Assembly (NCBI GenBank): GCA_963772205.1
Contig: CAVYXS010000258.1
Coordinates: 16,325 to 80,324, forward strand
Length of the DNA: 64,000 nt
Source of the DNA: an uncultured cyanobacterium
Lineage (GTDB): Bacteria; Cyanobacteriota; Cyanobacteriia; Cyanobacteriales; Nostocaceae
Direction of reading: 5' to 3'
Shown: piece after piece, positions 1-64,000 of the stretch
How positions within the stretch are numbered: the first letter of the stretch is position 1
Layout: the number at the start of each line of letters is the position of its first letter
Translations under genes and position numbers: made by a program
Notes under the pieces: model-generated
Seen by the model: the letters and a program-made list of their open reading frames with translations, nothing else
What the model was told of the DNA's origin: nothing
Database searches by the model: none

Positions 1-219
1 CCCCATATTTATCCTGACGCCAAGCGTTACAACAGCCTCACTTACGCCCACGTTTTGGCTAAAGATTTGCGGGTAATGGATAGTACTGCGATCGCTTTGT
101 GTAAAGAAAATAATATTCCCATTCTTGTATTTGACTTAACGGTGAGAGGTAACATCCACCGCGCAGTCGTGGGAGAATCTATCGGCACCCTTGTGGGAGG
201 TTCTTGTGACATTAGCTGA
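1..219 (+). CDS. pyrH: UMP kinase, C-terminal part (gene starts upstream of window)
   Basis: Frame-1 translation ...[58 protein letters not shown] ends at TGA 217-219. This is the typical PyrH C-terminus and sits directly upstream of frr, as in the conserved pyrH-frr arrangement. Confidence 0.8.
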
Positions 220-232
220 AGCTGAGAGTACG

Positions 233-754
233 ATGCAAAAGACCGTTGAAGCAACTCAACGCGCTTTTAACACTATTCGCACTGGCCGCGCCAATGCGAG
301 TTTATTAGATAAAGTCTTGGTGGACTACTATGGTTCACCTACACCTTTGAAATCTCTGGCAAATATCAGCACGCCAGACGCCTCAACGATCCATATTCAA
401 CCCTACGATCGCAGTAGCTTGAATATAGTCGAAAAGGCAATTTCTTTGTCGGATGTGGGTTTAACTCCCAGTAACGACGGTTCTGTCATCCGCCTAAATA
501 TCCCGCCTTTGACAAGCGATAGACGTAAAGAATTAGTCAAACTTGCCACTAAGTACGCCGAAGAAGGTCGTGTTGGTATTCGCAACATCCGCCGCGATGC
601 CATAGATTCTATTCGCAAACAAGAAAAAAGCGCCGCCATCCCTGAAGATGAAGCACGCGATCAGCAGGACAAACTACAAAAACTCACCAACAAATATATT
701 GCCAAAATAGACGAACTACTGGCAGAAAAAGAAAAAGACATCTCAACTGTCTAA
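233..754 (+). CDS. frr: ribosome recycling factor
   Basis: [46 protein letters not shown]... is a full-length RRF-family sequence. Start taken at the ATG at 233 inside ORF 191..754. Confidence 0.9.
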
Positions 755-1117
755 AAAATCATCAGTGAGGAGTTAGGAGTAATAATTCTCAATCTTAACT
801 CTCACTCTGAAGTGTAACTGTTTTCAATGCTTTGAAATACGGACATTGCCTAGGGACACAAGTTTTTTGTGTCCCTATTGCATCACTAAGTAGTCATCAG
901 CGACTAGGGAATCAGGACTAGTACTCTGTCTCATTAATTTTAATGGGTATGTAGTCAGCACTTTAGTGCTTTAATGAGCGATAAATCGCTCACTACGGAA
1001 CCATCATCATTAGTGCGATAGACCACTAGAGCGTCGGTCAAATTTCAACTACTTATTCCCAATATTCGTCGAAGATATATAAGAAAAAAAAACTAAATTC
1101 AGGAGCCAAAATTCAGA

Positions 1118-2239
1118 ATGTACGATAGTATCATTGTTGGTGCCGGACCTGCTGGTGGAACCGCTGCATATCATTTAGCCAAGCAGGGGCGCTCAGTATT
1201 AATTTTAGAAAAAGCATCTCTACCAAGATACAAACCCTGTGGCGGTGGTGTGTCGCCCATAGTCGCTCAATGGTTTGACTTTGACTTTAACCCAGCAATT
1301 TCAGCGAAAGTAGACACAGTTCGCTTCACCTGGAAATTAGGTGACGCCGTAGAAGCAAAAATCGGCATTAAAGAACCAATTTGGATGGTGCGCCGAGATA
1401 TTTTTGACCATTTCTTAGTGCAACAAGCTCAGAAGCAAGGCGCTGAATTGCAAGACAATACAGAAGTCACTGGTATTGAATTTCAAGGCGACTATTGGCA
1501 AGTTAATACAGCCAATGGTCCAGTTTCTGGGCGCTACTTAATTGGGGCTGATGGTGCTAAAGGTTCGATGGGAAAATGGCTAGGTTTAAAAGACCGTAAA
1601 CGACGTTTAGCAGGAGCATTGGAGGCAGAAGTAGCGACAGATGTACCGAATAAATCTATGGCACATTTCGAGTTTGGCTTAATCAAAAACGGCTACGTCT
1701 GGAACTTTCCCAAGGATGATGGTTATTCGATTGGTATTGGTACGTTCATTGGCAGTGAACCCCAAAACTTTAAGAAAATTTTGGATGAGTACGCCCAATC
1801 ATTTAATATTGATATCAAAACTAGCAAGCAGTATGGTCATCCCATTTGCCTATGGGATGGTAAGCAAAAGCTACATAGCCAAAATGCAATTTTGGCTGGA
1901 GAAGCCGCTTCTGTAGTTGATCCCTTGACAGCAGAAGGAATTCGCCCCTCAATTTTCAGCGGTTTGCTAGCAGCAGAAGCGATTAATCAAGCACTTTCTG
2001 GTAATCTCAATGCTTTAGAAGAATACACCCATGCTATTAATGAACAATGGGGTTCTGATATGGCGTGGGCACAAAAAATAGCTGCCGGATTTTATCGTTT
2101 TTCCAACATTAGTTATAAAACTGGTGTTAAAAGTGCCTCTGTCACCAAAATTATGGGTCAAATTTTGTGTGGAGAACTGCGTTATGCCGATATTGCCGGT
2201 CGCGCCCTCAAGCGTTTAATCCCTGGCTTTGGTGGTTAG
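1118..2239 (+). CDS. geranylgeranyl reductase family FAD-dependent oxidoreductase
   Basis: N-terminal Rossmann motif IIVGAGPAGGTAAYHLAKQGRSVLILEK, 373 aa, similar to ChlP/GG-reductase family. Confidence 0.75.
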   Translation: MYDSIIVGAGPAGGTAAYHLAKQGRSVLILEKASLPRYKPCGGGVSPIVAQWFDFDFNPAISAKVDTVRFTWKLGDAVEAKIGIKEPIWMVRRDIFDHFLVQQAQKQGAELQDNTEVTGIEFQGDYWQVNTANGPVSGRYLIGADGAKGSMGKWLGLKDRKRRLAGALEAEVATDVPNKSMAHFEFGLIKNGYVWNFPKDDGYSIGIGTFIGSEPQNFKKILDEYAQSFNIDIKTSKQYGHPICLWDGKQKLHSQNAILAGEAASVVDPLTAEGIRPSIFSGLLAAEAINQALSGNLNALEEYTHAINEQWGSDMAWAQKIAAGFYRFSNISYKTGVKSASVTKIMGQILCGELRYADIAGRALKRLIPGFGG

Positions 2240-2389
2240 TTGTAACTCATTAGGAGTTTTCCACAAATAAGCTATTTCATCTTGTGGGGTGGATAGTAAA
2301 GCCAGCCCAGGACGGGCGAGACGCCCATCCCACAAGAATTCATTGGCTCAGGACTGAGACAACTGGCATATTATTTTAAATTCGTAAAT

Positions 2390-2842
2390 TTACTCTTCCT
2401 CCTCGTCTAAATCTTCGTCATCTACATCCTCATCGTCTAAATCTGGCTGGGTTAATTTTTTATCACTTTCACCAAGTTGAATCAGGTGAATATGCTTGTA
2501 TCCCAGTCTAATTTCAAATTCATCACCAGATTTTAAGCCCATTGCTTTGGTATATGTAGCACCAATGACAATTTGGCCATTTTGATGCACACTAACCCGG
2601 TATGTCGGTTCACGACCACGCCCATCTTTGGGTGCTTCCGGACTCAGAGGAATTCCTCTGGCCGATAACAAGGCATCATAAAAATCTGTGAGATTGACAC
2701 GAACCTGCTTATTTTTAGTAACAGTGTAATAGCCGCACTGCTTGGCTCTTTCTCGACGTGGTAAATTGGAAAGTTCTTTAACTTTAGCAAGTAGTGCTTT
2801 TCCGGTTAATGGCGCGGTTGCAGTTTCAGTCATTATGCTCAA
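2390..2842 (-). CDS. cyanobacterial AbrB-family (cyAbrB/CalA-like) transcriptional regulator
   Basis: C-terminal AbrB/SpoVT swapped-hairpin domain IVIGATYTKAMGLKSGDEFEIRLGYKHIHLIQL, acidic tail. The domain is C-terminal, as in cyAbrB proteins. Confidence 0.7.
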   Translation of the reverse strand: MSIMTETATAPLTGKALLAKVKELSNLPRRERAKQCGYYTVTKNKQVRVNLTDFYDALLSARGIPLSPEAPKDGRGREPTYRVSVHQNGQIVIGATYTKAMGLKSGDEFEIRLGYKHIHLIQLGESDKKLTQPDLDDEDVDDEDLDEEEE

Positions 2843-4367
2843 AATTTCCTTACTTTCTCCAAACTGATAAACTCTGTCGTCTTATGCCAGTATTTAGCTT
2901 CTTAGCGTCTGCACAAGGGTACTTGTCCTCTAGGATGAGGACTTAATTCCTGCTGATCATGGGTAGGTCAAGAGCCTCTATTATGGTTGTTTACAACAAA
3001 TTAGAGGTTATGGCTGTCACAAGCATTAATTTCGGTGATTTTACGGCACTTTTAACCATCATTCGCCATCAGAAATAAATTTTTTTTCTTTTGGCGCTAC
3101 TGTAGCGGTATAACTTTAAGCCACCTTTACAAATTGTTTGAGTTCTACTACATCTAAGTTGTAGATCCCAGAAATTGCAGGTTTTCCAATTTCAGTGCTT
3201 GTCTTTCTTGCCAGTGATTTATAGGTTATTCCCTACTCATCCTGCCAAGCTTCGGACAGCATAGTATTTGAATGGGGTACTACAGCTATACACCCTTTTC
3301 TCCTGCCAATAGAGACGTGAAATTTCTTGTCTCTACATTACGAATAAACAAAGCAGTAGTAGCCGCGCTTATACGGCTATTGAGACATGTTTTGTGACTT
3401 CGTAATTTCATATTAAATACTAGCATGGACTAATAATAGCAAAATAGTTGTTTTATTTTGAATTAAAATTGCTAGTAAAGTTTTATTCTAAATCTCCTAG
3501 CTCACGGAAGGTAAAAAGCGGTGAGGATTGTTCTAGGGCTTGTTTGAGGTAGTGAGTATTGCGGCTAGGCTTTTATAAAAATTCATCTAATTTAGACGAG
3601 CAGTTTTGAGAGTGAGTTACATCCTTTGATTGTCTTGATTGTCAGGATTTTGCTGTCTGTTGATCCGCGTGAGCCAAAAAGTGGTCATAGTATTGTGCAT
3701 ATCTCTGGGAAGAATAAATTTTCCCACATATATATAGTGCTTTGTTGCCACCACCAAATGTTCATCATCAGATTTAACAATTCTATATAACCAAAAATTC
3801 CCCCTTAGTGAATGATTAAGGGATTTTGGCGCCAGTGGCTGCCAATCCTTTTGACATGAATATCTCGTGATAACCTAAAGTAGATTTAATTTGCTGATTT
3901 TTTCTCTTCAGGGGATGATCATAACTCCCTTGAAGAATGTAACTCTTCTCGCGGACACTGCATAACAGGTAAATTCACAAGAGTCAAGAGTCAAAAGAAA
4001 GGAATAGGCAAGAGGCTATAGGAAATAAATATTTTCCTATAGTCGCGTACCCATTCCCGATAGCCTTGGGAATTTGGACTAGTGGACTTTGAGAAACAAA
4101 GTGGAGGGGATTTAAATTTGCAGCGGTAATTACTTTTTTTGCTGTTGCGGCTGGGAGATTGAGACAAATCTCGGCGATCGCCATTCTACAACTAAAATTT
4201 TCATGGTGATCCTGAAACTAAAATCACTAAGTCTTTAATTATCAGCTTATTAACAGCTAACCTAGAATCTAGGGCAAAAAAAGTATAGCTCATTTTTGAG
4301 AGTAACCTGTCTGTAGTCGTGATTTCTCAGGTGGGTATGGTAAGCTTGAAAATTTTGGTTGGTGCTA

Positions 4368-5369
4368 ATGGAACTTCGTTTTAAGGTCATTCGACAGCAA
4401 GAAAATGCCTCGCCAGTAGTGCAAACTTACCTATTGGAGGCAGAACCTAGCAATACAATCCTGGATTGTCTCAATCAAATTAAGTGGGAGCAAGATGGGA
4501 CTTTGGCATTTCGCAAAAATTGCCGCAATACCATTTGTGGTAGCTGCGCTATGCGAATCAATGGACGTTCGGCTTTAGCTTGTAAGGAAAACGTTGGCAG
4601 TGAACTGGCCAGATTACAAAAGATATCATCCTCAGAACCTCAGGTAAATACCAGTCCAGAAATTACAGTAGCGCCTCTCGGTAATATGCCCGTAATTAAG
4701 GATTTGGTTGTAGATATGCACAGTTTTTGGGATAATCTGGAGGCGGTTACTCCTTATGTGAGTACAGCCGCCCGACAAGTTCCAGAACGAGAATTTTTGC
4801 AAACACCAGAAGAGCGATCGCGCCTCGATCAAACTGGCAATTGTATCATGTGTGGAGCTTGCTATTCTGAATGCAACGCCCGTGAAGTTGATTCAAACTT
4901 TGTCGGACCCCACGCCCTAGCAAAAGCTTACCGCATGGTAGCAGATTCGCGCGATCGCCAAACCGAAACTCGCTTAGAAATTTACAACGAAGGTACTCAA
5001 GGTGTTTGGGGTTGCACCCGTTGTTTATACTGCGATAGTGTTTGTCCTATGGAAGTCGCACCACTAGAACAAATAACCAAAATTAAACAAGAAATTCTCT
5101 CACGCAAACAAGCCAGCGACAGCCGCACAATTCGTCACCGCAAAGTATTAATAGACTTAGTTAAAGCAGGTGGCTGGATTGATGAACGTCAATTTGGTTT
5201 ACAAGTAGTAGGTAATTATTTTAAAGATTTAACAGGATTGCTCAGTCTTGCACCCCTCGGCTTGCGGATGATCATCAAAGGTAAATTCCCCCTTTCTTTT
5301 GAATCTTCCGTAGGAACTCAACAAGTGCGATCGCTCATCGAATCCATACAACAACTAGAAAATAAATAG
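4368..5369 (+). CDS. sdhB: succinate dehydrogenase/fumarate reductase iron-sulfur subunit
   Basis: 2Fe-2S motif CRNTICGSCAMRINGRSALAC, 4Fe-4S/3Fe-4S Cys clusters CIMCGACYSEC and CTRCLYCDSVCP. Start chosen at MELRFKV (ORF opens at 4359). Confidence 0.85.
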   Translation: MELRFKVIRQQENASPVVQTYLLEAEPSNTILDCLNQIKWEQDGTLAFRKNCRNTICGSCAMRINGRSALACKENVGSELARLQKISSSEPQVNTSPEITVAPLGNMPVIKDLVVDMHSFWDNLEAVTPYVSTAARQVPEREFLQTPEERSRLDQTGNCIMCGACYSECNAREVDSNFVGPHALAKAYRMVADSRDRQTETRLEIYNEGTQGVWGCTRCLYCDSVCPMEVAPLEQITKIKQEILSRKQASDSRTIRHRKVLIDLVKAGGWIDERQFGLQVVGNYFKDLTGLLSLAPLGLRMIIKGKFPLSFESSVGTQQVRSLIESIQQLENK

Positions 5370-5417
5370 TGCTGAGTGAGGAGTGCTGAGTTGGGATAAT
5401 TTCTCCCCATCTCACCC

Positions 5418-5939
5418 TCACCGAGGATCTTGTGGGATATTCAATGGTTGTCCCGAACGGTCATAAACTAAAATATCCCACTGTCCATTGCTACTAGATT
5501 CAAACGCAATTCTATTACCATCGGCGCTAATGGCGGGGTTGCGGACTTCCGCTTGCAAATTAGCAGTTAAATTTCGTGATTGGCGTGTTTCTCTGTCGTA
5601 GAGGAGGATAGCCGATCGCCCTTGACGACTAGCAGCAAAAACGATGTAGCGACCATCACTAGAAACCCCAGGATGAGAAGCGATCGTATCAAAGGAATTT
5701 AAACCTGACAGATCAACCAAATTACTAGTTACAGTATCAAACATGTATATATCTTGGCTACCTCGGCGGTCACTGGTAAAAACAATGTATCTACCCGAAA
5801 TTTGGGGATTTAATTCCGAGGCTAGACTGTTGAGACTCCGACCCCCCGAATCAAACGGATAACTTAACAGACGCGGGTAGCCAAAACACCCATTCAAACC
5901 TAAGCACGTAAACACAGAAATCAAAATAGAGGGTTTCAT
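5418..5939 (-). CDS. TolB-like periplasmic beta-propeller (PD40 repeat) lipoprotein
   Basis: Repeated GRYIVF..SDR..G..DIY PD40-like motifs. N-terminal lipoprotein-like signal MKPSILISVFTCLGLNGC. Confidence 0.65.
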   Translation of the reverse strand: MKPSILISVFTCLGLNGCFGYPRLLSYPFDSGGRSLNSLASELNPQISGRYIVFTSDRRGSQDIYMFDTVTSNLVDLSGLNSFDTIASHPGVSSDGRYIVFAASRQGRSAILLYDRETRQSRNLTANLQAEVRNPAISADGNRIAFESSSNGQWDILVYDRSGQPLNIPQDPR

Positions 5940-5958
5940 AATTAATATATTTAGTTAT

Positions 5959-6022
5959 GGGGCATGGGGCATGGGGCATGGGTAATTAATTAACTCCCCA
6001 TCTCCCCATCTCCCCATCTCCG
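5959..6022. repeat. STRR-like heptamer block (GGGGCAT)n followed by (CTCCCCAT)n
   Basis: Direct tandem repeats visible in sequence between the two PD40 genes. Confidence 0.8.
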
Positions 6023-6520
6023 CTACGGTGGTGGACTCACGGTGGCACCATTGGGAATATCTAACTCTATATTTGGCCCCCGGTCTAGGACTTCAATATC
6101 CCACTGACCACGGCTAGCCGTTTCAAATACAACATAACGTCCATCTGGACTGATTCCAGGCTTTCTGACCCAGCCACGATAGATTGGGGTGAGAATTTGC
6201 GATTGTTCGATAGCGCGATCGTAGAGTGCCACCACTGGTCTACCTTGGTCGCTAGTAAGATAAACAATATAACGCCCTGTGTAGCTCAGGCTAGGACTTT
6301 CGGCAATTGTTTCCCGTCGGTTTAAGCCTGGTATGCCGATAAAGCGTTGCTGTTCCAAGTCGTACATCAGTAACTGGTGATTACCATTACGATTGGAAAC
6401 AAAAGCTAAAAAGCGCCCATTTCCACTCAAAGTTGGTTGCTCTTCCGTGTAGCGACTATTGAGGGATGTAGTCCCAATGGGGATATCGCTCGAACTACAA
6501 GATACAAGCAGACTTACCAA
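6023..6520 (-). CDS. TolB-like periplasmic beta-propeller (PD40 repeat) lipoprotein, paralog of neighbour
   Basis: Same PD40 repeat pattern (GRFLAFVSNRNGNHQLLMYDL; GRYIVYLTSDQG; GRYVVFETASRGQWDI). Lipobox LLVSC. Confidence 0.65.
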   Translation of the reverse strand: MVSLLVSCSSSDIPIGTTSLNSRYTEEQPTLSGNGRFLAFVSNRNGNHQLLMYDLEQQRFIGIPGLNRRETIAESPSLSYTGRYIVYLTSDQGRPVVALYDRAIEQSQILTPIYRGWVRKPGISPDGRYVVFETASRGQWDIEVLDRGPNIELDIPNGATVSPPP

Positions 6521-6631
6521 GCTAAAAACCAGGCTCCAATGAATGGGTCTGTTGGAGCCAAAATCTAGGCGTAATTTTGTTCACCGCAACTATTTTCCGT
6601 CGCCTATCAGCCTACATCCACCCTGAATATT

Positions 6632-7525
6632 TTAATACTTGTCATAATTGGTTGAATTATCTACATCGTCATCTGGCTTGGCGATCGGTTTGTATTCTAC
6701 ATAATCAGTGGGGATCGCGTCATCATCATCGCGTTCTCTGCGAGGAGTTGAGTCACTAGGGGGACGACGCCTCCTGGGTTTGGGGGTAACATCTTCCTCA
6801 CGACTTTCTGGACGCTGAGGGCTGTTGTTACCACGACGGGGAGGTTTTCTGACTTCTCCTGCAGAACTGTCCCAATCATCAACTTCCCTAGGGGCTGAAC
6901 CCCAATCATCTTCTTGTGTTTCGGGACGACTTGCTGGACGCCCTGAACTCCGCCGGCGCGTTTTATCAGTAGATTCCGGCTTTTCTGTGCTGTTGCGCCG
7001 TTCAGAACGACGGGGTGGTTGATCTTCATAGTAGTCATCGCGAGGCGATCGCTCATCCCTGCTACCTCGAATTCGCGCACGCGGGGGGCGTTCCTCGTCT
7101 TCATAAGGTAATGGTTCTAATTCTGCGTCTACCTCGGCTTTATACCTCCGCTCATAGGAATATTTATTACTTACTGGTCGGTCTTCGTCTACAATCGGCG
7201 TATTGCGCTTGGCTTGCTGGGTGGCTATACTTCGCAGTCGAATACTTTCAACTGCAAAGAATACGGTTGTGCCGACTAAAAGCAGCTGACCAAATTGTAA
7301 AATTGGGTCTAGTCGCCAACCTTGGAAGATCAGAATAAAACCACAAAGTAAGCCTACCGCCGCAAAAAATATATCTTGATCTCGTGACAGTTCGGGACGC
7401 ACAGTCCTCAGAAAATACAGTGCTGCTCCAGACACAGCTAGGAAAATTCCTAGAATACTGGCTGAGTTCGCCCCAAAATTTACCTGAGCCAGAATACTGG
7501 CTGAATTCAGCCAAAAATTTATCAT
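6632..7525 (-). CDS. ycf66: Ycf66 family membrane protein with long charged (R/D/E/P-rich) C-terminal tail
   Basis: N-terminus NSASILGIFLAVSGAALYFLRTVRPELSRDQDIFFAAVGLLCGFILIFQGW matches the Ycf66_N domain. The remaining ~200 aa are low-complexity RRxE/D. Confidence 0.75.
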   Translation of the reverse strand: MINFWLNSASILAQVNFGANSASILGIFLAVSGAALYFLRTVRPELSRDQDIFFAAVGLLCGFILIFQGWRLDPILQFGQLLLVGTTVFFAVESIRLRSIATQQAKRNTPIVDEDRPVSNKYSYERRYKAEVDAELEPLPYEDEERPPRARIRGSRDERSPRDDYYEDQPPRRSERRNSTEKPESTDKTRRRSSGRPASRPETQEDDWGSAPREVDDWDSSAGEVRKPPRRGNNSPQRPESREEDVTPKPRRRRPPSDSTPRRERDDDDAIPTDYVEYKPIAKPDDDVDNSTNYDKY

Positions 7526-8207
7526 AAAACCTCGCGGGATGTGGGAAACTCAGCTTTTAAAAGCTGAGAGGGAAACGGCACGAGCGAACGCCACTTGCTA
7601 CAACTTTGGGAACCAAAGCAATGCAGTGACTCCTTTAGTCGCAGTCCCCTTACGGGGGGGTGGTAGATAGAGGAACAGTATTTACCACCTTCCCTGTATG
7701 CCGAGAATCGCCTTGCTGTTCCAGTAATGTTAGCTTAGACCTGTTATCAGAAGCTCAGTAGGCTGAAAGCACTGTTCCAGTGACCTTAGAACTGTTTAAC
7801 TTACAGCGACAGAGCGGGGAACTAGCTACGCATTCCGAGGTGTCGTGACTCAAATAACGGCTACCCTTAGACTACAATCAGGGTGGTCTGGTCAGTACGG
7901 CTTGCTTGATTTCTCTTACAAGCCCAGTCCCTTTAGGGCTGGGTTACTGACTGCTGTTTTCCCAATATCAAATCTATGTTAGCGAGTCACAATTAAAATC
8001 ACTACTCTAATCCGGCACAATAATATAGATTAAAGCTTCAAAGCATCTAGTAAAGAAGCTCTGAAGCTATGTACCTCAAACTAAAAAGCTGATATCTGTC
8101 AGGTAAGTATACCTTGTCCTGGGTTGGAGGAATTGATGCTCCTAGGGGATTAAGGTAAATAGCTGACAGACAATCGATTATGAGGGTCTAATTAACTCCC
8201 TAAATGA

Positions 8208-8327
8208 TTATGAACGCTGGATTTTATCTTTTTGGCTAATGAAAATCAGCGCAACTGTTGCTGGGATCACGACAATCGCTGTACCCCAAACCAGACTCCA
8301 AAGAAAATTTGCTAAAGCAGGTGTCAT
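8208..8327 (-). CDS. psbX: photosystem II protein PsbX (39 aa). It is below the 60-aa ORF cutoff, so absent from the supplied track.
   Basis: Reverse-complement of 8208-8327 translates as MTPALANFLWSLVWGTAIVVIPATVALIFISQKDKIQRS*, a near-canonical PsbX sequence (single TM helix). Confidence 0.8.
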   Translation of the reverse strand: MTPALANFLWSLVWGTAIVVIPATVALIFISQKDKIQRS

Positions 8328-8587
8328 AGTTATCAACCTTTTTTTACACACTTCATCATAATAATTCTAATGGTGTATCACTTCCTTGAGAAGCCTCTAA
8401 CCATAAGCTAGTAATCAACAAACGCCCAAAAGCCTGTTTGCACTTTCATCCATAGGAGAAAGTCACAGCATTTGGTTAAAATGAGAGAGCGTGTTTACAA
8501 AGCTTAAACTTTTCCGAGAGTTCACAGATATTATTAGCTCAAATCGATGACTGGTGTTAACCTGACTGCTTTGATTCTCGGCCTGTC

Positions 8588-8839
8588 TTGGGAGTGATGA
8601 CATTTTTGTTTATTTTCCGTATCATTCTCACTTGGTATCCACAAGTGAATCTGAATCGTTTGCCCTTTAATCTTATAGCTTGGCCTACGGAACCATTTTT
8701 AGTACCACTGCGAAAGCTGGTGCAACCCATAGGCGGTGTGGACATTACTCCCATCATTTGGGTTGGTATTTTCAGCCTGCTACGAGAAATTTTACTAGGT
8801 CAGCAAGGATTGCTGACTATGTTGTCGCGTGTGAATTAG
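8588..8839 (+). CDS. ycf19: YggT/Ycf19 family membrane protein
   Basis: FRIILTWYPQVNL...PTEPFLVPLRKLVQPIGGVDITPIIWVGI is the YggT signature. Start may be at the third Met (8597). Confidence 0.8.
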   Translation: MGVMTFLFIFRIILTWYPQVNLNRLPFNLIAWPTEPFLVPLRKLVQPIGGVDITPIIWVGIFSLLREILLGQQGLLTMLSRVN

Positions 8840-8965
8840 GGCATGGGGCATGGGGTATGGGGCATGGGAAGATGGGGAGATGAGGAGGATGAGGGAGATG
8901 AGGAAGTAATTTTTCCCAATGCCCAATACCCAATGCCCAATGCCCAATGCCCAATGCCCAATCCC
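8839..8965. repeat. inverted heptamer array (GGGGCAT)n ... (ATGCCCA)n forming a long potential hairpin
   Basis: GGGCATGGGGCATGGGGTATGGGGCATGGG ... CCCAATGCCCAATACCCAATGCCCAATGCCCAATGCCCAATCCC. Lies between the convergent ycf19 and accC 3' ends. Confidence 0.8.
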
Positions 8966-10309
8966 TTAACTATTTATATCCTGCACAAAACTAGTGGAGA
9001 CATTACCCTGTAAAAACTGGGGATTTTCCATGATTTTTTGATGAAATCCAATAGTTGTGGGTAGTCCAGTGACAGCACACTCCCGCAAAGCCCGTTTCAT
9101 GCGGTTAATCGCTGTGGGACGGTCGGGTCCCCAAACAATTAACTTACCAATTAAGGAATCGTAGTAGGGCGGAATTTGGTAATCTGTGTAAACGTGGGAA
9201 TCAATTCGCACGCCAGGACCACCAGGAGGAAGATAACCACTAATCCTGCCTGGGGAAGGGCGAAAGTCATGGTCAGGATCTTCGGCGTTAATGCGACATT
9301 CGATCGCATGACCCCGCAAAACAACTTGGTCTTGAGTCAGCTTGAGTCTTTCTCCTTGGGCAATCCTAATTTGTTCCACAACCAAGTCTATCCCAGTAAT
9401 CATCTCGGTTACAGGATGCTCAACTTGAATCCGGGTGTTCATTTCCATAAAATAGAATTGACCCGATCTATCCAAAAGAAATTCAATGGTACCCGCCCCA
9501 GTGTAATTAATAAACTGAGCGGCTTTGACCGCAGCTTGTCCCATTTTTTCGCGTAAATCTGGGTCGAGAGCTGGGCTGGGGGCTTCTTCGAGCAGCTTTT
9601 GGTTGCGGCGCTGAATCGAGCAATCCCGTTCGCCCAAATGGATAACGTTACCATAGTTATCTGCTAAAATCTGAAACTCAATGTGGCGCGGACGCTCAAT
9701 GAATTTTTCTATATAAACGCCAGAATTACCAAAAGCTGCACCCGCTTCACCTTGGGCGGCAAAGAAGAGTTTGACGAATTCGTCTTCAGAACGCACAAGC
9801 CGCATACCTCGTCCACCGCCACCCGCAGTGGCTTTAATCATCACGGGATAACCGATATCCTTGGCAAGTATTAATCCTTCTTGTTCTGATTCTACTAACC
9901 CTTCACTACCAGGGACAGTAGGCACCCGAGCTCTTTGCATGGTTTCTTTGGCGGTAGATTTATCCCCCATCAAGCGGATAGCGTCGGGAGTGGGGCCAAT
10001 AAAAGCAATATGATGGTCATTACAGATTTCCACAAATCGAGCATTTTCTGCCAAAAACCCATAACCAGGATGAATAGCGCTGGCATTGCGCGTTAAGGCT
10101 GCAGCAATAATATTGGGAATATTCAAATAACTTTTACTGCTGGCTGGTTCGCCAATGCAAACCGCTTCATCGGCAAGTTGGACGTGTAGAGCGTTACGAT
10201 CAACAGTGGAGTGAACCGCAACCGTCGCAATTCCCATTTCTTCACAGGCGCGGAGAATGCGAAGGGCTATTTCTCCCCGATTGGCAATTAATATTTTATC
10301 AAACTTCAT
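8966..10309 (-). CDS. accC: acetyl-CoA carboxylase biotin carboxylase subunit
   Basis: [34 protein letters not shown]..., 447 aa, full ATP-grasp biotin carboxylase. Confidence 0.95.
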
Positions 10310-10714
10310 TTTCTAGCTGCGATATTAGTACCAGTAGATTGACATTCTCTCCCATTCAACTTGCAACAACGCTTTCGCCTTATTGCAAATTATGACGGAA
10401 GATTACCAAGCCTCGTCCTCAGCAAGGTGCAAATGCCCTTTGGGAAACCCCCCAAAGGCTAGGATCTAGCTTAGAAGTCCCTACGGGTTTTAACTAGACT
10501 AACAATATTACTGCTGCTAGTCTGTTTCGCTCACCCGCAGAAAGCTTTTGGCTATAACCGATATAACCCAATGGCATAGAGCTAGGGGAGCCTAAACAAT
10601 CGTGCCATTCAGCTATACCCCCTTTAATATCACTTGAAAAATAACTACATTTCTGTCAGTCTGGTATCCACCAGCAAAAAATTTATGCTATATTCATTTA
10701 GTTAGATAACTTAT

Positions 10715-10795
10715 GCGGATGTGGCGGAATTGGTATACGCGCACGCTTGAGGTGCGTGTGGCTTTGCCTTGCGAGTTCGAGTCTCGCCATCCGCA
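10715..10795 (+). tRNA. tRNA-Leu (anticodon GAG), long variable arm, CCA not encoded
   Basis: GCGGATG acceptor stem pairs with CATCCGC. Anticodon stem CACGC/GCGTG with loop TTGAGGT. Variable arm TGGCTTTGCCTT. T-arm GCGAG-TTCGAGT-CTCGC. Confidence 0.8.
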
Positions 10796-11091
10796 TTTTT
10801 TAATTGCGAGTTAGGATTAGCCCTTTCAAGGTGGATAGAAATTCTCGCAAATTAATTCCTCTATAACTTCTGATCTCTGTCTCCTATGTGGTTAGAAAAA
10901 TCATTTTTTAACCGCAGAGGCACAGAGTACGCAGAGAAAAAAAAATCTGAATTTGTAATTTGAAATAAAATATTGCTTGTCTCCTTGACAGTGTTAGAGT
11001 TATGTGTTATGTAAACCATTCTCCCCAGATGCCTATTGGCAAGCTGGGTTTTTATGCTTTTATATAGATAGGTGAAGTTTTGTAAAAAACA

Positions 11092-11716
11092 TTGACTGCT
11101 ACTTTTAAAGCAACAAACAACTTAACATTACCAACGGGATGGCATCGTCTGATCCCGATTTGGCAAGGTGGTGAGGAAGCAATTCAACAAAGTTTACCTC
11201 ACTCTCAGCTAGCACCAGGCTTGGCAATTACTACTTTTGGGGGATGGCTCGCCAACACGACATTTACAGTTGCTTACACGTGAGCCGACAGAAGTGGATG
11301 TTATTGACATGTCTTTGATTGGGATGGATACAGATAACGCTCCTGACTTAATTCAAGCTGTCCCGGATCCGCGACTGCGGCGTCAGGTTTGGCTACGTAC
11401 CGCCTCTGGTCAGCGATTAGGTTATGCTACTTCATGGTGGGAAGCTAGTCATGTAGATGAATTTTTGCAAAACCGTTCCTTACCGATTTGGGCGAGTTTA
11501 GCTCGTATCCGTACAGAGTTATATCGGGATATTCAAGGTATTTACTACGGTGACTCAGCTGCTTTGGAGTCAGGTTTTGAGGTTAAGGGGCCTTTTTGGG
11601 GTCGCCACTATTTATTTTGGCATCATGGACAACCTTTGACCTTGATTTATGAAGTTTTTTCGCCTTATTTAACTAAATATTTGGGTGCTACGCAGATGAG
11701 TTCCATCAATCAGTAA
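11092..11716 (+). pseudogene. chorismate lyase-like (DUF98/UbiC-like) protein, apparent +1 frameshift near 11220
   Basis: The N-terminal 43 aa (…PIWQGGEEAIQQSLPHSQLAPG) are in frame 1 and the rest (WQLLLLGDGSPTRHLQLLTREPTEVDVI…) in frame 2. The two ORFs 11092..11283 and 11237..11716 overlap. Confidence 0.55.
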
Positions 11717-11794
11717 GGGACTGACAAATAAAAAAATCTCCAATTTTTCTTGTGGGGTGGGCGTCTCGCCCGCCCGTAGCCAAGGAATATAGCG

Positions 11795-12112
11795 GTTAAG
11801 GAATATAGCGGTTATCGATTGAGTCCAATACACTCGTAGGGGCACGGCAGTGCCCATAGGTGTCAACTTAACGTGAAACCCTTGTCAAGACGTGATTTTG
11901 AATTAAATCACCTACCATCAGAATCCGCGTTACCCCACCCCGGTTTTGTCTAAAGCGAAAACCGCCCCTCCCCTTGGCAAGGGGAGGGGTTGGGGGTGGG
12001 GTAAAACGCCTGTGGGATAAGCGTTTGAGCTTAAGTTGACACCAATGGGCAGTGCCGTGCCCCTACATGCGACGATATAATTTTGTATTGCATCCAACTG
12101 AGAACAGCTATA
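11795..12112. mobile_element. nested MITEs: a 185-bp MITE with GGTGTCAACTTAAG terminal inverted repeats (11859-12043) inserted in the central palindrome of a ~110-bp MITE (GGGCACGGCAGTGCC family)
   Basis: The outer element halves (…CCAATACACTCGTAGGGGCACGGCAGTGCC | GGGCAGTGCCGTGCCCCTACATGCGACGATATAATTTTGTATTGCATCCAACTGAGAACAGCTATAG) flank the inner element. A second copy of the inner MITE is at 18523-18708. Confidence 0.7.
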
Positions 12113-12160
12113 GATGTCCACTCCACAAAATAGGATAATTTATTTGTGGAAAATCCCTAA

Positions 12161-14308
12161 TTATGGAGTTACAAAATCTAAATGATCGCCGGGGAAAGAA
12201 CGTAAATCCTGTACCGTACCTTCCATTTTCAATTTTCCTTTTTCCAAGAAAATAATCCAGTCTGCACGCTCAATTACCCTCGGACGGTGGCTAATTATAA
12301 TTGTAGTTTTGCCTTGTCTAGAAAATAACAGTTTATCTAAAACTTCTGATTCACTGCTGGGGTCAAGTCCGGCTGTGGATTCATCTAAAATTAGTACAGG
12401 TGGATTATGCACAATGGCGCGTGCTAACGCTAGTCTTTGTCTTTGTCCGCCAGAAAGATTAGCGCCAAATTCTCCTAAAACTGTTTGATATGTGTCTGGT
12501 AATTTACTAATAAATTCGTCAGCCAGGGTAATTTGACAAGCGGTAACAATTTCTTCAAAACTGACATCTGGATAACCTAAGCGGAAGTTCTCAATAATTG
12601 AGCGACTCCAAAAATGAGCATCTTGTGGGACTAAAACTACTTGTTTTCGTAAAGATTCTAAAGATAAATCTTGCAGGTTATACATACCATAGCGGATATT
12701 CCCAGATTGAACTGTATGTAACCCGGCAATTAATTTGGCTAAGGTACTTTTACCACAACCAGATTTTCCAATTAAAGCAACAACTTTACCACCGGGAATT
12801 GTGACTGAAAAATCTTCTAATAAGTCTATCCTACCAGCATAATAAAAATTTAACTTACTACAGCATATATCTGTATAACCAGGAATATTTGCTCCAGGTT
12901 TTTGTATATCTGGAGAAGATTCAGGCGTACTGTTGATAACTTCTTGAATACGGGTATTAGCAGTTTGTACATGGGCAAAATCATCTACAATACCGATAAT
13001 AAAGCTAAATAAGCCAGTGACATTACCAGTCAGGCTCGAAAATGCTATTAATTGGCCTATACTTAATTCTTTACTAATAACAAGTTGACTGCCAAATAAT
13101 AATAAACCTGTACCACCAATATTAGCAACTAGTCCAGAAAACTTTTGGTTGATAATTTGAATTTGGATGGTTGTTAAAGATAACTTAGTTAAGCGGGTAA
13201 ATCGGCTTTGTAATTCTTCCCAAAATTGTGCTGCAGCCGTAGTAGTTTTTAGGGTTAATGCACCTTTAAAAATTTCTACTAACACCCCTTGATTTTCTGC
13301 ATCCAACACCATATATTTACGGACTTTTTGCCGCACAATAGGGAGAAAGGCTATTGTAGTGATGTTCATTAAAGCCGAAATCAATAGCGCAAATAATGAT
13401 AATTTCCAGCTATAATAAAACATCAAACATAAGCAAACCACTGCCATAAAAAATCTGGTAGGGAAACCAATTACTCCTTGAGCAATAAAACTATTGATTT
13501 TCTCAATATCTCTCAATCTGCTGGCAATTTCTCCACTCCGACGAGATTCATAATATTTTAAAGGTAAAGATAATAGTTTTTGTCCAAATTCTAACATCAA
13601 CTTTAACTCGAAGCGTCGGGCAAAATTAGCAATTAGCATATTTTGCACCAATTCTAAGCTGGTGTTGATAATGTGCATGACAATTACTGCTAATACTAAA
13701 GAGAGCAGTAAATCGGTATCACCTCGCACTAAAACATCATCAGTGAGAATCTGTATCAAAAAAGGAGAAGCTAAAGACAATAAGCCAATTAATTGGGAAA
13801 TTACCAAGGCTTCTAAAATTAGACCTCGGTATGGTAAAATTCCCTGGATAACCTTTTCAAAAGTGTTAAGTTTGTCATCAGGTTCAGCAAAAAAACGATT
13901 TGCATCTGGTTGGAGTAACAACACTACGCCATTTTGCCAACCCTCAAGTAGTTCTTCTTGAGAAAGATAACGAATACCTATTGCTGGATCGCCAATAATA
14001 TATTTTTTACCACGCTGACCATACAAAACTACCCAATGATATCCTTTCCAATGGATAATTGCTGGTAGTGGCATTTTTGACAGTTTTGCCAGAAAATCAC
14101 CTGATGCTTTACCAGTTCGAGTATAAAGACCTAGGGCTTCTGTACCACGTCTTAAACCTAACAACGTAGTTCCCAATTGACCGCTACCAATGGAATCACG
14201 GATACGGTTAAGTGTTAAATTACGTCCATAGAATTTGAGAATAGAAGCAACACAAGCGGCGCCACAGTCTTCTTCACTGTACTGAATTACAACTGGGTAT
14301 TTTTTCAT
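12161..14308 (-). CDS. peptidase C39 domain-containing ABC transporter (double-glycine leader peptide processing/export, SunT/LagD-like)
   Basis: N-terminal C39 papain-like domain with catalytic Cys (EEDCGAACVASILKFYG) and His (HWVVLYG), six-TM ABC exporter domain, C-terminal ATPase (GKSGCGKST Walker A, LSGGQRQRLALARA signature, ILDEST Walker B). Confidence 0.9.
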   Translation of the reverse strand: MKKYPVVIQYSEEDCGAACVASILKFYGRNLTLNRIRDSIGSGQLGTTLLGLRRGTEALGLYTRTGKASGDFLAKLSKMPLPAIIHWKGYHWVVLYGQRGKKYIIGDPAIGIRYLSQEELLEGWQNGVVLLLQPDANRFFAEPDDKLNTFEKVIQGILPYRGLILEALVISQLIGLLSLASPFLIQILTDDVLVRGDTDLLLSLVLAVIVMHIINTSLELVQNMLIANFARRFELKLMLEFGQKLLSLPLKYYESRRSGEIASRLRDIEKINSFIAQGVIGFPTRFFMAVVCLCLMFYYSWKLSLFALLISALMNITTIAFLPIVRQKVRKYMVLDAENQGVLVEIFKGALTLKTTTAAAQFWEELQSRFTRLTKLSLTTIQIQIINQKFSGLVANIGGTGLLLFGSQLVISKELSIGQLIAFSSLTGNVTGLFSFIIGIVDDFAHVQTANTRIQEVINSTPESSPDIQKPGANIPGYTDICCSKLNFYYAGRIDLLEDFSVTIPGGKVVALIGKSGCGKSTLAKLIAGLHTVQSGNIRYGMYNLQDLSLESLRKQVVLVPQDAHFWSRSIIENFRLGYPDVSFEEIVTACQITLADEFISKLPDTYQTVLGEFGANLSGGQRQRLALARAIVHNPPVLILDESTAGLDPSSESEVLDKLLFSRQGKTTIIISHRPRVIERADWIIFLEKGKLKMEGTVQDLRSFPGDHLDFVTP

Positions 14309-14342
14309 AGTTAAAAATTAGTTTTTATGCACCGATTGATAA

Positions 14343-14395
14343 AGAACCCCACCCCCAACCCCCTCCCCGCAAGCGAGGAGGGGGCTATTATATAC
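14343..14395. repeat. GC-rich hairpin repeat (CCCCACCCCCAACCCCCTCCCCGCAAGCGAGGAGGGGGCT family)
   Basis: Near-identical copies at 18463-18515 and 32941-32992. Longer related versions at 23329-23412, 29996-30075, 37031-37133, 44648-44740 and 26633-26685. Confidence 0.75.
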
Positions 14396-14928
14396 CTCAC
14401 TAGATCGGGAAACGCTATTTATAGATATATTGCTATGAGAATGATACATAATGTGTAAAAATTCGCTCTGTCCAGATCCCCGACTTCTTAAAGGAAGTGG
14501 GGTGTCTGATTTGTCAGGAATAATTTAAAACTGTGATGGCAATATAATTTAGCAGTAAAATTCCATAAAAATTGAAAAAGTCGGCTTTTAAATTGTGGTT
14601 AATGAATTTTTATTCTTAGCTTGCAAGCATCCGAAATATCCGTTGATCAATGCATTAGGAAAGCAACAGGCGAATGGTACGAAAACATCGCCAATCAATA
14701 ATGACATGCGGTAGTATCATGTTGATACTTATAACTTAAACAATATTACTCTTAATAAGCTGGTTGCAAAGACTATATACAAGATATAGCTTTTACAACC
14801 AGCTAATGCTATGGTAGGCATAAGCCATCAAAACCCTAAGGCTAACAGAGTGCGGCTATCCCTATTAGCCGCAACTCTACCTAATTTTTGATAAATTTAA
14901 AGCTTATACGAACAGTTAGCATTTAGGA

Positions 14929-15261
14929 CTAGGATGGGCAGCCGTTATAACCGCCGCCACCATAACCGCCGCCACCATGACCGCCGCCACCATAGCTGCT
15001 GCTACCACTGCTGCTGCTGCTGCTGCTGCTGTTGCCATTATTGTTGGTATTACAAATAGTGGTATTCACAGTAATAGTGGTACTCACAGAATAAGACGGG
15101 CTAGGAGAAGATGTCGGCGCAGATCCACCGCAAAGATCGCTTAAAAACGAACCTAAATCTAAGAAACAACCACCGGAAATTGTGGATTCATTGTTTTCAG
15201 ACAAATCAGACAGGTAGGTTTCGTCAATAGAAAGTAGTTGGTTTTCAGATGCGATGATCAT
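14929..15261 (-). CDS. double-glycine leader bacteriocin-like precursor peptide 1 (Gly/Ser/Asn-rich, 4-Cys core)
   Basis: Leader MIIASENQLLSIDETYLSDLSENNESTISGG ends in the GG cleavage motif (LSxxELxxIxGG type). The core starts CFLDLGSFLSDLCGG… and carries GGGGHGGGGYGGGGYNGC tracts. Confidence 0.75.
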   Translation of the reverse strand: MIIASENQLLSIDETYLSDLSENNESTISGGCFLDLGSFLSDLCGGSAPTSSPSPSYSVSTTITVNTTICNTNNNGNSSSSSSSSGSSSYGGGGHGGGGYGGGGYNGCPS

Positions 15262-15362
15262 GAATAATTCAGTCCTTTTTGAAGTTTTGACTTGTATTTA
15301 TGAACTTTTGAAGATACTTCACAGTACAAGCTGCTAATGGATGCAGTGTACAGAAAATATCA

Positions 15363-15656
15363 TTAGTGTCCGCCGGAGCTGCTGCCGGAGCTGCTACCGC
15401 TGGTGGCATTGTTGCCGTTGGTGTTGGTATTGGTTATATAGTTATTGACTATAACCGTAGTCCCAGGGCTCTGACTAGGAGCAGGCTGTCCATAACCGCC
15501 GCCGCTGCCGCCACCGAATAAACAGCCTAAAAGACCAAAAAGCCCACCGAATAAAGAAAAACAACCACCAGAAATTGTGGATTCATTTTCTTCAGACAAA
15601 TCAGATAGGCAGCTTTCGTCAATGGAAAGTAGCTGGTTTTCGGATGCAATCATCAT
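15363..15656 (-). CDS. double-glycine leader bacteriocin-like precursor peptide 2 (paralog)
   Basis: Leader MMIASENQLLSIDESCLSDLSEENESTISGG is ~85% identical to peptide 1. Core CFSLFGGLFGLLGCLFGGGSGGGYGQ… The ~100 nt upstream is also duplicated. Confidence 0.75.
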   Translation of the reverse strand: MMIASENQLLSIDESCLSDLSEENESTISGGCFSLFGGLFGLLGCLFGGGSGGGYGQPAPSQSPGTTVIVNNYITNTNTNGNNATSGSSSGSSSGGH

Positions 15657-16451
15657 GATAAGTTTCGTCCTTTTTGAAGTTTTTACGTTTGTTTATGAAC
15701 TTTTAAAGATACTTGACAGTGCTAACTAACAATATATGCACTGTGCAGAAAGTATCAATTTTTTAATAACAGTAACTCCAGAAGATAAAAGAAAATTGTG
15801 GCTTCATTTATCTGGAATTACTGTTATTTAACTAGTTCATGTATCTAAACCTACAGTATCTACGAAAAAAAGTATAGTCTTTTTTGATTTTTTTTCGATA
15901 AAGCAAAAAATGTATCTGTAGCTATTAAGTATTTATACGCATAAATTAATTGTAAACCTTCATACTATTCTCTAACATCAGAGATTTCACATTTTCAAGA
16001 CTTATCTTTTGCGTAAAATACGATAAAAATTGAGAACTAAGTTGATACGTATTACTGGCTGTATAATATCAAGCTACAGCAGAAATAATGTAAATTTCTC
16101 ATAAAAAAAGAAAATATCGGTAAAATATGATATCTTCTGAAATAAGTGAAAATAACACATTTTAGAATCCAAAAAGTATAAAAAAACATTAAATATTCAT
16201 TTAACTATATTGAAAATACGTCCATATTGAAAAATGTAGTTTTTGTAATTTTAATAGTACTGGCGTAAAGTAAATGTAACCGAAAAAACAATATTTTGAG
16301 ATTGCTACGTCATTCCTCTAGCCTAACGGAAGCAAGTTACGCAATAACATAAATGAAAACTCACGCTTTCAAAATGGATGAGGTGTATGTGTATGGCAGA
16401 AAATAACTACTGTTTATTTAGCGTAAATTTTGGCATTTTTTGAGAAAAACT

Positions 16452-18428
16452 ATGATTAAAGTTTTGGTGGTAGATGACCAAAAAACTATTAGAGAGTACT
16501 TAAAATCTTTGATTCAAAAAGAAACAGATTTAGAAGTAGTTGGGGTTGCAGATAATGGCAAAACTGCTATTCTTGAAGTTGCTAAATTACATCCAGATGT
16601 CGTGCTAATCGATATGGAAATGCCGGAGATGGACGGTATTCATGCGACAAGGATTATTAGTGAAAGATTTCCGAAAACGAAAGTTTTGGTGTTGAGTGGT
16701 TACGACAATTATCAATATATTCAGGATTCGATAAATGCTGGAGCAATTGGTTATTTACTAAAAGATGCTTCTCCAGAAGAACTTAGAGACTCAATTCGCT
16801 TAATTGACAAAGGCTATAGTCAATTAGCGCCTGGATTAATTAGTAAAATTATTACCCAACAGACAACATCCAATTCAGAAATAGTCAAAGTTGCCAATAA
16901 TTTTGATTCTCAGGTTTCAGGAATAGTTGTTAAGGAAAATCCGCCTACTTTTTTGAATGTAATTCATCCAGACGAACTATTACCCAATACGACTCGTTGG
17001 GCAGAAGTAGGAGGGGTATTTTTAATTGGAACTGTGATTACAGGCATAATTTTGTCTGCTGTTATTGAATACAAGGTAGTTGTAAAAGCACCTGCAAATG
17101 TGCGTCCGGCTGGAGAAGTACGCTTAGTACAAGCAACACTAGAAGGAACAGTTAAAAGCATTCTTGTTAAAGAGAATCAGATGGTGAAAACACAAGATAT
17201 TATTGCCACCATCGATGATAGTCAACTACAAATAAAAAAAAGTCAACTTCTAGACAATATCCAGCAGAACCAAATGCAACTGATGCAAATGGATGCTCAA
17301 ATTAGTGGTATTAATAGACAAATAGACGCAGAAACAGACCGTAATCAGACAGCGATCGCATCGGCGACAGCAGACTTACAACGCACGCGAAGAGAATATC
17401 AGCAAAACAAATTTGCTGTTAAAGGTCAATTACAAGAAGTCCAGGCTAATATTAAAATTGCCCAAAATGAATTACAAAAAGCCGAATTTGACTTGCAATC
17501 AATGCAAGCGAATCTGAAAGTGACAGAAGCAGCATTAAAAGTTGCTAAACTCAAGAGCGATCGCTATCAAAGTATTGCTACATCCGGCTCCATTTCTCAA
17601 AATCAATTGGAAGAAGTTCAATTAGGGGTACAACAGCAACAACAATCTCTGATTTCACAAAAAGCGAGTTTAGAAGCTCAAAAGCAAGTTGTCGAAAGAC
17701 AAAGACAAGCGATAGCAGTAGCAATGACCAAATATAAACCAGCAGCAGCAGCCATCAACCCTACTAATGCTGTTTTATCAGTGGTAGAAGGAAAAATTGC
17801 CCAAGAACGGGCTGCAGGTGAAGGAAGTTTAGCACGATTGAAGCAAGAAGAAAATAGTTTAATTCAGCGGAAAATCGAAATTCAAAATATAATTAACAGC
17901 GCCAAAAAAGACTTAGGACAAATAGAAAAACAACTGCAAGCAACTGTGATTCGTTCTCCCGACAAAGGGACAATTTTGAAATTAGAACTGCGAAATCCGC
18001 AGCAGTTAGTTCATGCGGGAGAAGCGATTGCTCAAATAGCCCCTTCTGAGGCACCTTTAGTAGTCAAAGCCAATGTCAGCGCTGAGGATATTAGCAAAGT
18101 AAAAGTCTGTAAATCTCCAAAAGTTGCACTCTGCGAACAAGGTAAAGTGCAAATGCGAATTTCCGCGTATCCTTACCCAGATTATGGCATTTTGCAGGGC
18201 GCTGTCAGAAGTATTAGTGCTGATGTGATTACACCCGCAAGTAATCCCATTGTGCCAACTGCACCTTACTATGAAGTGACTATCGAACCAGAGAAACTTA
18301 ATTTAAAAAAAGGTAATAAATTGTATCCAATCCAAGCAGGAATGGAAGTAAACGCCGAAATTATTTCCCAAAAAGAGACTTTTTTAACCTTGATTCTGAG
18401 AAAAGCACGGCTTATGACTAATTTATAG
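16452..18428 (+). CDS. response-regulator receiver domain fused to HlyD-family membrane fusion (secretion adaptor) protein
   Basis: N-terminal CheY-like REC (VLVVDDQ…, phospho-acceptor Asp in VVLIDMEMPEMDG, LVLSGY, YLLKD). Then a TM helix (VGGVFLIGTVITGIILSAVI), long coiled-coil and HlyD C-terminal beta-barrel (ATVIRSPDKGTILKLEL). Start taken at ATG 16452 (ORF opens with TTG at 16440). Confidence 0.85.
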   Translation: MIKVLVVDDQKTIREYLKSLIQKETDLEVVGVADNGKTAILEVAKLHPDVVLIDMEMPEMDGIHATRIISERFPKTKVLVLSGYDNYQYIQDSINAGAIGYLLKDASPEELRDSIRLIDKGYSQLAPGLISKIITQQTTSNSEIVKVANNFDSQVSGIVVKENPPTFLNVIHPDELLPNTTRWAEVGGVFLIGTVITGIILSAVIEYKVVVKAPANVRPAGEVRLVQATLEGTVKSILVKENQMVKTQDIIATIDDSQLQIKKSQLLDNIQQNQMQLMQMDAQISGINRQIDAETDRNQTAIASATADLQRTRREYQQNKFAVKGQLQEVQANIKIAQNELQKAEFDLQSMQANLKVTEAALKVAKLKSDRYQSIATSGSISQNQLEEVQLGVQQQQQSLISQKASLEAQKQVVERQRQAIAVAMTKYKPAAAAINPTNAVLSVVEGKIAQERAAGEGSLARLKQEENSLIQRKIEIQNIINSAKKDLGQIEKQLQATVIRSPDKGTILKLELRNPQQLVHAGEAIAQIAPSEAPLVVKANVSAEDISKVKVCKSPKVALCEQGKVQMRISAYPYPDYGILQGAVRSISADVITPASNPIVPTAPYYEVTIEPEKLNLKKGNKLYPIQAGMEVNAEIISQKETFLTLILRKARLMTNL

Positions 18429-18522
18429 ACAAGAGCTATAGCGTTTCTCTGTCAAGTGAGGTAAAAGAACCCCACCCCCAACCCCCTCCCCGCAAGCGAG
18501 GAGGGGGCTATGATGTACCATT

Positions 18523-18708
18523 GGTGTCAACTTAACGCGAAAGCCTTGTAAAAACGTGATATTGAGGTTACTCACGTACCATGATGATCCGCGTTACCCC
18601 ACCCCAGTTTTGTCTAAAGCCAAAACTTCCCCTCCCCGCTTGCGGGGAGGGGATTAAGGGGTGGGGTGCAATGTATGTCGGGTAAGCGTTTGACCTTAAG
18701 TTGACACC
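18523..18708. mobile_element. second copy of the 185-bp MITE with GGTGTCAACTTAAG terminal inverted repeats
   Basis: GGTGTCAACTTAACGCGAAAGCC … internal GC-rich hairpin … CTTAAGTTGACACC is collinear with 11859-12043. Confidence 0.7.
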
Positions 18709-19054
18709 ACTGGGCACTGTTCCCTACAGCGCGTGATACAATTTTGTACTTGGTGGTATGTTTACCTGAAAACAGATGTCAGCCAAGCGGTACAGGAACG
18801 CTTTGAGTAAGCGATCGCCATGACAACTATTTAAACGAATATGATATAATCCGGTCGCAACGACTTGGATACAAGCAGACATCATATTCAGAAAACGTAA
18901 CTAACCACAAAAACACCGATTACTACCAAAATATCATCAAAATTCTGGGTAAGAAAATTTAATGTAATTAGCAGACTTCAAAAATGGGAAACCTTTTGGT
19001 TTAATAAACCAATCAAGCAAGTAAAGAATTTGCCAATATGAGGTATAGGTTTTA

Positions 19055-20779
19055 ATGGCACTACCTGTTGTGTCTGTCCTGATGAAGAAAAAAAAGAAAC
19101 CGTCTCTGGTGCTGACACTCTCTGCTGCTGGATTATTGATTGGCGCAGGAAGTGCAGCATACTGGTTTTTCACCCAGGGACAACCATTTGCTAGAGATTT
19201 ACCAGTAGGTGCAAATATTATTCCTCAAGATGCGCTGTTTGCGGTTTCCCTCAGCACAGATCCTCAACAATGGCAGAAATTGCGGGAATTGGGCACAAAA
19301 GAGACTCAAGCCGAAATAGATAAAAATTTAGTGCAGCTGCGCGATCGCTTTTTGACTAATAATGGCTATGACTTCCAAAAAGATATTCAACCTTGGGTAG
19401 GCAATGAAGTGACAATCGCCATTCTTACGCCCCAAGTCAGTCAACCCGCACCCAAACCAGTAGCCACTGATATAACTCCTGATAGTAGTCAACAGTCGAT
19501 GGTGATGGTGCTGCCAATTAACAACCTAGAAAAAGCCAAGAGCATTTTAACACAACCCAAAGCCCCTAATCAAGGCAAATGGATTGACCGCACATATCAG
19601 GGTTTTGCCATTAAACAAACCGATGGACAAACTGGATCGAACCTTTCAACAACATTAATAGATGGGCGCTTCCTCGTCATTACCGATAATCCCAAAGCCA
19701 CAGAACGAGCAATTGACGCTTATAAAAATCAAACATCCCTAGCCACTACAGGCGGATTTGCTGAGAATTTTCCCAAAATTGCCAACTATCAACCATTTGC
19801 CCAGTTTTATATCAATGTACCCTCAGCAGCGAAAATAGCAGATACCTCTCCCAATCACCATTTACCTGCTCAAGTATTGGCTCAACTGCAGAATAACCAA
19901 GGTTTAGCGGGAACAATTACCTTAGAACCCGAAGGAATCCGCTTAAAAGGCATTTCTTGGCTCAATCCCAATAGTCAGCGAGTGCTGACGGTGGAAAACA
20001 AAGCTGGAAGAATGCAAAACCGCGTACCAGCAGAAACCTTGATGATGCTTTCTGGTGGAAACTTACAGCATTTGTGGGCAGACTATATTTTAACATCCCA
20101 AGGAAATCCCCTCTCACCAATCACACCAGAACAGCTACGAAGTGGTGTGAAATCCCTGACAAATCTGGATTTAGACAGGGATTTGCTCAGTTGGATGAAA
20201 GGCGAGTTTTCTATTTCAGTGATTCCCAATACACCCAAACCAGGCTCATCAGAAAATTTTCGTGCAGGGTTCCTCTTTATGGTACAGGCAAGCGATCGCT
20301 CTTCAGCTGAAGCATCCTTAAAACGCCTAGATGACGTAATGAAAAATCAATATCAGTTCCAGATTCAACCGGGAATAGTGACAGATAAACCCGTTGTTAA
20401 CTGGATTGGGCCTTTTGGTACTTTAACTGCTACCCACGGCTGGTTAGATGGAGATGTCGCCTTCTTGGTAGTGGGCGCTCCCATCGCGGATAAAATTATC
20501 CCCGATCCTAATCATACACTAGCTAGCACTATGTCATTTCAACAAACTGTCCCGACAGAACCCAATCCCACAAATGGTCAATTTTTTCTCGATGTCGAAC
20601 GCACAGCGAAAAATTTCCCCCTCCCGATTTTAATTCCCAATCAACAAACTTGGTTAGCTGCAACTCGTTCAATTGGGGTGACAACATCTGTTAACGACAG
20701 TCGCAGTAACCGCTACGACTTGTTTATCTCGCTGAAAAAAGTTGACACCTCAGCCCCCTTACCCAGTCCACAGAAGTAA
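19055..20779 (+). CDS. DUF3352-like membrane-anchored hypothetical protein
   Basis: N-terminal Lys-rich segment and TM helix (SLVLTLSAAGLLIGAGSAAYWFF), 574 aa. Consistent with a conserved cyanobacterial hypothetical protein family; domain assignment is from memory. Confidence 0.55.
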   Translation: MALPVVSVLMKKKKKPSLVLTLSAAGLLIGAGSAAYWFFTQGQPFARDLPVGANIIPQDALFAVSLSTDPQQWQKLRELGTKETQAEIDKNLVQLRDRFLTNNGYDFQKDIQPWVGNEVTIAILTPQVSQPAPKPVATDITPDSSQQSMVMVLPINNLEKAKSILTQPKAPNQGKWIDRTYQGFAIKQTDGQTGSNLSTTLIDGRFLVITDNPKATERAIDAYKNQTSLATTGGFAENFPKIANYQPFAQFYINVPSAAKIADTSPNHHLPAQVLAQLQNNQGLAGTITLEPEGIRLKGISWLNPNSQRVLTVENKAGRMQNRVPAETLMMLSGGNLQHLWADYILTSQGNPLSPITPEQLRSGVKSLTNLDLDRDLLSWMKGEFSISVIPNTPKPGSSENFRAGFLFMVQASDRSSAEASLKRLDDVMKNQYQFQIQPGIVTDKPVVNWIGPFGTLTATHGWLDGDVAFLVVGAPIADKIIPDPNHTLASTMSFQQTVPTEPNPTNGQFFLDVERTAKNFPLPILIPNQQTWLAATRSIGVTTSVNDSRSNRYDLFISLKKVDTSAPLPSPQK

Positions 20780-21389
20780 GCAAATGCGGGGTGGGGTTCC
20801 GGATATGCTGTAAGGGACTTGCAAATAAAAAAACATCCAAATTTTCCGGGAGCATCCCAAATCTGTAAATTTATTTTTTTGTAGTAGTGATGGCTCTCTA
20901 GCCCGCTTACTGGACATTAGTATTGGGACATTAGGGAGCAAGATGCTCCCACTACAAATTTTCTTTTGGCAAAATTGGGATGCTCCCAATTTTCCTGTGG
21001 GGTGGGCGTCTCGCCGCCCGTAGCCTATGGCTGGATGTCCACCCCACAAGATGGAATAATTTATAGCAGTTATCGGTTGAGTTCAATACACTCGTAAGGG
21101 CACGGCAATTTTCCCTACATGCGACGATATAATTTTCTATTGCATCCAACTGAGAACAGCTATATTTCTTGGTAATCTCTAATTGCTTGCAAACAAGAAC
21201 ATTCCTATTTTGCACCCCAAAATTTAAGCTTTGAACTCGGAATGTCAAGTTTTAGACTCAAACACCCAAGCTCAAAGCTATAATTTTCCAAATCTGAGGC
21301 AGAATTACCGGGATATTTACGCGACTCTCGATGCGGATAACGGCACTTTGTGAGATAGCAGGGTAAATCTGCGCTCAAATTGATGGAAA

Positions 21390-23045
21390 TTAGTTTTTAC
21401 TTTTGAAAGACTCTAACCAATTTTGGACTTGTTCACGGGCAATATCGCGACCACCCAGACCAAAAGCTAGGGCAATAGCAACTGCGATCGCACCTAATAA
21501 TAGTCCAAAAGCTAAATTCACAATATCAGGAGCAACCCCGATTTGTTGGAGTGCCATTGCAGACACTAAAGCAATGATAGATATCCGTGCTACTTGACCC
21601 AAAATTCTTGCTTGGGAATCGCCGGAACTGGTAATGATATTAAAAGCGAGATTTGCCAAAAACAAGCCAATGGCAAATACTACTAATCCAGCTAAAATCC
21701 GCCCAATGATGACTAAAATCCCAGTTACCAGCACTGTCAGCGCCGGAATATTCAGGATATTGACAGCCGCCACAGTCGCAAATAACAAGATACCAACTAA
21801 GACGATAACGCCAACAATTTCTGATGGAGTGTAAGTTGGTGCTGGTGCTGTTGTTCCTTCTTCGTCAGAGAATGCTGATTCCCTTTTGGGTACTGGTAAA
21901 CCCAAGATATGGAAAATATTGTTAAAGCCAATACTTGTGAGGATGCTGGTAACCAGATCCGCCACAAATCGCCCCAAGAAATAGGCAAAAATCAAAATAC
22001 CTGCAGCGGTAAAGATTCCCGGTAAGGCATTGAGAATCTGTTGTAGCGCAGCAATTGCGGGGACTGAGATCGCATCAATTTTTAAAGCATTCAGCGCCGC
22101 GATCGCTACAGGAATCAAAATCAAAATATAGACCAGCAAGCCTATAATATTCGATAGAGATTGCGCTCCGGCAGATGGAGACAGTCCAAACCGACTCCCA
22201 AAATGGTCAATCCCCGTTGTTGCTAGCAAGTTGCTCACAATCCGGCGGACAATATTTGCCAAAAACCAGCCAACTACGCCAATTACTGTCGCTCCAAGAA
22301 TATTTGGCAGAATTGACAGAATCTGTGTAGTCAGAGCTTGTACTGGTTGTAGTGCTTCTTTTAGCCCCAGACTATCGAGAAGTGGGACAAGAAACAGCAA
22401 AAAGATGAACCAGTAAAGCGCAGTGCTAATAGTTTCACTGACAGACAACTGATTGACACTGGGTGTACCGTCTTGTGTTTGTTGATTTAACTGCTCATCT
22501 AGTCTCGCTGCTTGTAGCGCACGTAACGTCACCAGCTTGACGACGGTGGCTAATAACCAAGCAACTCCCAAAATAATTCCTGCACCAAGCAACTTTGGCA
22601 AATAGCCAACAATTTGATTGAGAAAACTATTGAGGGGTTGAGAGGCTACCTGTAGCCCTAGCTTCTCTAAAACAGCTACCACCGTCAACAGAGTGATGCT
22701 CCAAAAGGCTAAACCGGAGATCAATTGCTCCACCTGGGGAACATTGTCTCGGCCTGTCAATCCTGAAGCAATACGGTTATCTATGTCTGTGCGATTGAGG
22801 ATTCCCCTGATAACTGCTGCAACAATTGCAGCAATCACCAACCCAATAAATAAAATTGCTATTGCTTCCAGCAACCGGGGGGTAGACGCCAATAGCTGAT
22901 CAACAATTCCTTGCACACCTGCAATTCCTTGCTTTCCACCAGGTGGATCAGTCGGTAGAGGTGACGATTGCGCCAACAATTTTTGCACCCTCATCGACAA
23001 ATCAACTTCCATCACCTGAGTTATTCCTGGCCAAGTTGTGTTCAT
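21390..23045 (-). CDS. mechanosensitive channel-like membrane protein with repeated conserved TM-helix (MscS-associated) motifs
   Basis: 551 aa, multiple hydrophobic helices with repeated motif (…LLEAIAILFIGLVIAAIVAAVIRGILNRTD…; …ILGQVARISIIALVSAMALQQIGVAPDIVN…). Confidence 0.55.
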   Translation of the reverse strand: MNTTWPGITQVMEVDLSMRVQKLLAQSSPLPTDPPGGKQGIAGVQGIVDQLLASTPRLLEAIAILFIGLVIAAIVAAVIRGILNRTDIDNRIASGLTGRDNVPQVEQLISGLAFWSITLLTVVAVLEKLGLQVASQPLNSFLNQIVGYLPKLLGAGIILGVAWLLATVVKLVTLRALQAARLDEQLNQQTQDGTPSVNQLSVSETISTALYWFIFLLFLVPLLDSLGLKEALQPVQALTTQILSILPNILGATVIGVVGWFLANIVRRIVSNLLATTGIDHFGSRFGLSPSAGAQSLSNIIGLLVYILILIPVAIAALNALKIDAISVPAIAALQQILNALPGIFTAAGILIFAYFLGRFVADLVTSILTSIGFNNIFHILGLPVPKRESAFSDEEGTTAPAPTYTPSEIVGVIVLVGILLFATVAAVNILNIPALTVLVTGILVIIGRILAGLVVFAIGLFLANLAFNIITSSGDSQARILGQVARISIIALVSAMALQQIGVAPDIVNLAFGLLLGAIAVAIALAFGLGGRDIAREQVQNWLESFKSKN

Positions 23046-23510
23046 GGTTTTCTGGAATTAAGGTTAAGTCTTCGCCGAAAACACCTGAGATTTTACTAGA
23101 GTCGATTGTTTAACACAATCTGCACTCACATAAGCTCAATAGTGTTTTGTTTATCAACTTACCAGTAAAAACATTTATGACGCTGATATCAAGAGTAATT
23201 TTTTACTTTGTTAATTATCTTCGTGATTCAGCAGTCAATATTTGCCAAAAAAGAATTAGTTATATTTTTTTCGTCGAAACCCCGCCCCTAATAGACGAAT
23301 TTCTTACCCAAGACCTCTTGCAAAAGTCTCCTAACACCCCACCCCCAACCCCTCCCCGTATACGGGGAGGGGAGACTTTGACGTAAGTCGAAGGCGGGGT
23401 GGGGTTCTTTGGTTTGATTTATGCAAGAGGTCTCCAGTAACCAGTACCGGGTTCCCAGTAGGCTTCATTTTAAGGTACTCTAAAGTGCAGCCAGAGTAAA
23501 AAAATGTAGA

Positions 23511-23957
23511 ATGTCCCAAGTTTTGGCACAATCGATTCAAATTAAAGCCACAGCTACAGTGGTGGAGCGTTGTATTACCGATCTCACCCTCATGCACCGC
23601 TGGCTTAACCCAGTTCTGTGCTGCGAACCTGTGGGTGAAGTTTGGAGTACCGCTGTGGGCAGTCAAAGTCGATTTATAATTGACATACCGATGATTAAAC
23701 CCACCCTCAACACCGTAGTCGTAGAACGACAACCGGGTTTAGTCGTCTGGGAATTTCAGGGCTTTTTTACAGGGCGCGATCGCTGGGAATGTCAACCAAT
23801 AGAAACAGGAACACACCTACTCAACCGCTTCGAGTTCGATATTCCTAATCCCCTAGTCCGTTGGGGTTTCAACACCTTTGCAGCCTCTTGGACTCAACAA
23901 GATATGCAAGCTCAACTAGGCCGACTCAAACGCCTAGCTGAAGAAGTACAACAATAG
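23511..23957 (+). CDS. SRPBCC (START/polyketide-cyclase-like) family protein
   Basis: 148 aa. Fold-family assignment from length and overall pattern; weak. Confidence 0.45.
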   Translation: MSQVLAQSIQIKATATVVERCITDLTLMHRWLNPVLCCEPVGEVWSTAVGSQSRFIIDIPMIKPTLNTVVVERQPGLVVWEFQGFFTGRDRWECQPIETGTHLLNRFEFDIPNPLVRWGFNTFAASWTQQDMQAQLGRLKRLAEEVQQ

Positions 23958-24127
23958 TCAGTTGTCAGTGCTGAGTCCTGAGTTTTCAACTGGAACCGCA
24001 AGGAGTCCCACACCGAAATCTCTGATTCGGTGTTGGGAGGAATTGCGGGCTTGTTTTGTTGCGTCCTGCGACCATTTTCTTGCACAGCAAGAAGAGGTAG
24101 GAGGACAGCGACAAAACAAGCAATCTT

Positions 24128-25225
24128 TTATGCTTTTACACATAGCTTTGTACTCCGTTTGATAAGTTGAACTTTTGCTGGGCTGAATTGCCCAATTCTG
24201 CGCCAGTTGTGGTCATACACAGAAACATTTTTAGTTTTTGGAGTCTGCGTATAGCCACCAATCCAGCCAATATAAAATTTACCCGCTTTTTCAGCTTTCA
24301 CTAAGTCACCAGAACGTAATCCGAATGGCGTAATTGTTCCACCTTTGCGCTTTCTGTTGCCAGGAATATCTTTAACAGGGTTCTCGAAATGAAGCTGACG
24401 ACGGAATAGATTTGGACGCGCAATTATGCGGAATGGTGCAGGTGTAATAGCAACGAATCCTACCCAGCGATGTCCCCGACTATTAGCAGTGTGGAATTTC
24501 TCAAACCGCATGAAGTTGCTAGATGCTAATGCAATCCCGTCATGAGCATGAGTCTCTGGAGTTTGTTTTGATTTGTCTTTCTTGTCTTTAGATAATCCTA
24601 ATTGCTGCCTGAGTATTGAAGTCTGCCACCCTTCTTGTGTATTGGTTGGTACAATTTCACAGAGCCATTCCAGCATCACTTTTTGACCAACCATCACAGG
24701 ACTAAAACCTTTGTCGCCTTTCGCTTTGATGTATTCGTAGGTGATTTGAGTTACAGGAAATAATTTGACTAATTCTTTGGTAATTCGTAATTCTAATTCC
24801 TTGTTAGCGCGAATACTGGGAGGCAATTTATTCTGTTTGCGGTTGTTAAACCTTTTTTGACGGTGCGCCCTTTGATTAAACGTTACTTTGCGATTTATCC
24901 TTCTACCTCGTCTAGCACGTCTCAATAATCGTCTACCATCCATCTTTTTGGTGACATCTGAAAATGGCAATATTAGATGTGCCATAAATAATGTGAATTT
25001 AACAGACTGGACACCAACGCCAGTAAACTTTTTACCAGGGTCTAATCCCAAAGCTATTGATTGAGTGTCATAACCAGACGGTTCCACTAATAGCTGAATG
25101 CCAAAAATATTGAGGTCATTCTGTACAATCTTGGCTTTACCTTCCTTAAGCCAACGTCTAGCTCTACTGGCTTTTGTTGGCATCATGGGTTTACCGTTTT
25201 TATCTAACACTGGAACACGAATCAT
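24128..25225 (-). CDS. isrB: IsrB-like OMEGA RNA-guided nickase (IscB homolog lacking the HNH domain, IS200/IS605 superfamily)
   Basis: N-terminal RRXRR/PLMP domain MIRVPVLDKNGKPMMPTKASRARRWLKEGKAKIV; RuvC-I IALGLDPGKKFTGVGV; Arg-rich bridge helix RRLLRRARRGRRINRKVTFNQRAHRQKRFNNRK; RuvC-II ITYEYIKA; RuvC-III THAHDGIALASS. No CxxC…H…N HNH insertion between RuvC-II and III. 365 aa. Confidence 0.8.
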   Translation of the reverse strand: MIRVPVLDKNGKPMMPTKASRARRWLKEGKAKIVQNDLNIFGIQLLVEPSGYDTQSIALGLDPGKKFTGVGVQSVKFTLFMAHLILPFSDVTKKMDGRRLLRRARRGRRINRKVTFNQRAHRQKRFNNRKQNKLPPSIRANKELELRITKELVKLFPVTQITYEYIKAKGDKGFSPVMVGQKVMLEWLCEIVPTNTQEGWQTSILRQQLGLSKDKKDKSKQTPETHAHDGIALASSNFMRFEKFHTANSRGHRWVGFVAITPAPFRIIARPNLFRRQLHFENPVKDIPGNRKRKGGTITPFGLRSGDLVKAEKAGKFYIGWIGGYTQTPKTKNVSVYDHNWRRIGQFSPAKVQLIKRSTKLCVKA

Positions 25226-25451
25226 GGAGATAATCCTCTCGTGTAAGTTGTAAGTCCCTTAGCTCACCATTACCAAAATGTCCTTTCTGCAAGCACCACT
25301 AATCAGATGGTTTGTAAATAATCCAGACTCGGGAAACATCTGGAAGTACGTATCAGGTAATGGCTTGTGAGCAGTAGTCATCTCTTAGTTGCAAGCTGAT
25401 TCTTGCAAGCCTACACTGCACCGGAGGTCAGTGTAGGTAGTTGACTTGTCC
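25226..25451 (-). ncRNA. candidate omega-RNA (guide RNA scaffold) of the IsrB element
   Basis: Immediately 5' of isrB on the same strand. Minus-strand sequence has strong hairpins (CCTACACTG-N10-CAGTGTAGG; CTTGCAAGaatcagCTTGCAAG) and a long-range helix GCTCAC…CCATTACC / GGTAATGG-TGAGC. This is the usual omega-RNA position for IscB/IsrB. Confidence 0.5.
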
Positions 25452-26270
25452 TCATCCCCCAATCTCCACAAGCAGCCGATTAATGACAACCGCATCATCG
25501 GCGTTAGGAACCTGAGCCAGATAAGTTTGGAAGTCCTCAGCCGCTTGGGAATAATGACCAAGTTGATAGTAAAGAAGCCCGCGATCGCGCAATTCTATGC
25601 TGACATCAGGAAACAGCAGCAAAATGCGTTCCACCGCCGCGAGACTTTTTAATAAATTCTGCTGTTTGAGGTAAATATATTTTAAATTCGTCAGCATCCG
25701 TGCTAAAAACTGCCGATTACTCACCGTGGCTAAAAATTCCGGTTTTAGTGTCACAGGTTGCTGAAACATTCGCGAAAGCCGTTCTTGACAATCTTGTGGA
25801 AATATGACCTCACCTCGATTAAATGCATCAACAAAAATTTCCACATCGCAAATATCTGGGCGAATCAAGAAATGACCAGGCATTCCCACCCCCACCATCG
25901 GAAAACCAATTCGTCGAGACACTTCCAGATAAACCAGCGCCAAAGTAATTGGAATTCCCAGCCGACGGTCAATTACATCATTAAAAAAGCTATTGCGAGG
26001 GTCGTAGTAGTCTGTTTTATTCCCAGAAAACCCCAAATCTTCGTAGATATATTTATTGATACATTTAATCACCCGCAACGGGTAGCGCGACTCAGGCAAG
26101 CGTTCTTCTAGTTCCACTGCCATTGTATCCAGTCCATGAATGTATTCTTCTGGATCAAGGTCGGGATATTCTTCTTGAGCAATATACAAAGCTGCCTTTG
26201 CAAAGTCAATATGCTCGTCAGGTTGCTGAATTTCCTGGTAAAAATATTGTCTCGCTGACGAGAAATTCAT
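25452..26270 (-). CDS. SirB1/transglutaminase-like family protein with C-terminal TPR-like region (UPF0162)
   Basis: 272 aa, motif GFPMVGVGMPGHFLIRP typical of the transglutaminase-like/SirB1 family. Confidence 0.6.
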   Translation of the reverse strand: MNFSSARQYFYQEIQQPDEHIDFAKAALYIAQEEYPDLDPEEYIHGLDTMAVELEERLPESRYPLRVIKCINKYIYEDLGFSGNKTDYYDPRNSFFNDVIDRRLGIPITLALVYLEVSRRIGFPMVGVGMPGHFLIRPDICDVEIFVDAFNRGEVIFPQDCQERLSRMFQQPVTLKPEFLATVSNRQFLARMLTNLKYIYLKQQNLLKSLAAVERILLLFPDVSIELRDRGLLYYQLGHYSQAAEDFQTYLAQVPNADDAVVINRLLVEIGG

Positions 26271-27329
26271 AAGTAATTACTCAGTGGAGGTATGAAAGTG
26301 CAGCGGAAGCGTGTCAACCTTCAACACGGTTCGGTTAGTTTTTTGATTTTTCCAAGATACCTCCTACCCCTCTTAAAAAGGCTTGCTCTTTACCCCTTTT
26401 TAAGGGGGTCGCTGCAGGCGGGGGTATCTTATCCGAACTGTATTGGGTCAACTTTCATCTTAGGTAAATTCAGCGTCTTTGGAAATGTTTTATAAAGGTT
26501 TTACCTAATAAATCTATCTTTAGTATGAAACTTCTTTAATATCATGATTTTTCATTGACACAAGTCTAGATTTAGCTATCCCTTTGGCATGAATGCGGAA
26601 ATTGAAATACAGCACTTTGCAAGTAAATGAAGTACACCCTCCCCAATACATACGGGGAGGGTTAGGGTGGGGTATTTTTGTACCTCACCAACTCACAATC
26701 TGCTGTATTTTTGATTTTGCACAATGCCATTTTCAGAAGATGTATCCCACATCAAAGTCCAATGCCATAGGACTGGGCTTTTTCCCATCAGCAGGTTTTT
26801 TAAGTAAAATTACTTAAAATAATTACTTATAGAAGTAAGATTAAGTATTTTTTCAGTAACATCACAGCTATATTATGACCCCATAGTAGGTATAATTAAT
26901 TTTAATTAAGTTCAGTAATTTCTAAGTATATCAATTCTGATTGACGCACACAAAATATACATTCACTATTGCTGAATTCCTTTATCAGCCTTGATAAATA
27001 CAACTTTTCGTATCCAGTCCAGTTCGATAATTAATCCAAAAAATGTATTATTTGTATTAATTAAGCCCTAAACCCTTTTCATTTTATGAGTTGAGCAGGT
27101 AGGATTTATAAGTATGAGGGCGAGAAAAAAAACAAACCTTGCTCCCAACCGGAAAGACCAAAGCAATATAAATGACTTAAGTCGGATGTATTGCTAGCTG
27201 TCTCGGAAATAAATATCAAATTATCAAAACCAACCTTTAGTAAAGCTAGAGATGAGAACGCTCAAATTTAAATTCTCATTTTCAAGCAATTTTTTCCGCT
27301 GTTCAAAACTACCTTCTGGAGTACATTTC

Positions 27330-28040
27330 ATGGCTATTTTCGCAAAAAAGCTGGGTTCATTAATCGGTACGTTATCTGCTCTAACAGTATTACCAATAGC
27401 TTTTGCTAAACCAGCTTCAGCCACTTTAGTTTATGGTTCAAATATTGTCACCAACGGTAGCTTTGAAAATACACCTACACCTTTAAGCAATGGTACTTAC
27501 GGAGATTTTTCTTCCATTCAAGGATGGAACTTATTATCTGGTTCTTCCAGCAACGTTATTGAAGTACAAGATAACGTTGCTGGAAGTCCATTTGATGGTA
27601 ACAACTTTGTTGAATTAGATAGTACTGCCGTCACAGGTATTTACCAAACCTTGGCAACTACAATTGGCCAAACCTACCAAATTTCATTTGCTTTCTCACC
27701 ACGCGGAGGAACAGATGCAGCTCATAATATACTAAATGTCAATTGGGGAAATCAATCGGTTGCTTCTCTCACCGCCAATGGCGCCGGACTAAGTCTGAAA
27801 CAGACAGCGTGGAATACTTTCACTTATAACGTTGTTGCCACAAGTACAAGTACTATTCTAAGTTTTAATGACTTTGGCGCTGTATCCGATAGTTACGGTA
27901 CATATTTAGATGCCGTGAGTGTGACTACTGTCACATCTGTCCCCGAATCTGGTTCAATTATGGGTCTTCTAGCTTTTGGTGCTATTGGTGCTACTTCACT
28001 TCGCAAGCGCAAACACCAGAAAGTCACAATTCAAGCTTAA
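27330..28040 (+). CDS. secreted DUF642-like domain protein with C-terminal PEP-CTERM sorting signal
   Basis: Signal peptide MAIFAKKLGSLIGTLSALTVLPIAFAKPASA. C-terminus VPESGSIMGLLAFGAIGATSLRKRK (PEP-like motif + TM + basic tail). Start at internal ATG 27330 of ORF 27252..28040. Confidence 0.7.
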   Translation: MAIFAKKLGSLIGTLSALTVLPIAFAKPASATLVYGSNIVTNGSFENTPTPLSNGTYGDFSSIQGWNLLSGSSSNVIEVQDNVAGSPFDGNNFVELDSTAVTGIYQTLATTIGQTYQISFAFSPRGGTDAAHNILNVNWGNQSVASLTANGAGLSLKQTAWNTFTYNVVATSTSTILSFNDFGAVSDSYGTYLDAVSVTTVTSVPESGSIMGLLAFGAIGATSLRKRKHQKVTIQA

Positions 28041-28175
28041 GTTTCTTGTCAACGTCAACCTCCATAACTGCCGTGTCTTGCTCTAGACACGGCATTTTTT
28101 TAGTAGTGAGCGATTTATCGCTCTTTAAAGCACTTTAGTGCTTCAAAACCCACCGATTTTAGTCCTAACTGCGAA

Positions 28176-28287
28176 CTATAGCGGTTATCGGTTGAGTCCA
28201 ATACACTCGTAAGGGCACGGCACTGCCGTGCCCCTACACCGGACGATATGATTTGTAAGGCATCCAACTGAGAACCACTATATCGAC
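28176..28287. mobile_element. ~110-bp MITE (CTATAGCGGTT…GGGCACGGCACTGCCGTGCCC…CCACTATAT family)
   Basis: Other copies at 33059-33167, 52742-52845, 21062-21165 (degenerate) and 41916-42010, with fragments at 56117-56172 and 45580-45660. The central palindrome occurs at many gene 3' ends. Confidence 0.7.
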
Positions 28288-28491
28288 TTGGGGCATAGCC
28301 CAAACACGGCATTGGGACCATTCATGCGCCATGCGCCATGACGCCACATGCTTTCCGACGCAAGGCGACAGGAACGCAGGGCTGCCCCCATGCCCATGCC
28401 TATTATTAATTTATGGTAGAGAGTGGGGTCGTTCAGTGCTAACCTGAGAGATGACATTACTTGATCTTATGTCTTTTACAGCCCTATCTGA

Positions 28492-29967
<1,476 letters not shown>

Positions 29968-30177
29968 TCATTAGTCATGAGACTTCTTGCACAAATCAAA
30001 AAAAGAACCCCACCCCGCCTTTGACACAAGTCAAAGTCTCCTCTCCCCCCTTGTGGGGACGGGCTGGGGGCTAGCTGTTATGGTGCTTTTGCAAGAAGTC
30101 TATTTATTAGTCATTAGTTCAAGTGCTAATAACTAATGACAAATTAGAACAGACAAAGGACAAAGGACAAAAGACAA

Positions 30178-30591
30178 ATGACATTAACCGTCCGTGTAAT
30201 TTCTCCAGACAAAACCGTCTGGGATGCCGAAGCAGAAGAAGTAGTTTTACCCAGCACCACCGGTCAGCTAGGTATTCTCACTGGACACGCGCCACTTTTG
30301 ACCGCCTTGGATACAGGTGTCATGCGAGTACGTGCCAGCAAAAATCAGAATTGGCAAGCGATCGCTCTTTTGGGTGGTTTTGCCGAAGTCGAAGAAAATG
30401 AAGTCACAATTCTGGTTAACGGTGCGGAACGTGGCGACGCTATTAACCTTGAGGAAGCTCGTACTGCTTTCAACGCAGCACAAACAGCCCTAAATCAGGT
30501 AGCAGCAGACAATCGCCAAGCACAATTCCAGGCAAATCAGGCCTTCAAACGCGCTCGCGCTCGCTTTCAAGCTGCAGGCGGCTCGGTCTAA
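30178..30591 (+). CDS. atpC: ATP synthase F1 epsilon subunit
   Basis: [44 protein letters not shown]. Directly follows the beta subunit. Confidence 0.9.
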
Positions 30592-30995
30592 AATTTTATT
30601 ATAGATGTATCTAGCTCCAGGGCACGGCATTGCCGTGCCCCTACCAATCTATTTGTATCATCATTAAAGTCAAACAGTATTAGAAGTTATTCCCCCCATC
30701 TCTCCCTAAAATTAATCTTGCTAACAAAATTACACTAAGTTTAAGAAAACTGACATCGCCAAAGTGTAGTGATAACTTAGATAATTAGTTGCCCAAAAGG
30801 CACACATTATGGAAAGTTATTCATGTTCCCTTGGTAAGCGTCATCAGAATAAATTGGGTCATATTGCAGCGTCTGTCGTCGGTACATTAGCACTAGCTAT
30901 AAGTATTAATTCTGCCAATGCTACTCCAGTAAAAACAACTACTGCAAAAGAAATTACCCCCGTATCAGTTCAACTAAATCAGACAAAACCAGTCA

Positions 30996-32918
30996 TTGCC
31001 CAGTTACAAAGCAACAAGCCTCAATATCAGGCAATGCAGACTGTCGCCTGGCGGAATCATCCCCATTGTTCTGGTTGGTGGTGTGATTGTTTTTGTCCCC
31101 CTGTTCTTTGGCGGATTGGTGGTGATTGGTGAACGCGAAGTAGGTATTGTGGTGAGAAAATTCACCCTTTCCGGGCGCGGCATCCCATCTGGAGGACTAA
31201 TTGCGCTCAATGGTGAAGCAGGTTTGCAAGCAGATACCCTCGCCCCTGGTTGGCACTGGGGGTATTGGCCTTGGCAGTACTCTGTTCGCAAAGAGCAGGT
31301 AGTTGTTGTGCCTCAAGGTGAAATCGCCCTGATTGTGGCTGCAGATGGGGCTTCCAACCCGCCAGAGCGGATTTTGGGCAAAATCGTCGATTGTGATAAC
31401 TTTCAAGATGCCCGCAAATTCCTCACCCACGGTGGCGAAAAAGGTCGGCAAATGGGTTTTCTCACAGCCGGTACATACCGCATCAACACCGCCCTGTTTA
31501 AAGTAATTATGGCATCGAACGCCAGCACTCATGGCATGAATCCCGAACAGTTGCGCGTGTATAATTTACCCGCAGATAAAGTTGGGATTGTCACTACTTT
31601 AGATGGTTTACCAATCCCCGGTGGTGAACTTGCAGGCCCCATAATTGCTGGACATGACAACTTCCAGAGTGGTCAGAAATTCATTGATGGCGGTGGAAGA
31701 CGCGGTTTACAAGAGCAAATACTACTTTCTGGTTCCTGGAACTTGAATCCTTGGTTTGTCCAAGTTGAACAAGTCCCCATGACAGAAATTCCCATTGGCT
31801 ATGTGGGCGTGGTGATTTCTTTCGTGGGTAAAGCTCATCAAGATGTCAGTGGTGCAGCCTTCACCCACGGTAACTTGGTGAATCAGGGACATAAAGGCGT
31901 GTGGGTGGAACCACTTTATCCTGGTAAGCACCCGATTAATTCCCGGATTATGAAAATTGAATTGGTGCCTACCACCAACATTGTTTTAAACTGGTCAGGT
32001 CGCACCGAACGCCACAGCTATGATGCTAAACTAGCTTCCCTCACAGTGCGATCGCGTGATGGGTTTGCTTTCGATTTAGAAGTAGCGCAAATTATCCATG
32101 TGGGTGCGTTAGATGCGCCAAAGGTAATTTCTCGCGTTGGTGCAATGCAAAATCTGGTAGACCATGTATTAGAACCAACCATTGGTAACTATTTCCGCAA
32201 CTCAGCCCAAGACTATACTGTACTAGACTTTCTCACCGCCCGGAGTGAGCGCCAATCGGAGGCTGCTGAGTATATTAAAACAGCACTGCGGGCTTATGAC
32301 GTGCAAGCGATCGACACCCTCATCGGTGATATTCAGCCGCCAGCATCGCTGATGCAGACACAGACAGACCGGAAAATTGCGGAAGAACAACGCAAAACCT
32401 ATGAAGTGCAGCAGATGGCGCAAACCCAACGCCAACAACTAGTTCGGGAGACAGCACTGGCTGATATTCAGCAAGAAATGGTGAAATCGGAGCAGAGTGT
32501 ACAAATTGCTGAGTTGAAAGCCCAAGCCGAAATTAAGCAAGCTAACGGTCAAGCCGAGTCTACCAAACTACGGGCAATTGCGGAAGCTGAAGGTATCCGT
32601 GCCACAGGTAACGCTAAAGCCGAAACCTACCGCACTGGTGTAGAAGCCCTGGGAACACAAGGTTATACAGCAATGCAGCTGATGCAAATTATCGGCGATC
32701 GCAACGTCCGATTGATACCCGATATCCTGGTTGGTGGTAGCAACGGTAGCACCAACGGCTTGGTGGATGGGTTACTTTCGATGATTTTATGGAATCAAAC
32801 TGGTAAGCAAGGTGAAGTGACACCAACACCATTGCATCCTCAAGCAGTAGTCAAAAACCAATCCACGTCACAAAATGGTATTCCGTCGGTAGTTTTAGAT
32901 TTGCCAAAAGATAAGTAA
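30996..32918 (+). CDS. flotillin/SPFH (band 7) family membrane protein
   Basis: N-terminal TM (IIPIVLVGGVIVFVPLFFGGLVVIG) followed by an SPFH domain and long Ala/Gln/Glu-rich coiled coil (…AELKAQAEIKQANGQAESTKLRAIAEAEGIRATGNAKAETYR…). 640 aa. Confidence 0.8.
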   Translation: MPSYKATSLNIRQCRLSPGGIIPIVLVGGVIVFVPLFFGGLVVIGEREVGIVVRKFTLSGRGIPSGGLIALNGEAGLQADTLAPGWHWGYWPWQYSVRKEQVVVVPQGEIALIVAADGASNPPERILGKIVDCDNFQDARKFLTHGGEKGRQMGFLTAGTYRINTALFKVIMASNASTHGMNPEQLRVYNLPADKVGIVTTLDGLPIPGGELAGPIIAGHDNFQSGQKFIDGGGRRGLQEQILLSGSWNLNPWFVQVEQVPMTEIPIGYVGVVISFVGKAHQDVSGAAFTHGNLVNQGHKGVWVEPLYPGKHPINSRIMKIELVPTTNIVLNWSGRTERHSYDAKLASLTVRSRDGFAFDLEVAQIIHVGALDAPKVISRVGAMQNLVDHVLEPTIGNYFRNSAQDYTVLDFLTARSERQSEAAEYIKTALRAYDVQAIDTLIGDIQPPASLMQTQTDRKIAEEQRKTYEVQQMAQTQRQQLVRETALADIQQEMVKSEQSVQIAELKAQAEIKQANGQAESTKLRAIAEAEGIRATGNAKAETYRTGVEALGTQGYTAMQLMQIIGDRNVRLIPDILVGGSNGSTNGLVDGLLSMILWNQTGKQGEVTPTPLHPQAVVKNQSTSQNGIPSVVLDLPKDK

Positions 32919-33269
32919 TTATTGTTGTACGTAAGTCGGGTGTACAAGAACCCCACCCCCAACCCCCTCCCCGCAAGCGAGGAGGGGGCTATTACATCAA
33001 AAACTCCATCCCCTCTGGGTGGAGTTTTTTATAATTTTTATTTATATTTTAGACACAAATATATAGCGCTTCTCAGTTGGATGCAATACAAAATTATATC
33101 GTCGCGTGTAGGGGCACGGCACTGCCGTGCCCTTACTCAACCGATAACCTATATATAGCGTTTCTCGCCCTAGTTAGGTACACCCGTAGGGCACGGCAGC
33201 TGTTCCTTACACCGCGTGATACAATTTTGTACCTCATCTGAATGTGTTGTGCTATAAGCCACAACAGTA

Positions 33270-33352
33270 ACCTTTGTCGTGACGACAGTAACCTTTGTCG
33301 TGACGACAGCAACCTTTGTCGTCACGACAGCAACCTTTGTCGTGACGACAGC
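33270..33352. repeat. intergenic tandem repeat, 21-bp unit (CCTTTGTCGTGACGACAGCAA) x ~4, each unit containing palindrome GTCGTGACGAC
   Basis: Visible as AACCTTTGTCGTGACGACAGTAACCTTTGTCGTGACGACAGCAACCTTTGTCGTCACGACAGCAACCTTTGTCGTGACGACAGCAACC. Confidence 0.85.
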
Positions 33353-33635
33353 AACCCCTTTCACGTAGTTGAACCACACTCTCAGGGCACAGCAGTGCTG
33401 TGCCCCTACAACAAATGTGGTCTATTTACCTGAAAACTGCTGTAACTTGACACCTATGGCGAGACGCCCGCCCCAGTCCTTGGGCTAGATGTCCACCCCA
33501 CAAGATGGAATAATTTATTTCTTAGTAATCCCTTACCGCAAAATTGCATATGTCCCACCCTGCTCAGAAGTATATAAAAGTAAGCCAGCAAATAACGGTG
33601 GTGTTGTCTTAAATTTCATTTCATACATTTATAAT

Positions 33636-35120
33636 ATGCGTTTACCCAACATTGGTCTAAGTTTCCTCGCCCTAGTTATTGCCACTGCTTCCACACCGAT
33701 AACTTTCAGCTTTTCCGCATCACCAGGAGAGTTACGAGTACTGGCGCAAACATCAGAGGCACGGAAAGCGGAAGCAGATAGATTGTTAGACCAAGGTTTA
33801 CAGCAGTATCAAACCAGTCAATTTACAGCAGCATTGCAGTCTTGGCAACAAGCACTACAAATCTACCGGGAAATAAAAGACCGTCAAAATGAGGGTGCTG
33901 CACTGGGAAATCTCGGTCTTGCCTACTATTCCTTGGGAGACTACAAAAAAGCCATTGACTACGAACAACAATTGTTGGCGATCGCACGCTCAATTAAAGA
34001 CCGTAAAAGTGAGGGTGTTGCACTGGGAAATCTCGGTCTTGCCTACCTTTCCTTGGGAGACTACAAAAAAGCTATTGAGTACGAACAACAATTCTTGGCG
34101 ATCGCACGCTCAATTAAAGACCGTCAAAGTGAGGGTAAAGCACTGGGAAATCTCGGTCTTGCCTACTATTCCTTGGGAGACTACAAAAAAGCCATTGAGT
34201 ACGAACAACAATGGTTGGCGATCGCACGGGAAATTCAAGACCGTCAAAGTGAGGGTCTTGCACTGGGAAATCTCGGTCTTGCCTATCTTTCCTTGGGAGA
34301 CTACAAAAAAGCCATTGACTACGAACAACAATTCTTGGCGATCGCACGGGAAATAAAAGACCATCAAAGTGAGGGTCTTGCACTGGGAAATCTCGGTCTT
34401 GCCTATCTTTCCTTGGGAGACTACAAAAAAGCCATTGACTACGAACAACAATTCTTGGCGATTGCACGGGAAATAAAAGACCATCAAAGTGAGGGTGCTG
34501 CACTGAACAATCTAGGATTGGCTTACTACAAACAAGGAAATCTCACTTTAGCAGAAAGTACCTTGATTCAAGGCATAAAAGTTTGGGAGTCTCTACGAGG
34601 TCGAGAATTAAAAGATAGTGAGAAAGTTTCAATCTTTGAAACCCAAAGTCAAACCTATCGCACTTTACAACAAGTCATAATTGCTGAGAATAAAATTGAA
34701 GCAGCCTTAGAAATAGCTGAACGTGGACGGGGGCGTGCTTTTGTGGAGTTACTTGCTTCCCGGTTATCTGCTAACCCTAAAGAACAATTTCCCACCCCAC
34801 CAAATATTGCAGAGATTAAACAAATTGCCAAATCACAAAATACTACTTTCGTGCAATATTCAATTATTTATAATGAATTCAAGATTCAGGGTAAACAAGA
34901 AGCCAAGGAATCAGAACTCTACATTTGGGTAATCAAACCGAATGGTGAAGTTACCTTCCGTAAAGTTGACCTTAAACCTTTATGGCAAAAAGATAATACA
35001 ACTTTAGCTGAGTTAGTCACCAGCAGCCGCGAGTCAATAGGTGTCAGAGGACGTGGCGCTATTGATGTAAGTTACAACCCCAATGCACCCAAAGGCAAAA
35101 ACCGCTTTTTACAGCACTAA
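33636..35120 (+). CDS. TPR-repeat protein with truncated C-terminal CHAT-domain start. Seven near-identical 40-aa TPR units.
   Basis: Signal/TM MRLPNIGLSFLALVIATAS. Units of ALGNLGLAY(Y/L)SLGDYKKAI(D/E)YEQQ(F/W)LAIAR(S/E)IKD(R/H)QSEG repeated 7x (120-nt DNA repeats 33.88-34.5 kb). Then ERGRGRAFVELLASRL…LYIWVIKPNGEVTF, which resembles the N-terminal part of a CHAT domain. ORF stops before any catalytic His/Cys region. Confidence 0.65.
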   Translation: MRLPNIGLSFLALVIATASTPITFSFSASPGELRVLAQTSEARKAEADRLLDQGLQQYQTSQFTAALQSWQQALQIYREIKDRQNEGAALGNLGLAYYSLGDYKKAIDYEQQLLAIARSIKDRKSEGVALGNLGLAYLSLGDYKKAIEYEQQFLAIARSIKDRQSEGKALGNLGLAYYSLGDYKKAIEYEQQWLAIAREIQDRQSEGLALGNLGLAYLSLGDYKKAIDYEQQFLAIAREIKDHQSEGLALGNLGLAYLSLGDYKKAIDYEQQFLAIAREIKDHQSEGAALNNLGLAYYKQGNLTLAESTLIQGIKVWESLRGRELKDSEKVSIFETQSQTYRTLQQVIIAENKIEAALEIAERGRGRAFVELLASRLSANPKEQFPTPPNIAEIKQIAKSQNTTFVQYSIIYNEFKIQGKQEAKESELYIWVIKPNGEVTFRKVDLKPLWQKDNTTLAELVTSSRESIGVRGRGAIDVSYNPNAPKGKNRFLQH

Positions 35121-35244
35121 AGTGCTACGACAGGACTAAAGTCCTGACTACGAATTTATAATTTTCACAAGTAGGGGCTGGGCAGGGCATTGCCGTGCCC
35201 CTACCAAGGTATTGGTATCATAGTTAAATTAAGGCGGCTAAATT

Positions 35245-37020
35245 TTGAATTTCTTACACAACCGTTATCGCTTGCTGAAGTTAATTGGTAAAGGGGGATT
35301 CTGCAAAACCTATCTCGCTGTAGATGAGGGTGAGTTTCCCCCTGTTCCTTGTGTTGTGCAACAATTGTCGAATGACAATCAAACACCTGCAGCTTTTGTG
35401 CAAAAGGCGCAGTTACTACAAGAGTTGGGACAGCATCCACAAATTCCCGCAATACTGGCACATTTCGAGGATAATCAGCATTTTTATTGGGTGCAGGAGT
35501 TTATTGCTGGCGCTAATTTGGCTACCTTATTGGCAGATGAGGGAAGCTTTAGTGAAACTCAAATTTGGCAACTTTTAGAGAATATATTACCAGTTATTAA
35601 ATTTATTAGCGATCGCCATCTGATTCACCGCGATATTAAACCAGAAAATATTATTCGCACATCCCCCGGAAATTTCGTCTTAGTTGATTTTGGTGCGGCT
35701 ATAATCACCAGCGCCATTAACCAGCTAACTGTTGAAAATACTATTGGTAGTCCAGTATATATCGCTCCAGAACAAGCCGAGGGAAAACCAGTTTTTGCGA
35801 GTGATCTTTACAGCCTGGGTGTAACTTGCATTCACCTACTGACTCAGATTCCGCCTTTTGATTTATTTGATATTGCGAACGATTGTTGGATTTGGCAACA
35901 GTATCTTACCACCAGAGTGAGTCAGCGTCTCTCACAAACTCTCAACAAACTGCTACAAAATAACCTCACCCAACGCTTTCAAACAGCGGATGAAGTGATG
36001 GAAACTACAGGTATCATTGATGCCCACCCTTACCCAGCAATCACTTCAGAGTCTATCAGCAGTCCAAAATTGCCAATTCATCCACAATGGCAATGTATAC
36101 ATACAATTAGTGGACATTCCAGTATATCTGCTGCTATTAACTCTCTGGCTTTCAGCCCTGATGGTAACACCCTCGCCAGTGGCGATGATGACAAAATCAC
36201 GAGATTGTGGGATTTAAGCACCAAAAAATTGCTAACCAGCTTGAAAGGACATAGCCAAGGGGTGAAATCTGTAGCCTTTAGTCCTGATGGACAAATTTTA
36301 GCAACGGCTAGCGACGATAAAACTATTAAATTGTGGAATTTCAACACATTCGCAGAAATCTTCACCCTCAGCGGACACTCAAATGCAGTGAAATCAGTAG
36401 CTTTCAGTCCAGATGGACAGATGCTTGCTAGTGGAAGTTGGGATAAAACAGTCAAACTCTGGGATGTCAATAATGGTCAAGAAATTTGTACCCTGACTGG
36501 ACATCAATTACAAGTAAGTTCAGTCGCCTTTAGTCCCCAAGGAGAACTGTTAGCCAGCGCCAGTTTTGACAGAACGATTCGCCTGTGGCAACTTTCTGCC
36601 AGAGAATTGAAAAACCGCCCAGATTATACCTTGTTAGGCACCCTTTCAGGACATGCTAGGACGGTTTTAACAATCGCTTTTAGTCCCGATGGTCAAATTT
36701 TGGCGACGGGTGGCGACGATAACACAATAAAATTGTGGGAGGTAAACACTGGTCAGATAATTACCACACTTTCAGGTCATTCTTGGTCGGTGGTAGCATT
36801 AGCTTTCACTGCTGATGGCGAAACGCTGATTAGCGCCAGTTGGGATCAGACAGTTAAACTGTGGAGAGTAAGAACTGCAGAACAAATTGCTACTCTATCG
36901 AGTCATGTAGACTCTGTATCTGCCATTGCTGTGAGTCAAGTTGCACAGCTAATTGCTAGCGGTAGCAAGGATAAGACCATCAAATTATGGCAGCCTTTGA
37001 CCCACCCACGCCTAGAATGA
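35245..37020 (+). CDS. serine/threonine protein kinase fused to WD40 repeat domain
   Basis: Kinase motifs GKGGFCKTY, HRDIKPENII, DFG, APE. Then seven WD40 repeats (…LASGDDDKITRLWDL…, …ASDDKTIKLWNF…). Confidence 0.9.
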   Translation: MNFLHNRYRLLKLIGKGGFCKTYLAVDEGEFPPVPCVVQQLSNDNQTPAAFVQKAQLLQELGQHPQIPAILAHFEDNQHFYWVQEFIAGANLATLLADEGSFSETQIWQLLENILPVIKFISDRHLIHRDIKPENIIRTSPGNFVLVDFGAAIITSAINQLTVENTIGSPVYIAPEQAEGKPVFASDLYSLGVTCIHLLTQIPPFDLFDIANDCWIWQQYLTTRVSQRLSQTLNKLLQNNLTQRFQTADEVMETTGIIDAHPYPAITSESISSPKLPIHPQWQCIHTISGHSSISAAINSLAFSPDGNTLASGDDDKITRLWDLSTKKLLTSLKGHSQGVKSVAFSPDGQILATASDDKTIKLWNFNTFAEIFTLSGHSNAVKSVAFSPDGQMLASGSWDKTVKLWDVNNGQEICTLTGHQLQVSSVAFSPQGELLASASFDRTIRLWQLSARELKNRPDYTLLGTLSGHARTVLTIAFSPDGQILATGGDDNTIKLWEVNTGQIITTLSGHSWSVVALAFTADGETLISASWDQTVKLWRVRTAEQIATLSSHVDSVSAIAVSQVAQLIASGSKDKTIKLWQPLTHPRLE

Positions 37021-37180
37021 CTAATAGACCTGTTGCAAAAGTCCCCTAACACCCCACCCCCAACCCCTCCCCGCAAGCGAGGAGGGGAGACTTTGACGTA
37101 AGTCAAAGGCGGAGTGGGGTTATTTCTTTTGATTTATGCCCCATGCCCAATGCCCCATGCCCCATGCCCCATGCCCAATA

Positions 37181-37480
37181 TCAGGCGCTACCTGTAAAGG
37201 CAACTTCAGGAAACTTCAATTGCGCTTCCGCCATTGGGCGGTTTCTGCCTTCTTCTTGCCAGTAGTTAATCACTTCTGTGGCTTTATTGAGCAACTCAAC
37301 GCGATCGAGGTCAGTAATCCAGTGTTTGGATTCTAGCTCCTTTTTTAACTCTTCCCAGGCATCATTCCTAGGCCAGAAAAAGTACTTAGTCAAAGGGCTT
37401 GTGCCTTTGCCTACAATTTGGTCAACTGCGAGAGCGACGTTTTCGTCTAACCAAAGAATCTTCAAAATAAACTTGGTCAA
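37181..37480 (-). CDS. ycf65: ribosome-associated protein PSRP-3/Ycf65
   Basis: [47 protein letters not shown] matches the PSRP-3 family. Confidence 0.85.
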
Positions 37481-37604
37481 TCACACCTCCGGGGAAAATC
37501 CGGGCATAGCTTAATAAGTTAGCGATCGCTTATTGTAACTCAATACCTTGCCAGATGGTTAAATACTAATTAGGTATCATGCCCCATGCCCCATGCCCAA
37601 TTTT

Positions 37605-38384
37605 ATGACTAAAGCGATCGCAGTTTTTGATATTGATGGTGTTATCCGCGATGTTGGTGGTTCCTATCGGCGGGCGCTTGCAGATACTGTAGAGCATTTT
37701 ACCGCCCTTGCCTATCGCCCGACACCTATAGACATTGACCAGTTAAAATCTGAAGGCATCTGGAATAACGATTGGGAAGCCTCTCAAGAATTTATTTACC
37801 GTTATTTTCAATCTCTTGGACAGTCCCGCGAGCAATTGCAACTCGACTACAAAGAAATTGTCAGTTTTTTTCAATCCCGTTACCGAGGTTCTGACCCTGA
37901 CAATTGGACGGGGTATATCTGTAATGAACCCTTATTATTAAAGCCTAGCTATTTAGACGAACTAACACAAGCTGGCATTCCTTGGGGCTTTTTCAGCGGT
38001 GCTACTCGCGCTTCGGCTACCTACGTCTTGGAAAAACGCTTGGGTTTACAGTCGCCGGTGTTGATTGCGATGGAAGATGCACCAGGTAAACCTGACCCCA
38101 CAGGACTTTTTGCCGCTCTTGGTCTGTTAGAAAATAATATTGACAATAAACCAACAATAGTGTACGTCGGAGATACTGTAGCAGATATGTACACTGTAGA
38201 GAAAGCACGAGAGTTGAATCCAGAGAGAAATTGGATTGGTGTAGGTATTTTACCGCCTCACGTCCAGGAAACTGCAGCGCGGCGTGATGCCTATAGTGAG
38301 ACATTGCAAAAAGCTGGAGCGGCTATAGTTTTGAGTAATGTGCAGGAGTTGACACCAGAGCAAATTCAAGAATTGGTAAGCTGA
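37605..38384 (+). CDS. HAD-superfamily hydrolase
   Basis: Motif I AIAVFDIDGVIRD, motif IV YVGDTVADM. ORF opens at 37593. Confidence 0.7.
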   Translation: MTKAIAVFDIDGVIRDVGGSYRRALADTVEHFTALAYRPTPIDIDQLKSEGIWNNDWEASQEFIYRYFQSLGQSREQLQLDYKEIVSFFQSRYRGSDPDNWTGYICNEPLLLKPSYLDELTQAGIPWGFFSGATRASATYVLEKRLGLQSPVLIAMEDAPGKPDPTGLFAALGLLENNIDNKPTIVYVGDTVADMYTVEKARELNPERNWIGVGILPPHVQETAARRDAYSETLQKAGAAIVLSNVQELTPEQIQELVS

Positions 38385-38482
38385 TTACAAGCATTAGAAC
38401 CACATCTATCCTCAGGGCACAGCATTGCTGTGCCCCTACCATGTGATCTATTTACCTGAAAACTGCTGTAAACGAGGTTATT

Positions 38483-39331
38483 TTAATTTTCTGGCGATCG
38501 CCAGGCGTATAAACTGAAAATATCAGAACCCTGAAGAATCGGTTCTTGCTCAACTTTAATCTCACTAAAACCCTGTTCTTGAAGTAAAGCTGTAATCTTT
38601 TCAATGCGAAGCTCTAAATCATGCACTTCAATGAACACTTGTTTAATTTTTGGCCAATCTTGTGCTTCAATACCTAGCAGCACATCCATCTCACTTTTTT
38701 CTACATCTATTTTGAGCAAGTCAATCTGCTGGATATTCTGCTCACTAATCATTTGCGATACGGTTTTCAATTGGCACATAACTTGCTCTGCTTGAAAAGC
38801 TGTAGCAAATTTGCGATCAATAATGCGCGAAAATAGAGGTTTTGGTAACCAACGCAGCCAACTAATAGAAGCAGGAAAATTTTTGAAATTAGCCAAAGTC
38901 ATTTTCTTGAGTTTGTCCAATTCTTCTTGTGAACTGATTGGATATGCAGTCGAGCCGAGAGTTATTTTTGGGTAATATGTAAAGGTCATAGTCTTCGATT
39001 CCTGGGATAATCCGCACGGAAAAACCTTGACGTTTTTTAACGCCAAACGTTCGACATTGCTGTTCAGCACTTTGAAAATTGCCGGGATAGGCTCAAAAGC
39101 ATAGACATGCACATTTTGGTTACAGTGTTGAGTCACCAACATTGTAAATAAACCTATATTGGCTCCCACATCAAAAACTGTATCACCCTCGCTCAACTTA
39201 ATTCCATATTTTAAGTACGCCTGCACTTCTTGGTACATCAATTGCACTTCATCTTTTCGCAAGCAAGATATTTTCATCCCGTTGGGAAGCGTAGTTTGGG
39301 GAATTAAAGTTGGCATAGATGACGTTACCAA
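38483..39331 (-). CDS. FkbM family methyltransferase
   Basis: SAM-binding motif VFDVGANIGLFT, FkbM-like length and pattern. Confidence 0.7.
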   Translation of the reverse strand: MVTSSMPTLIPQTTLPNGMKISCLRKDEVQLMYQEVQAYLKYGIKLSEGDTVFDVGANIGLFTMLVTQHCNQNVHVYAFEPIPAIFKVLNSNVERLALKNVKVFPCGLSQESKTMTFTYYPKITLGSTAYPISSQEELDKLKKMTLANFKNFPASISWLRWLPKPLFSRIIDRKFATAFQAEQVMCQLKTVSQMISEQNIQQIDLLKIDVEKSEMDVLLGIEAQDWPKIKQVFIEVHDLELRIEKITALLQEQGFSEIKVEQEPILQGSDIFSLYAWRSPEN

Positions 39332-39386
39332 GATGGCATAATACGAGAATCATACCCTATAAAAGTAGTACGAAATTCTGAAAACT

Positions 39387-40969
39387 TTACTGCCAATTTC
39401 TCAACCGAAAGCGCACTGGCATTTTATCGGACGGATAAATTAACAGATTTTGCTGTAATTCTTCCAAAGAAGAACGACCGTTAACTAACTCCCAGTCGAA
39501 GTAGCGGAGCAATAATGCTAGCATCAGAGTTCCTTCTAGCATGGATAGATGCTCTCCCAAGCAACGATGAAGCCCTGAGCCAAAGTCTATCATTGGCAGT
39601 GAACTAGTTTCCTTATCCTTGTCTAACCAACGTTCTGGCAGAAATTCCTCCGGATTAGCATAGACTTGTGGATCTCTTCCAGCAGCAAGCATTGACCAGG
39701 ATACTCTTGTACCGCGAGGAATGACTTGACCCTCAATTACAGTGTCGCGTTGAGTCTCCAATGAAGTTGAGCCAGAAGCGACTGAATAGAGGCGCAATGT
39801 CTCCTTGAGAATTGCACTAATATAAGCCAATTCTTTGAAGCTTTCTGTATTAATACAGCCTTTGCTTTGCCAAACTTGGTCAACTATGTACCGTGCTTGC
39901 TGAAAAACCTTTTGATTTAAGCTCAACTCTCCGACTGCAAAGGATAAAGTATGGGCTGTTGTGTCAGTACCAGCTATTAAGAGTTCAACAGATTCTGCTA
40001 TTAATGTTTCGCGATTGTATTTTGGTTCTTTAGCAGCAATTTTGACTAACATTGATTCAGGAAACAAAGGACTGACTTGTGGTAAATCGGTCTGGCTTTG
40101 TTCTCTCATCTGTAAAGCTGAGGTCTACACGGGGAGTGAGAAATTCCTCTCAAATATCGCCTTGCTGCCCAATAATCTCGGGAATTCTTAGTGGGCAAAT
40201 ATTTCATCCATATCTTCTCTCCAGTAGCTTGGCGTAGGAACCGATAGCCAACAACAGACATTGCTTCATACACCTTGAGAACTTCCAGGATAGGCCCTTA
40301 TGACTAGTACCGTTCTATCCACAGGAATGCCTAAGTACTAAACTAGGAAATTACCCTCATTGTTAGTTCGACAAACAGAGGATCTACCTGAACTTCTTTT
40401 GGTAGCGCAGCTTCTTTCAGTGTCTCAATTACTTGTTCGCAGGCTTGGTTAATAATTTCCACATATTTGGAGAGACTGCTAGAACTGAATTCCGGTTCCA
40501 AGCCTTGCGTCGCCACTGCCACTCAGTCCCAGTTTCTCCTATCATAATGGGACTAGTAATATCGTTCCAAGCTTTGCGTAATCGCTCAGAATCTAATTAA
40601 GCTACCATCTCTCATCCCATTGACAATGGTATCTTCGATAACTTTTGGTTTACTTAAAACGACAACTGGAGAACCGCCATTCCACATCACATACATCGGC
40701 CCTAGCTGTTGACTCCAATCAAACATTAATTGGAATAATTTTTTCTGTTTCACTGCTGCTAATATTTGCGGAAGATTTCCTAACAGCCAGTGTTTGGGAG
40801 GAGAAGGGAGTGATTCTAGCGCTTTGTATGTGTTCTTTTGTTTCCACCAGCGCCACCCAATTGTTCCCGCTATGGTAGTAACGCCTAAGACTGTGGCTAA
40901 AGATGGAAGTGAGTCAGAATAAGCAATCTGAGCAGTAATGTTTTGAAACATGAATCCGCCTTTATCCAC
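39387..40969 (-). pseudogene. cytochrome P450, disrupted. N-terminal fragment 40586-40969, C-terminal fragment 39387-40109; the ~475-nt middle has no open frame.
   Basis: C-terminal fragment has I-helix AGTDTT, ETLRL (K-helix ExxR) and heme-binding FGSGLHRCLG. N-terminal fragment has a membrane-anchor/P450 N-terminus. No continuous ORF joins them. Confidence 0.7.
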
Positions 40970-41082
40970 TAAAAACTTCAGATTACCCAGATACTACCTT
41001 AATAGCTACCAATCAACTAATACAAAAAAATACCCCCAGTAAATCCCTCTACGGTCGGTTGCAAAAATTATCTAAAAATGCA

Positions 41083-41889
41083 CTACTGCAGTTTCAAGAA
41101 CTTATCCAAAGCAGCCACCGCACTAGGAGGCCAACGGCGGATATTTGTCACCCAGTTGATATCTTTGTAGCGTTTATCCAATCCATAGGCAGCTACCCAG
41201 TTGCTTTCGGCTTCGCCTTTGTTTCCACTTACCCAATACGCAGCTGTTAACGCAGCACGCATATCAGCAAATTGCGGATATTTGCGGACGATATTTCGCA
41301 TTTCGCGGATGGCTTTGTCTTTGACACCTGTTTCATACAGCGCCAAGGCATAATTAGCACGGGCGAAGGCAAAATTTGGGGATATTTCAAAAGATTTTTT
41401 GTAGTCTTTAATCGCTTCTGACCATTTTCCTAAACCTGCTTTAGCATTACCACGATTGTTATATGCCATTGCGTCTTGAGAATTAAGTTCTAGAACATGA
41501 TTATAATCAGCGATCGCATCAAGCCATTTTCCTAAACCCTCTAACGCTGCACCCCGATTTAAATAAGGATCGCTGACATTGGGCGCTAGCTCAATGGCTT
41601 TGTTGTAATCCAAAAGCGCTGCTTGTAACTTGTTCTGACTGACTCGCGAATTCCCCCGATTACTCCATGCTCCAGCATTGGTGGGAAATTTTGCAATAAT
41701 CTCTGTCCAGTAACGTTCAGCTGTGGCAAAATCACCTTGATTTGTCGCCTCAAACGCCTTATTAGCCAAGTCATCTCCTTGCTGTAATTGTTCTTGAGTA
41801 ATACTAGGCGCTTCTGATAATGCTATGACTGGTGTACCCCAGCCAAACACAAGCAAGAGAGTGAGAAAAATAGCAATTAACTTAATCAT
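41083..41889 (-). CDS. secreted tetratricopeptide repeat protein
   Basis: Signal peptide MIKLIAIFLTLLLVFGWGTPVIALS followed by ~6 TPR units (AWSNRGNSRVSQNKLQAALLDYNKAIEL…). Start chosen at internal Met; the upstream part of ORF 41083..42051 runs into a MITE. Confidence 0.7.
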   Translation of the reverse strand: MIKLIAIFLTLLLVFGWGTPVIALSEAPSITQEQLQQGDDLANKAFEATNQGDFATAERYWTEIIAKFPTNAGAWSNRGNSRVSQNKLQAALLDYNKAIELAPNVSDPYLNRGAALEGLGKWLDAIADYNHVLELNSQDAMAYNNRGNAKAGLGKWSEAIKDYKKSFEISPNFAFARANYALALYETGVKDKAIREMRNIVRKYPQFADMRAALTAAYWVSGNKGEAESNWVAAYGLDKRYKDINWVTNIRRWPPSAVAALDKFLKLQ

Positions 41890-42068
41890 AGGGAATGGGG
41901 AATGGGGAGAAGTTTTATAGCGGTTCTTAGATTGGATGCAATACAAAATTATATCGTCGCGTGTAGGGGCACGGCACTGCCGTGCCCTTACGAGTGTATT
42001 TGACTCCAAGCTGGGAACTAGAAACGCCAAGCTGGGAACTCGAAACTTCACACTCCCTCCAGTCCCTT

Positions 42069-43169
42069 TTAAAGCAAAGACAACTGCTCATTAGGCGGCT
42101 TAAAGCCCAAATGCTTGTAGGCTGCAGTTGTCGCTATTCTGCCACGGGTAGTCCGGCTTAAATAGCCTATTTGCATTAAATAAGGTTCATAAACTTCTTC
42201 TATGGTTTGGGTATCTTCACCCGTCGCAGCGGCTAAGTTTTCTAATCCCACAGGTCCACCATTAAAGTGTTCAATAATCACACTCAGCATTTTCCTGTCT
42301 GTCCAATCTAAGCCGCATGGGTCTACTTGAAATAGATGTAATGCCTCTGCTGCAACGCTTTCGTTTATTTCACCCAATAATTTTACCTCTGTATAATCAC
42401 GTACTCGCTTGAGTAATCTATTGGCGATACGTGGTGTTCCCCGCGCCCGACGAGCAATTTCTGTGGCGCCATCTTCGGCGATCGCGGTTTGAAGTATTTG
42501 TGCAGTTTGCAGGACAATTTGGGTGAGTTCGTCAACTTCGTAAAATCGCAGTTTCTGAATTAAGCCAAAGCGATCGCGTAGTGGTGAAGAGAGGGCACCT
42601 GCACGTGTTGTCGCTCCCACTAAAGTAAATTTTGACAAGGGTATACTGCGAATGCGAGCGCTGGAACCTTTACCGATGGTAATATCTAGGCGATAATCCT
42701 CCATTGCCGGATAAAGAATTTCTTCTGTCATTCGCGAAAGACGATGAATTTCATCCACAAACAAAATATCTCCTGGTTTTAAGTTCACCAGTAGCCCTAC
42801 AATATCCCGTGGACGTTCTAGTGCTGGCGCACTAGTTATTTTGCAGTTTACCCCCATCTCTGATGCTAAAATCATTGCCATTGTGGTTTTTCCCAATCCC
42901 GGCGGCCCGTACAGCAGCAAGTGATCCAGCACTTCACTCCGTGACTTAGCTGCTTTTATGGCAATATCTAGCACATCCTTTAGGTCTTTTTGCCCAATGT
43001 AATCAGCAAATCGCTGGGGTCGAATAGTCTCTTCTTGCTTATCTTGCTCATCAATAGCGGCTTCAGCTTGCAAAAGGTCTGGTTTAGGAGGAGCTTTCGC
43101 CAACTCTCGCTGCTGCTTTGGTTGTCCATTGGGTTCTGGAGGCTGTTTTTTCGAGGAGATAATCGCCAT
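42069..43169 (-). CDS. ruvB: Holliday junction branch migration DNA helicase RuvB
   Basis: [23 protein letters not shown] Walker A, FVDEIHRL, RuvB C-terminal winged helix. 366 aa. Confidence 0.95.
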
Positions 43170-43323
43170 AATTCAGCTATCTACTTTAACTTGAGGATTG
43201 TGTCAGCGCCAACTTGGCGGTAAAACTGCGAAGAATCACGGTGGCAAAAATTTTGTTTTGGAAATACACACGCCCATTTAAAATTTAAATTCCGGACAAT
43301 TACCCAGGAGTGGAAAAGTTGTT

Positions 43324-44115
43324 ATGTTATCTAAAAGAATCTTACCTTGCTTGGATGTGAAGGCGGGACGGGTTGTTAAAGGAGTTAATTTCGTTAATCT
43401 GCAGGATGCGGGTGATCCGGTAGAACTGGCAAAGGTTTATAACGAAGCCGGTGCAGATGAGTTAGTGTTTCTGGATATTACAGCGACTCATGAAGACCGG
43501 GATACGATTATTGACGTGGTTTACCGCACTGCAGAGCAGGTCTTTATTCCATTGACTGTGGGTGGTGGTATTCAATCCTTAGAAAATGTTAAAGGTTTGT
43601 TACGAGCGGGCGCAGACAAGGTTAGTATTAATTCTGCGGCAGTACGCGACCCAGACTTTATTAATCGGGCAAGCGATCGCTTTGGTAATCAGTGTATAGT
43701 TGTTGCTATTGATGCCAGACGAAGACTAGACCCCACGAATCCTGGTTGGGATGTGTATGTGCGAGGTGGCAGAGAAAACACAGGCAAAGATGCTTTACTT
43801 TGGGCGCAAGAAGTGGAAAAACGCGGCGCAGGTGAACTGCTAGTAACAAGTATGGATGCTGACGGGACTAAAGCCGGTTATGACATCGAATTGACAAAAT
43901 CTATCGCTAATGCTGTACAAATTCCTGTAGTTGCTTCTGGTGGCGCTGGTAATTGTGAACACATCCACGCTGCATTGACTGAAGGCAAAGCCGAAGCCGC
44001 CTTACTCGCCTCACTCTTACATTATGGTGAATTAAGCGTCATCCAAATTAAAAATTATCTGCGCGATCGCTCTGTACCAGTACGAATGCTCTGTGATCTA
44101 GAAGTTAGTGCTTAA
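43324..44115 (+). CDS. hisF: imidazole glycerol phosphate synthase cyclase subunit
   Basis: [54 protein letters not shown], a canonical HisF sequence. Confidence 0.95.
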
Positions 44116-44291
44116 TACTTCTTCCCACTCGTCACCGCTAAGAAAAAGAAAGATTTTATCGTTTGTTCTGTGTTAACTACATGGAGGTTTAGCTTGAAAT
44201 TCAGCATCCAACTACATCTATCCCTGGTTAGAGACAGTTGCCTAAAAGAGTGTTAGCATTAATTTACAAGTATTAATAAATATTAAGAAAT

Positions 44292-44483
44292 ATGTTGATT
44301 CCTATTTTGCTGTTTGATGTCGCGCTCGTGGCTTGGTCACTCCACCTCATGGAGAAAGCGTTTGAACATAAAGAATTTTCTCTCATGTTGGCTGGTACAT
44401 TGGTTGCCCTTGCTGCTGCTGCCATGTTGGTAGTTTACTTTCTCATGGGGCACTGTATGAGCTATTTACTCAAGGTGTCTTAG
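44292..44483 (+). CDS. small hypothetical membrane protein (two predicted TM helices)
   Basis: 63-aa ORF with two hydrophobic segments. Intergenic position, no conflicting gene. Confidence 0.3.
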   Translation: MLIPILLFDVALVAWSLHLMEKAFEHKEFSLMLAGTLVALAAAAMLVVYFLMGHCMSYLLKVS

Positions 44484-44754
44484 TCAAGTGTTGAATGCTG
44501 AATCCTCATATCAGCCACAATACTTTACATTTTTTTTAACATTGCACCCGGAATATGGGTGACAACAGCGTTTAGGTAAATAGACCACCCTTCTGGGGCT
44601 GACGACGTGCGCCTTTACGAATATAAGTTGTACAATAGATATCTTGCAAAAGTGCCCTAAAACCCCAACCCCAGACCGTATACAGTCCGGGGAGACTTTG
44701 ACGCAAGTCCAAGGCGGGGTGGGGTTCCTTGGTTTGATTTATAACTGCTGTAAG

Positions 44755-45441
44755 TTAACTTCCCGGTAAATTTCGTAACCGCTCATTTAAATGATTGCGG
44801 TCTGCCAAAGCGTGTAACAAGGGGCCATGTGAGGTAAACTCTACAATACTTACTGACCCAACCGGACACCCCAAACGATAGCGGAAGCGTCCCACATCAA
44901 TGCCCAACAGGCTGCACAGAATAATTCTGATGGTAGCTTTGTGAGCAACAACTAAAACATTACCACTACTATAAAGTTGCTGAATTTCTGCAATTACTTG
45001 TATAGCGCGAGATGCGATTGTTACAGCCCTTTCTCCCTCTGTTGGCGCATACCAAGCAGGGTCTGCTGTCCAACGTAGATAATCATCGTGATATTCTTGG
45101 GTGATGATGTCTGGGGTTTTACCTTCCCATTTGCCATAATGAATTTCTTTCAAACCATCGCGCAGTTCTGGTTGTATTCCTATGGCTGCACATAGGGGTT
45201 TTGCTGTTGCCACAGTTCGCCGCATGGGACTAGAAAAAACCGCTGTCCAAGGTGTAGAACTATATGCAACAGCAAAAGCTTCTGCCATTTCCACGCCTTC
45301 TGGGGTTAACTCTGTGTCTATTGAACCGCAATAAGCGTTATTTCGGCTGGATTCTGTTTGTCCGTGACGGAGAAAATAAAGAGTTAGGCTCAAGGTTCTG
45401 TTCTCACTGGGTTGAAGATAGGGACTAGGGACTGGGGACAC
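44755..45441 (-). CDS. histidine phosphatase (phosphoglycerate mutase) family protein
   Basis: RHG catalytic motif LYFLRHGQTESS. 228 aa. Confidence 0.8.
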   Translation of the reverse strand: MSPVPSPYLQPSENRTLSLTLYFLRHGQTESSRNNAYCGSIDTELTPEGVEMAEAFAVAYSSTPWTAVFSSPMRRTVATAKPLCAAIGIQPELRDGLKEIHYGKWEGKTPDIITQEYHDDYLRWTADPAWYAPTEGERAVTIASRAIQVIAEIQQLYSSGNVLVVAHKATIRIILCSLLGIDVGRFRYRLGCPVGSVSIVEFTSHGPLLHALADRNHLNERLRNLPGS

Positions 45442-45692
45442 TTCCCACCCTCAATTACTATAGGACTTACGCAAGTGTCACAAAAAAATTAAATTTTTTC
45501 AGTGTAGTCAGGACTTTAGTCCTGACCTTGAGGAATAAAGTCAATAATATGTCAGTTGCGTAAGTCCTGTACTATAGGGGTTTATCGCCAAGCGTGAGGT
45601 ACACCCATAGGGGCACGGCAGTGCCGTGCCCCTACACCGCGTGATACGATTTTGTACCTTATCTAAATGGGAAGTGCTATAATGAGCAACTA

Positions 45693-46535
45693 TTAAGAGA
45701 GTTGGAACAGGAATGTCATCAAATCTCCCTTACCTAAACTGATGCGATCGCCTGGTCTCAAACGGTGTCTGTTACCCGGTAATAGCGGCAAATTGTTAAT
45801 GTAAGTGCCATTAGAACTACCTACATCTTCGATATAATGAGCGTCTGCCTCAACACGAATGTCTGCATGAATCCGTGAAACAATTTCCGAATTAGGAAAA
45901 CCTGACACATCGATATCAGGAGGAATACGGTCATTTGCTTTGCCAATATGAACCACAGACAGAGTTTGAGGTAATTCAATGTCTGTGTCGCTTTGAACAT
46001 GGTATAGCCTTGCTGTCACCTGCTGTAATTGCGTTCTGGCAGGACTAACGGGGGCAGCGACTGGTTCCGGTGGTGCAGCAACTGGCTCCGGTGGTGCGGC
46101 GACTGGTTCCGGTGGTGCAGCGACTGGTTCCGGTGGTGCAGCAACTGGTTCCGGTGGTGCAGCAACTGGTTCCGGTGGTGCGGCGACTGGTTCCGGGGTG
46201 ACGGCGACTGGTTCCGGGGTGACGGCGACTGGAGCAACAGCCATCGCTGTTGCTGGTAAACCGGAAACAGCAGTGGGGGTACCGAGTGGTAAAGGGTCAG
46301 GGGTAACTAACGGCGGTACAGGGATTTCGGGTGCTACAGTTGCTACTACTGCAGTTGCAGGAACAGCGGCAGATGAGTGTAGATTATAACCACATTGACC
46401 ACAGAAAGCGGCATCTGCCTGCACAGTAGCCCCACAGCTGGGACAATTACTAGTTGCTGGTAACGGCGTATAACAAGCTTCGCACTGGACAGCGCCGTCT
46501 GGGTTGGGATGATTGCAATTGGGACAGACGATCAT
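45693..46535 (-). CDS. zinc-ribbon + proline-rich repeat + FHA domain protein
   Basis: N-terminal double zinc ribbon (CPNCNHPNP…CEAC; CPSCGATV…CGQCG). Eight tandem PEPVAAP units (21-nt repeats). C-terminal FHA (YIEDVGSSNGTYINNLPLLPGNRHRLRPGDRISLG). Start taken at Met31 of ORF (MIVCPNC). Confidence 0.75.
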   Translation of the reverse strand: MIVCPNCNHPNPDGAVQCEACYTPLPATSNCPSCGATVQADAAFCGQCGYNLHSSAAVPATAVVATVAPEIPVPPLVTPDPLPLGTPTAVSGLPATAMAVAPVAVTPEPVAVTPEPVAAPPEPVAAPPEPVAAPPEPVAAPPEPVAAPPEPVAAPPEPVAAPVSPARTQLQQVTARLYHVQSDTDIELPQTLSVVHIGKANDRIPPDIDVSGFPNSEIVSRIHADIRVEADAHYIEDVGSSNGTYINNLPLLPGNRHRLRPGDRISLGKGDLMTFLFQLS

Positions 46536-46676
46536 GGATTTCCGCCTTTGTTCAAGATGATCGTAAAATTGTACTGGCAAGCAGAGAGAACTCCTAGCCG
46601 CACAAGTCGCGGCTCGATAGTTCAACAGAGGAGCGACTCTAGCAATAGATTCTCACAATTACTCCTGATGGGAAAG

Positions 46677-47399
46677 TCAAGCTGGGAGTTCCGCACCTGC
46701 AGAGCGATCCAGCAACCACAAGAGTTCTCCTTGGGGTTGAATGAAGCGAGAAGGGTAGGTGAATTCATCAGCTACGGGTGCAAAGACTTGAGCTAAAGCG
46801 GGTCGTTTATTAGCACCTGCAACCAAAAAAATCACACTCCTAGCCGCGTTGATGAATGGATAGGTAAAGGTGATGCGGAGGCTGCTATCTTTGTTACCCA
46901 CAGTAATCAGGCGATCGCGAACTTTTAACGCCTCTGTGTGCGGAAACAAAGATGCTGTATGGGCATCATCTCCCATTCCTAGCAAGACTACATCGAGAGC
47001 GGGAAACTCTCCGGATGCCGTATGAAAAAATTCTTGTAGATGCTGTTCATACTTAGTCGCTGCTAGGGCTGGATCGCTTTCTGTGGTGGGTATGGGGTGA
47101 ATATTAGCCGCTGGGATATCAACACGATCTAGCCATGCGCGACGCGCCATCAGTTCATTGCTATCGGGATGATCCGGTGGGACATAACGTTCATCCCCCC
47201 AGAATACATGAATTTTATCCCAAGGCAGTTTTTGATTAGCAATCGCCTCGTACAACGGCTTAGGAGTACTACCGCCAGCTAAAGCAATAGTAAACCGCCC
47301 CCGCTGTTCAATAGCAGTTTCTATCTTCGACAATATTAACTCTAGCGCTCGCGCTACGAGCGCGGCCTGATCCGGTAGAACTTCAACCGTTTTGTTCAT
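46677..47399 (-). CDS. pgl: 6-phosphogluconolactonase
   Basis: FTIALAGGSTPKPLYEAIANQKLPWDKIHVFWGDERYVPPDHPDSN is the Pgl/DevB family signature. Confidence 0.9.
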   Translation of the reverse strand: MNKTVEVLPDQAALVARALELILSKIETAIEQRGRFTIALAGGSTPKPLYEAIANQKLPWDKIHVFWGDERYVPPDHPDSNELMARRAWLDRVDIPAANIHPIPTTESDPALAATKYEQHLQEFFHTASGEFPALDVVLLGMGDDAHTASLFPHTEALKVRDRLITVGNKDSSLRITFTYPFINAARSVIFLVAGANKRPALAQVFAPVADEFTYPSRFIQPQGELLWLLDRSAGAELPA

Positions 47400-47572
47400 C
47401 GCTTCTTCATCACATTGCCGGCTTCCAGCAATACAATACCGAACTTATGACTATTTTCCGGTTTAACTTTTGAAACTTTTAACATCATTCGGGTATGGGG
47501 CACTTGTACTGAGCGAAGCCGTTGGCGTAGCCTCTCGTAGAGAAGTATGGGGCAATTATTTTCCTTCTCGCC

Positions 47573-48316
47573 CTAATCCGCGACAAACACCACCTCCCAA
47601 TCGGGAATCACTTCTCGCTGGGCGATTAATAATTGCTGTATGCCTTTTTCTGCAAAATCTAGCAACTGATTTAACTCGGTACGGTTAAAGCTACCTTCTT
47701 CCGCTGTTCCTTGGATTTCGATGATCCCCAGATTTTGATTCATCACCACGTTGAAATCTACTGCAGCGGCTACGTCTTCAATGTAGTTCAGGTCTAAAAA
47801 TGGCTCTCCCTGTAATAACCCTACAGAAACTGCTGCTACCTGTCCACACAGGGGCGATCGCTCTAATACTCTCTGCTGCAATAATTGAGAAATGGCATGA
47901 GCTAAGGCGACAAAAGAGCCTGTAATTGCTGTTGTTCTGGTTCCTGCATCTGCTTGCAATACATCAGCATCAACTGTCAGGGTGCGTTCTCCCAGGACTT
48001 CAAAATCCAGTGCAGCGCGTAAGCTACGTCCAATCAAACGTTGAATTTCTTGTGTCCTTCCTGACAACTTCAACAATTCCCTTTCATTTCGCTGTTGTGT
48101 AGCACTGGGTAACATGCGATATTCTGCAGTTAACCAACCTTTACCCGTTCCTGCTAAAAACTTGGGCACTCCTTCAGTCACGCTGACGGTACAGAGTACT
48201 TGAGTGTCACCGCATTTTGTGAGTACAGAACCAGGCGCAAAGCGGGTGAATCCGGGGTGAAAGCTAATCGGACGGAGTTCGTAGGGTTGACGACCGTCTG
48301 GACGCTGCCAAACCAT
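47573..48316 (-). CDS. rph: ribonuclease PH
   Basis: [46 protein letters not shown]…, a canonical RNase PH sequence. Start at internal Met (ORF opens at 48376). Confidence 0.9.
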
Positions 48317-48424
48317 TGGAATTGCCTCAAAAGTTTTACAATACTGCTTTAAGGGTACCTTAGTGTTGCGATGCATCTGATTATGAGCGGTAAGGGACTA
48401 AAGTCCTGATTACGAACTTACCCA

Positions 48425-48991
48425 CTAGGTATTGTGTTCAGGAACTGAAAGCAGATTCATAATATTTTGCTCAACCATCTGAGGTAACTGGTCGCCGTTG
48501 ATAGTCAATAGCAGGCGACGACGGTCATAATATTCCAGGATGGGGATAGTGCGATCGTAAAATAATTCTATCCGACGCTGCACAATTTCCGGCTGCTCAT
48601 CTGGAAGCGATCGCCCCAAACAGCGATTAACCATAACGGCTTCTGGTACTTGTAAATAAATTGCCCAATCTAATTTTTTCCCTAAATAGTCCAACAAAAA
48701 ATCTAATTCCTCAGCTTGGAAGGCAGTACGGGGATAGCCTTCTAATAGCCAACCACTATTGGTATCAATTTTTTTTAGCCACATTTTGATTAATGCAATC
48801 ATCATTTCGTCGGGGACTAGTTCCCCTTTTTGTACGTATGGTTCTGCATGGCGTCCCAGGTTGCTTAAGCTAGCAATTGCTTCCCTTAAAATCTCACCTG
48901 TAGAAATTTGCGGAATATCAAAAGTTCTACAAAGCCTTTGTGCTTGAGTGCTTTTCCCCAATCCTGAACCTCCCAGAATCACCAATCTCAC
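48425..48991 (-). CDS. adk: adenylate kinase family protein
   Basis: P-loop ILGGSGLGKSTQAQRL, ISTGEILR, LLEGYPRT NMP-binding motif. 188 aa. Confidence 0.8.
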   Translation of the reverse strand: MRLVILGGSGLGKSTQAQRLCRTFDIPQISTGEILREAIASLSNLGRHAEPYVQKGELVPDEMMIALIKMWLKKIDTNSGWLLEGYPRTAFQAEELDFLLDYLGKKLDWAIYLQVPEAVMVNRCLGRSLPDEQPEIVQRRIELFYDRTIPILEYYDRRRLLLTINGDQLPQMVEQNIMNLLSVPEHNT

Positions 48992-49434
48992 AAAAATTTA
49001 CTCCTCATGTTATCAAATTCACCACTCTCTAACTCTGTTTTGCCCAAACCAACGGTAAATCTAACATTTGTTGATTTTCAGGCACTATACCCATTCTTTA
49101 GCTTTATTTCCGGTTTTATTCGTCTATTTTCATGTTTATAGCTAGTTTCATCCACAAGACACCTGTGTTAATTTGAGCTACTGTTGACTTCAGCACAAAC
49201 CTAGTGATTCACTAAGAATGTAGCTTGCCAAATACACTACACTAGTACCGTGCGGCGTAAATACGCCTACCATTTCTCAAGACTGCAAATGATGATTGTT
49301 TCAAGGTTCATAATGGTGGGTTTATTTCCGCCATGCTGTACTAGTAAAAAACAGATTGATTATACAGATAGATTTGTGATAAATATTTTCAGCAATAACT
49401 CTTCAATTATTTGTCAGATTTTCAACTTTAATTT

Positions 49435-49971
49435 ATGTTGATCCAGCTAGAAACCCCAAGTGTAAATTCGAGCCTAAGCTTACCATGTCCAGTGGAAGGA
49501 TTAGTGCAAGTTTTTACTAGTTCCCATCGTAACTTTTTTACGAGTGTTATGGCACAAGCACTGAGAATTGCTGGTCAAGGTACACCAGTGTTAGTAGTGC
49601 AGTTCCTTAAAGGTGGCATTCGTCAAGGACAGGAACGACCCATGCATCTAGGACAAAATTTAGACTGGATTCGCTGTGATTTGCCTCGTTGTATTGATAC
49701 ACCACAGCTAGATGATTCAGAAAAGGAAGCTTTACAAAAATTGTGGCAATATACACAACGTATAGTCTGTGATGGTAAGTATTCTCTCGTAGTTTTAGAT
49801 GAATTAAGTTTAGCGATCAATTTTGGTTTAATTCCCGAAAGCGAAGTTTTAGCGTTTTTAGCACAACGCCCTCCCCATGTCGATATTATTCTCACTGGGC
49901 CAGAAATGCCAAAATCTCTTTTGGATGTAGCAGATCAAATTACAGAAATTCGGCGTAGTCATCGCCCGTGA
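49435..49971 (+). CDS. CobO/BtuR (cob(I)yrinic acid a,c-diamide adenosyltransferase)-like protein with degenerate P-loop
   Basis: GLVQVFT…ALRIAGQGTPVLVVQFLKGG…LVVLDELSLAINFGLIPESEVLAFLAQRPPHVDIILTG matches the CobO family. The expected GNGKGKTTA P-loop is replaced by SSHRNFFTS. Confidence 0.65.
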   Translation: MLIQLETPSVNSSLSLPCPVEGLVQVFTSSHRNFFTSVMAQALRIAGQGTPVLVVQFLKGGIRQGQERPMHLGQNLDWIRCDLPRCIDTPQLDDSEKEALQKLWQYTQRIVCDGKYSLVVLDELSLAINFGLIPESEVLAFLAQRPPHVDIILTGPEMPKSLLDVADQITEIRRSHRP

Positions 49972-50196
49972 AGAATGTACCACTTCACGATATCCTAGTA
50001 CTCTGTCAAGATAAAAATGATCGACTGTAGTGCAGGCAGCGTTCGACTGAGCGCTCACGCCGTACCCCTCCGGGGAAGCAAGCTGCGCGTAGCGTCCCGC
50101 ACTTAAGTCTTGCCCGCGTGAGCGAGACTACCAATAAATCCCTCAAAACAAAATTGACAGACTACTAGTAAGTCGGTTTGAATTAACTGTAAACTT

Positions 50197-50796
50197 GTGA
50201 TTAAAAACGATATCTGGATTACGGAAATGGCTCAAAAGGGTATGATTTCGCCCTTTGAACCTAGTTTAATCAGAAAAGTACAAAAAGATGCCGATTTAGA
50301 AGTTCGACCTGTAATCAGTTATGGTCTGTCTTCCTATGGCTATGATATCCGCCTTTCTCCGGCTGAGTTCCGCATTTTTTGCCACATTCCCGGAACTGTA
50401 GTTGATCCGAAAAACTTTAATCCTCAAAATTTGGCAGCAACACAGCTACACACGGATATTAATGGTAGTTATTTTATTTTACCTGCTCATTCCTATGGAT
50501 TAGGGGTTGCTTTAGAAAAATTAGAGATTCCAGACAATATTACTGTAATCTGCATAGGTAAATCTACATATGCTCGTTGTGGTATAATAGCAAATTTAAC
50601 ACCTGCAGAAGCTGCATGGCGCGGTCATCTTACCTTGGAATTTTCCAATTCTTCTAGTGCTGACTGTCGCATCTATGCTAATGAAGGTGTGGTGCAATTG
50701 CTATTTTTAGAAGGTGAACCCTGCGCTATCAGTTATGAAGCACGCCAGGGTAAATATCAGGATCAAGCAGAAATTGTGACTTTGGCTAAAGTCTAA
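50197..50796 (+). CDS. dcd: dCTP deaminase
   Basis: MISPFEPSLIRKVQKDADLEVRPVISYGLSSYGYDIRLS… dUTPase-like fold. 199 aa. Confidence 0.85.
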   Translation: MIKNDIWITEMAQKGMISPFEPSLIRKVQKDADLEVRPVISYGLSSYGYDIRLSPAEFRIFCHIPGTVVDPKNFNPQNLAATQLHTDINGSYFILPAHSYGLGVALEKLEIPDNITVICIGKSTYARCGIIANLTPAEAAWRGHLTLEFSNSSSADCRIYANEGVVQLLFLEGEPCAISYEARQGKYQDQAEIVTLAKV

Positions 50797-50870
50797 TCTT
50801 TGCCGTTAAAATCAGATTTGGATTTGGCAAGGTAATTAGCGATACTTAGAAGACTTGAATTTTGAATTGG

Positions 50871-51593
50871 CTAAGGTGCTAATCTGGCCTTGCCCAAACG
50901 AGATTTTTCATACCATTGTGCGATCGCTGGCACCCACTCGGCAAAATGAGGCCACATTAGTTCACATAACTTTTGAATTTCCAGTTGAGCATCTTTCTTA
51001 TTTCTCAAGTCGCAAAAATGCAAGAATGACCTGAGATTAAAACTGACTACAAAATGCTGACGATAATCAAAGGGTACTTTCCCCCTGGCGTGTTCTTCAG
51101 ACATTCCCCCTTCAAAATCAGCTTTATATCGTTTAGCTGCTTCCAGACACCATTGCAAATCTGCTGCTCGTTGCTCTGGTGAATAGTAGTATTTTTTGCC
51201 TTGTCTATCAGTGTAATAGTCAACAGGGCGTAGGTAGAAAACATCTTCAATGTCTTTGTTTCCCTCTACTACTTCGATAAATTGGTTGCCAGTATATCTA
51301 AAAGATTGAACGTCAAATGATACACTAATTCTATGAGTACGCGCTTGCTGCATCACACTGTGGGGAAAGTAGCCACAGTTGAAAACAATCTGAGGATGCT
51401 CTAATGGTCCATAGTGTCCCCTTTCTCCTGCTAGTAGCCGCTTGACTATAACTTCGCCACATTCTGACTCAGAAGGCCATGAGTCTTTTTCATCATAAAC
51501 AAACTTGTCGGTATAGTCTTGGTGCATTGCGGCATAAATCACCTGCTGGGGGTTTGGGGTTTTGGTAATAACTTCTACTCGGAATCGATGCAT
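50871..51593 (-). CDS. thyX: FAD-dependent thymidylate synthase
   Basis: ThyX motif RHR..S in QQARTHRISVSFDVQSFRY. 240 aa. Confidence 0.9.
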   Translation of the reverse strand: MHRFRVEVITKTPNPQQVIYAAMHQDYTDKFVYDEKDSWPSESECGEVIVKRLLAGERGHYGPLEHPQIVFNCGYFPHSVMQQARTHRISVSFDVQSFRYTGNQFIEVVEGNKDIEDVFYLRPVDYYTDRQGKKYYYSPEQRAADLQWCLEAAKRYKADFEGGMSEEHARGKVPFDYRQHFVVSFNLRSFLHFCDLRNKKDAQLEIQKLCELMWPHFAEWVPAIAQWYEKSRLGKARLAP

Positions 51594-51710
51594 TGGTTTT
51601 CTTCAACTGGGTACAAATGAGGACTCTAGCTTGTTGGTTGGGCGAGAAACTCAATCGATCATCATATATCGTTGGGCAGACTCAGATACTTTACAAAAAT
51701 TAATTTAGTT

Positions 51711-51728
51711 GTTACACTTCTTTACATA
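51711..51728 (+). promoter_or_regulatory. HLR1-type direct repeat (RpaB-type high-light regulatory element) upstream of hli
   Basis: GTTACACT-TC-TTTACATA matches (G/T)TTACA(T/A)(T/A)-N2-(G/T)TTACA(T/A)(T/A). A third TTTACAAA half-site lies 12 nt upstream (51691-51698). Sits ~25-40 nt before the hli ATG. Confidence 0.5.
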
Positions 51729-51750
51729 AATCAAAAAGCGAGAAAGTTCC

Positions 51751-51966
51751 ATGCGTACAAATGCATCTATTGTTGACGACCAGGGTCTAATGAACAACTT
51801 TGCGATCGAGCCAAAGGTGTATATAGATGAGGAAGGCGATCGCACTGGGTTTACTCCCTATGCAGAACTCCTCAATGGTCGTTTAGCAATGATTGGTTTT
51901 ATTTCGTTAATTGCATTAGAAGTTGTTACAGGACATGGTATATTTGGGCTTTTGGCAAGTTTGTAA
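51751..51966 (+). CDS. hli: high-light-inducible protein (HLIP/Scp, one-helix CAB family)
   Basis: Chlorophyll-binding motif [24 protein letters not shown]. 71 aa. Confidence 0.9.
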
Positions 51967-52142
51967 CAATTACTTTCAATTTTAATAACGCAATTTTTAA
52001 TAAATGTGGAGACGAGATATATATCTCGTCTTTTTAAATTTATGGATAATTGTGTTAACTATCAACGACCCCATGAAGTGATGATGCAATGAATATATGT
52101 TTTAGCTTATAATTCACTGAAATAGTTCTAACCACAGGGCTT

Positions 52143-52736
52143 GTGAGGGCGATCGCCATGACCACACTGACCAAAAGACTGACCCTGGAAGAATATCTAA
52201 CTTATGACGATGGCACCGATACCAAATATGAGTTAGTCGATGGGGAGTTAGTCAAAATGCCACCAGAAACAAATAGGAATAACTTAATTGCCCTCTATCT
52301 GCTGTCAGAATTTCTCAAGCTAGTACCTTTATACCTCATCTGTCATAAAGATACAGAAATTGTGGTGACAGGCAATCGCACTCGTGTCCGCCTGCCAGAT
52401 TTGATGATATTAACTGAGGAGTTATTCGCCGCAATTGGTGGCAGACGTGCTACAATTACTCAGGATATGCCATCTCCCGCACTGGTGGTAGAGGTTGTCT
52501 CTCCTGGCAAAGTTAACGAAGATCGGGACTACCGCTACAAACGTTCAGAGTACGCCGCACGGGGAATACCCGAATACTGGATTGTTGATCCTGGTAAAGA
52601 GAAAATCACAGTGCTGACACTGGTAGATGGATTATACGAAGAAGCTGTGTTTCAAGGTAGCGATGATATCGCCTCAGCCACTTTTCCTAATTTGAAACTA
52701 ACTGCAGCGCAAGTCTTGGGAATAGAAAAAGAATAA
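52143..52736 (+). CDS. Uma2 family endonuclease (DUF820)
   Basis: EYLTYDDGTDTKYELVDGELVKMPPETNRNN…DLMILTEE…PALVVEVVSPG…YAARGIPEYWIVDP matches the Uma2/DUF820 PD-(D/E)xK pattern. Confidence 0.8.
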   Translation: MRAIAMTTLTKRLTLEEYLTYDDGTDTKYELVDGELVKMPPETNRNNLIALYLLSEFLKLVPLYLICHKDTEIVVTGNRTRVRLPDLMILTEELFAAIGGRRATITQDMPSPALVVEVVSPGKVNEDRDYRYKRSEYAARGIPEYWIVDPGKEKITVLTLVDGLYEEAVFQGSDDIASATFPNLKLTAAQVLGIEKE

Positions 52737-53085
52737 TTCAACTATAGCGTCGGTTAAGTCCAATAGACTCGTAAGGGCACGGCAGTGCCGTGCCCCTACA
52801 CGCGACGATATAATTTTGTAAGGCATCCAACTGAGAACCGCTATAATTACTAAGATCAAACCCGTGAACTAATCGAACTCATCGCCGAACTAACTGCAGC
52901 GCAAGTCAGTTAATGGAACCAACAATAGAACAATTAAAAGCCTTTTACGAACTATGCGTCAGAGTAAGTAATCTACTACAAACAATTGAGTTAACTAGGT
53001 ACGATACGCGCTCAAAAAGAATAGTGGTACTTATAGGTCAAACGATTCAAGTTGAAATTTTAAGTAACGGAGAGGAAATAATACA

Positions 53086-53277
53086 ATGAGTGATTTAACC
53101 TATCAACAATTAACTGAATCACAATTGAGGGATTATGTCAAGCGTCATCCTCAAGATGAAGAAGCTTTTCAACACTACCTCACGATTATGAGAGCAAAAC
53201 CTAATAGGGTAGTGGTTAGTACGGGTGAACAGTTAGAGACTGAATTAAAAAAGAGAATAACCAACCCACTCCCCTAA
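53086..53277 (+). CDS. small hypothetical protein between the two Uma2 genes
   Basis: 63-aa ORF with a reasonable RBS-like GGAGAGG upstream. No recognisable family. Confidence 0.3.
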   Translation: MSDLTYQQLTESQLRDYVKRHPQDEEAFQHYLTIMRAKPNRVVVSTGEQLETELKKRITNPLP

Positions 53278-53289
53278 CCCTATCCATAC

Positions 53290-53868
53290 CTAATCCCAAA
53301 CAATTTGTAAATCTAAAATAAAACCAGGTAATACCTCTTCCCCCGATAGGCTAGAAGGGGAATTTAAAACTTCTTTTGCTTGTCCTTGTCGATAAATTTC
53401 CACACGACGTGTTTTTCTATCGAATAGCCAACCTAACTTTACTCCTGCAAGCATATATTCTTGCATTTTTGCTTGGGTTTCGCTCAAGCTATCCGATGGG
53501 GACATTAATTCTAAAACAAAATCGGGAGCAATGGGAGGAAATTTTTCCCGTTGTTCGGGTGTAAGTACATTCCATCTGGTATATTGTATCCAGGAGACAT
53601 CTGGTGAGCGCTCTGAACCGCTAGGGAGTTTAAAGCAAGTGGAAGAGTCGAAAACTTCACCCAGTTGTGTTTGTTCGTTCCACAGGACAAATCGCGCCGT
53701 TAATTTAGCATTCCGTTTTCCCGTTTCTCCCCCTGTTGGTGGCATTACTATCAATTCTCCCTTCGTGTTACGCTCAAATGTAACTTCAGGATTATCCCGA
53801 CACAGTTGGTAAAATTGGTCATCACTGAGCTGGACGATATTATTAAAGTTGATGGTAATTGCGGTCAT
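53290..53868 (-). CDS. Uma2 family endonuclease (DUF820), second copy
   Basis: QFYQLCRDNPEVTFERNTKGELIVMPPTGGETGKRN…PDFVLELMSPSD…YMLAGVKLGWLFD. Confidence 0.8.
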   Translation of the reverse strand: MTAITINFNNIVQLSDDQFYQLCRDNPEVTFERNTKGELIVMPPTGGETGKRNAKLTARFVLWNEQTQLGEVFDSSTCFKLPSGSERSPDVSWIQYTRWNVLTPEQREKFPPIAPDFVLELMSPSDSLSETQAKMQEYMLAGVKLGWLFDRKTRRVEIYRQGQAKEVLNSPSSLSGEEVLPGFILDLQIVWD

Positions 53869-53906
53869 AGCCAGAGTAAATATAAGGATAAATTTGAAAA
53901 GACATC

Positions 53907-55298
53907 CTAACCCCTAGCCCCTAGCCCCTTATTTCTGGAAAGACATTTCTCCAAAAACCGCTGGGGAAGTTCTACACTTTCGCCCCAATGCAAATGAACA
54001 TAAGAAGCGTGAAGATTAAGACTTTCTCCCCATCCCTCAAACCCCATATTTTCCTCAGAATCGTAGCGCGTAGTTGTAAATAGGGGCTGATTAGAAGTTA
54101 ATCCTAAACCGGAACGGTGAAACTCATGTCCATAAACGGCTGAACCAGAGGATACTAATAGGCTATCATGCATCGCGACAGCGCGACGATAGCCCAAAGT
54201 TAAACGCCCACCCATCACAGCAGATGTTGGTAACACTCCCACCATCGGCCAAGGCTTACCTTCAAAATCCACTATTTGCTCACATAAATACATTAAGCCG
54301 CCACACTCAGCAATAGTGGGCATTCCCGCCAAAATCGCTGCTTTGACTGTATCACGCACAGTTATATTTTCAGCCAATTGCTGGGCAAAAACTTCCGGGA
54401 AACCACCGCCGAAATACATTCCCTGTACACCTTCTGGTAATCCCGCATCTTCCAAAGGACTCCAGAACACCAATTGGGCGCCCAAATCTTGGAGTAAATC
54501 TAAATTGTCTTGGTAGTAGAAATTAAAAGCGCGATCGCGGGCGACTGCTATTTTGACAGAAGAGGTGGGGAGGTGGGGAGGTGGGGAGGTAGGGAGATGT
54601 TCGGATTTTAATAGGGGTAATAAGCGTTCCCAGTGGAAGCAGGTGTCACCTAAATCAGCGAGACGATTGATGACAGCGTTTAATTCTGGAAGTTCGGTGG
54701 TGGGGACTAAACCCAAATGGCGATCAGGAATTGTGATGTTATCCTGACGTTTTAAAACACCGAGAATTGGTAAATTTAGTGGTTCTAGAGAATCTTGGAG
54801 TAAGGATAAATGGCGATCGCTACCCACGCGATTTAATACCACCCCAGCTATTTTAATTTTCGGATCAAAGGAGCAGTAACCGTGTGCGATCGCCGCTACT
54901 GAACCAGACAAGCGACTGCAATCAATCACCAATATTACAGGCAAATCTAGCAACCGCGCTATATGAGCAGTACTCGCAAAAGAGATGGGGGAAAAGTTGT
55001 CCCCCCCTTTCCCCTTAACTCCATCAAACAACCCCATCACCCCTTCAACGAGTGCAAATTCACTCAATTGACTATGACGTGCAAAACATTGCTGAACGTA
55101 AGCTTGGGAAGTTAACACTGGGTCTAAATTCCGACAAGCACGACCAGTAACGTGCTGATGGAACATCGGGTCAATATAGTCAGGGCCAACCTTAAAAGAT
55201 TGTACAGTTAAACCGCGACGACATAAAGATGCTAAAAGGGTGAGTGTGACAGTTGTCTTCCCTACCCCACTACGTTCTCCAGCAATGATGATAGACAT
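53907..55298 (-). CDS. cbiA: cobyrinate a,c-diamide synthase
   Basis: MSIIIAGERSGVGKTTVTLTLLASLCRRGLTVQSFKVGPDYIDP plus a C-terminal glutamine amidotransferase domain. Contains an in-frame PPPHLPTS duplication (54560-54610). Confidence 0.9.
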   Translation of the reverse strand: MSIIIAGERSGVGKTTVTLTLLASLCRRGLTVQSFKVGPDYIDPMFHQHVTGRACRNLDPVLTSQAYVQQCFARHSQLSEFALVEGVMGLFDGVKGKGGDNFSPISFASTAHIARLLDLPVILVIDCSRLSGSVAAIAHGYCSFDPKIKIAGVVLNRVGSDRHLSLLQDSLEPLNLPILGVLKRQDNITIPDRHLGLVPTTELPELNAVINRLADLGDTCFHWERLLPLLKSEHLPTSPPPHLPTSSVKIAVARDRAFNFYYQDNLDLLQDLGAQLVFWSPLEDAGLPEGVQGMYFGGGFPEVFAQQLAENITVRDTVKAAILAGMPTIAECGGLMYLCEQIVDFEGKPWPMVGVLPTSAVMGGRLTLGYRRAVAMHDSLLVSSGSAVYGHEFHRSGLGLTSNQPLFTTTRYDSEENMGFEGWGESLNLHASYVHLHWGESVELPQRFLEKCLSRNKGLGARG

Positions 55299-55344
55299 AG
55301 AAAATTTGTAATTACTTACACTAAGTAATTGCTTGCTATATTGA

Positions 55345-55773
55345 CTATAAACGCCAATTATCTAATATAAGAGGATAACCTAAACCCTGAATTCTTTGAT
55401 AATGAGATAAATTACCAGTTACTAAAGTTAGATTATGACTAATAGCGATCGCCGCAATCATACAATCAGGATAACCAATTCTTTTTCCTGTTAATTCTAA
55501 ATCAGCGTATATTTTCCCCGCTAATACAGATTCAGTCAACTCCAAGCTTAATATCTCTTGTGAAGTTAATATATTTAAGAATTGTTCAAGACGTTCTTCT
55601 TGTTTACGTTTTCTCCAACCTTCGACAATTTCCATTACAGTAATCACGGAAATTGTGTATCTCTCAAATTGGTTTATATAAATATGAGCTTTGGCAACAA
55701 TCTGAGGATTTGCTCGTTTAATAATTTCTGAGAGAATATCGGTATCAAGTAGCGATTTCTCTACTTTATTCAT
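55345..55773 (-). CDS. vapC: type II toxin VapC (PIN domain)
   Basis: LLDTDILSEIIK… PIN-domain acidic residues. 8-nt overlap with the upstream antitoxin gene. Confidence 0.8.
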   Translation of the reverse strand: MNKVEKSLLDTDILSEIIKRANPQIVAKAHIYINQFERYTISVITVMEIVEGWRKRKQEERLEQFLNILTSQEILSLELTESVLAGKIYADLELTGKRIGYPDCMIAAIAISHNLTLVTGNLSHYQRIQGLGYPLILDNWRL

Positions 55774-55999
55774 TTGCTACATTATATCCTCTTTTTTCCA
55801 TTGCCTCAGCTAAAATTTCATCAACAACTTCTGGAATATCAGCATATAATCCCATCAAAGGGTCGTTTTTATCCTGAATTTCTGCTAAACGCGCCATTAC
55901 TTGAGTAAGCAATTCTGATACAGTTGATTGATTAAGCATTGCCAAGGTTTTTACTCGTTCCAAGGTTCGTCTATCTATTTCCAGTTCTATCTTTTCCAT
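55766..55999 (-). CDS. vapB: type II antitoxin (VapB-like)
   Basis: 77-aa ORF overlapping vapC start by 8 nt, typical TA operon architecture. Confidence 0.65.
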   Translation of the reverse strand: MEKIELEIDRRTLERVKTLAMLNQSTVSELLTQVMARLAEIQDKNDPLMGLYADIPEVVDEILAEAMEKRGYNVANE

Positions 56000-56169
56000 T
56001 TCATCTCCATTTGATATACTAAGTAATAACTGATTGTATAATCTAACATATTGTTTTGTTTATTTCATAATAATTGGTTTTGTCTCATTTGTGAGATTTG
56101 TATTGCTTCCCATTCAAATGAAGTACAAAATCATATCACGCTGTGTAGGGGCACGGCACTGCCGTGCCC

Positions 56170-56338
56170 TTACCGATGTACCTCACGCTTGTCGATAAAT
56201 GCTATAGCATGAGTTGTATTAACTTGAACACGATAGAGAATGTATCCAATTTCGTCAATAACATCTTCAGGAAATTCTAATAATTCTTCTTTGGTGTAGT
56301 TTACCCAAATAACTGTTTTAACTGGATCATTAGTCATA
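56170..56338 (-). pseudogene. Gp49-like/RelE-ParE-superfamily toxin N-terminal fragment, truncated by MITE insertion
   Basis: Minus-strand translation MTNDPVKTVIWVNYTKEELLEFPEDVIDEIGYILYRVQVNTTHAIAFIDKREVHR* (56 aa) resembles the first half of phage Gp49/DUF891 toxins. It ends inside the GGGCACGGCACTGCCGTGCCC MITE core. Confidence 0.45.
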
Positions 56339-56407
56339 AATGTAGGTAATAAACAATTAAGAGTTAGGAATTAAAACTCCTAACTCCTAACTTTTAACTT
56401 ATCACTC

Positions 56408-57780
56408 TTAACTCTTAACTCCTAATTTGAGAATCTTCCCTGTAACACCCAAACTTTCTTCAAAAAGCGCCTCATGTCCCCAGCGTTGTACCTGCTGACT
56501 CAGCAGCACTTCCGCCTTTTGTTCAGAAAGTGAACTCACTTGTTGAAACAAACCTGCAGATTGGGCGCCACCGTGTGTTTCCATCCGCATACAGCCACCA
56601 GTTTCCGTACAGATGACAATACCGCAGTCTGCTTGAGGATTGGTGGAACTTAAACGAAAAGCAATCAAGTCGCCGCTAACTTCACCCACATCAGCAACTG
56701 GAACGCCTGCTAACTCGGCTTCTATTTGCCGTTGGTCATTTGCCAGCAAGCGGATGCGGGTGATATCATAATCTCCGCTTTCTTTGGCATAGGAAACCGG
56801 CAGCCATTGTAACCGACTTGCTAGCCAACCTAAAAATAGCAAAGCCTGTGCAGGGTTGCCTTTTTCATAATCTATCGTTACGCGGTCAATTTCTCGAAGA
56901 GCTGCGCGACGATGGGGGGAATCGTAGGCTTGAGCAGTCAATTCTTGCCATGCGGCTAGGCGACGCCAGTTCAAATCAGCTAGGGGTATACCAGTTTGCA
57001 CCAACTCTTCTAAGCTGAGTAAATCGGTTTCTGGCTCGTTAAAGTTGCAAGAATCTACAATCACATTATTACAAACCGCAGCCAGTCGCTTGAATACTGC
57101 GTTATTGGGATCTGGTGTCGCCTTCCACCAGAGAAACTTGGGCAACCCACCAATTAACAAAGCCGGAATCATCCCACCAATTCGTTCTAAGGCAGCAGCT
57201 GTGCCCGAAAGAGTGATATATTCGCAGCAAATGAGGGTGCTAGAAGATTGCTTTTGAATGGGGCAATAGGCAGAAACTTGAGCTTTCACCCCTTCATCTT
57301 CACCAGCAATGGGACACAGGGCAATAATCCGGCACGGGTTGCGGATAGCAATTTCATCGGCAATCCTGGGGCTACTGGCATCACCATAAGTAATATTACC
57401 AGAACCATTGTCTCCCGCTCCACCGCCTTGACGTTTCGCGAATTTTTCCCGCAATATTGCCAAGGTTTCTGGCGTAGCAATGCCAGTTTCTGGTAGTCCA
57501 TTTTGTCGCTGAACTTCCCGCAGCGCTGCTTCCGTTTGGGGCCTAAAATCCCATCAATCGGGCCGTGATAAAACCCCAGAGCAGCTAAAAGATACTGGGT
57601 TTCTTCTGGTTCGTAAACCACTAAAGTAAAAGTTGTGGCACGAGTCGCAGCGGGAAGCCCACCGTCTTCACCAGTAATGCCGTAACTTTGCCAAATTTGA
57701 TTCAGTTCCGCCTCTATGTCTGAAAGCGAAACATCCTTGGGTGCCTGAAGTCGAAAAATTGTGGGAGCTTGGGAAGTCAT
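56408..57780 (-). pseudogene. opcA: glucose-6-phosphate dehydrogenase assembly protein OpcA, -1 frameshift at a homopolymer near 57538-57541
   Basis: N-terminal 75 aa (MTSQAPTIFRLQAPKDVSLSDIEAELNQIWQSY…FYHGPIDGILGP) in one frame; the remainder (…AILREKFAKRQGGGAGDNG…) in another. Restoring one C in CCCC (coding strand) gives a continuous OpcA. Confidence 0.8.
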
Positions 57781-57786
57781 AATAGT

Positions 57787-57856
57787 TGTCAGTTGTTATT
57801 TGTCAGTTGTCATTGGTCATTGGTCATTGATTTTGACTAATGACTAATGACTAAAT
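57787..57856. repeat. STRR2-like heptamer array (CATTGGT)n … (TGACTAA)n, inverted
   Basis: TTGTCAGTTGTCATTGGTCATTGGTCATTGATTTTGACTAATGACTAATGACTAAA between opcA and zwf. Confidence 0.8.
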
Positions 57857-57857
57857 T

Positions 57858-59386
57858 CTAGAGTCTGCGCCAGCGGCGATTATCTTGATTAATTAAGAAT
57901 TCCGCTTCGGCTGGTTCCCAAGTACCGGCTTCGTACTGGGGAATAGTGTTTGGATCTGCGGGTGCATCCCAAACAGAAAGGGCTGGTGTCACAACCTGCC
58001 AAGCTGCTTCTACTTCGTCGGCGCGGGTGAATAATGTCTGGTCGCCCATCATACAATCGAGGAATAGGCGATCGTAAGCATCAGATGTGGCTTGGATGCC
58101 AAAGGAACCATAACTAAAGTCCATGTCAACGGAACGGGTGCGGAATTCTGCCCCTGGCATTTTTACGTCAAAACGCAGGGAAATTCCTTCGTTCGGTTGA
58201 ATTCGCATTGCTAAAATGTTGGCATTTGTCTGTTGGGCTGCAGACTTGAACATCCGTGATGGCACTTCCCGGAAGTGGATGGAAATTTCGCTGACTTTTT
58301 TCGGCATCCGCTTACCAGTACGCAGGTAAAAAGGAACACCCTGCCAACGCCAGTTATCCACCATAAATTTCATGGCTACATAGGTGGGTGTGGTCGAATT
58401 CGGATTAACTCCGGGTTCTTTTCTATACCCTTCTACAGCTTGCCCTTTCATCCAGCCAGCGCTGTATTGACCGCGCACGGCTGAACGTGACAAATTATGT
58501 ACGTCTGCTAAACGTGTAGCTTGTAGCGCCTTTACTTTTTCCGTGCGGATACTATCAGCATCCATTGAATTGGGTGCTTCCATCGCGGTTAAGCAGTAAA
58601 GTTGCATCAAGTGGTTTTGCAACATATCCCGCAGGCGCCTGCACTTTCATAATATCCGGCGCGGTCTTCCACTCCCACAGTTTCTGCCACAGTAATTTGT
58701 ACGTGGTCAACAAACTGGCGATTCCACAAGGGTTCAAAAATCGCATTGGCAAAGCGAAACACCAGCAAATTCTGGACTGTTTCTTTACCCAAGTAGTGGT
58801 CAATGCGGTATACTTGATTTTCTTTGCAGAATTTCTGTACCACTTGGTTTAGGCTTTGGGCTGAAGCCAAGTCCCGACCAAAGGGTTTTTCAATTACCAG
58901 ACGATGTTTGTAGGGATCTTCTAACATCCCCCCTGAACCTAGTTGTCTAATGGCTTCAGGAAAGAAGTTTGGCGCAACGGAGAGGTAAAACATGCGGTTT
59001 CCCCGTGTACCCCGTTTTTCGTCTAATTCACTCAATAAAGTTTTGAGTTTTTGGTAGCTTTCAGGGTTGTCTATGTCCCCTGGAGAGTAGAACAGACCTT
59101 GAGAAAAGTCTTGCCAGAGTTCCCCAAGTTCGACATTGGGATGAGCCTCTTCCATCCCCTTCTGCATTTGTTCGCGGAAGTATTCGTGGCTCCACGCCCG
59201 ACGTGCGACACCAACAATCGTGGTTTCTGGGGGAATGCGTCGTTCCCGTCGTAATTTGTAAAGCGCTGGCACTAGTTTACGCCAGGTAAGGTCACCGGAG
59301 GCGCCAAAGATGACTATAATTTGGGGTTCGGGCATCCCTTGTTGTTGCAGTCCAACGCGCAAAGGATTTTCTAGCAGACTGACCAT
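57858..59386 (-). pseudogene. zwf: glucose-6-phosphate 1-dehydrogenase, -1 frameshift at a homopolymer near 58630
   Basis: N-terminal half (…[12 protein letters not shown]…RIDHYLGKE…[10 protein letters not shown]) ends CGICCKTT*. C-terminal half starts [18 protein letters not shown] in another frame. Inserting one C restores …[15 protein letters not shown]…. Confidence 0.8.
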
Positions 59387-59487
59387 AGGAATTTTAGATT
59401 TTAGATTGTGGATTTTGGATTAGGGTATGGGGCATGGGGCAATAGGGCATGGGTAAAAATCAGTACACAGTCCCTAGTCCCCAGTCT

Positions 59488-60633
59488 CTATGCTGGTGAC
59501 AATTTCTTGACCTTACCTTCCAAAGAGTTCATCAAGGATTGGTAGGGTTTGATAAACTTGTCAATGCCTTCAATTAGCAGTTCGTCCATGACTGCATGAA
59601 TATCGATGTTGATGTCGGGATCTTTCAGGCTTTCGATCAGCTGGTAAGCTTCTGGAATGCCTGTTTCCAAGCGATTGGCGACATCGCAGTGATCAGCGCA
59701 CGCTGCAATGGTCTCCGGTGGGAGGGTGTTCACCGTATCAGTCCCAATCAACTCATTGACATACATCACGTCGCTGTAGCTGGGGTCTTTGGTGCTGGTG
59801 CTGGCCCAAAGTAGACGCTGGACTTTTGCCCCTTTTGCTGCTAATGCTTCCCAGCGATCGCTTTGGATGATCTTTTTGTATTCCTGATAAGCGACTTTGG
59901 CATTAGCGATCGCTATTTTGCCGCGAATCAAGTGCAGCTTTGGTGCTTGGACAATATCATCAACACCTTTCTTCAACTTAGCATCAATCCTGGCGTCAAT
60001 GTTTTTATCAATCCGGCTGAGGAAAAAGCTAGCTACTGAAGCTATTTTGCTAATATCCTTACCTGATGCTGCTCGTTTTTCTAAGCCGCGAATATATGCC
60101 CAAGCTGAATTAATATAGCTGGTCACAGAAAACAGCAGTGTGATATTGACATTGATGCCATTGGCTATTGATTGTTCTACGGCGGGTAAACCAGCCTCTG
60201 TGCCGGGAATTTTAATCATGACATTTTCCCGACCAATCTCTTGAAAATAGCGCTGCGCTTCGGCAATTGTGGCTTGAGTATCATGGGCGATGGTGGGTGG
60301 TACTTCTAGGCTCACATAACCATCTAGTCTATTCGTGGCTTCATATACAGGGCGCAGAATATCACAAGCATTGCGGATATCTGCAAAAGCTAGAGATTCA
60401 TAAATTTTGTATGTCGGTAATCCAGCGCCAATTCCGGCTTCAATATCGGCATCATAAATGACATTTCCAGCAATTGCTTTTTCAAAGATAGCTGGGTTGG
60501 AGGTAATCCCAGAGATTCCCTGATTTTCAACCAGGTTTTTGAGTTCGCCTGATTGAATAATGTCACGGCTCAAATTATCTATCCAGATACTTTGACCGTA
60601 TTGTTTTATTTCTAATAGGTGATTAGTTGCCAT
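59488..60633 (-). CDS. tal: transaldolase (long cyanobacterial type)
   Basis: MATNHLLEIKQYGQSIWIDNLSRDII…ITSNPAIFEKAIAG… matches the transaldolase family. Upstream of zwf, as in the fbp-tal-zwf-opcA operon. Confidence 0.9.
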   Translation of the reverse strand: MATNHLLEIKQYGQSIWIDNLSRDIIQSGELKNLVENQGISGITSNPAIFEKAIAGNVIYDADIEAGIGAGLPTYKIYESLAFADIRNACDILRPVYEATNRLDGYVSLEVPPTIAHDTQATIAEAQRYFQEIGRENVMIKIPGTEAGLPAVEQSIANGINVNITLLFSVTSYINSAWAYIRGLEKRAASGKDISKIASVASFFLSRIDKNIDARIDAKLKKGVDDIVQAPKLHLIRGKIAIANAKVAYQEYKKIIQSDRWEALAAKGAKVQRLLWASTSTKDPSYSDVMYVNELIGTDTVNTLPPETIAACADHCDVANRLETGIPEAYQLIESLKDPDINIDIHAVMDELLIEGIDKFIKPYQSLMNSLEGKVKKLSPA

Positions 60634-60952
60634 AGGGGTAATTGTCCTCCTGCTATTTAGCTGTTCAATTTGATTTTGGCAAGGCTAATCAATGGATTTG
60701 GATTTGTGATTTTTGGCTTTGCCAATACTGTGTATTTTGGCTTGACCAATCACCTATCTCATCGACCTACTGAGATACTTTATAATTTACAAACAGATCA
60801 CCAAGATAGACTTTTGCTTACTCGGTGATATTAGATGCATCCTCAAAACTTTGGTCACTCACTTGCTTTGCTATTCAAGATTCAGCTGGCAGCATTCAAA
60901 CAATCAAAAACATTGAGCAATTATACTGCCATCATTGGGAATTTTGCATTGC

Positions 60953-62002
60953 CTAGTGACCGTTGTGTGTAAAAGACTCCACCTTGGCTACATCCTCTTT
61001 GCTACCAATAATCAGAGGCGTACGCTGGTGCAATTTTTTCGGCACTACGTCTAATATATCTACAAGTCCTGTAGTAGCTCGACCCCCTGCTTGTTCAATC
61101 AAAAAGGCTAGGGGAGCAGTTTCATACAGCAGGCGCAATTTTCCTTCTGGTTTTTGAATTGTGCCTGGGTAGAGAAATACACCACCTTGAACTAAAATTC
61201 TATGGATATCGCTGACCATTGCGCCGCTATAACGAGCGACATAACCTTCTGTACGATGGACGTAGCGGATGTATTCCCGATAGGATTCTTCCCACTGCCA
61301 AAAATTACCCTCGTTGACGCTATACACAGAACCGTGGGTAGGAATCTGGATATTTTCTTCTGTGAGGATGAATTCCCCTAAGCTGGGATCAAGGACAAAC
61401 GAATGGACTCCCTTGCCTATAGTATAGACCAGCATTGTGCTTGGGCCATATAGAATGTATCCGGCAGCAAGTTGCTTGCGTCCATTGGTAAGCAGATCAG
61501 TTGCTTTTCCATCACTATCGTTTCCTTCTTGTTGGCGAATGGAGAAGATGGAACCCAAACTGAGATTAGTGTCGGTGTTGGATGAGCCGTCAATGGGGTC
61601 ATACAATAAGGTGTAGCGCCCAATGGGACAATTTTCGGGTATATAGTAGGGTTTTTCCATTTCCTCGGAAGCTAGGCGACAGACTAAGCCGCTTTGCTTA
61701 AACACCGAGATAAATACCTCATTGGCATAGACATCCATCTTTTTGACGGATTCTCCCTGTACATTGACTTCCCCAGTAAATCCGAGAACTCCTTCCATTA
61801 AACCAGCACGGCTGAGGCGACGAGCAATTAATTTACCTGCCAAGCCGATGCGATTCATCAGCGCACTCAGATCCTGTGCATCTGCTGAAAAACTCTGCAG
61901 TTGCTGTAAAACATGACGGGATAAGGTTGTACAATCACGATCTAGGCTGTTGTCTGTAGCGTAGTCGATAGACAAATCTATTGATTCTGGGGCTTGAGCC
62001 AT
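60953..62002 (-). CDS. fbp: fructose-1,6-bisphosphatase class 1
   Basis: …[19 protein letters not shown]…[18 protein letters not shown]…YPGT are FBPase class 1 motifs. 349 aa. Confidence 0.9.
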
Positions 62003-62494
62003 TGTTGTTTTCTTCCTCGCGACTAGCTCGTGGTTTAGTTTATGCTGTTCGTGACATCTTATTTATAGTCGCTGCCTCTATCTTAGAAAGGTAATTTGCG
62101 AACTTAAATGTGATTTTAGATAAACTAAAGAAATGAATCTGTTTGTTTGCTATACCCAGTGCGATGCCTGGGTTGGGCGTAGCCATCGCCAAGCTAAAAT
62201 TATTTAATTGAGTAAATTTGCCTAATTTTACTTTTGAGTGCTATTATTGAATTGTGACTTCCCCTTCTGGATGGGGACAATCCTAAATAAATTGACAATT
62301 ACATACTATACTAGTCAAAATCTCCTTTGACATTGGGAAAACCGACTAGTTGTGACATCGGTCTGTTGAACACAACTAGTCGGGTTTGGGTTGATAAAAT
62401 TGTTTGGTTTCATAGTTAATTGTTTCTAGCAAATTTCACTGACAGATGTCTTGCCTAACTAGAAAACAATTGCTAGAATTATAATTCATTTTAA

Positions 62495-62782
62495 TTACTC
62501 TTCTGGTTTATTAGCCCAGCTACCTCGTCGGTTATTATCCTCTCGCGGTTTGGCTTTATTAACTCTGAGTTGACGCCCCATCCATTCTGCCCCATCTAAT
62601 TCTGTGATAGCAGCGTCTTCCTGGGCATCTTCTGTCATTTCTACAAAGGCAAAGCCACGCATCCGCCCTGTTTCGCGGTCTGTAGGCAAGACAACTCGTT
62701 TGACCTCGCCATAGTCTGCAAAGACTGCTTTTAGGTCTGCTTCGGTAGCGCGGTAGGAGAGATTTCCAACGTAAATAGTCAT
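62495..62782 (-). CDS. rbp: RRM-type RNA-binding protein
   Basis: RNP2 IYVGNL and RNP1 RGFAFVEM motifs. 95 aa with a short basic C-terminus. Confidence 0.9.
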   Translation of the reverse strand: MTIYVGNLSYRATEADLKAVFADYGEVKRVVLPTDRETGRMRGFAFVEMTEDAQEDAAITELDGAEWMGRQLRVNKAKPREDNNRRGSWANKPEE

Positions 62783-63551
62783 GTGGGATCACGTAAATTT
62801 AAACAAACAGCGGTTTGTTCAGTTGTAAAACAGATATAACAAATTGCAATTACTGCACAGTCTCTTCTGATTTACCTATGGCAAATTATGTAAGAGATTT
62901 ACCATTATGGTAACAATCTCTACAACTAAATGAGCTAGGTGGCTGAACTTACGCATACGCTCATATAATACCTGATTATAATATTTTTCAAAGTATGAGA
63001 TTTTACAATCGCTCATAACATATAATCAGGTAAACTTATAGTTTATTAGTTATGTTGATTTTTTTATTATCTATTACTGAGTAACAATGTAAAAATAATT
63101 ACTCAATAATATAGCTTATTTATCTTTCAAGTCCTCTACGACCGTTGTATTGCAAAGATTATGGACTCAATCAACCTAAAAACTGTATTAGTGATGACGA
63201 TTCATTAAGTATCATATTACAATTAAAAAATCGCTGACATGTCAGTGTTTAATTTAGCACTCAGCACTCACAACAATTTTAAATTGTTGTTGACGTTCTT
63301 AGTAGCGCTTTAGCCTCATATCTGCCTCTGGGGATTGATTTTTCAAGTTAAAATTCAGGACTGAAGTCCTGACTACGAACTTATTCAAGTCAGAACTAAT
63401 CAGACACACTACTAGTAGTCACCAAAGGAACAAGGCTTGGTTTGTAGTTAGGACTAAAGTCCTAAGAAAGCGATAAATCGCTTACTACATACTAAGCATC
63501 ATTTGTGTGGTGAACCACTAGGCTATAAATATGTTTTAGTATTTTATCATT

Positions 63552-64000
63552 ATGGCAAAAACAAAGAATTCTACTTCCATCATAATAGCTAAAACTCTAG
63601 CTGTAACTGGATTTGCCGCTTCTGTGTTGCTAACTGCAGCCCCAGCCCATGCTCTTGATTTCACTTTCTCTTTTAAGGATACAGATGGAGGTGATGGAAC
63701 AGTTACAGGAACGCAGGGATATATTACAGGAACTTTGAGTGGCCTAGTGGAAGGTAATAACTCTGGAACAGGGATTACAGCAACGGTTACATCCAGTCCT
63801 GGTGGTAACGGAGTCGGTTCTGGGTATAGTTATTTAGGTGGCGGTACTAACGCTTTTGTCGTTAGTGGCGGTAATATCATTTTTGCTGATGTATATTTTG
63901 GGGATAGTTCTTCTGATCCTAATTATTTATATTTAGGAACGCTGGGTAATAGTGGTTATAACAGCGAGTTAGTGAATGATTCTATTTCCTATAGCTATGG
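63552..64000 (+). CDS. secreted hypothetical protein, 5' part (continues beyond window)
   Basis: ATG at 63552; signal peptide MAKTKNSTSIIIAKTLAVTGFAASVLLTAAPAHA. Open to the window end in frame, Gly/Ser/Thr-rich. Confidence 0.5.
   Translation, partial: MAKTKNSTSIIIAKTLAVTGFAASVLLTAAPAHALDFTFSFKDTDGGDGTVTGTQGYITGTLSGLVEGNNSGTGITATVTSSPGGNGVGSGYSYLGGGTNAFVVSGGNIIFADVYFGDSSSDPNYLYLGTLGNSGYNSELVNDSISYSY

Follow-up and report, generated by a model that had tools for sequence, protein, structure and literature searches.

Introduction

The omega-RNAs of IsrB proteins combine a 20-nucleotide (nt) guide with a scaffold that has four stems and as many as eight stem-loops (Hirano et al. 2022, PMC9581776). 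Their core is made up of the stems S1-S4 and the stem-loops SL1, SL2, SL4, SL5 and SL7, and SL3, SL6 and SL8 are peripheral (PMC9581776). They also contain two pseudoknots, of which the adaptor pseudoknot joins SL2 and SL5 and the nexus pseudoknot joins SL4 to the strand lying between S2 and SL7, and their terminal hairpin holds the Shine-Dalgarno sequence just before the open reading frame (ORF) (PMC9581776). The target-adjacent motif (TAM) is TTGA for DtIsrB, the IsrB of Desulfovirgula thermocuniculi (8DMB), and NTG for the IsrBs of Dolichospermum and Crocosphaera (PMC9581776). As to the IscB-type elements, Meers et al. stated that the scaffolds are the right ends of the transposons and that the guides lie outside; transcription must start outside the element, and the upstream genes tend to be co-oriented. 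HEARO is an omega-RNA of this IscB type (Meers et al.).

The locus described here lies in a 64-kb window, that is, the whole stretch of 64,000 nucleotides that was analysed. Positions 25445-25226 of the minus strand of this window are assigned, with a probability of about 93%, to an IsrB omega-RNA scaffold within a 1456-bp non-autonomous IS200/IS605-type element (23990-25445) which also bears isrB. Judged from sequence comparison, a genuine omega-RNA is encoded in the structured region in front of isrB; it is a well-understood kind of element and leaves the understanding of OMEGA systems unchanged, and the intergenic region would be a guide-RNA gene, not spacer DNA. What goes beyond routine annotation is only the polymorphism between empty and filled sites and a gap in the coverage of Rfam.

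The closest known systems are the DtIsrB omega-RNA and the Dolichospermum and Crocosphaera IsrB omega-RNAs (PMC9581776). Like the RNA of this locus, the DtIsrB omega-RNA is placed upstream of isrB with its guide at the 5' end and has S1-S4, SL1, SL2, SL4, SL5, SL6 and SL7, both pseudoknots and the hairpin SL7 with the ribosome-binding site, this helix-for-helix mapping following the published description and not a sequence alignment; the TTGA/NTG motif is also shared, and the proteins are homologous over their full length. However, the DtIsrB omega-RNA is 262 nt long, compared with the 220-nt scaffold here, and counterparts of SL3 and SL8 were not found in the clade of the window. The window RNA and its relatives are therefore apparently a compact 220-nt cyanobacterial IsrB scaffold subgroup of a known RNA class, lacking SL3 and SL8. 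The co-oriented SirB1-like gene upstream, the scaffold at the end of the element and the guide outside it all fit the statements of Meers et al.

More distant systems share some of these features. In the crRNA:tracrRNA of Cas9, too, the guide lies on the 5' side of a scaffold that includes a nexus-like helix; the RuvC effector is homologous to Cas9, and the target motif is 3' of the protospacer in both. Unlike the RNA of Cas9, the IsrB-type RNA is made as one transcript, and the insertion site determines its guide, with neither a CRISPR array nor adaptation; its scaffold, which is much larger, takes the place of the REC lobe, and IsrB only nicks. The omega-RNA (reRNA) of TnpB (ISDra2) is also encoded by an IS200/IS605 element, takes its scaffold from the transposon end and its guide from the flank, and targets the excised donor joint. 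On the other hand, the TnpB RNA maps to the 3' end of its gene and has the guide at the 3' end of the RNA; it is folded in an unrelated way, and TnpB itself is Cas12-like.

The Guide-RNA Scaffold and Its Homologues

Relatives were collected by a protein scan with one genome per species, which gave 37 loci, all from filamentous cyanobacteria. They fall into two groups, clade A being 71-92% identical to the window protein and clade B about 50%. Alignments were made of 14 clade A and 16 clade B sequences, 30 altogether. In 29 homologous isrB loci of heterocyst-forming cyanobacteria there is a common element of about 220 nt which starts abruptly at GTCAACTACC and extends to the isrB start codon, and the scaffold at 25445-25226 and the isrB AUG at 25225, both on the same strand, have the same arrangement in these 29 other loci. 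The motif GTCAA[CT]TACC is located 214-343 nt upstream of the gene in the 29 loci, and identity between loci begins exactly at this motif, the 25 nt 5' of it being unrelated between loci. Since the flanks 5' of GTCAAC are unrelated in all loci, a constant scaffold is separated from a variable flank at this point, just as the earlier note had expected from a comparison of isrB copies. The extent which that note had given, 25226-25451, holds for 25445-25226, and the remaining positions, 25446-25451, are part of the variable flank with the guide.

The nhmmer scaffold profile finds exactly one copy in the window (25445-25223, E = 4e-65), and the profiles of clade A and clade B detect each other (E = 1e-7 to 1e-16). 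No second scaffold copy was detected in the window by the nhmmer profiles of both clades, and a HEARO copy in the window, which is described below, was likewise undetected by them. A decayed copy without the guide-adaptor domain of the RNA is present at 2846-3000 of locus L001. The coordinates of the scaffold, its parts and its surroundings are given in Table 1.

Table 1. Features of the IsrB element and its flanks (window positions; RNA elements are read on the minus strand).
Feature	Position	Strand	Description
SirB1-like gene, 272 aa	ends 25452	-	Transglutaminase-like core and TPR repeats
Putative guide, 20 nt, AGAUUGGGGGAUGAGGACAA	25446-25465	-	In the flank, outside the element; overlaps the final codons and stop of the SirB1-like gene
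Whole element, 1456 bp	23990-25445	-	Non-autonomous, IS200/IS605-type (ISC1-like); omega-RNA scaffold, isrB and 3' hairpins
Omega-RNA scaffold, 220 nt	25226-25445	-	From GUCAACUACC to the last base before AUG; by nhmmer, alignments and covariation counts
Guide-adaptor domain	25377-25445	-	Contains S1, SL1 and SL2; helices 1-3 covary
S1	25445-25439 with 25383-25377	-	GUCAACU with AGAUGAC
SL1	25437-25410	-	Hairpin CCTACACTG/CAGTGTAGG
SL2	25408-25389	-	TTGCAAG-AATCAG-CTTGCAA; loop AAUCAG at 25401-25396
Core	25260-25376	-	Enclosed by S2 and S3; helices 4-10 covary
S2 (nexus)	25376-25368 with 25266-25260	-	
S3	25364-25353 with 25276-25266	-	8 of 11 pairs compensatory
S4 and SL4	25349-25314	-	Inside the core
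SL5	25311-25295	-	Inside the core
SL5 loop CUGAUU	25301-25306	-	Adaptor pseudoknot with SL2 loop AAUCAG (25396-25401), exact complement
SL6	25293-25283	-	Inside the core
AGGGA between S2 and SL7	25255-25259	-	Putative nexus pseudoknot with UCCC(G) of the SL4 loop (25330-25334)
SL7	25236-25226	-	GGA-UUAUC-UCC; abuts AUG, holds the ribosome-binding purine run
isrB, 365 aa	24128-25225	-	PLMP/RRXRR N-terminus; RuvC nuclease without HNH insertion
Long hairpin, 73 nt	24049-24121	-	Near-perfect, directly after the isrB stop; optional module
Subterminal imperfect hairpin	23996-24048	-	Far end of the element; kept with compensatory variants in 24 loci
TTGA	23986-23989	-	Just outside the element; insertion target, predicted TAM

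Fold and Covariation

The structures were drawn by hand on the alignment of each clade, that of clade B independently, and the pairs were counted. In clade A (14 sequences) there are 64 pairs, 96.4% of the positions compared are paired and 29 of the 64 have changes on both sides (compensatory changes), and in clade B (16 sequences) the 70 pairs are 96.2% paired, 34 of them being compensatory. None of 500 shuffles of clade A reaches the observed values on four of five measures. When the 3' partners were slid by 1-3 columns as a control, clade A gave 31-44% paired and 3-7 compensatory pairs, and such controls overall gave 31-48% paired. If the helices were chance complementarity in an intergenic spacer, the weak folding of the single sequence would be in keeping with it, because this fold is not significant (z = -1.57; 11 of 200 shuffles fold equally well). 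The same helices, however, recur with compensatory changes in 30 sequences of two clades, so chance is refuted by the comparative data and keeps a practically negligible probability; that is, it is excluded by covariation and not by single-sequence folding energy. Some G.U pairs are invariant, for example those of columns 91-238 and 101-229 (A2) and of columns 1-97 and 2-96 (A3). Because the complementary strand would have A.C mismatches at these positions, the fold is that of an RNA read on the isrB strand.

All three helices that the earlier note had described on the minus strand are present there, and the region is structured as it had said. Its 9-bp hairpin is SL1, and in the variants CCUACACUG, CCCCUACC and CCCCGCCC of this stem-loop the 3' arm matches in each. 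The hairpin which had been ascribed to a self-complementary octamer exists (SL2), although the octamer CTTGCAAG does not fold on itself; two copies of TTGCAA pair with each other instead, and this pairing is supported by covariation, for example CTTGAAAG...CTTTCAA. The long-range bipartite helix is also real, consisting of GCTCA...TGAGC and CCATTACC/GGTAATGG (25372-25356 with 25274-25262), but encloses 81 nt and not about 75. As a whole, the reading of the region as an omega-RNA is borne out by a covarying fold with the published architecture of IsrB omega-RNAs, by a full-length IsrB encoded downstream and by the 29 homologous loci.

The adaptor pseudoknot has 6 pairs which are 97.6% paired. 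Compensatory changes from U-A to C-G are seen in clade A, with AACCAG/CUGGUU in L004 and L005 and AGCCAG/CUGGUU in L013, and in clade B UCACGG/UCGUGA is changed to UCAUAA/UUGUGA in L024 and L027. As for the nexus pseudoknot (SL4 loop UCCCU with AGGGA), complementarity is found in all 30 sequences, and one compensatory change, C-G to U-A, occurs in L003; the copy of the window has only 4 pairs, with a G.A mismatch in place of the fifth. Support for this putative pseudoknot across the family is thin, being that single compensatory change. At the third pair of SL7, 10 clade A sequences have A-U and 4 have U-A, and clade B has G-C.

An outer pairing proposed by RNAalifold, GUC/CU at the 5' end with GGGAC, was rejected in favour of S1, since clade B keeps GUCAACU/AGUUGGU and S1 corresponds to P1 of HEARO; the GGGA of that pairing is explained better by the nexus pseudoknot.

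The conservation could also be sought at the level of DNA, as transposon-end signals in the form of single-strand hairpins for TnpA, with the RNA fold being incidental. SL1 is indeed situated at the tip of the element like a subterminal hairpin of IS200/IS605, and SL1 is dispensable for nicking and its region has been linked to transposition (Hirano et al., PMC9581776). TnpA signals, however, span a few tens of bases at the ends, whereas the covariation here spans 220 nt and takes in helices with about 80-100 nt between their arms as well as two pseudoknots of the loop-loop or loop-strand kind, and the invariant G.U pairs are strand-specific, which is typical of RNA. It is thus very improbable that DNA signals account for the conservation, and the omega-RNA scaffold is retained as the reading of the region.

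Four clade A loci (L002, L006, L008 and L011) have insertions of about 45 nt in the loop of SL6. These fit a peripheral stem-loop and indicate the SL6 loop as a site tolerating extra sequence. Naturally compact scaffolds with such an insertion-tolerant loop are of some use for the engineering of IsrB nickases.

GC-rich hairpin insertions of about 45-90 nt are also present in L018, L020, L023 and L026 of clade B and in the 3' regions of L027 and L029, for example ...GCCGGGGAACCCGTCCACCGCAGTGGCTC...; the GC-rich insertions, which interrupt scaffolds or element tails that are conserved in other respects, resemble the miniature inserts or small dispersed repeats that such cyanobacteria typically contain.

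Relationship to HEARO

When the whole window was searched against Rfam at the gathering threshold, neither HEARO (RF02033) nor any other family matched the RNA upstream of isrB, and in the region itself at E <= 10 there was no HEARO, the sole match being noise (sR53, 12 bits). HEARO also matched none of 20 homologous loci. The gathering threshold of HEARO is 83 bits, which the scaffold does not reach, so by the present model it falls outside the family. The earlier note had named both a covariance-model match and the conservation of the stems in homologous loci as evidence to look for; the former is missing from the region in Rfam, and the latter is strong, so that its reading stands despite the absent match.

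The RNA nevertheless resembles HEARO in several respects, namely a 5' three-way junction starting with GUCAacuaCC, two hairpins inside its closing helix, and an outer helix and a long-range helix enclosing further hairpins. It differs in that its internal hairpins are shorter, that no hairpin lies between the outer and the long-range helices and that the partner protein is without HNH. In addition, a 75-position covariance model, R1, was built only from the guide-adaptor domains of clade A. R1 scores 86 bits on the window copy, and its second-best match in the 64-kb window, at 7951-7889 (19 bits, rough E 0.012), starts exactly at position 1 of a match of Rfam HEARO, that is, in exact register. 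From these likenesses the scaffold RNA is a relative in architecture, for which the Rfam model is too narrow. This is the annotation gap mentioned above: IsrB-type omega-RNAs of heterocystous cyanobacteria are missed by HEARO, so the loci go unannotated, and the two alignments could seed a model.

The HEARO match in question is of full length (129 bits) at 7724-7951 on the minus strand, and an IscB/IsrB gene is absent after it. The next ORF, at 6632-7525, encodes an unrelated low-complexity protein, and in the downstream sequence, as far as about 7600, a hairpin GGTGGTA...TACCACC follows the RNA at a distance of about 60 nt. The copy has the appearance of an omega-RNA standing alone or of an element without a gene (PATE-like).

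The IsrB Protein and the Flanking Genes

The sole Pfam match of the isrB product is PF14239 (RRXRR, E = 3e-48), and it has no HNH domain. It matches DtIsrB (PDB 8DMB) with E = 3.7e-50 over residues 2-361, that is, the full length, and the D, E and H..D residues of RuvC are aligned and conserved between the two; IscB structures match only its N-terminal third. On this homology the 365-aa ORF encodes a full-length IsrB. A second isrB was not found in the window by tblastn, and an exact-sequence look-up of the IsrB protein gave no match.

The SirB1-like gene is co-oriented with isrB and ends 6 nt before the scaffold. By a crude count of the other loci, the upstream ORFs are co-oriented in 16 of 23 and opposite in 7. 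In Plectonema cf. radiosum (L014), a tRNA array of about 17 genes (884-2318, minus strand) lies immediately upstream of the isrB element. Another decayed copy, in L028 (1362-1587 and 3001-3588), keeps an intact RNA, but its match to isrB is taken up again no earlier than residue 168 and some 1.4 kb further along, pointing to an interruption of the gene.

The Mobile Element, Its Empty Site and the Putative Guide

Alleles of the insertion site were found through an exact-sequence look-up of both flanking proteins, which led to metagenome contigs. The filled site is represented by two of them, L038 and L039, which both break off inside SL2. The empty site is recognized by spacing in a contig of ERZ1426850, where the two flanking genes are 38 nt apart, equal to the predicted 6 + 4 + 28; consequently, TTGA is part of the target, not of the element. 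It is also recognized by sequence in L040, where ...GAGGACAA is joined to TTGAAAAC... (also given as GAGGACAA joined to TTGAAAACTCAGG), and in the longer reading of this junction ...GTGGAGATTGGGGGATGAGGACAA is followed by TTGAAAACTCAGGACTCAGC..., which is identical to the two flanks of the window joined directly. Comparison of the empty and filled sites therefore defines an element of 1456 bp (23990-25445) with its boundary between 25446 and 25445 and with no target duplication. In this way the exact ends are fixed for a mobile element between two convergent chromosomal genes. Insertion before TTGA without duplication is the signature of IS200/IS605, as are hairpins near both ends. As to the transposase, tnpA is absent inside the element and was not found among ten short window ORFs (at least 100 aa) scanned individually, or among the best 25 families listed in a bulk family scan of 50 window ORFs. 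Because no tnpA was found in those ORFs, mobilisation would have to occur in trans, with a transposase encoded elsewhere.

The guide length of 20 nt was adopted from DtIsrB (PMC9581776). As the scaffold starts at 25445, the guide would be 25446-25465, in agreement with its earlier placement around 25440-25470, where it would overlap the SirB1-like gene at the 3' end. In the empty allele the sequence is AGATTGGGGGATGAGGACAA-TTGA, that is, the 20-mer derived from the flank and then TTGA. This TTGA is the same as the TAM measured for DtIsrB, and it also fits the NTG of the cyanobacterial IsrBs (PMC9581776). Guide match and TTGA together constitute a predicted IsrB target.

These results also bear on the explanation that the region acts solely in cis, as a 5' leader of the isrB mRNA which controls translation or stability through the hairpin with the ribosome-binding site, and not as a guide RNA. 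SL7 sequesters this site beside the AUG and covaries, and the promoter and terminator scan, in which counts were no higher than in shuffles, found neither a separate small-RNA promoter or terminator nor a convincing promoter or processing site, both of which would suit a leader. For such a function, however, a 220-nt fold with two pseudoknots matching a solved guide-RNA scaffold would be unneeded, and a leader would neither start exactly at the transposon end nor adjoin a flank whose empty-site counterpart bears the TAM of IsrB. That the region is nothing else than a leader is accordingly improbable; moreover, the roles of leader and guide are compatible and both were suggested by Hirano et al. 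(PMC9581776).

Both alleles of the exact insertion site are present in metagenome assemblies with identical flanking genes, the filled one in ERZ18629978 and ERZ27313167 and the empty one in ERZ18630797 and ERZ1426850, and the element is hence polymorphic in natural populations. The co-existing empty and filled alleles offer a concrete native target for homing tests. It is possible, although the odds are somewhat against it, that a currently active IsrB element has been caught here in a natural presence/absence polymorphism, with its own guide matching the empty allele beside TTGA. If this is true, the population would be a natural setting in which to ask whether a nickase, and not a double-strand cutter, drives restorative homing.

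Possible Mode of Action

Published work on relatives provides a model for transcription, protein binding, nicking and homing at this locus. By analogy, transcription would start outside the element, most likely by read-through from the co-oriented SirB1-like gene, and the 5' end of the transcript would contain about 20 nt of flanking DNA (25465-25446) serving as the guide. The remainder may fold into the compact scaffold (S1-S4, SL1, SL2, SL4, SL5, SL6, SL7 and two pseudoknots) and bind IsrB. The complex would then recognize DNA matching the guide and followed by TTGA, which is the junction left after excision or an allele that has never been filled. The lone RuvC domain would nick the matching DNA, and repair from a filled copy would restore the element (homing). 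Since SL7 holds the ribosome-binding site beside the AUG, binding of the protein may also damp the translation of isrB.

The Far End of the Element

The far (3') end of the element is what the TnpA convention calls the left end of the transposon. This end could be located in 24 loci, and all of them have a subterminal hairpin, then the last conserved motif (G)TTGA(A) and then unrelated DNA. The two hairpins of the window at 24049-24121 and 23996-24048 together fold with z = -9.7. The arms of the former covary between loci, and it is missing in L002, L004, L005, L030 and L035; it may represent a small insert or a module resembling a terminator. In L021, from about position 4290 of the locus and right after the TTGA of the element, a tandem array of the 21-nt unit GTTAACGGGAACCACTTCAGA is found in at least 7 copies.

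Follow-up and report, generated by a model that had tools for sequence, protein, structure and literature searches.

The locus considered here raises the question of whether a tetratricopeptide repeat (TPR) protein devoid of a CHAT (caspase-like) domain, encoded just upstream of a Ser/Thr kinase-WD40 gene, works as such or is what is left of a longer protein. In the window, by which we mean the whole stretch of 64,000 nucleotides that was analysed, we think that the open reading frame (ORF) at 33636–35120 is quite probably the 3'-truncated remnant of an exported Nostocales TPR-CHAT paralogue, lying in a variable slot. The ancestor would have been one of the multi-copy, exported TPR-CHAT proteases of Nostocales, and the remnant, two-thirds of the gene counted from its 5' end, would have kept the N-terminus that resembles a signal peptide, the TPR solenoid and, after it, the pre-CHAT module and flexible linker, as well as part of the upstream element of the family. 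The features on which this reading is built are the following:

30810–32918, + strand: flotillin/band-7 gene, left anchor of the variable slot, with a +1 frameshift near 31048
33538–33611, + strand: family-specific, promoter/leader-like upstream element found by nhmmer, of which only the first ~75 nt are kept in the window
33636–35120, + strand: truncated TPR + pre-CHAT ORF from the ORF list, 494 aa, ATG start, TAA stop
33636–33746, + strand: signal-peptide-like N-terminus (MRLPNIGLSFLALVIATAS...ELRVLAQT), from paralogue comparison
33867–34505, + strand: array of 120-nt (40-aa) TPR units, with five full near-identical units (33867–34466) plus ~40 nt from the start of a sixth
34623–35107, + strand: pre-CHAT module, with capping helices and a three-stranded beta-meander, then two helices before a flexible linker
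35108–35116, + strand: truncation breakpoint, the last 2–3 codons and the TAA stop deriving from a repeat element
35113–35204, + strand: cluster of dispersed short palindromic repeats, with motifs AGCACTAAAGTGCT, GGACTAAAGTCCTGACTACGAA and GGGCAGGGCATTGCCGTGCCCCTAC
35245–37020, + strand: Ser/Thr kinase with seven WD40 repeats (Pfam Pkinase 8–251, WD40 x7), outside the remnant

The + strand reading frame is open from 33489/33636 to 35120, and the 494 codons hold neither internal stops nor frameshifts. The DNA similarity to the closest relative starts at 33635, directly at the ATG, and the N-terminus, MR(F/L)..IGLSFLALVIATAS, lines up with the starts of the paralogues. TPR families are the sole Pfam matches of the 494-aa protein (TPR_12, E = 6e-44), and its AF2 model (pLDDT 87), with an LGN/Pins-like solenoid, has structural matches to TPR proteins of the LGN/Pins type only. 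Every NCBIfam match of the window proteins stays under its curated cut-off, and PADLOC together with NCBIfam gave nothing beyond generic TPR and kinase matches. Seven near-identical 40-aa units had been counted in the preliminary description, a number that has to be lowered to five: the sixth unit resembles the others in no more than its first ~16 residues, and the cap unit at the N-terminal end of the solenoid is ~25% identical. In the array of 120-nt repeats, which had been described as more than 90% identical to each other, TRF finds 5.3 copies of period 120 with 92% matches, and pairwise identities among the five units are 87.5–96.7% for nucleotides (82.5–95% for amino acids). The variation among these units clusters at unit positions 2, 11, 21, 31, and 36, with pN/pS values of 0.3–1.4 that come from 2–10 differences, too small a number for interpretation. 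The retained units would have been homogenised. The recent expansion or concerted evolution proposed earlier is plausible; 120-nt arrays are also a general trait of the TPR-CHAT family, being present in 18 of 21 relatives with 2–11 copies.

Downstream of the repeats lies a module of ~165 aa which, in all relatives, is found ahead of the CHAT domain. AF2 predicts for it a helix (391–400), strands (405–445), two helices (447–467), and then a disordered tail; the model of a full-length homologue has the same layout, followed by a low-confidence loop and CHAT helix 1. The ORF ends at this predicted domain boundary, past the flexible linker. Besides the 1324 relatives of the module found at E ≤ 1e-3 (cluster representatives), the retained segment has very strong homology to TPR-CHAT proteins (E 1e-89 to 1e-50), and its last 204 aa are 44–83% identical to CHAT-bearing genomic relatives, with PF12770 directly downstream in their homologues. 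In the first protein search, the matched proteins all had ≤354 aa, and no frequency estimate was drawn from them. Judging from this homology, the TPR + pre-CHAT part descends from the TPR-CHAT family. The C-terminal segment had been likened to a CHAT start of ~130 residues. Nevertheless, PF12770 matches neither the whole protein (E ≤ 1) nor the last 204 aa alone (E ≤ 10), with full-length relatives scoring 237–245 bits; essentially none of the domain is kept, and the segment is a family-specific module between the TPRs and CHAT instead of a CHAT start. In full-length relatives, the profile positions 1–5 fall precisely on the counterpart of the stop of the window ORF and, as the CHAT model begins where the ORF stops, the whole protease of ~280 aa, including the His/Cys dyad, is missing. 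The ORF had been correctly said to end before the catalytic residues: it stops ~150 residues short of the His column in an alignment with 18 full-length relatives, all 18 of which have HLATHG and LSAC(D/E)TG. A tblastn search with 18 CHAT domains gave nothing in the whole 64-kb window (best E 0.4). Having lost the domain and its dyad, the product could not be a protease.

The comparison with relatives points in the same direction. Full length is found in 19 of the 21 genomic relatives, which continue in frame for 276–311 aa more, up to the canonical ...WAAFTLIGE end, and in the closest ones this extension has a complete CHAT domain. Among the best 150 cluster representatives, 109 run on for at least 251 aa beyond the stop-equivalent point and 12 (~8%) end near it. 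The context was looked up for two of these 12, P0011 and P0004, and both are situated among split gene pieces: a CHAT-bearing ORF comes directly after P0011 (L035), and the piece after P0004 is unannotated (L036). The C-terminal residues of P0004 and P0006 read like frameshifted CHAT sequence, and P0186 ends at the first residues of the CHAT helix (...LKRLH), presumably at a contig edge. As the short relatives looked up are genes split by frameshifts, no established CHAT-less family was found; orthologues with the same short architecture, which would have pointed to such a family, were looked for and none turned up, nor did the 12 short entries among the best 150, two of them seen in context, yield an independent intact TPR + pre-CHAT member lacking a downstream CHAT.

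The breakpoint is sharp. DNA identity to L001/L002 covers 33635–35107 and is abruptly gone at ~35107–35116, and it amounts to ~90% in the final ~150 nt before ~35107 versus 82–85% over the whole gene (the closest relative of the ORF has 83% amino acid identity). Where the family continues as ...NRFKQLHELLI..., the window reads ...NRFLQH and then the stop. The preliminary description had considered a recently truncated gene, and both the longer relatives and this loss of similarity beside repeats bear that suggestion out. The right-hand junction is formed by palindromic units of 14–25 nt, intergenic and recurring throughout the window, each of the three motifs doing so far above shuffle expectation; the module order of the cluster is repeated at 28117–28237. 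The entire CHAT domain would have been lost by deletion or rearrangement, the junction being at these dispersed repeats, and we infer that the truncating event was a repeat-associated deletion. We take the repeats of the window to be similar to the short dispersed palindromic repeats (SDRs) of Nostocales, which Elhai et al. (2008) are said to have described in genomes of this group. In this comparison, the window repeats are merely juxtaposed to the truncation, and it is not implied that they caused the deletion.

None of the 21 TPR-CHAT loci has flanking genes syntenic with the window, so orthologous loci were reached through the flotillin gene. The order atpD-atpC-flotillin-slot-kinase/WD40-PSRP3-HAD is kept in four related Nostocales lineages (L024, L029, L031, L033), where the slot contains RPE65, Uma2, or kinase-GUN4/PIN/Uma2, and in none of the four a TPR-CHAT gene. 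In the window the slot measures 2.3 kb, both sides are collinear with the relatives, and tblastn finds no traces there of their RPE65 or Uma2 slot genes. As expected for a pseudogene, the ORF is shorter than its close homologues, its missing part is absent from the 64 kb, and it has no counterpart at the orthologous position in these four lineages. The flotillin orthologues have ~700 aa, and a 1-nt insertion relative to three of them breaks the window gene into two ORFs; a P450 gene of the window is also split. Both could be due to assembly error or to real decay. Most of the other window genes checked are intact.

The kinase-WD40 gene does follow shortly downstream, as had been noted, 124 nt after the ORF stop. 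Its orthologues are 72–89% identical in nucleotides, with the same synteny in the four lineages; the TTG start is conserved, and the kinase leaves no room for a membrane segment. No orthologue of it lies near any of the 21 TPR-CHAT loci, one of which (L020) has a kinase of 43% identity ~4 kb downstream. Since the synteny is conserved with other slot genes and never with TPR-CHAT, the proposed link to the kinase is without support, and the adjacency is incidental; the probable export of the TPR protein, compared with a kinase that has no space for a membrane segment, also speaks against the link; the conserved neighbourhood that a functionally linked TPR/kinase pair would be likely to show was not seen. 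The remnant would sit in a hypervariable slot beside a conserved gene, which would make the kinase an accidental neighbour. The case is of little importance for biology, and it illustrates how decay of a multi-copy family that evolves fast, in a variable slot, can leave a striking 'domain-less' architecture next to a signalling kinase. Caution is advisable in annotation: the name given to the ORF would be 'tetratricopeptide repeat protein', and it could be taken too readily for a kinase partner.

Whether the remnant still does anything is a separate matter. Seven paralogues have a near-identical hydrophobic N-terminus with a ...VLAQT motif, the conservation of which suggests a signal peptide in the first residues of the ORF (AF2 pLDDT is <50 for residues 1–26). 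Because of this N-terminus, the truncated TPR protein is probably exported, and the TPR-CHAT family at large looks exported as well. Upstream of the gene, nhmmer aligns 33538–33611 (E = 1e-14) with a ~120-nt element that 11 TPR-CHAT paralogues from other genomes carry on their 5' side and that is common to the nearest subfamily. Compared with those paralogues, the window lacks ~110 nt of the stretch that separates the element from the ATG, and the putative hairpin of its copy is degraded. In a covariation analysis of this hairpin, 92% of the cells pair, no better than shuffles (80/500), so no RNA structure is claimed; Rfam gave no real match in the flotillin-kinase slot, only two sub-threshold chance matches. 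The apparent export of the family and the conserved upstream element of its nearest subfamily are possibly of greater interest to specialists than the remnant itself.

These features also bear on the idea of a functional CHAT-less exported protein, selected as a periplasmic scaffold for ligands or substrates and competing with or modulating full-length TPR-CHAT paralogues, which we regard as unlikely. The intact 494-codon ORF, the signal-like N-terminus, the part of the upstream element that is kept, and an end that falls on a domain boundary and follows a disordered linker, with a plausibly folded product (pLDDT 87), would all suit it, but no orthologue with such an architecture was found, the slot lacks TPR-CHAT in the four related lineages, and the ~8% of representatives that end nearby include two that proved to be split genes. 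Moreover, ~110 nt of the family leader are gone from the window, where the putative hairpin is degraded. The Ka/Ks against the nearest relative, 0.21 versus 0.13–0.5 in intact pairs, might be read as selection, but it has low power for post-truncation change and is uninformative on decay, because a pairwise value mostly reflects pre-truncation history. The intact ORF, the Ka/Ks, the neat domain-boundary end, and the kept upstream element fit a very recent truncation just as they fit CHAT-less retention. Less likely still is that the truncation gave a stable exported TPR + pre-CHAT protein, expressed from the family promoter and retained as a protease-less decoy for the ligands or substrates of full-length periplasmic paralogues; a decoy had been suggested earlier, and nothing was found in its support. 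In this decoy reading, transcription might also run on into the kinase-WD40 gene, as no terminator-like site separates it from the ORF. Under the truncated-remnant reading, the remnant would be at most a leftover TPR scaffold, if not functionally neutral, and an exported TPR protein may still be expressed from it.

An assembly artefact, in which the organism itself has a full-length gene and a mis-join or collapse at dispersed repeats made it look truncated, we consider very improbable. The junction does adjoin repeats present in many genomic copies, and the window also has the flotillin frameshift and the split P450 gene. However, both sides of the slot are collinear with relatives, so that two coordinated mis-joins would be needed; besides, the break falls at a gene/repeat boundary, not within a repeat common to TPR-CHAT genes, and most other genes checked are intact. 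Least probable of all is a gene split by rearrangement, its CHAT half lying elsewhere in the genome, possibly as an ORF of its own, and the TPR and CHAT parts acting as two polypeptides: the family is multi-copy, often tandem and readily rearranged, and the break is at a domain boundary, but there is no CHAT DNA in the 30 kb flanking the locus on each side and a free CHAT half would be without the family's signal peptide.

The closest kin of the truncated remnant are cyanobacterial TPR-CHAT proteins (PF12770 with TPR_12/TPR_10), for example from Calothrix, Tolypothrix, and Nostoc (L002–L022) and P0212. The window ORF has their signal-like N-terminus, 40-aa/120-nt TPR array, and pre-CHAT module, as well as the upstream element of the nearest subfamily, but lacks the whole CHAT domain, the catalytic dyad, and ~110 nt of leader. 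DdvA of Myxococcus xanthus is a periplasmic TPR-CHAT protein (PDB 8ROT/8RW5; PMC11506125). In a structural comparison by Foldseek, no protein matches the full-length family model better than DdvA (E 9e-18), with a profile match to the CHAT region of the full-length family, and both would be extracytoplasmic if the family is exported as its N-terminus suggests. Nevertheless, DdvA is an anti-sigma factor that spans the membrane, carries a zinc-binding domain on the cytoplasmic side, and has a sigma factor as partner; the window ORF has none of these, nor a CHAT domain. The full-length family model also shares the TPR-plus-caspase-like architecture of separase and Csx29 (Craspase TPR-CHAT; PDB 9HN0, 8EEY), which are cytoplasmic, have other partners, and are active proteases, whereas the truncated window protein matches plain TPR proteins only.

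The gene upstream of the kinase is truncated and belongs to a known and abundant family, the TPR-CHAT proteins, CHAT being a caspase-like protease domain (Pfam PF12770). The elements of the locus are the following:

30809-31132 and 30996-32918: ORFs of 107 and 640 aa into which a flotillin/band-7 gene of ~700 aa is split
33264-33356: tandem repeat with a 21-nt period (4.4 copies, 95% matches) between the flotillin and TPR genes
33489-35120 (+): open frame containing the TPR gene (ORF list)
33538-33611: ~75 nt left of a family-specific upstream element
33636-35120 (+): TPR gene, 494-aa product, TAA stop at 35118-35120
33867-34505: 120-nt period, 5.3 copies, 92% matches (Tandem Repeats Finder)
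35113 onward: cluster of short palindromic repeats
35245-37020: Ser/Thr kinase gene with seven WD40 repeats, 124 nt after the stop
37136-37176: 7-nt repeat ATGCCCC, 5.9 copies, downstream of the kinase gene

The ATG at 33636 was taken as the real start on two grounds: DNA similarity to the closest relative sets in at 33635, and the predicted N-terminus, MRLPNIGLSFLALVIATAS...ELRVLAQT, lines up position by position with seven paralogue starts from other genomes. Only TPR families are found by Pfam in the 494-aa protein. The preliminary description had seen a CHAT-like start in the C-terminal segment, which the Pfam search does not support, with no PF12770 match even when the last 204 aa were scanned separately at E ≤ 10. 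This segment is a module specific to the family, in which it invariably stands before the CHAT domain (pre-CHAT module). The last 204 aa match relatives very strongly (E down to 6e-89), and many of these bear PF12770. At 21 loci with 44–83% identity, obtained in a scan with one genome per species (Calothrix, Tolypothrix, Nostoc, Rhizonema and others), the frame runs on for 276–311 aa past the matched stretch in 19, ending in the canonical ...WAAFTLIGE, and is cut 85–115 aa past it in two. The window protein ends in ...KGKNRFLQH* where the relatives read ...K.K.RFKQLHELLI.PIADLLP..., and the catalytic dyad motifs HLATHG and LSAC(D/E)TG are present in all 18 full-length relatives aligned. In full-length relatives, PF12770 profile position 1–5 aligns exactly at the stop-equivalent point; therefore, the window gene retains essentially nothing of the Pfam-defined CHAT domain, and its product cannot be a protease.

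The AlphaFold2 model of the window protein (pLDDT 87) shows a TPR solenoid at residues 30–377, followed by a helix, a three-stranded beta-meander (405–445), two helices and a disordered tail. In the model of a full-length homologue (P0212, pLDDT 88) the same elements are followed by a low-confidence loop and the first CHAT helix (QLKQLHKLLIEPIAD). Thus, the cut coincides with a domain boundary and falls within the first turn of this helix, and the predicted structures support loss of CHAT with retention of the pre-CHAT module. In Foldseek, DdvA (8RW5/8ROT), separase and Csx29 are matches of the full-length model; the window protein has matches to plain TPR proteins only, e.g., LGN/Pins.

The pre-CHAT module has 1324 relatives in a HMMER search of 1.84 billion cluster representatives. 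Of the best 150, 109 reach at least 251 aa beyond the stop-equivalent point, 29 end part-way and 12 end within 20 aa of it. The short relatives were looked at by sequence, and for two of the 12 (P0011 and P0004) by genomic context. P0004 and P0006 end in ...DYMNY, which reads as a frameshifted RLHELL, and P0186 ends in ...LKRLH, the first CHAT-helix residues, probably at a contig edge. P0011 lies in a tandem paralogue array with every copy in pieces and a CHAT ORF directly after it; P0004 is also among gene pieces, the one directly after it being unannotated. Thus, these 12 short forms of the best 150, with context for two, gave no evidence of a natural CHAT-less family. Tandem TPR-CHAT arrays of 2–3 or more copies occur in Tolypothrix and Calothrix genomes (L006, L007, L009 and L035, the P0011 locus), and in the 5.5-Mb genome GCA_034541955.1 every TPR-CHAT copy is broken into 2–3 ORFs by frameshifts.

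The repeat array is real, with five near-identical units instead of the seven described at first. The five in-register units (33867-34466) are 87.5–96.7% identical in DNA and 82.5–95% in protein; the sixth resembles them only in its first ~16 residues, and the cap unit before the array is unrelated in sequence. Arrays of 120 nt are present in 18 of the 21 relatives (2–11 copies, 67–92% matches), and the proteins vary in length from ~600 to 1200 aa while their C-terminus stays constant; homogenised, copy-variable arrays are therefore a family trait. The window array stands at the homogeneous end of the family range, yet is unexceptional.

Orthologous loci were reached via the upstream flotillin gene. 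The order atpD-atpC-flotillin-[slot]-kinase/WD40-PSRP3(-)-HAD, in which the slot is a variable gap, is common to four lineages: a Gloeotrichia-like metagenome contig (L024; nucleotide identity 93% for flotillin, 89% for the kinase), Nostoc sp. T09 (L029), Aulosira sp. ZfuVER01 (L033) and Calothrix sp. NIES-2100 (L031). In these lineages the slot is filled by an RPE65-family gene, a Uma2 gene or a 7-kb kinase-GUN4, PIN and Uma2 set, and TPR-CHAT is absent from all four; therefore, the kinase is a stable resident. None of the 21 TPR-CHAT loci matches the window's flanks, and no RPE65 or Uma2 traces were found in the window. The TPR fragment occupies this variable, repeat-rich gap in a lineage-specific manner, and its adjacency to the kinase, initially considered special, is incidental. 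Moreover, the conserved signal-like N-terminus suggests export of the family, by analogy with DdvA, whose TPR-CHAT is periplasmic (PMC11506125). Since the family looks exported and the kinase layout (Pkinase 8–251, WD40 283–583; Pfam) leaves no room for a membrane segment, a direct partnership is unlikely. The search for a sigma-70-like site in the 124-nt gap was negative. Nostoc T09 (13045-13129), Aulosira and Calothrix NIES-2100 share a conserved stretch of about 85 nt before the kinase start; in the window (35208-35244) and the Gloeotrichia-like contig, no more than its last ~35 nt can be recognised.

An element of ~120 nt is conserved 110–250 nt upstream of TPR-CHAT paralogue start codons in several genera (L002 9360-9480; L006 8337/11602/14624; L009 5138/8694; L010 8697; L012 9289; L017 8337; L018 8563), being 75–82% identical despite a coding Ks of about 1. 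The element contains promoter-like boxes, could form a 14+6-bp hairpin (92% paired, without covariation support), has no Rfam match, and may serve the family as a common promoter or leader.

In our opinion, the window gene is probably a remnant without protease function and without a link to the kinase. A retained CHAT-less scaffold or decoy is unlikely. The intact 494-codon ORF, a Ka/Ks to the closest relative of 0.21 (Ks 0.40; intact pairs 0.13–0.5), the remaining part of the upstream element and the lack of a terminator-like site between ORF and kinase would still permit a product to be made. Against maintenance of the frame, orthologues were not found, the leader has lost ~110 nt, the putative hairpin is degraded, and nearby genes show further decay (flotillin, P450). 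As a rough estimate, a 1.5-kb frame would acquire a disabling change after about 1–2% neutral divergence; the unbroken frame thus means either a recent truncation or maintenance.

The closest relatives, L001 and L002, represent a single Calothrix membranacea-type sequence that was available from two sources. DNA identity to them is 82–85% over the gene (33635-35107), about 90% in the last ~150 nt, and is lost within a few bases after 35107. The palindromes begin at 35113, the TAA stop lying within the loop of the first; the cluster comprises AGCACTAAAGTGCT, GGACTAAAGTCCTGACTACGAA (four in the window vs zero expected) and GGGCAGGGCATTGCCGTGCCCCTAC (about nine places in the window), and its module order recurs in another intergenic region (28117-28237). 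Their juxtaposition with the breakpoint suggests that these repeats may have caused the deletion. An assembly error seems quite improbable. About as improbable is a split gene with its CHAT half elsewhere, tblastn with partial and complete CHAT domains of the 18 relatives having found no CHAT-coding DNA in the whole 64 kb. The L001/L002 gene itself seems to carry a frameshift where its TPR array ends. Upstream, 30 nt (33416-33445) match at 90%, inverted, the sequence that directly follows the flotillin stop in Gloeotrichia-type loci (L023-L028); they could stem from a local inversion or be one more dispersed repeat.

The flotillin gene carries a 1-nt insertion near 31048 (+1 frameshift) relative to three orthologues, either real decay or an assembly indel. 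A public protein 100% identical to it (P0064) has only 611 aa, and the deposited genome may contain the same frameshift. The cytochrome P450 gene is split into ORFs 39387-40109 (-) and 40586-40969 (-), covering Pfam p450 positions 251–455 and 2–59, with no ORF of at least 60 aa on that strand in the ~476 nt between. The adjacent same-strand ORFs 5418-5939 (-) and 6023-6520 (-) both match the PD40 (WD40-like beta-propeller) repeat and represent two small genes or else a further gene that is split.

Follow-up and report, generated by a model that had tools for sequence, protein, structure and literature searches.

Adjacent one-base frameshifts in zwf and opcA of a Gloeotrichia echinulata sister species are probably errors of the deposited contig

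Introduction

Glucose-6-phosphate dehydrogenase (G6PDH) is encoded by zwf, and OpcA is a redox-controlled activator of this enzyme (PMC7242069, PMC13071761). The locus studied here, which lies in a 64-kb stretch of a public contig (hereafter the window), shares its four genes, their order and their location on a single strand with the fbp-tal-zwf-opcA operon of Nostoc punctiforme ATCC 29133 and Anabaena/Nostoc sp. PCC 7120. Unlike the operon of these heterocystous cyanobacteria, however, the window has a zwf and an opcA that are each one base short. The question raised by this locus is whether its organism has lost G6PDH and OpcA or whether the deposited sequence is in error.

Results

Operon layout and source organism

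Based on the list of open reading frames (ORFs) and their Pfam domains, all four genes lie consecutively on the minus strand, in the order given by the first-pass annotation of this DNA. The first gene of the operon, fbp (60953..62002, minus strand), is intact and encodes a class 1 fructose-1,6-bisphosphatase of 349 aa in which the FBPase and FBPase_C domains are both full. A Logan contig of ERR11593882 with 100% identity to window positions 59806-63379 encodes this exact protein as well. The transaldolase gene tal (59488..60633, minus strand; 381 aa) is likewise intact. It covers TAL_FSA profile positions 1-284 of 285, and its product is identical at 380 of 381 residues to that of the tal on an ERZ1426850 contig. 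The G6PDH gene zwf (57858..59386, minus strand; 1529 nt) and the activator gene opcA (56408..57780, minus strand; 1373 nt) are each present as two ORFs, and opcA adjoins zwf on the downstream side, the position expected of an OpcA gene. In addition, the window carries an intact pgl (46677..47399, minus strand; Glucosamine_iso profile 1-225 of 225) for 6-phosphogluconolactonase, the enzyme that follows G6PDH in the oxidative pentose phosphate pathway, and the exact protein was found on five contigs.

The source organism is a sister species of Gloeotrichia echinulata, with about 91.5% DNA identity to this relative, which was found through an OpcA protein search. In the species-representative genome collection, the best DNA match to the window was only about 83% identical. 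In G. echinulata, a deletion of about 500 bp removes the 3' 170 or so codons of tal, and zwf and opcA are intact there. We take this truncation to be real because it was reproduced in all ten independent loci (10/10), which come from genomes and metagenomes.

One-base lesions in zwf and opcA

The split of zwf into two overlapping ORFs, as first reported, was borne out: one ORF runs 59386->58607 (259 aa) and the other 58625->57858 (255 aa). The 259-aa ORF includes a complete G6PD_N and G6PD_C profile positions 1-44, and the 255-aa ORF includes G6PD_C positions 48-296. A single Zwf polypeptide should have G6PD_N followed by a complete G6PD_C in about 509 aa; here G6PD_C is cut at 44-48, and one extra base placed behind GGCGC (between 58635 and 58634) restores this arrangement in an unbroken protein of 509 aa. 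The lesion (58634..58635, minus strand) leaves the Ala251 codon without its third base (GGC GC_ CTG CGG). At 58632-58639 the window reads GGCGCCTG, to be contrasted with GGCGCNCTG in the longer-allele reading, and the extra base is present in 90 of 90 aligned related loci. The first-pass annotation had therefore recognized a missing base correctly, but its reading of this base as a C lost from a homopolymer is only one candidate, since the wobble base of Ala251 differs among relatives: most have A, G. echinulata has T (GCT CTG) and 3 of the 90 have C.

We also found that the 12 nt at the zwf site, GCAGGCGCCTGC (58630-58641), form a perfect palindrome where the undeleted sequence would have only a quasi-palindrome. 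Templated quasi-palindrome correction is a known mechanism of real mutation, and a perfected palindrome is its signature. The window has 22 perfect palindromes of 12 nt or longer, and 9% of random sites fall within a stem of at least 6; as a mark of a real mutation, the quasi-palindrome signal at zwf is weak.

In opcA, both the split into two ORFs, 57780->57286 (164 aa) and 57463->56408 (351 aa), and its attribution to one C missing from a homopolymer agree with the earlier account. The lesion (57538..57541, minus strand) is a run of four Cs in place of the five in the intact allele (GGC CCC CAA, encoding Gly80 Pro81 Gln82). L091, a Logan contig of ERR11593882, reads GGCCCCCAAACGG there, and relatives likewise have one base more than the window. 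The frame is broken at codons 80-82, inside the PG_binding_1 insert of OpcA (PG_binding_1 spans residues 59-110), and adding one C to the CCCC run at 57538-57541 gives a single uninterrupted OpcA of 457 aa. The 351-aa ORF keeps the OpcA_G6PD_assem and OpcA_G6PD_C domains and lacks the first 106 or so residues. The repaired OpcA matches chain E of PDB 9emm, an OpcA, with E = 4e-156. Annotated Nostocales proteins share 82-94% identity with the repaired forms of Zwf (509 aa) and OpcA (457 aa, PG_binding_1 insert included). The first-pass argument that two homopolymer deletions of identical type had occurred is only half verified, because the lost zwf base could be one other than C; the change from C5 to C4 in a homopolymer is established for the opcA site only.

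Intact alleles in other assemblies

Three independent ENA metagenome contig sets (ERZ1426849, ERZ1426850 and ERZ1426854) were compared with the window at the level of proteins, ORFs and lengths. The repaired Zwf is the same as P0125 of ERZ1426849 (509 aa; 0/509 residues differ), and the repaired OpcA is the same as P0122 of ERZ1426850 and ERZ1426854 (457 aa; 0/457 residues differ). In ERZ1426849 zwf is uninterrupted over 509 aa, in ERZ1426854 its ORF stays open as far as the stop codon, and in ERZ1426850 it is uninterrupted for 423 aa beginning at the start; opcA encodes 457 aa in all three. The lengths of zwf and opcA are 1530 and 1374 nt in these sister assemblies versus 1529 and 1373 nt in the window, and the spacers are equal (77 nt between zwf and opcA, 70 nt after opcA). 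From the same strain, L091 (1,022 bp) shows no substitutions in 1,020 nt against window positions 57923-56904, and across the four Logan contigs of ERR11593882, L091-L094 (9,265 bp), the window is odd at one position only, the C4 run.

L091 carries a frameshift of its own in opcA, an added A at about 57198, which would amount to a parallel loss of opcA in a second dataset. We set this aside as what looks like a read error because other private differences of ERR11593882 also alter conserved residues, namely GA to ST in RuvB, within the only GGCGCC there, and GGSTP to GGRTP in Pgl, in its GGSTP motif. Both the RuvB discrepancy and the lesion of zwf lie on GGCGCC, a motif with only eight occurrences in the window. 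Related samples differ slightly from one another (OpcA G40C, Tal M368I and several differences in RuvB), indicating that the population is polymorphic.

In NCBI and ENA, a single public contig, of 135,538 bp, is on record for the zwf fragments of 259 aa and 249 aa (the latter counted from the following ATG) and for the opcA fragment of 351 aa. This contig is the source of the window, and all four zwf and opcA fragments occur solely there. As expected of an artefact, the lesions are seen in a single assembly and the intact state in independent data. A genuine pseudogene should be seen again in independent data of the lineage, and there was no other record with either fragment. Scans of metagenomes for either allele of the two lesion sites found nothing (0 hits), and none of six guessed partial products (three of Zwf, three of Tal), sought as a way to reach a Logan contig over the zwf site, was on record. 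The literature searched yielded nothing on the accession numbers. As for signs of relaxed selection, such as further lesions or excess substitutions, none of the 966 residues was changed, and neither gene had a further lesion.

Error signals elsewhere on the contig

Further error-like single-base indels, also expected of an artefact, occur elsewhere on the same contig. In a cytochrome P450 gene (40969->39387, minus strand), frameshift-aware alignment to the intact P0227 located eight indels, all of a single base (five extra, three missing), within 473 bp (40119..40591) of the 1.58-kb gene. The repaired ORF encodes 520 aa without in-frame stops and is 92% identical, with 93% identity inside the patch versus 87% and 94% in the flanks. 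The patch looks like one of technical errors because it consists purely of single-base indels without excess substitutions. A Pfam search for other broken genes among the large ORFs and gene-gap ORFs of the 64-kb window disclosed none besides the P450 gene; about 55 other genes look full-length by Pfam.

Runs of G or C in the window number 51 of length 5, nine of length 6 and two of length 7, and the 5:4 ratio is 0.18, as in relatives. A globally homopolymer-compressed assembly was rejected, since the run-length spectra match those of relatives. The bases deleted from zwf and opcA both follow the 7-mer AGGCSCC, a context present at only five loci in the window, and this common context fits a context-specific systematic error. 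A methylation motif (GGCGCC or GGCC) is a suggestive source of a basecalling error behind the zwf lesion, although the GGCGCC at zwf may be the deletion's own product.

Discussion

The two frameshifts are probably errors of assembly or consensus in the deposited contig, since the zwf and opcA breaks are confined to one assembly. Error was also the first choice of the first-pass annotation, and it is the best-supported explanation here, with lesions private to the contig, intact alleles elsewhere and the P450 patch. The organism would then most likely have an ordinary, intact fbp-tal-zwf-opcA operon with a 509-aa G6PDH and a 457-aa OpcA. The contig would be under-corrected locally, in stretches that include zwf-opcA, for example where a long-read consensus or gap fill was incompletely polished. 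The lesions resemble the split-gene artefacts of draft and long-read assemblies in that they are of a single base, are limited to one assembly, come with no substitutions, give an identical frame after repair and are accompanied by a second indel cluster. They differ from such artefacts in that the G/C homopolymers of the window are not globally shortened and a homopolymer is proven at the opcA site only. The lack of general shortening speaks against error, and so does the clustering: the only two isolated frameshifts are separated by 1.1 kb and affect both genes of a single functional unit, as would be expected of a real loss of function. Independent random errors would land together in zwf and opcA with a probability of a few per cent.

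Real, very recent loss-of-function alleles, including those of a mixed-strain consensus, are a possible but less favoured origin of the breaks. In the simplest form, which we consider unlikely, the dominant genotype of the sample would bear the two frameshifts jointly, and neither G6PDH nor OpcA would be made. The lesions strike an enzyme and its dedicated activator and spare the neighbouring genes, much like young frameshift pseudogenes of host-restricted or laboratory-adapted bacteria, in which an enzyme and a partner gene are hit and the remainder is intact. The absence of general homopolymer compression, the polymorphic population and the truly eroded operon of G. echinulata, with its truncated tal, also fit a real loss. 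Plausible routes exist, too, as the zwf lesion would stem from quasi-palindrome correction and the opcA lesion from homopolymer slippage during replication. Young pseudogenes, however, would not be expected to show an absence of substitutions and further lesions together with an intact allele in every other dataset found, and here three assemblies and one Logan contig have the intact state against a single assembly with the lesions. Under sequential neutral decay many substitutions would be expected before a second frameshift and there are none, so that two independent indels would need either selection for each hit or hitch-hiking. Moreover, zwf mutants of Nostoc punctiforme, reportedly those of Summers et al. 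in 1995, are said to be unable to fix N2 or to grow in the dark. G6PDH has also been reported as important for the reducing power of nitrogenase in heterocysts (PMC7242069). The loss should therefore be costly for a heterocystous organism, and the contig does hold error-like indels in the P450 patch. It is also conceivable, but quite improbable, that the contig is a mixed-population consensus in which real alleles from different cells were joined into a haplotype that no cell carries. Several near-identical strains coexist, the sister assemblies are broken up at this locus into short contigs (1.6-6.4 kb) whose ends fall within or beside zwf and opcA, and the Logan contigs break at 59806, 57923 and 56904; strain bubbles or low coverage typically produce breaks of this kind. 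Such a consensus would nevertheless require two independent loss-of-function alleles at appreciable frequency, and the added A of L091 is unusable as support.

Even less credible is a functional role for the breaks, whether as a slipped-strand ON/OFF switch, through programmed ribosomal frameshifting or as cooperating split halves. In favour of such a role, the opcA tract reads C4 in one dataset and C5 in another of the same strain, the frame of opcA could in theory be recovered, as GPKTEAALRE, by a -1 slip on CCC AAA, and the downstream 351-aa ORF retains both OpcA-specific Pfam domains. On the other hand, contingency loci typically have tracts of 7 or more units. Slipped-strand switching, the third possibility named by the first-pass annotation, would call for a long simple-sequence tract conserved in relatives, but the tracts are only C4/C5 in opcA and at most C2/C3 in zwf, and they are not conserved. 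In the relatives the genes are uninterrupted and the codons at the two sites vary (GGT CCC CAA, GGG CCT CAG, GCA CTG and others). No slippery heptamer of the form X XXY YYZ was found in the zero frame at opcA (GGC CCC AAA CGG) or zwf (GGC GCC TGC GGG), and all homologues are single ORFs, with no conserved frameshift architecture. The zwf break falls inside G6PD_C, and we know of no split G6PDH.

If the frameshifts are errors, as we consider probable, the splitting of zwf, opcA and the P450 gene is a matter of curation for this 135-kb contig, which is public and unannotated, and automated pipelines using it would mistakenly report that the species lacks the oxidative pentose phosphate pathway. 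If they are real, the population would be without the oxidative pentose phosphate route to reductant for nitrogenase in heterocysts and for dark metabolism. A population of this heterocyst-forming relative of Gloeotrichia, natural or cultured, would just have lost G6PDH and OpcA, and the operon might, on this doubtful premise, be in the course of being dismantled in the lineage. Such a loss would challenge the view of G6PDH as the main source of nitrogenase reductant and as a requirement for dark survival in heterocystous cyanobacteria and, in combination with the tal truncation in G. echinulata, would point to a lineage-specific rewiring of sugar catabolism.

Results

Four genes, fbp (60953-62002, 349 aa), tal (59488-60633, 381 aa), zwf and opcA, lie in a row on the minus strand of the window. 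The zwf gene is divided into two overlapping ORFs, of which one (59386 to 58607, 259 aa) carries the complete G6PD_N domain and positions 1-44 of the G6PD_C profile and the other (58625 to 57858, 255 aa) carries G6PD_C positions 48-296. Similarly, opcA is split into an ORF of 164 aa without a Pfam match (57780 to 57286) and one of 351 aa that includes OpcA_G6PD_assem and OpcA_G6PD_C (57463 to 56408). A 509-aa Zwf is restored by inserting a single base between 58635 and 58634, after GGCGC, and a 457-aa OpcA by lengthening the CCCC run at 57538-57541 by one C; the first-pass annotation had given the right coordinates and peptide readings for both split genes. OpcA residues 59-110 (57451-57606, minus strand) form a peptidoglycan-binding-like PG_binding_1 insert at the junction of the N-terminal segment and OpcA_G6PD_assem, which is common to all top Nostocales homologues. 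Short tandem repeats of heptamer type (CCCCATG, CCAAAAT, TCATTAG and CAATGAC) make up the tal-zwf (59387-59487) and zwf-opcA (57781-57857) spacers.

The nearest species is Gloeotrichia echinulata, which has about 91.5% DNA identity and the same gene order. At the zwf site, an extra base relative to the window was found in all 90 aligned related loci, at the third position of the codon for Ala251 (GCN CTG CGG GAT ATG). This base is A in most of the 90 loci, T in the ten G. echinulata loci, G in some and C in only three. The zwf lesion is a single-base deletion, and its placing within a homopolymer is unproven. At the opcA site, relatives encode Gly-Pro-Gln by many codon combinations; for example, G. 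echinulata uses GGT CCC CAA and many Nostoc use GGG CCT CAG. A Logan contig of the same strain from run ERR11593882 (L091) has no substitutions against window positions 57923-56904 and reads GGC CCC CAA, a C5 run, and on this sequence comparison we regard the C5 to C4 contraction in opcA as proven. Hence the earlier proposal of homopolymer deletions in both genes holds for opcA and is unproven for zwf. Both deleted bases follow AGGCSCC, and the window has only five loci with this context.

Across four Logan contigs of ERR11593882, 9,265 bp of the window can be compared. These contigs are L092 (3,574 bp, no differences), L093 (3,515 bp, two substitutions), L094 (1,154 bp, one substitution) and L091 (1,022 bp, two indels). 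In four of the five differences it is the Logan contig that deviates from conserved residues, which indicates that these Logan data are noisy; the C-run of opcA is the only one in which the window is the deviant. L093 changes Gly-Ala of RuvB, retained in G. echinulata and in a sister protein from ENA, to Ser-Thr through two G to A changes at 42465-42470, within the only GGCGCC of that 3,515-bp stretch. L094 turns the GGSTP motif of Pgl into GGRTP. L091 has its own +A frameshift in opcA, which, as the run is noisy, is no evidence of parallel gene loss; its C5 call is credible since the ENA proteins agree with it. A GGCGCC, one of only eight in the whole window, also underlies the zwf frameshift, and the zwf and RuvB discrepancies may possibly be a motif-linked sequencing artefact, perhaps related to methylation.

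The 351-aa opcA, 259-aa zwf and 249-aa zwf C-terminal fragments are on record for one 135,538-bp NCBI/ENA contig only, and the frameshifts are thus part of the deposited sequence. The repaired Zwf is identical to a protein (P0125) of the sister metagenome assembly ERZ1426849, the only one with complete zwf on one contig (1530 nt, versus 1529 nt in the window; 509 aa). In ERZ1426854 the zwf ORF is unbroken to its stop, and in ERZ1426850 the first 423 aa lie on one contig and the last 131 aa on another. All three assemblies encode a 457-aa OpcA (1374 nt, versus 1373 nt in the window). ERZ1426850 and ERZ1426854 encode exactly the repaired OpcA (P0122), and G40C is the sole difference in the protein of ERZ1426849 (P0001). 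The spacers after zwf (77 nt) and after opcA (70 nt) are equal in length in the window and the sister contigs; the tal-zwf spacer is 101 nt in the window versus 100 nt in two sister assemblies.

Pfam scans of all large ORFs and gene-gap ORFs of the window found full-length domain coverage in about 55 genes, including accC, atpB/atpE, ruvB, hisF, pgl, adk, thyX and cobB. The sole exception is a cytochrome P450 gene (40969 to 39387, minus strand). In a frameshift-aware alignment with an intact 527-aa homologue (P0227), this gene shows five extra and three missing bases, eight single-base indels in all, at 40591, 40497, 40345, 40335, 40316, 40299, 40150 and 40119, within 473 bp. No in-frame stops remain after indel repair, and the 520-aa product is 92% identical to P0227 (93% in the patch versus 87% and 94% in the flanks, with no excess of substitutions). 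As all eight lesions are of one base and fall within 30% of the gene without excess substitutions, the patch looks like uncorrected consensus, unlike natural decay, and the contig thus includes at least one patch of low quality. Among the database homologues of this P450, many are fragments too. General homopolymer compression of the assembly was ruled out, since the G/C run spectra (51, 9 and 2 runs of 5, 6 and 7) match those of relatives.

Two adjacent small PD40-repeat ORFs, at 5418-5939 (173 aa) and 6023-6520 (165 aa) on the minus strand, are in different frames and 83 nt apart; the 173-aa product also occurs on a Logan contig, which makes it probable that this ORF is a genuine gene of its own rather than part of a split one. 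A full-length HEARO RNA (Rfam RF02033, 129 bits; 7724-7951, minus strand) adjoins ycf66 and has no IscB-type ORF adjacent to it; a separate RRXRR-family (IscB-like) ORF (365 aa; 24128-25225, minus strand) is found at a distance of 16 kb. Between opcA and cobB (55345-56337, minus strand) are ORFs of 55, 77 and 142 aa, the last a putative PIN-type toxin in what reads like a toxin-antitoxin pair. In G. echinulata this position is taken instead by an HTH_37 gene and an ORF of 74 aa, and the ERZ1426849 sister contig has another, different gene after the 55-aa ORF.

Discussion

We consider it probable that both frameshifts are artefacts. A single record carries the lesions, four other datasets show the intact state, the 966 codons of zwf and opcA show no substitution or second lesion, an error-like P450 patch lies on the same contig, and both sites share the AGGCSCC context. 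Assembly or sequencing error, suggested in the first-pass annotation, is therefore the favoured explanation. A real double mutant is unlikely, yet it draws on several observations: the 64 kb contain no isolated frameshifts other than these two, which lie 1.1 kb apart and affect an enzyme and the activator dedicated to it, and a global homopolymer problem is absent. In addition, the sister species G. echinulata keeps, of the 381 residues of tal in this operon, just the first 199-212 or so, with the 3' part swapped for GGGGACT and other heptamer repeats, reproducibly in 10 of 10 independent loci from genomes and metagenome contigs (for example L082 7604-8365, corresponding to window 59453-60038). 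The zwf deletion also produces the perfect 12-nt palindrome GCAGGCGCCTGC (58630-58641), which any restored base reduces to a quasi-palindrome, and could stem from templated quasi-palindrome correction; its statistical weight is low, as the window has 22 perfect palindromes of 12 nt or more and 9% of random sites fall within a stem of 6 or more. Against real mutations, sequential neutral decay should have brought many substitutions ahead of a second frameshift, and the lack of any makes it unlikely. A real origin would require selection or a mixed-strain consensus; a mixed consensus of real alleles is in itself very unlikely.

Slipped-strand ON/OFF switching, also raised at first, was rejected together with programmed frameshifting and split genes, and any functional frameshift or phase variation is highly improbable. 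With 4-5 and 2-3 bases the tracts are too short, they are not conserved, the zero frame has no canonical slippery heptamer at either site, homologues are single ORFs throughout, and the zwf break severs the catalytic C-terminal domain.

Nostoc punctiforme zwf mutants reportedly neither fix N2 nor grow in the dark (Summers et al. 1995). Heterocyst nitrogenase receives reducing power from G6PDH, of which OpcA is the redox-regulated activator (PMC7242069, PMC13071761). Given this role of G6PDH in N2 fixation and dark growth, a real loss would come at a high cost and is less probable a priori. Most probably, the operon is intact in the organism and its biology ordinary, misrepresented by two consensus errors.
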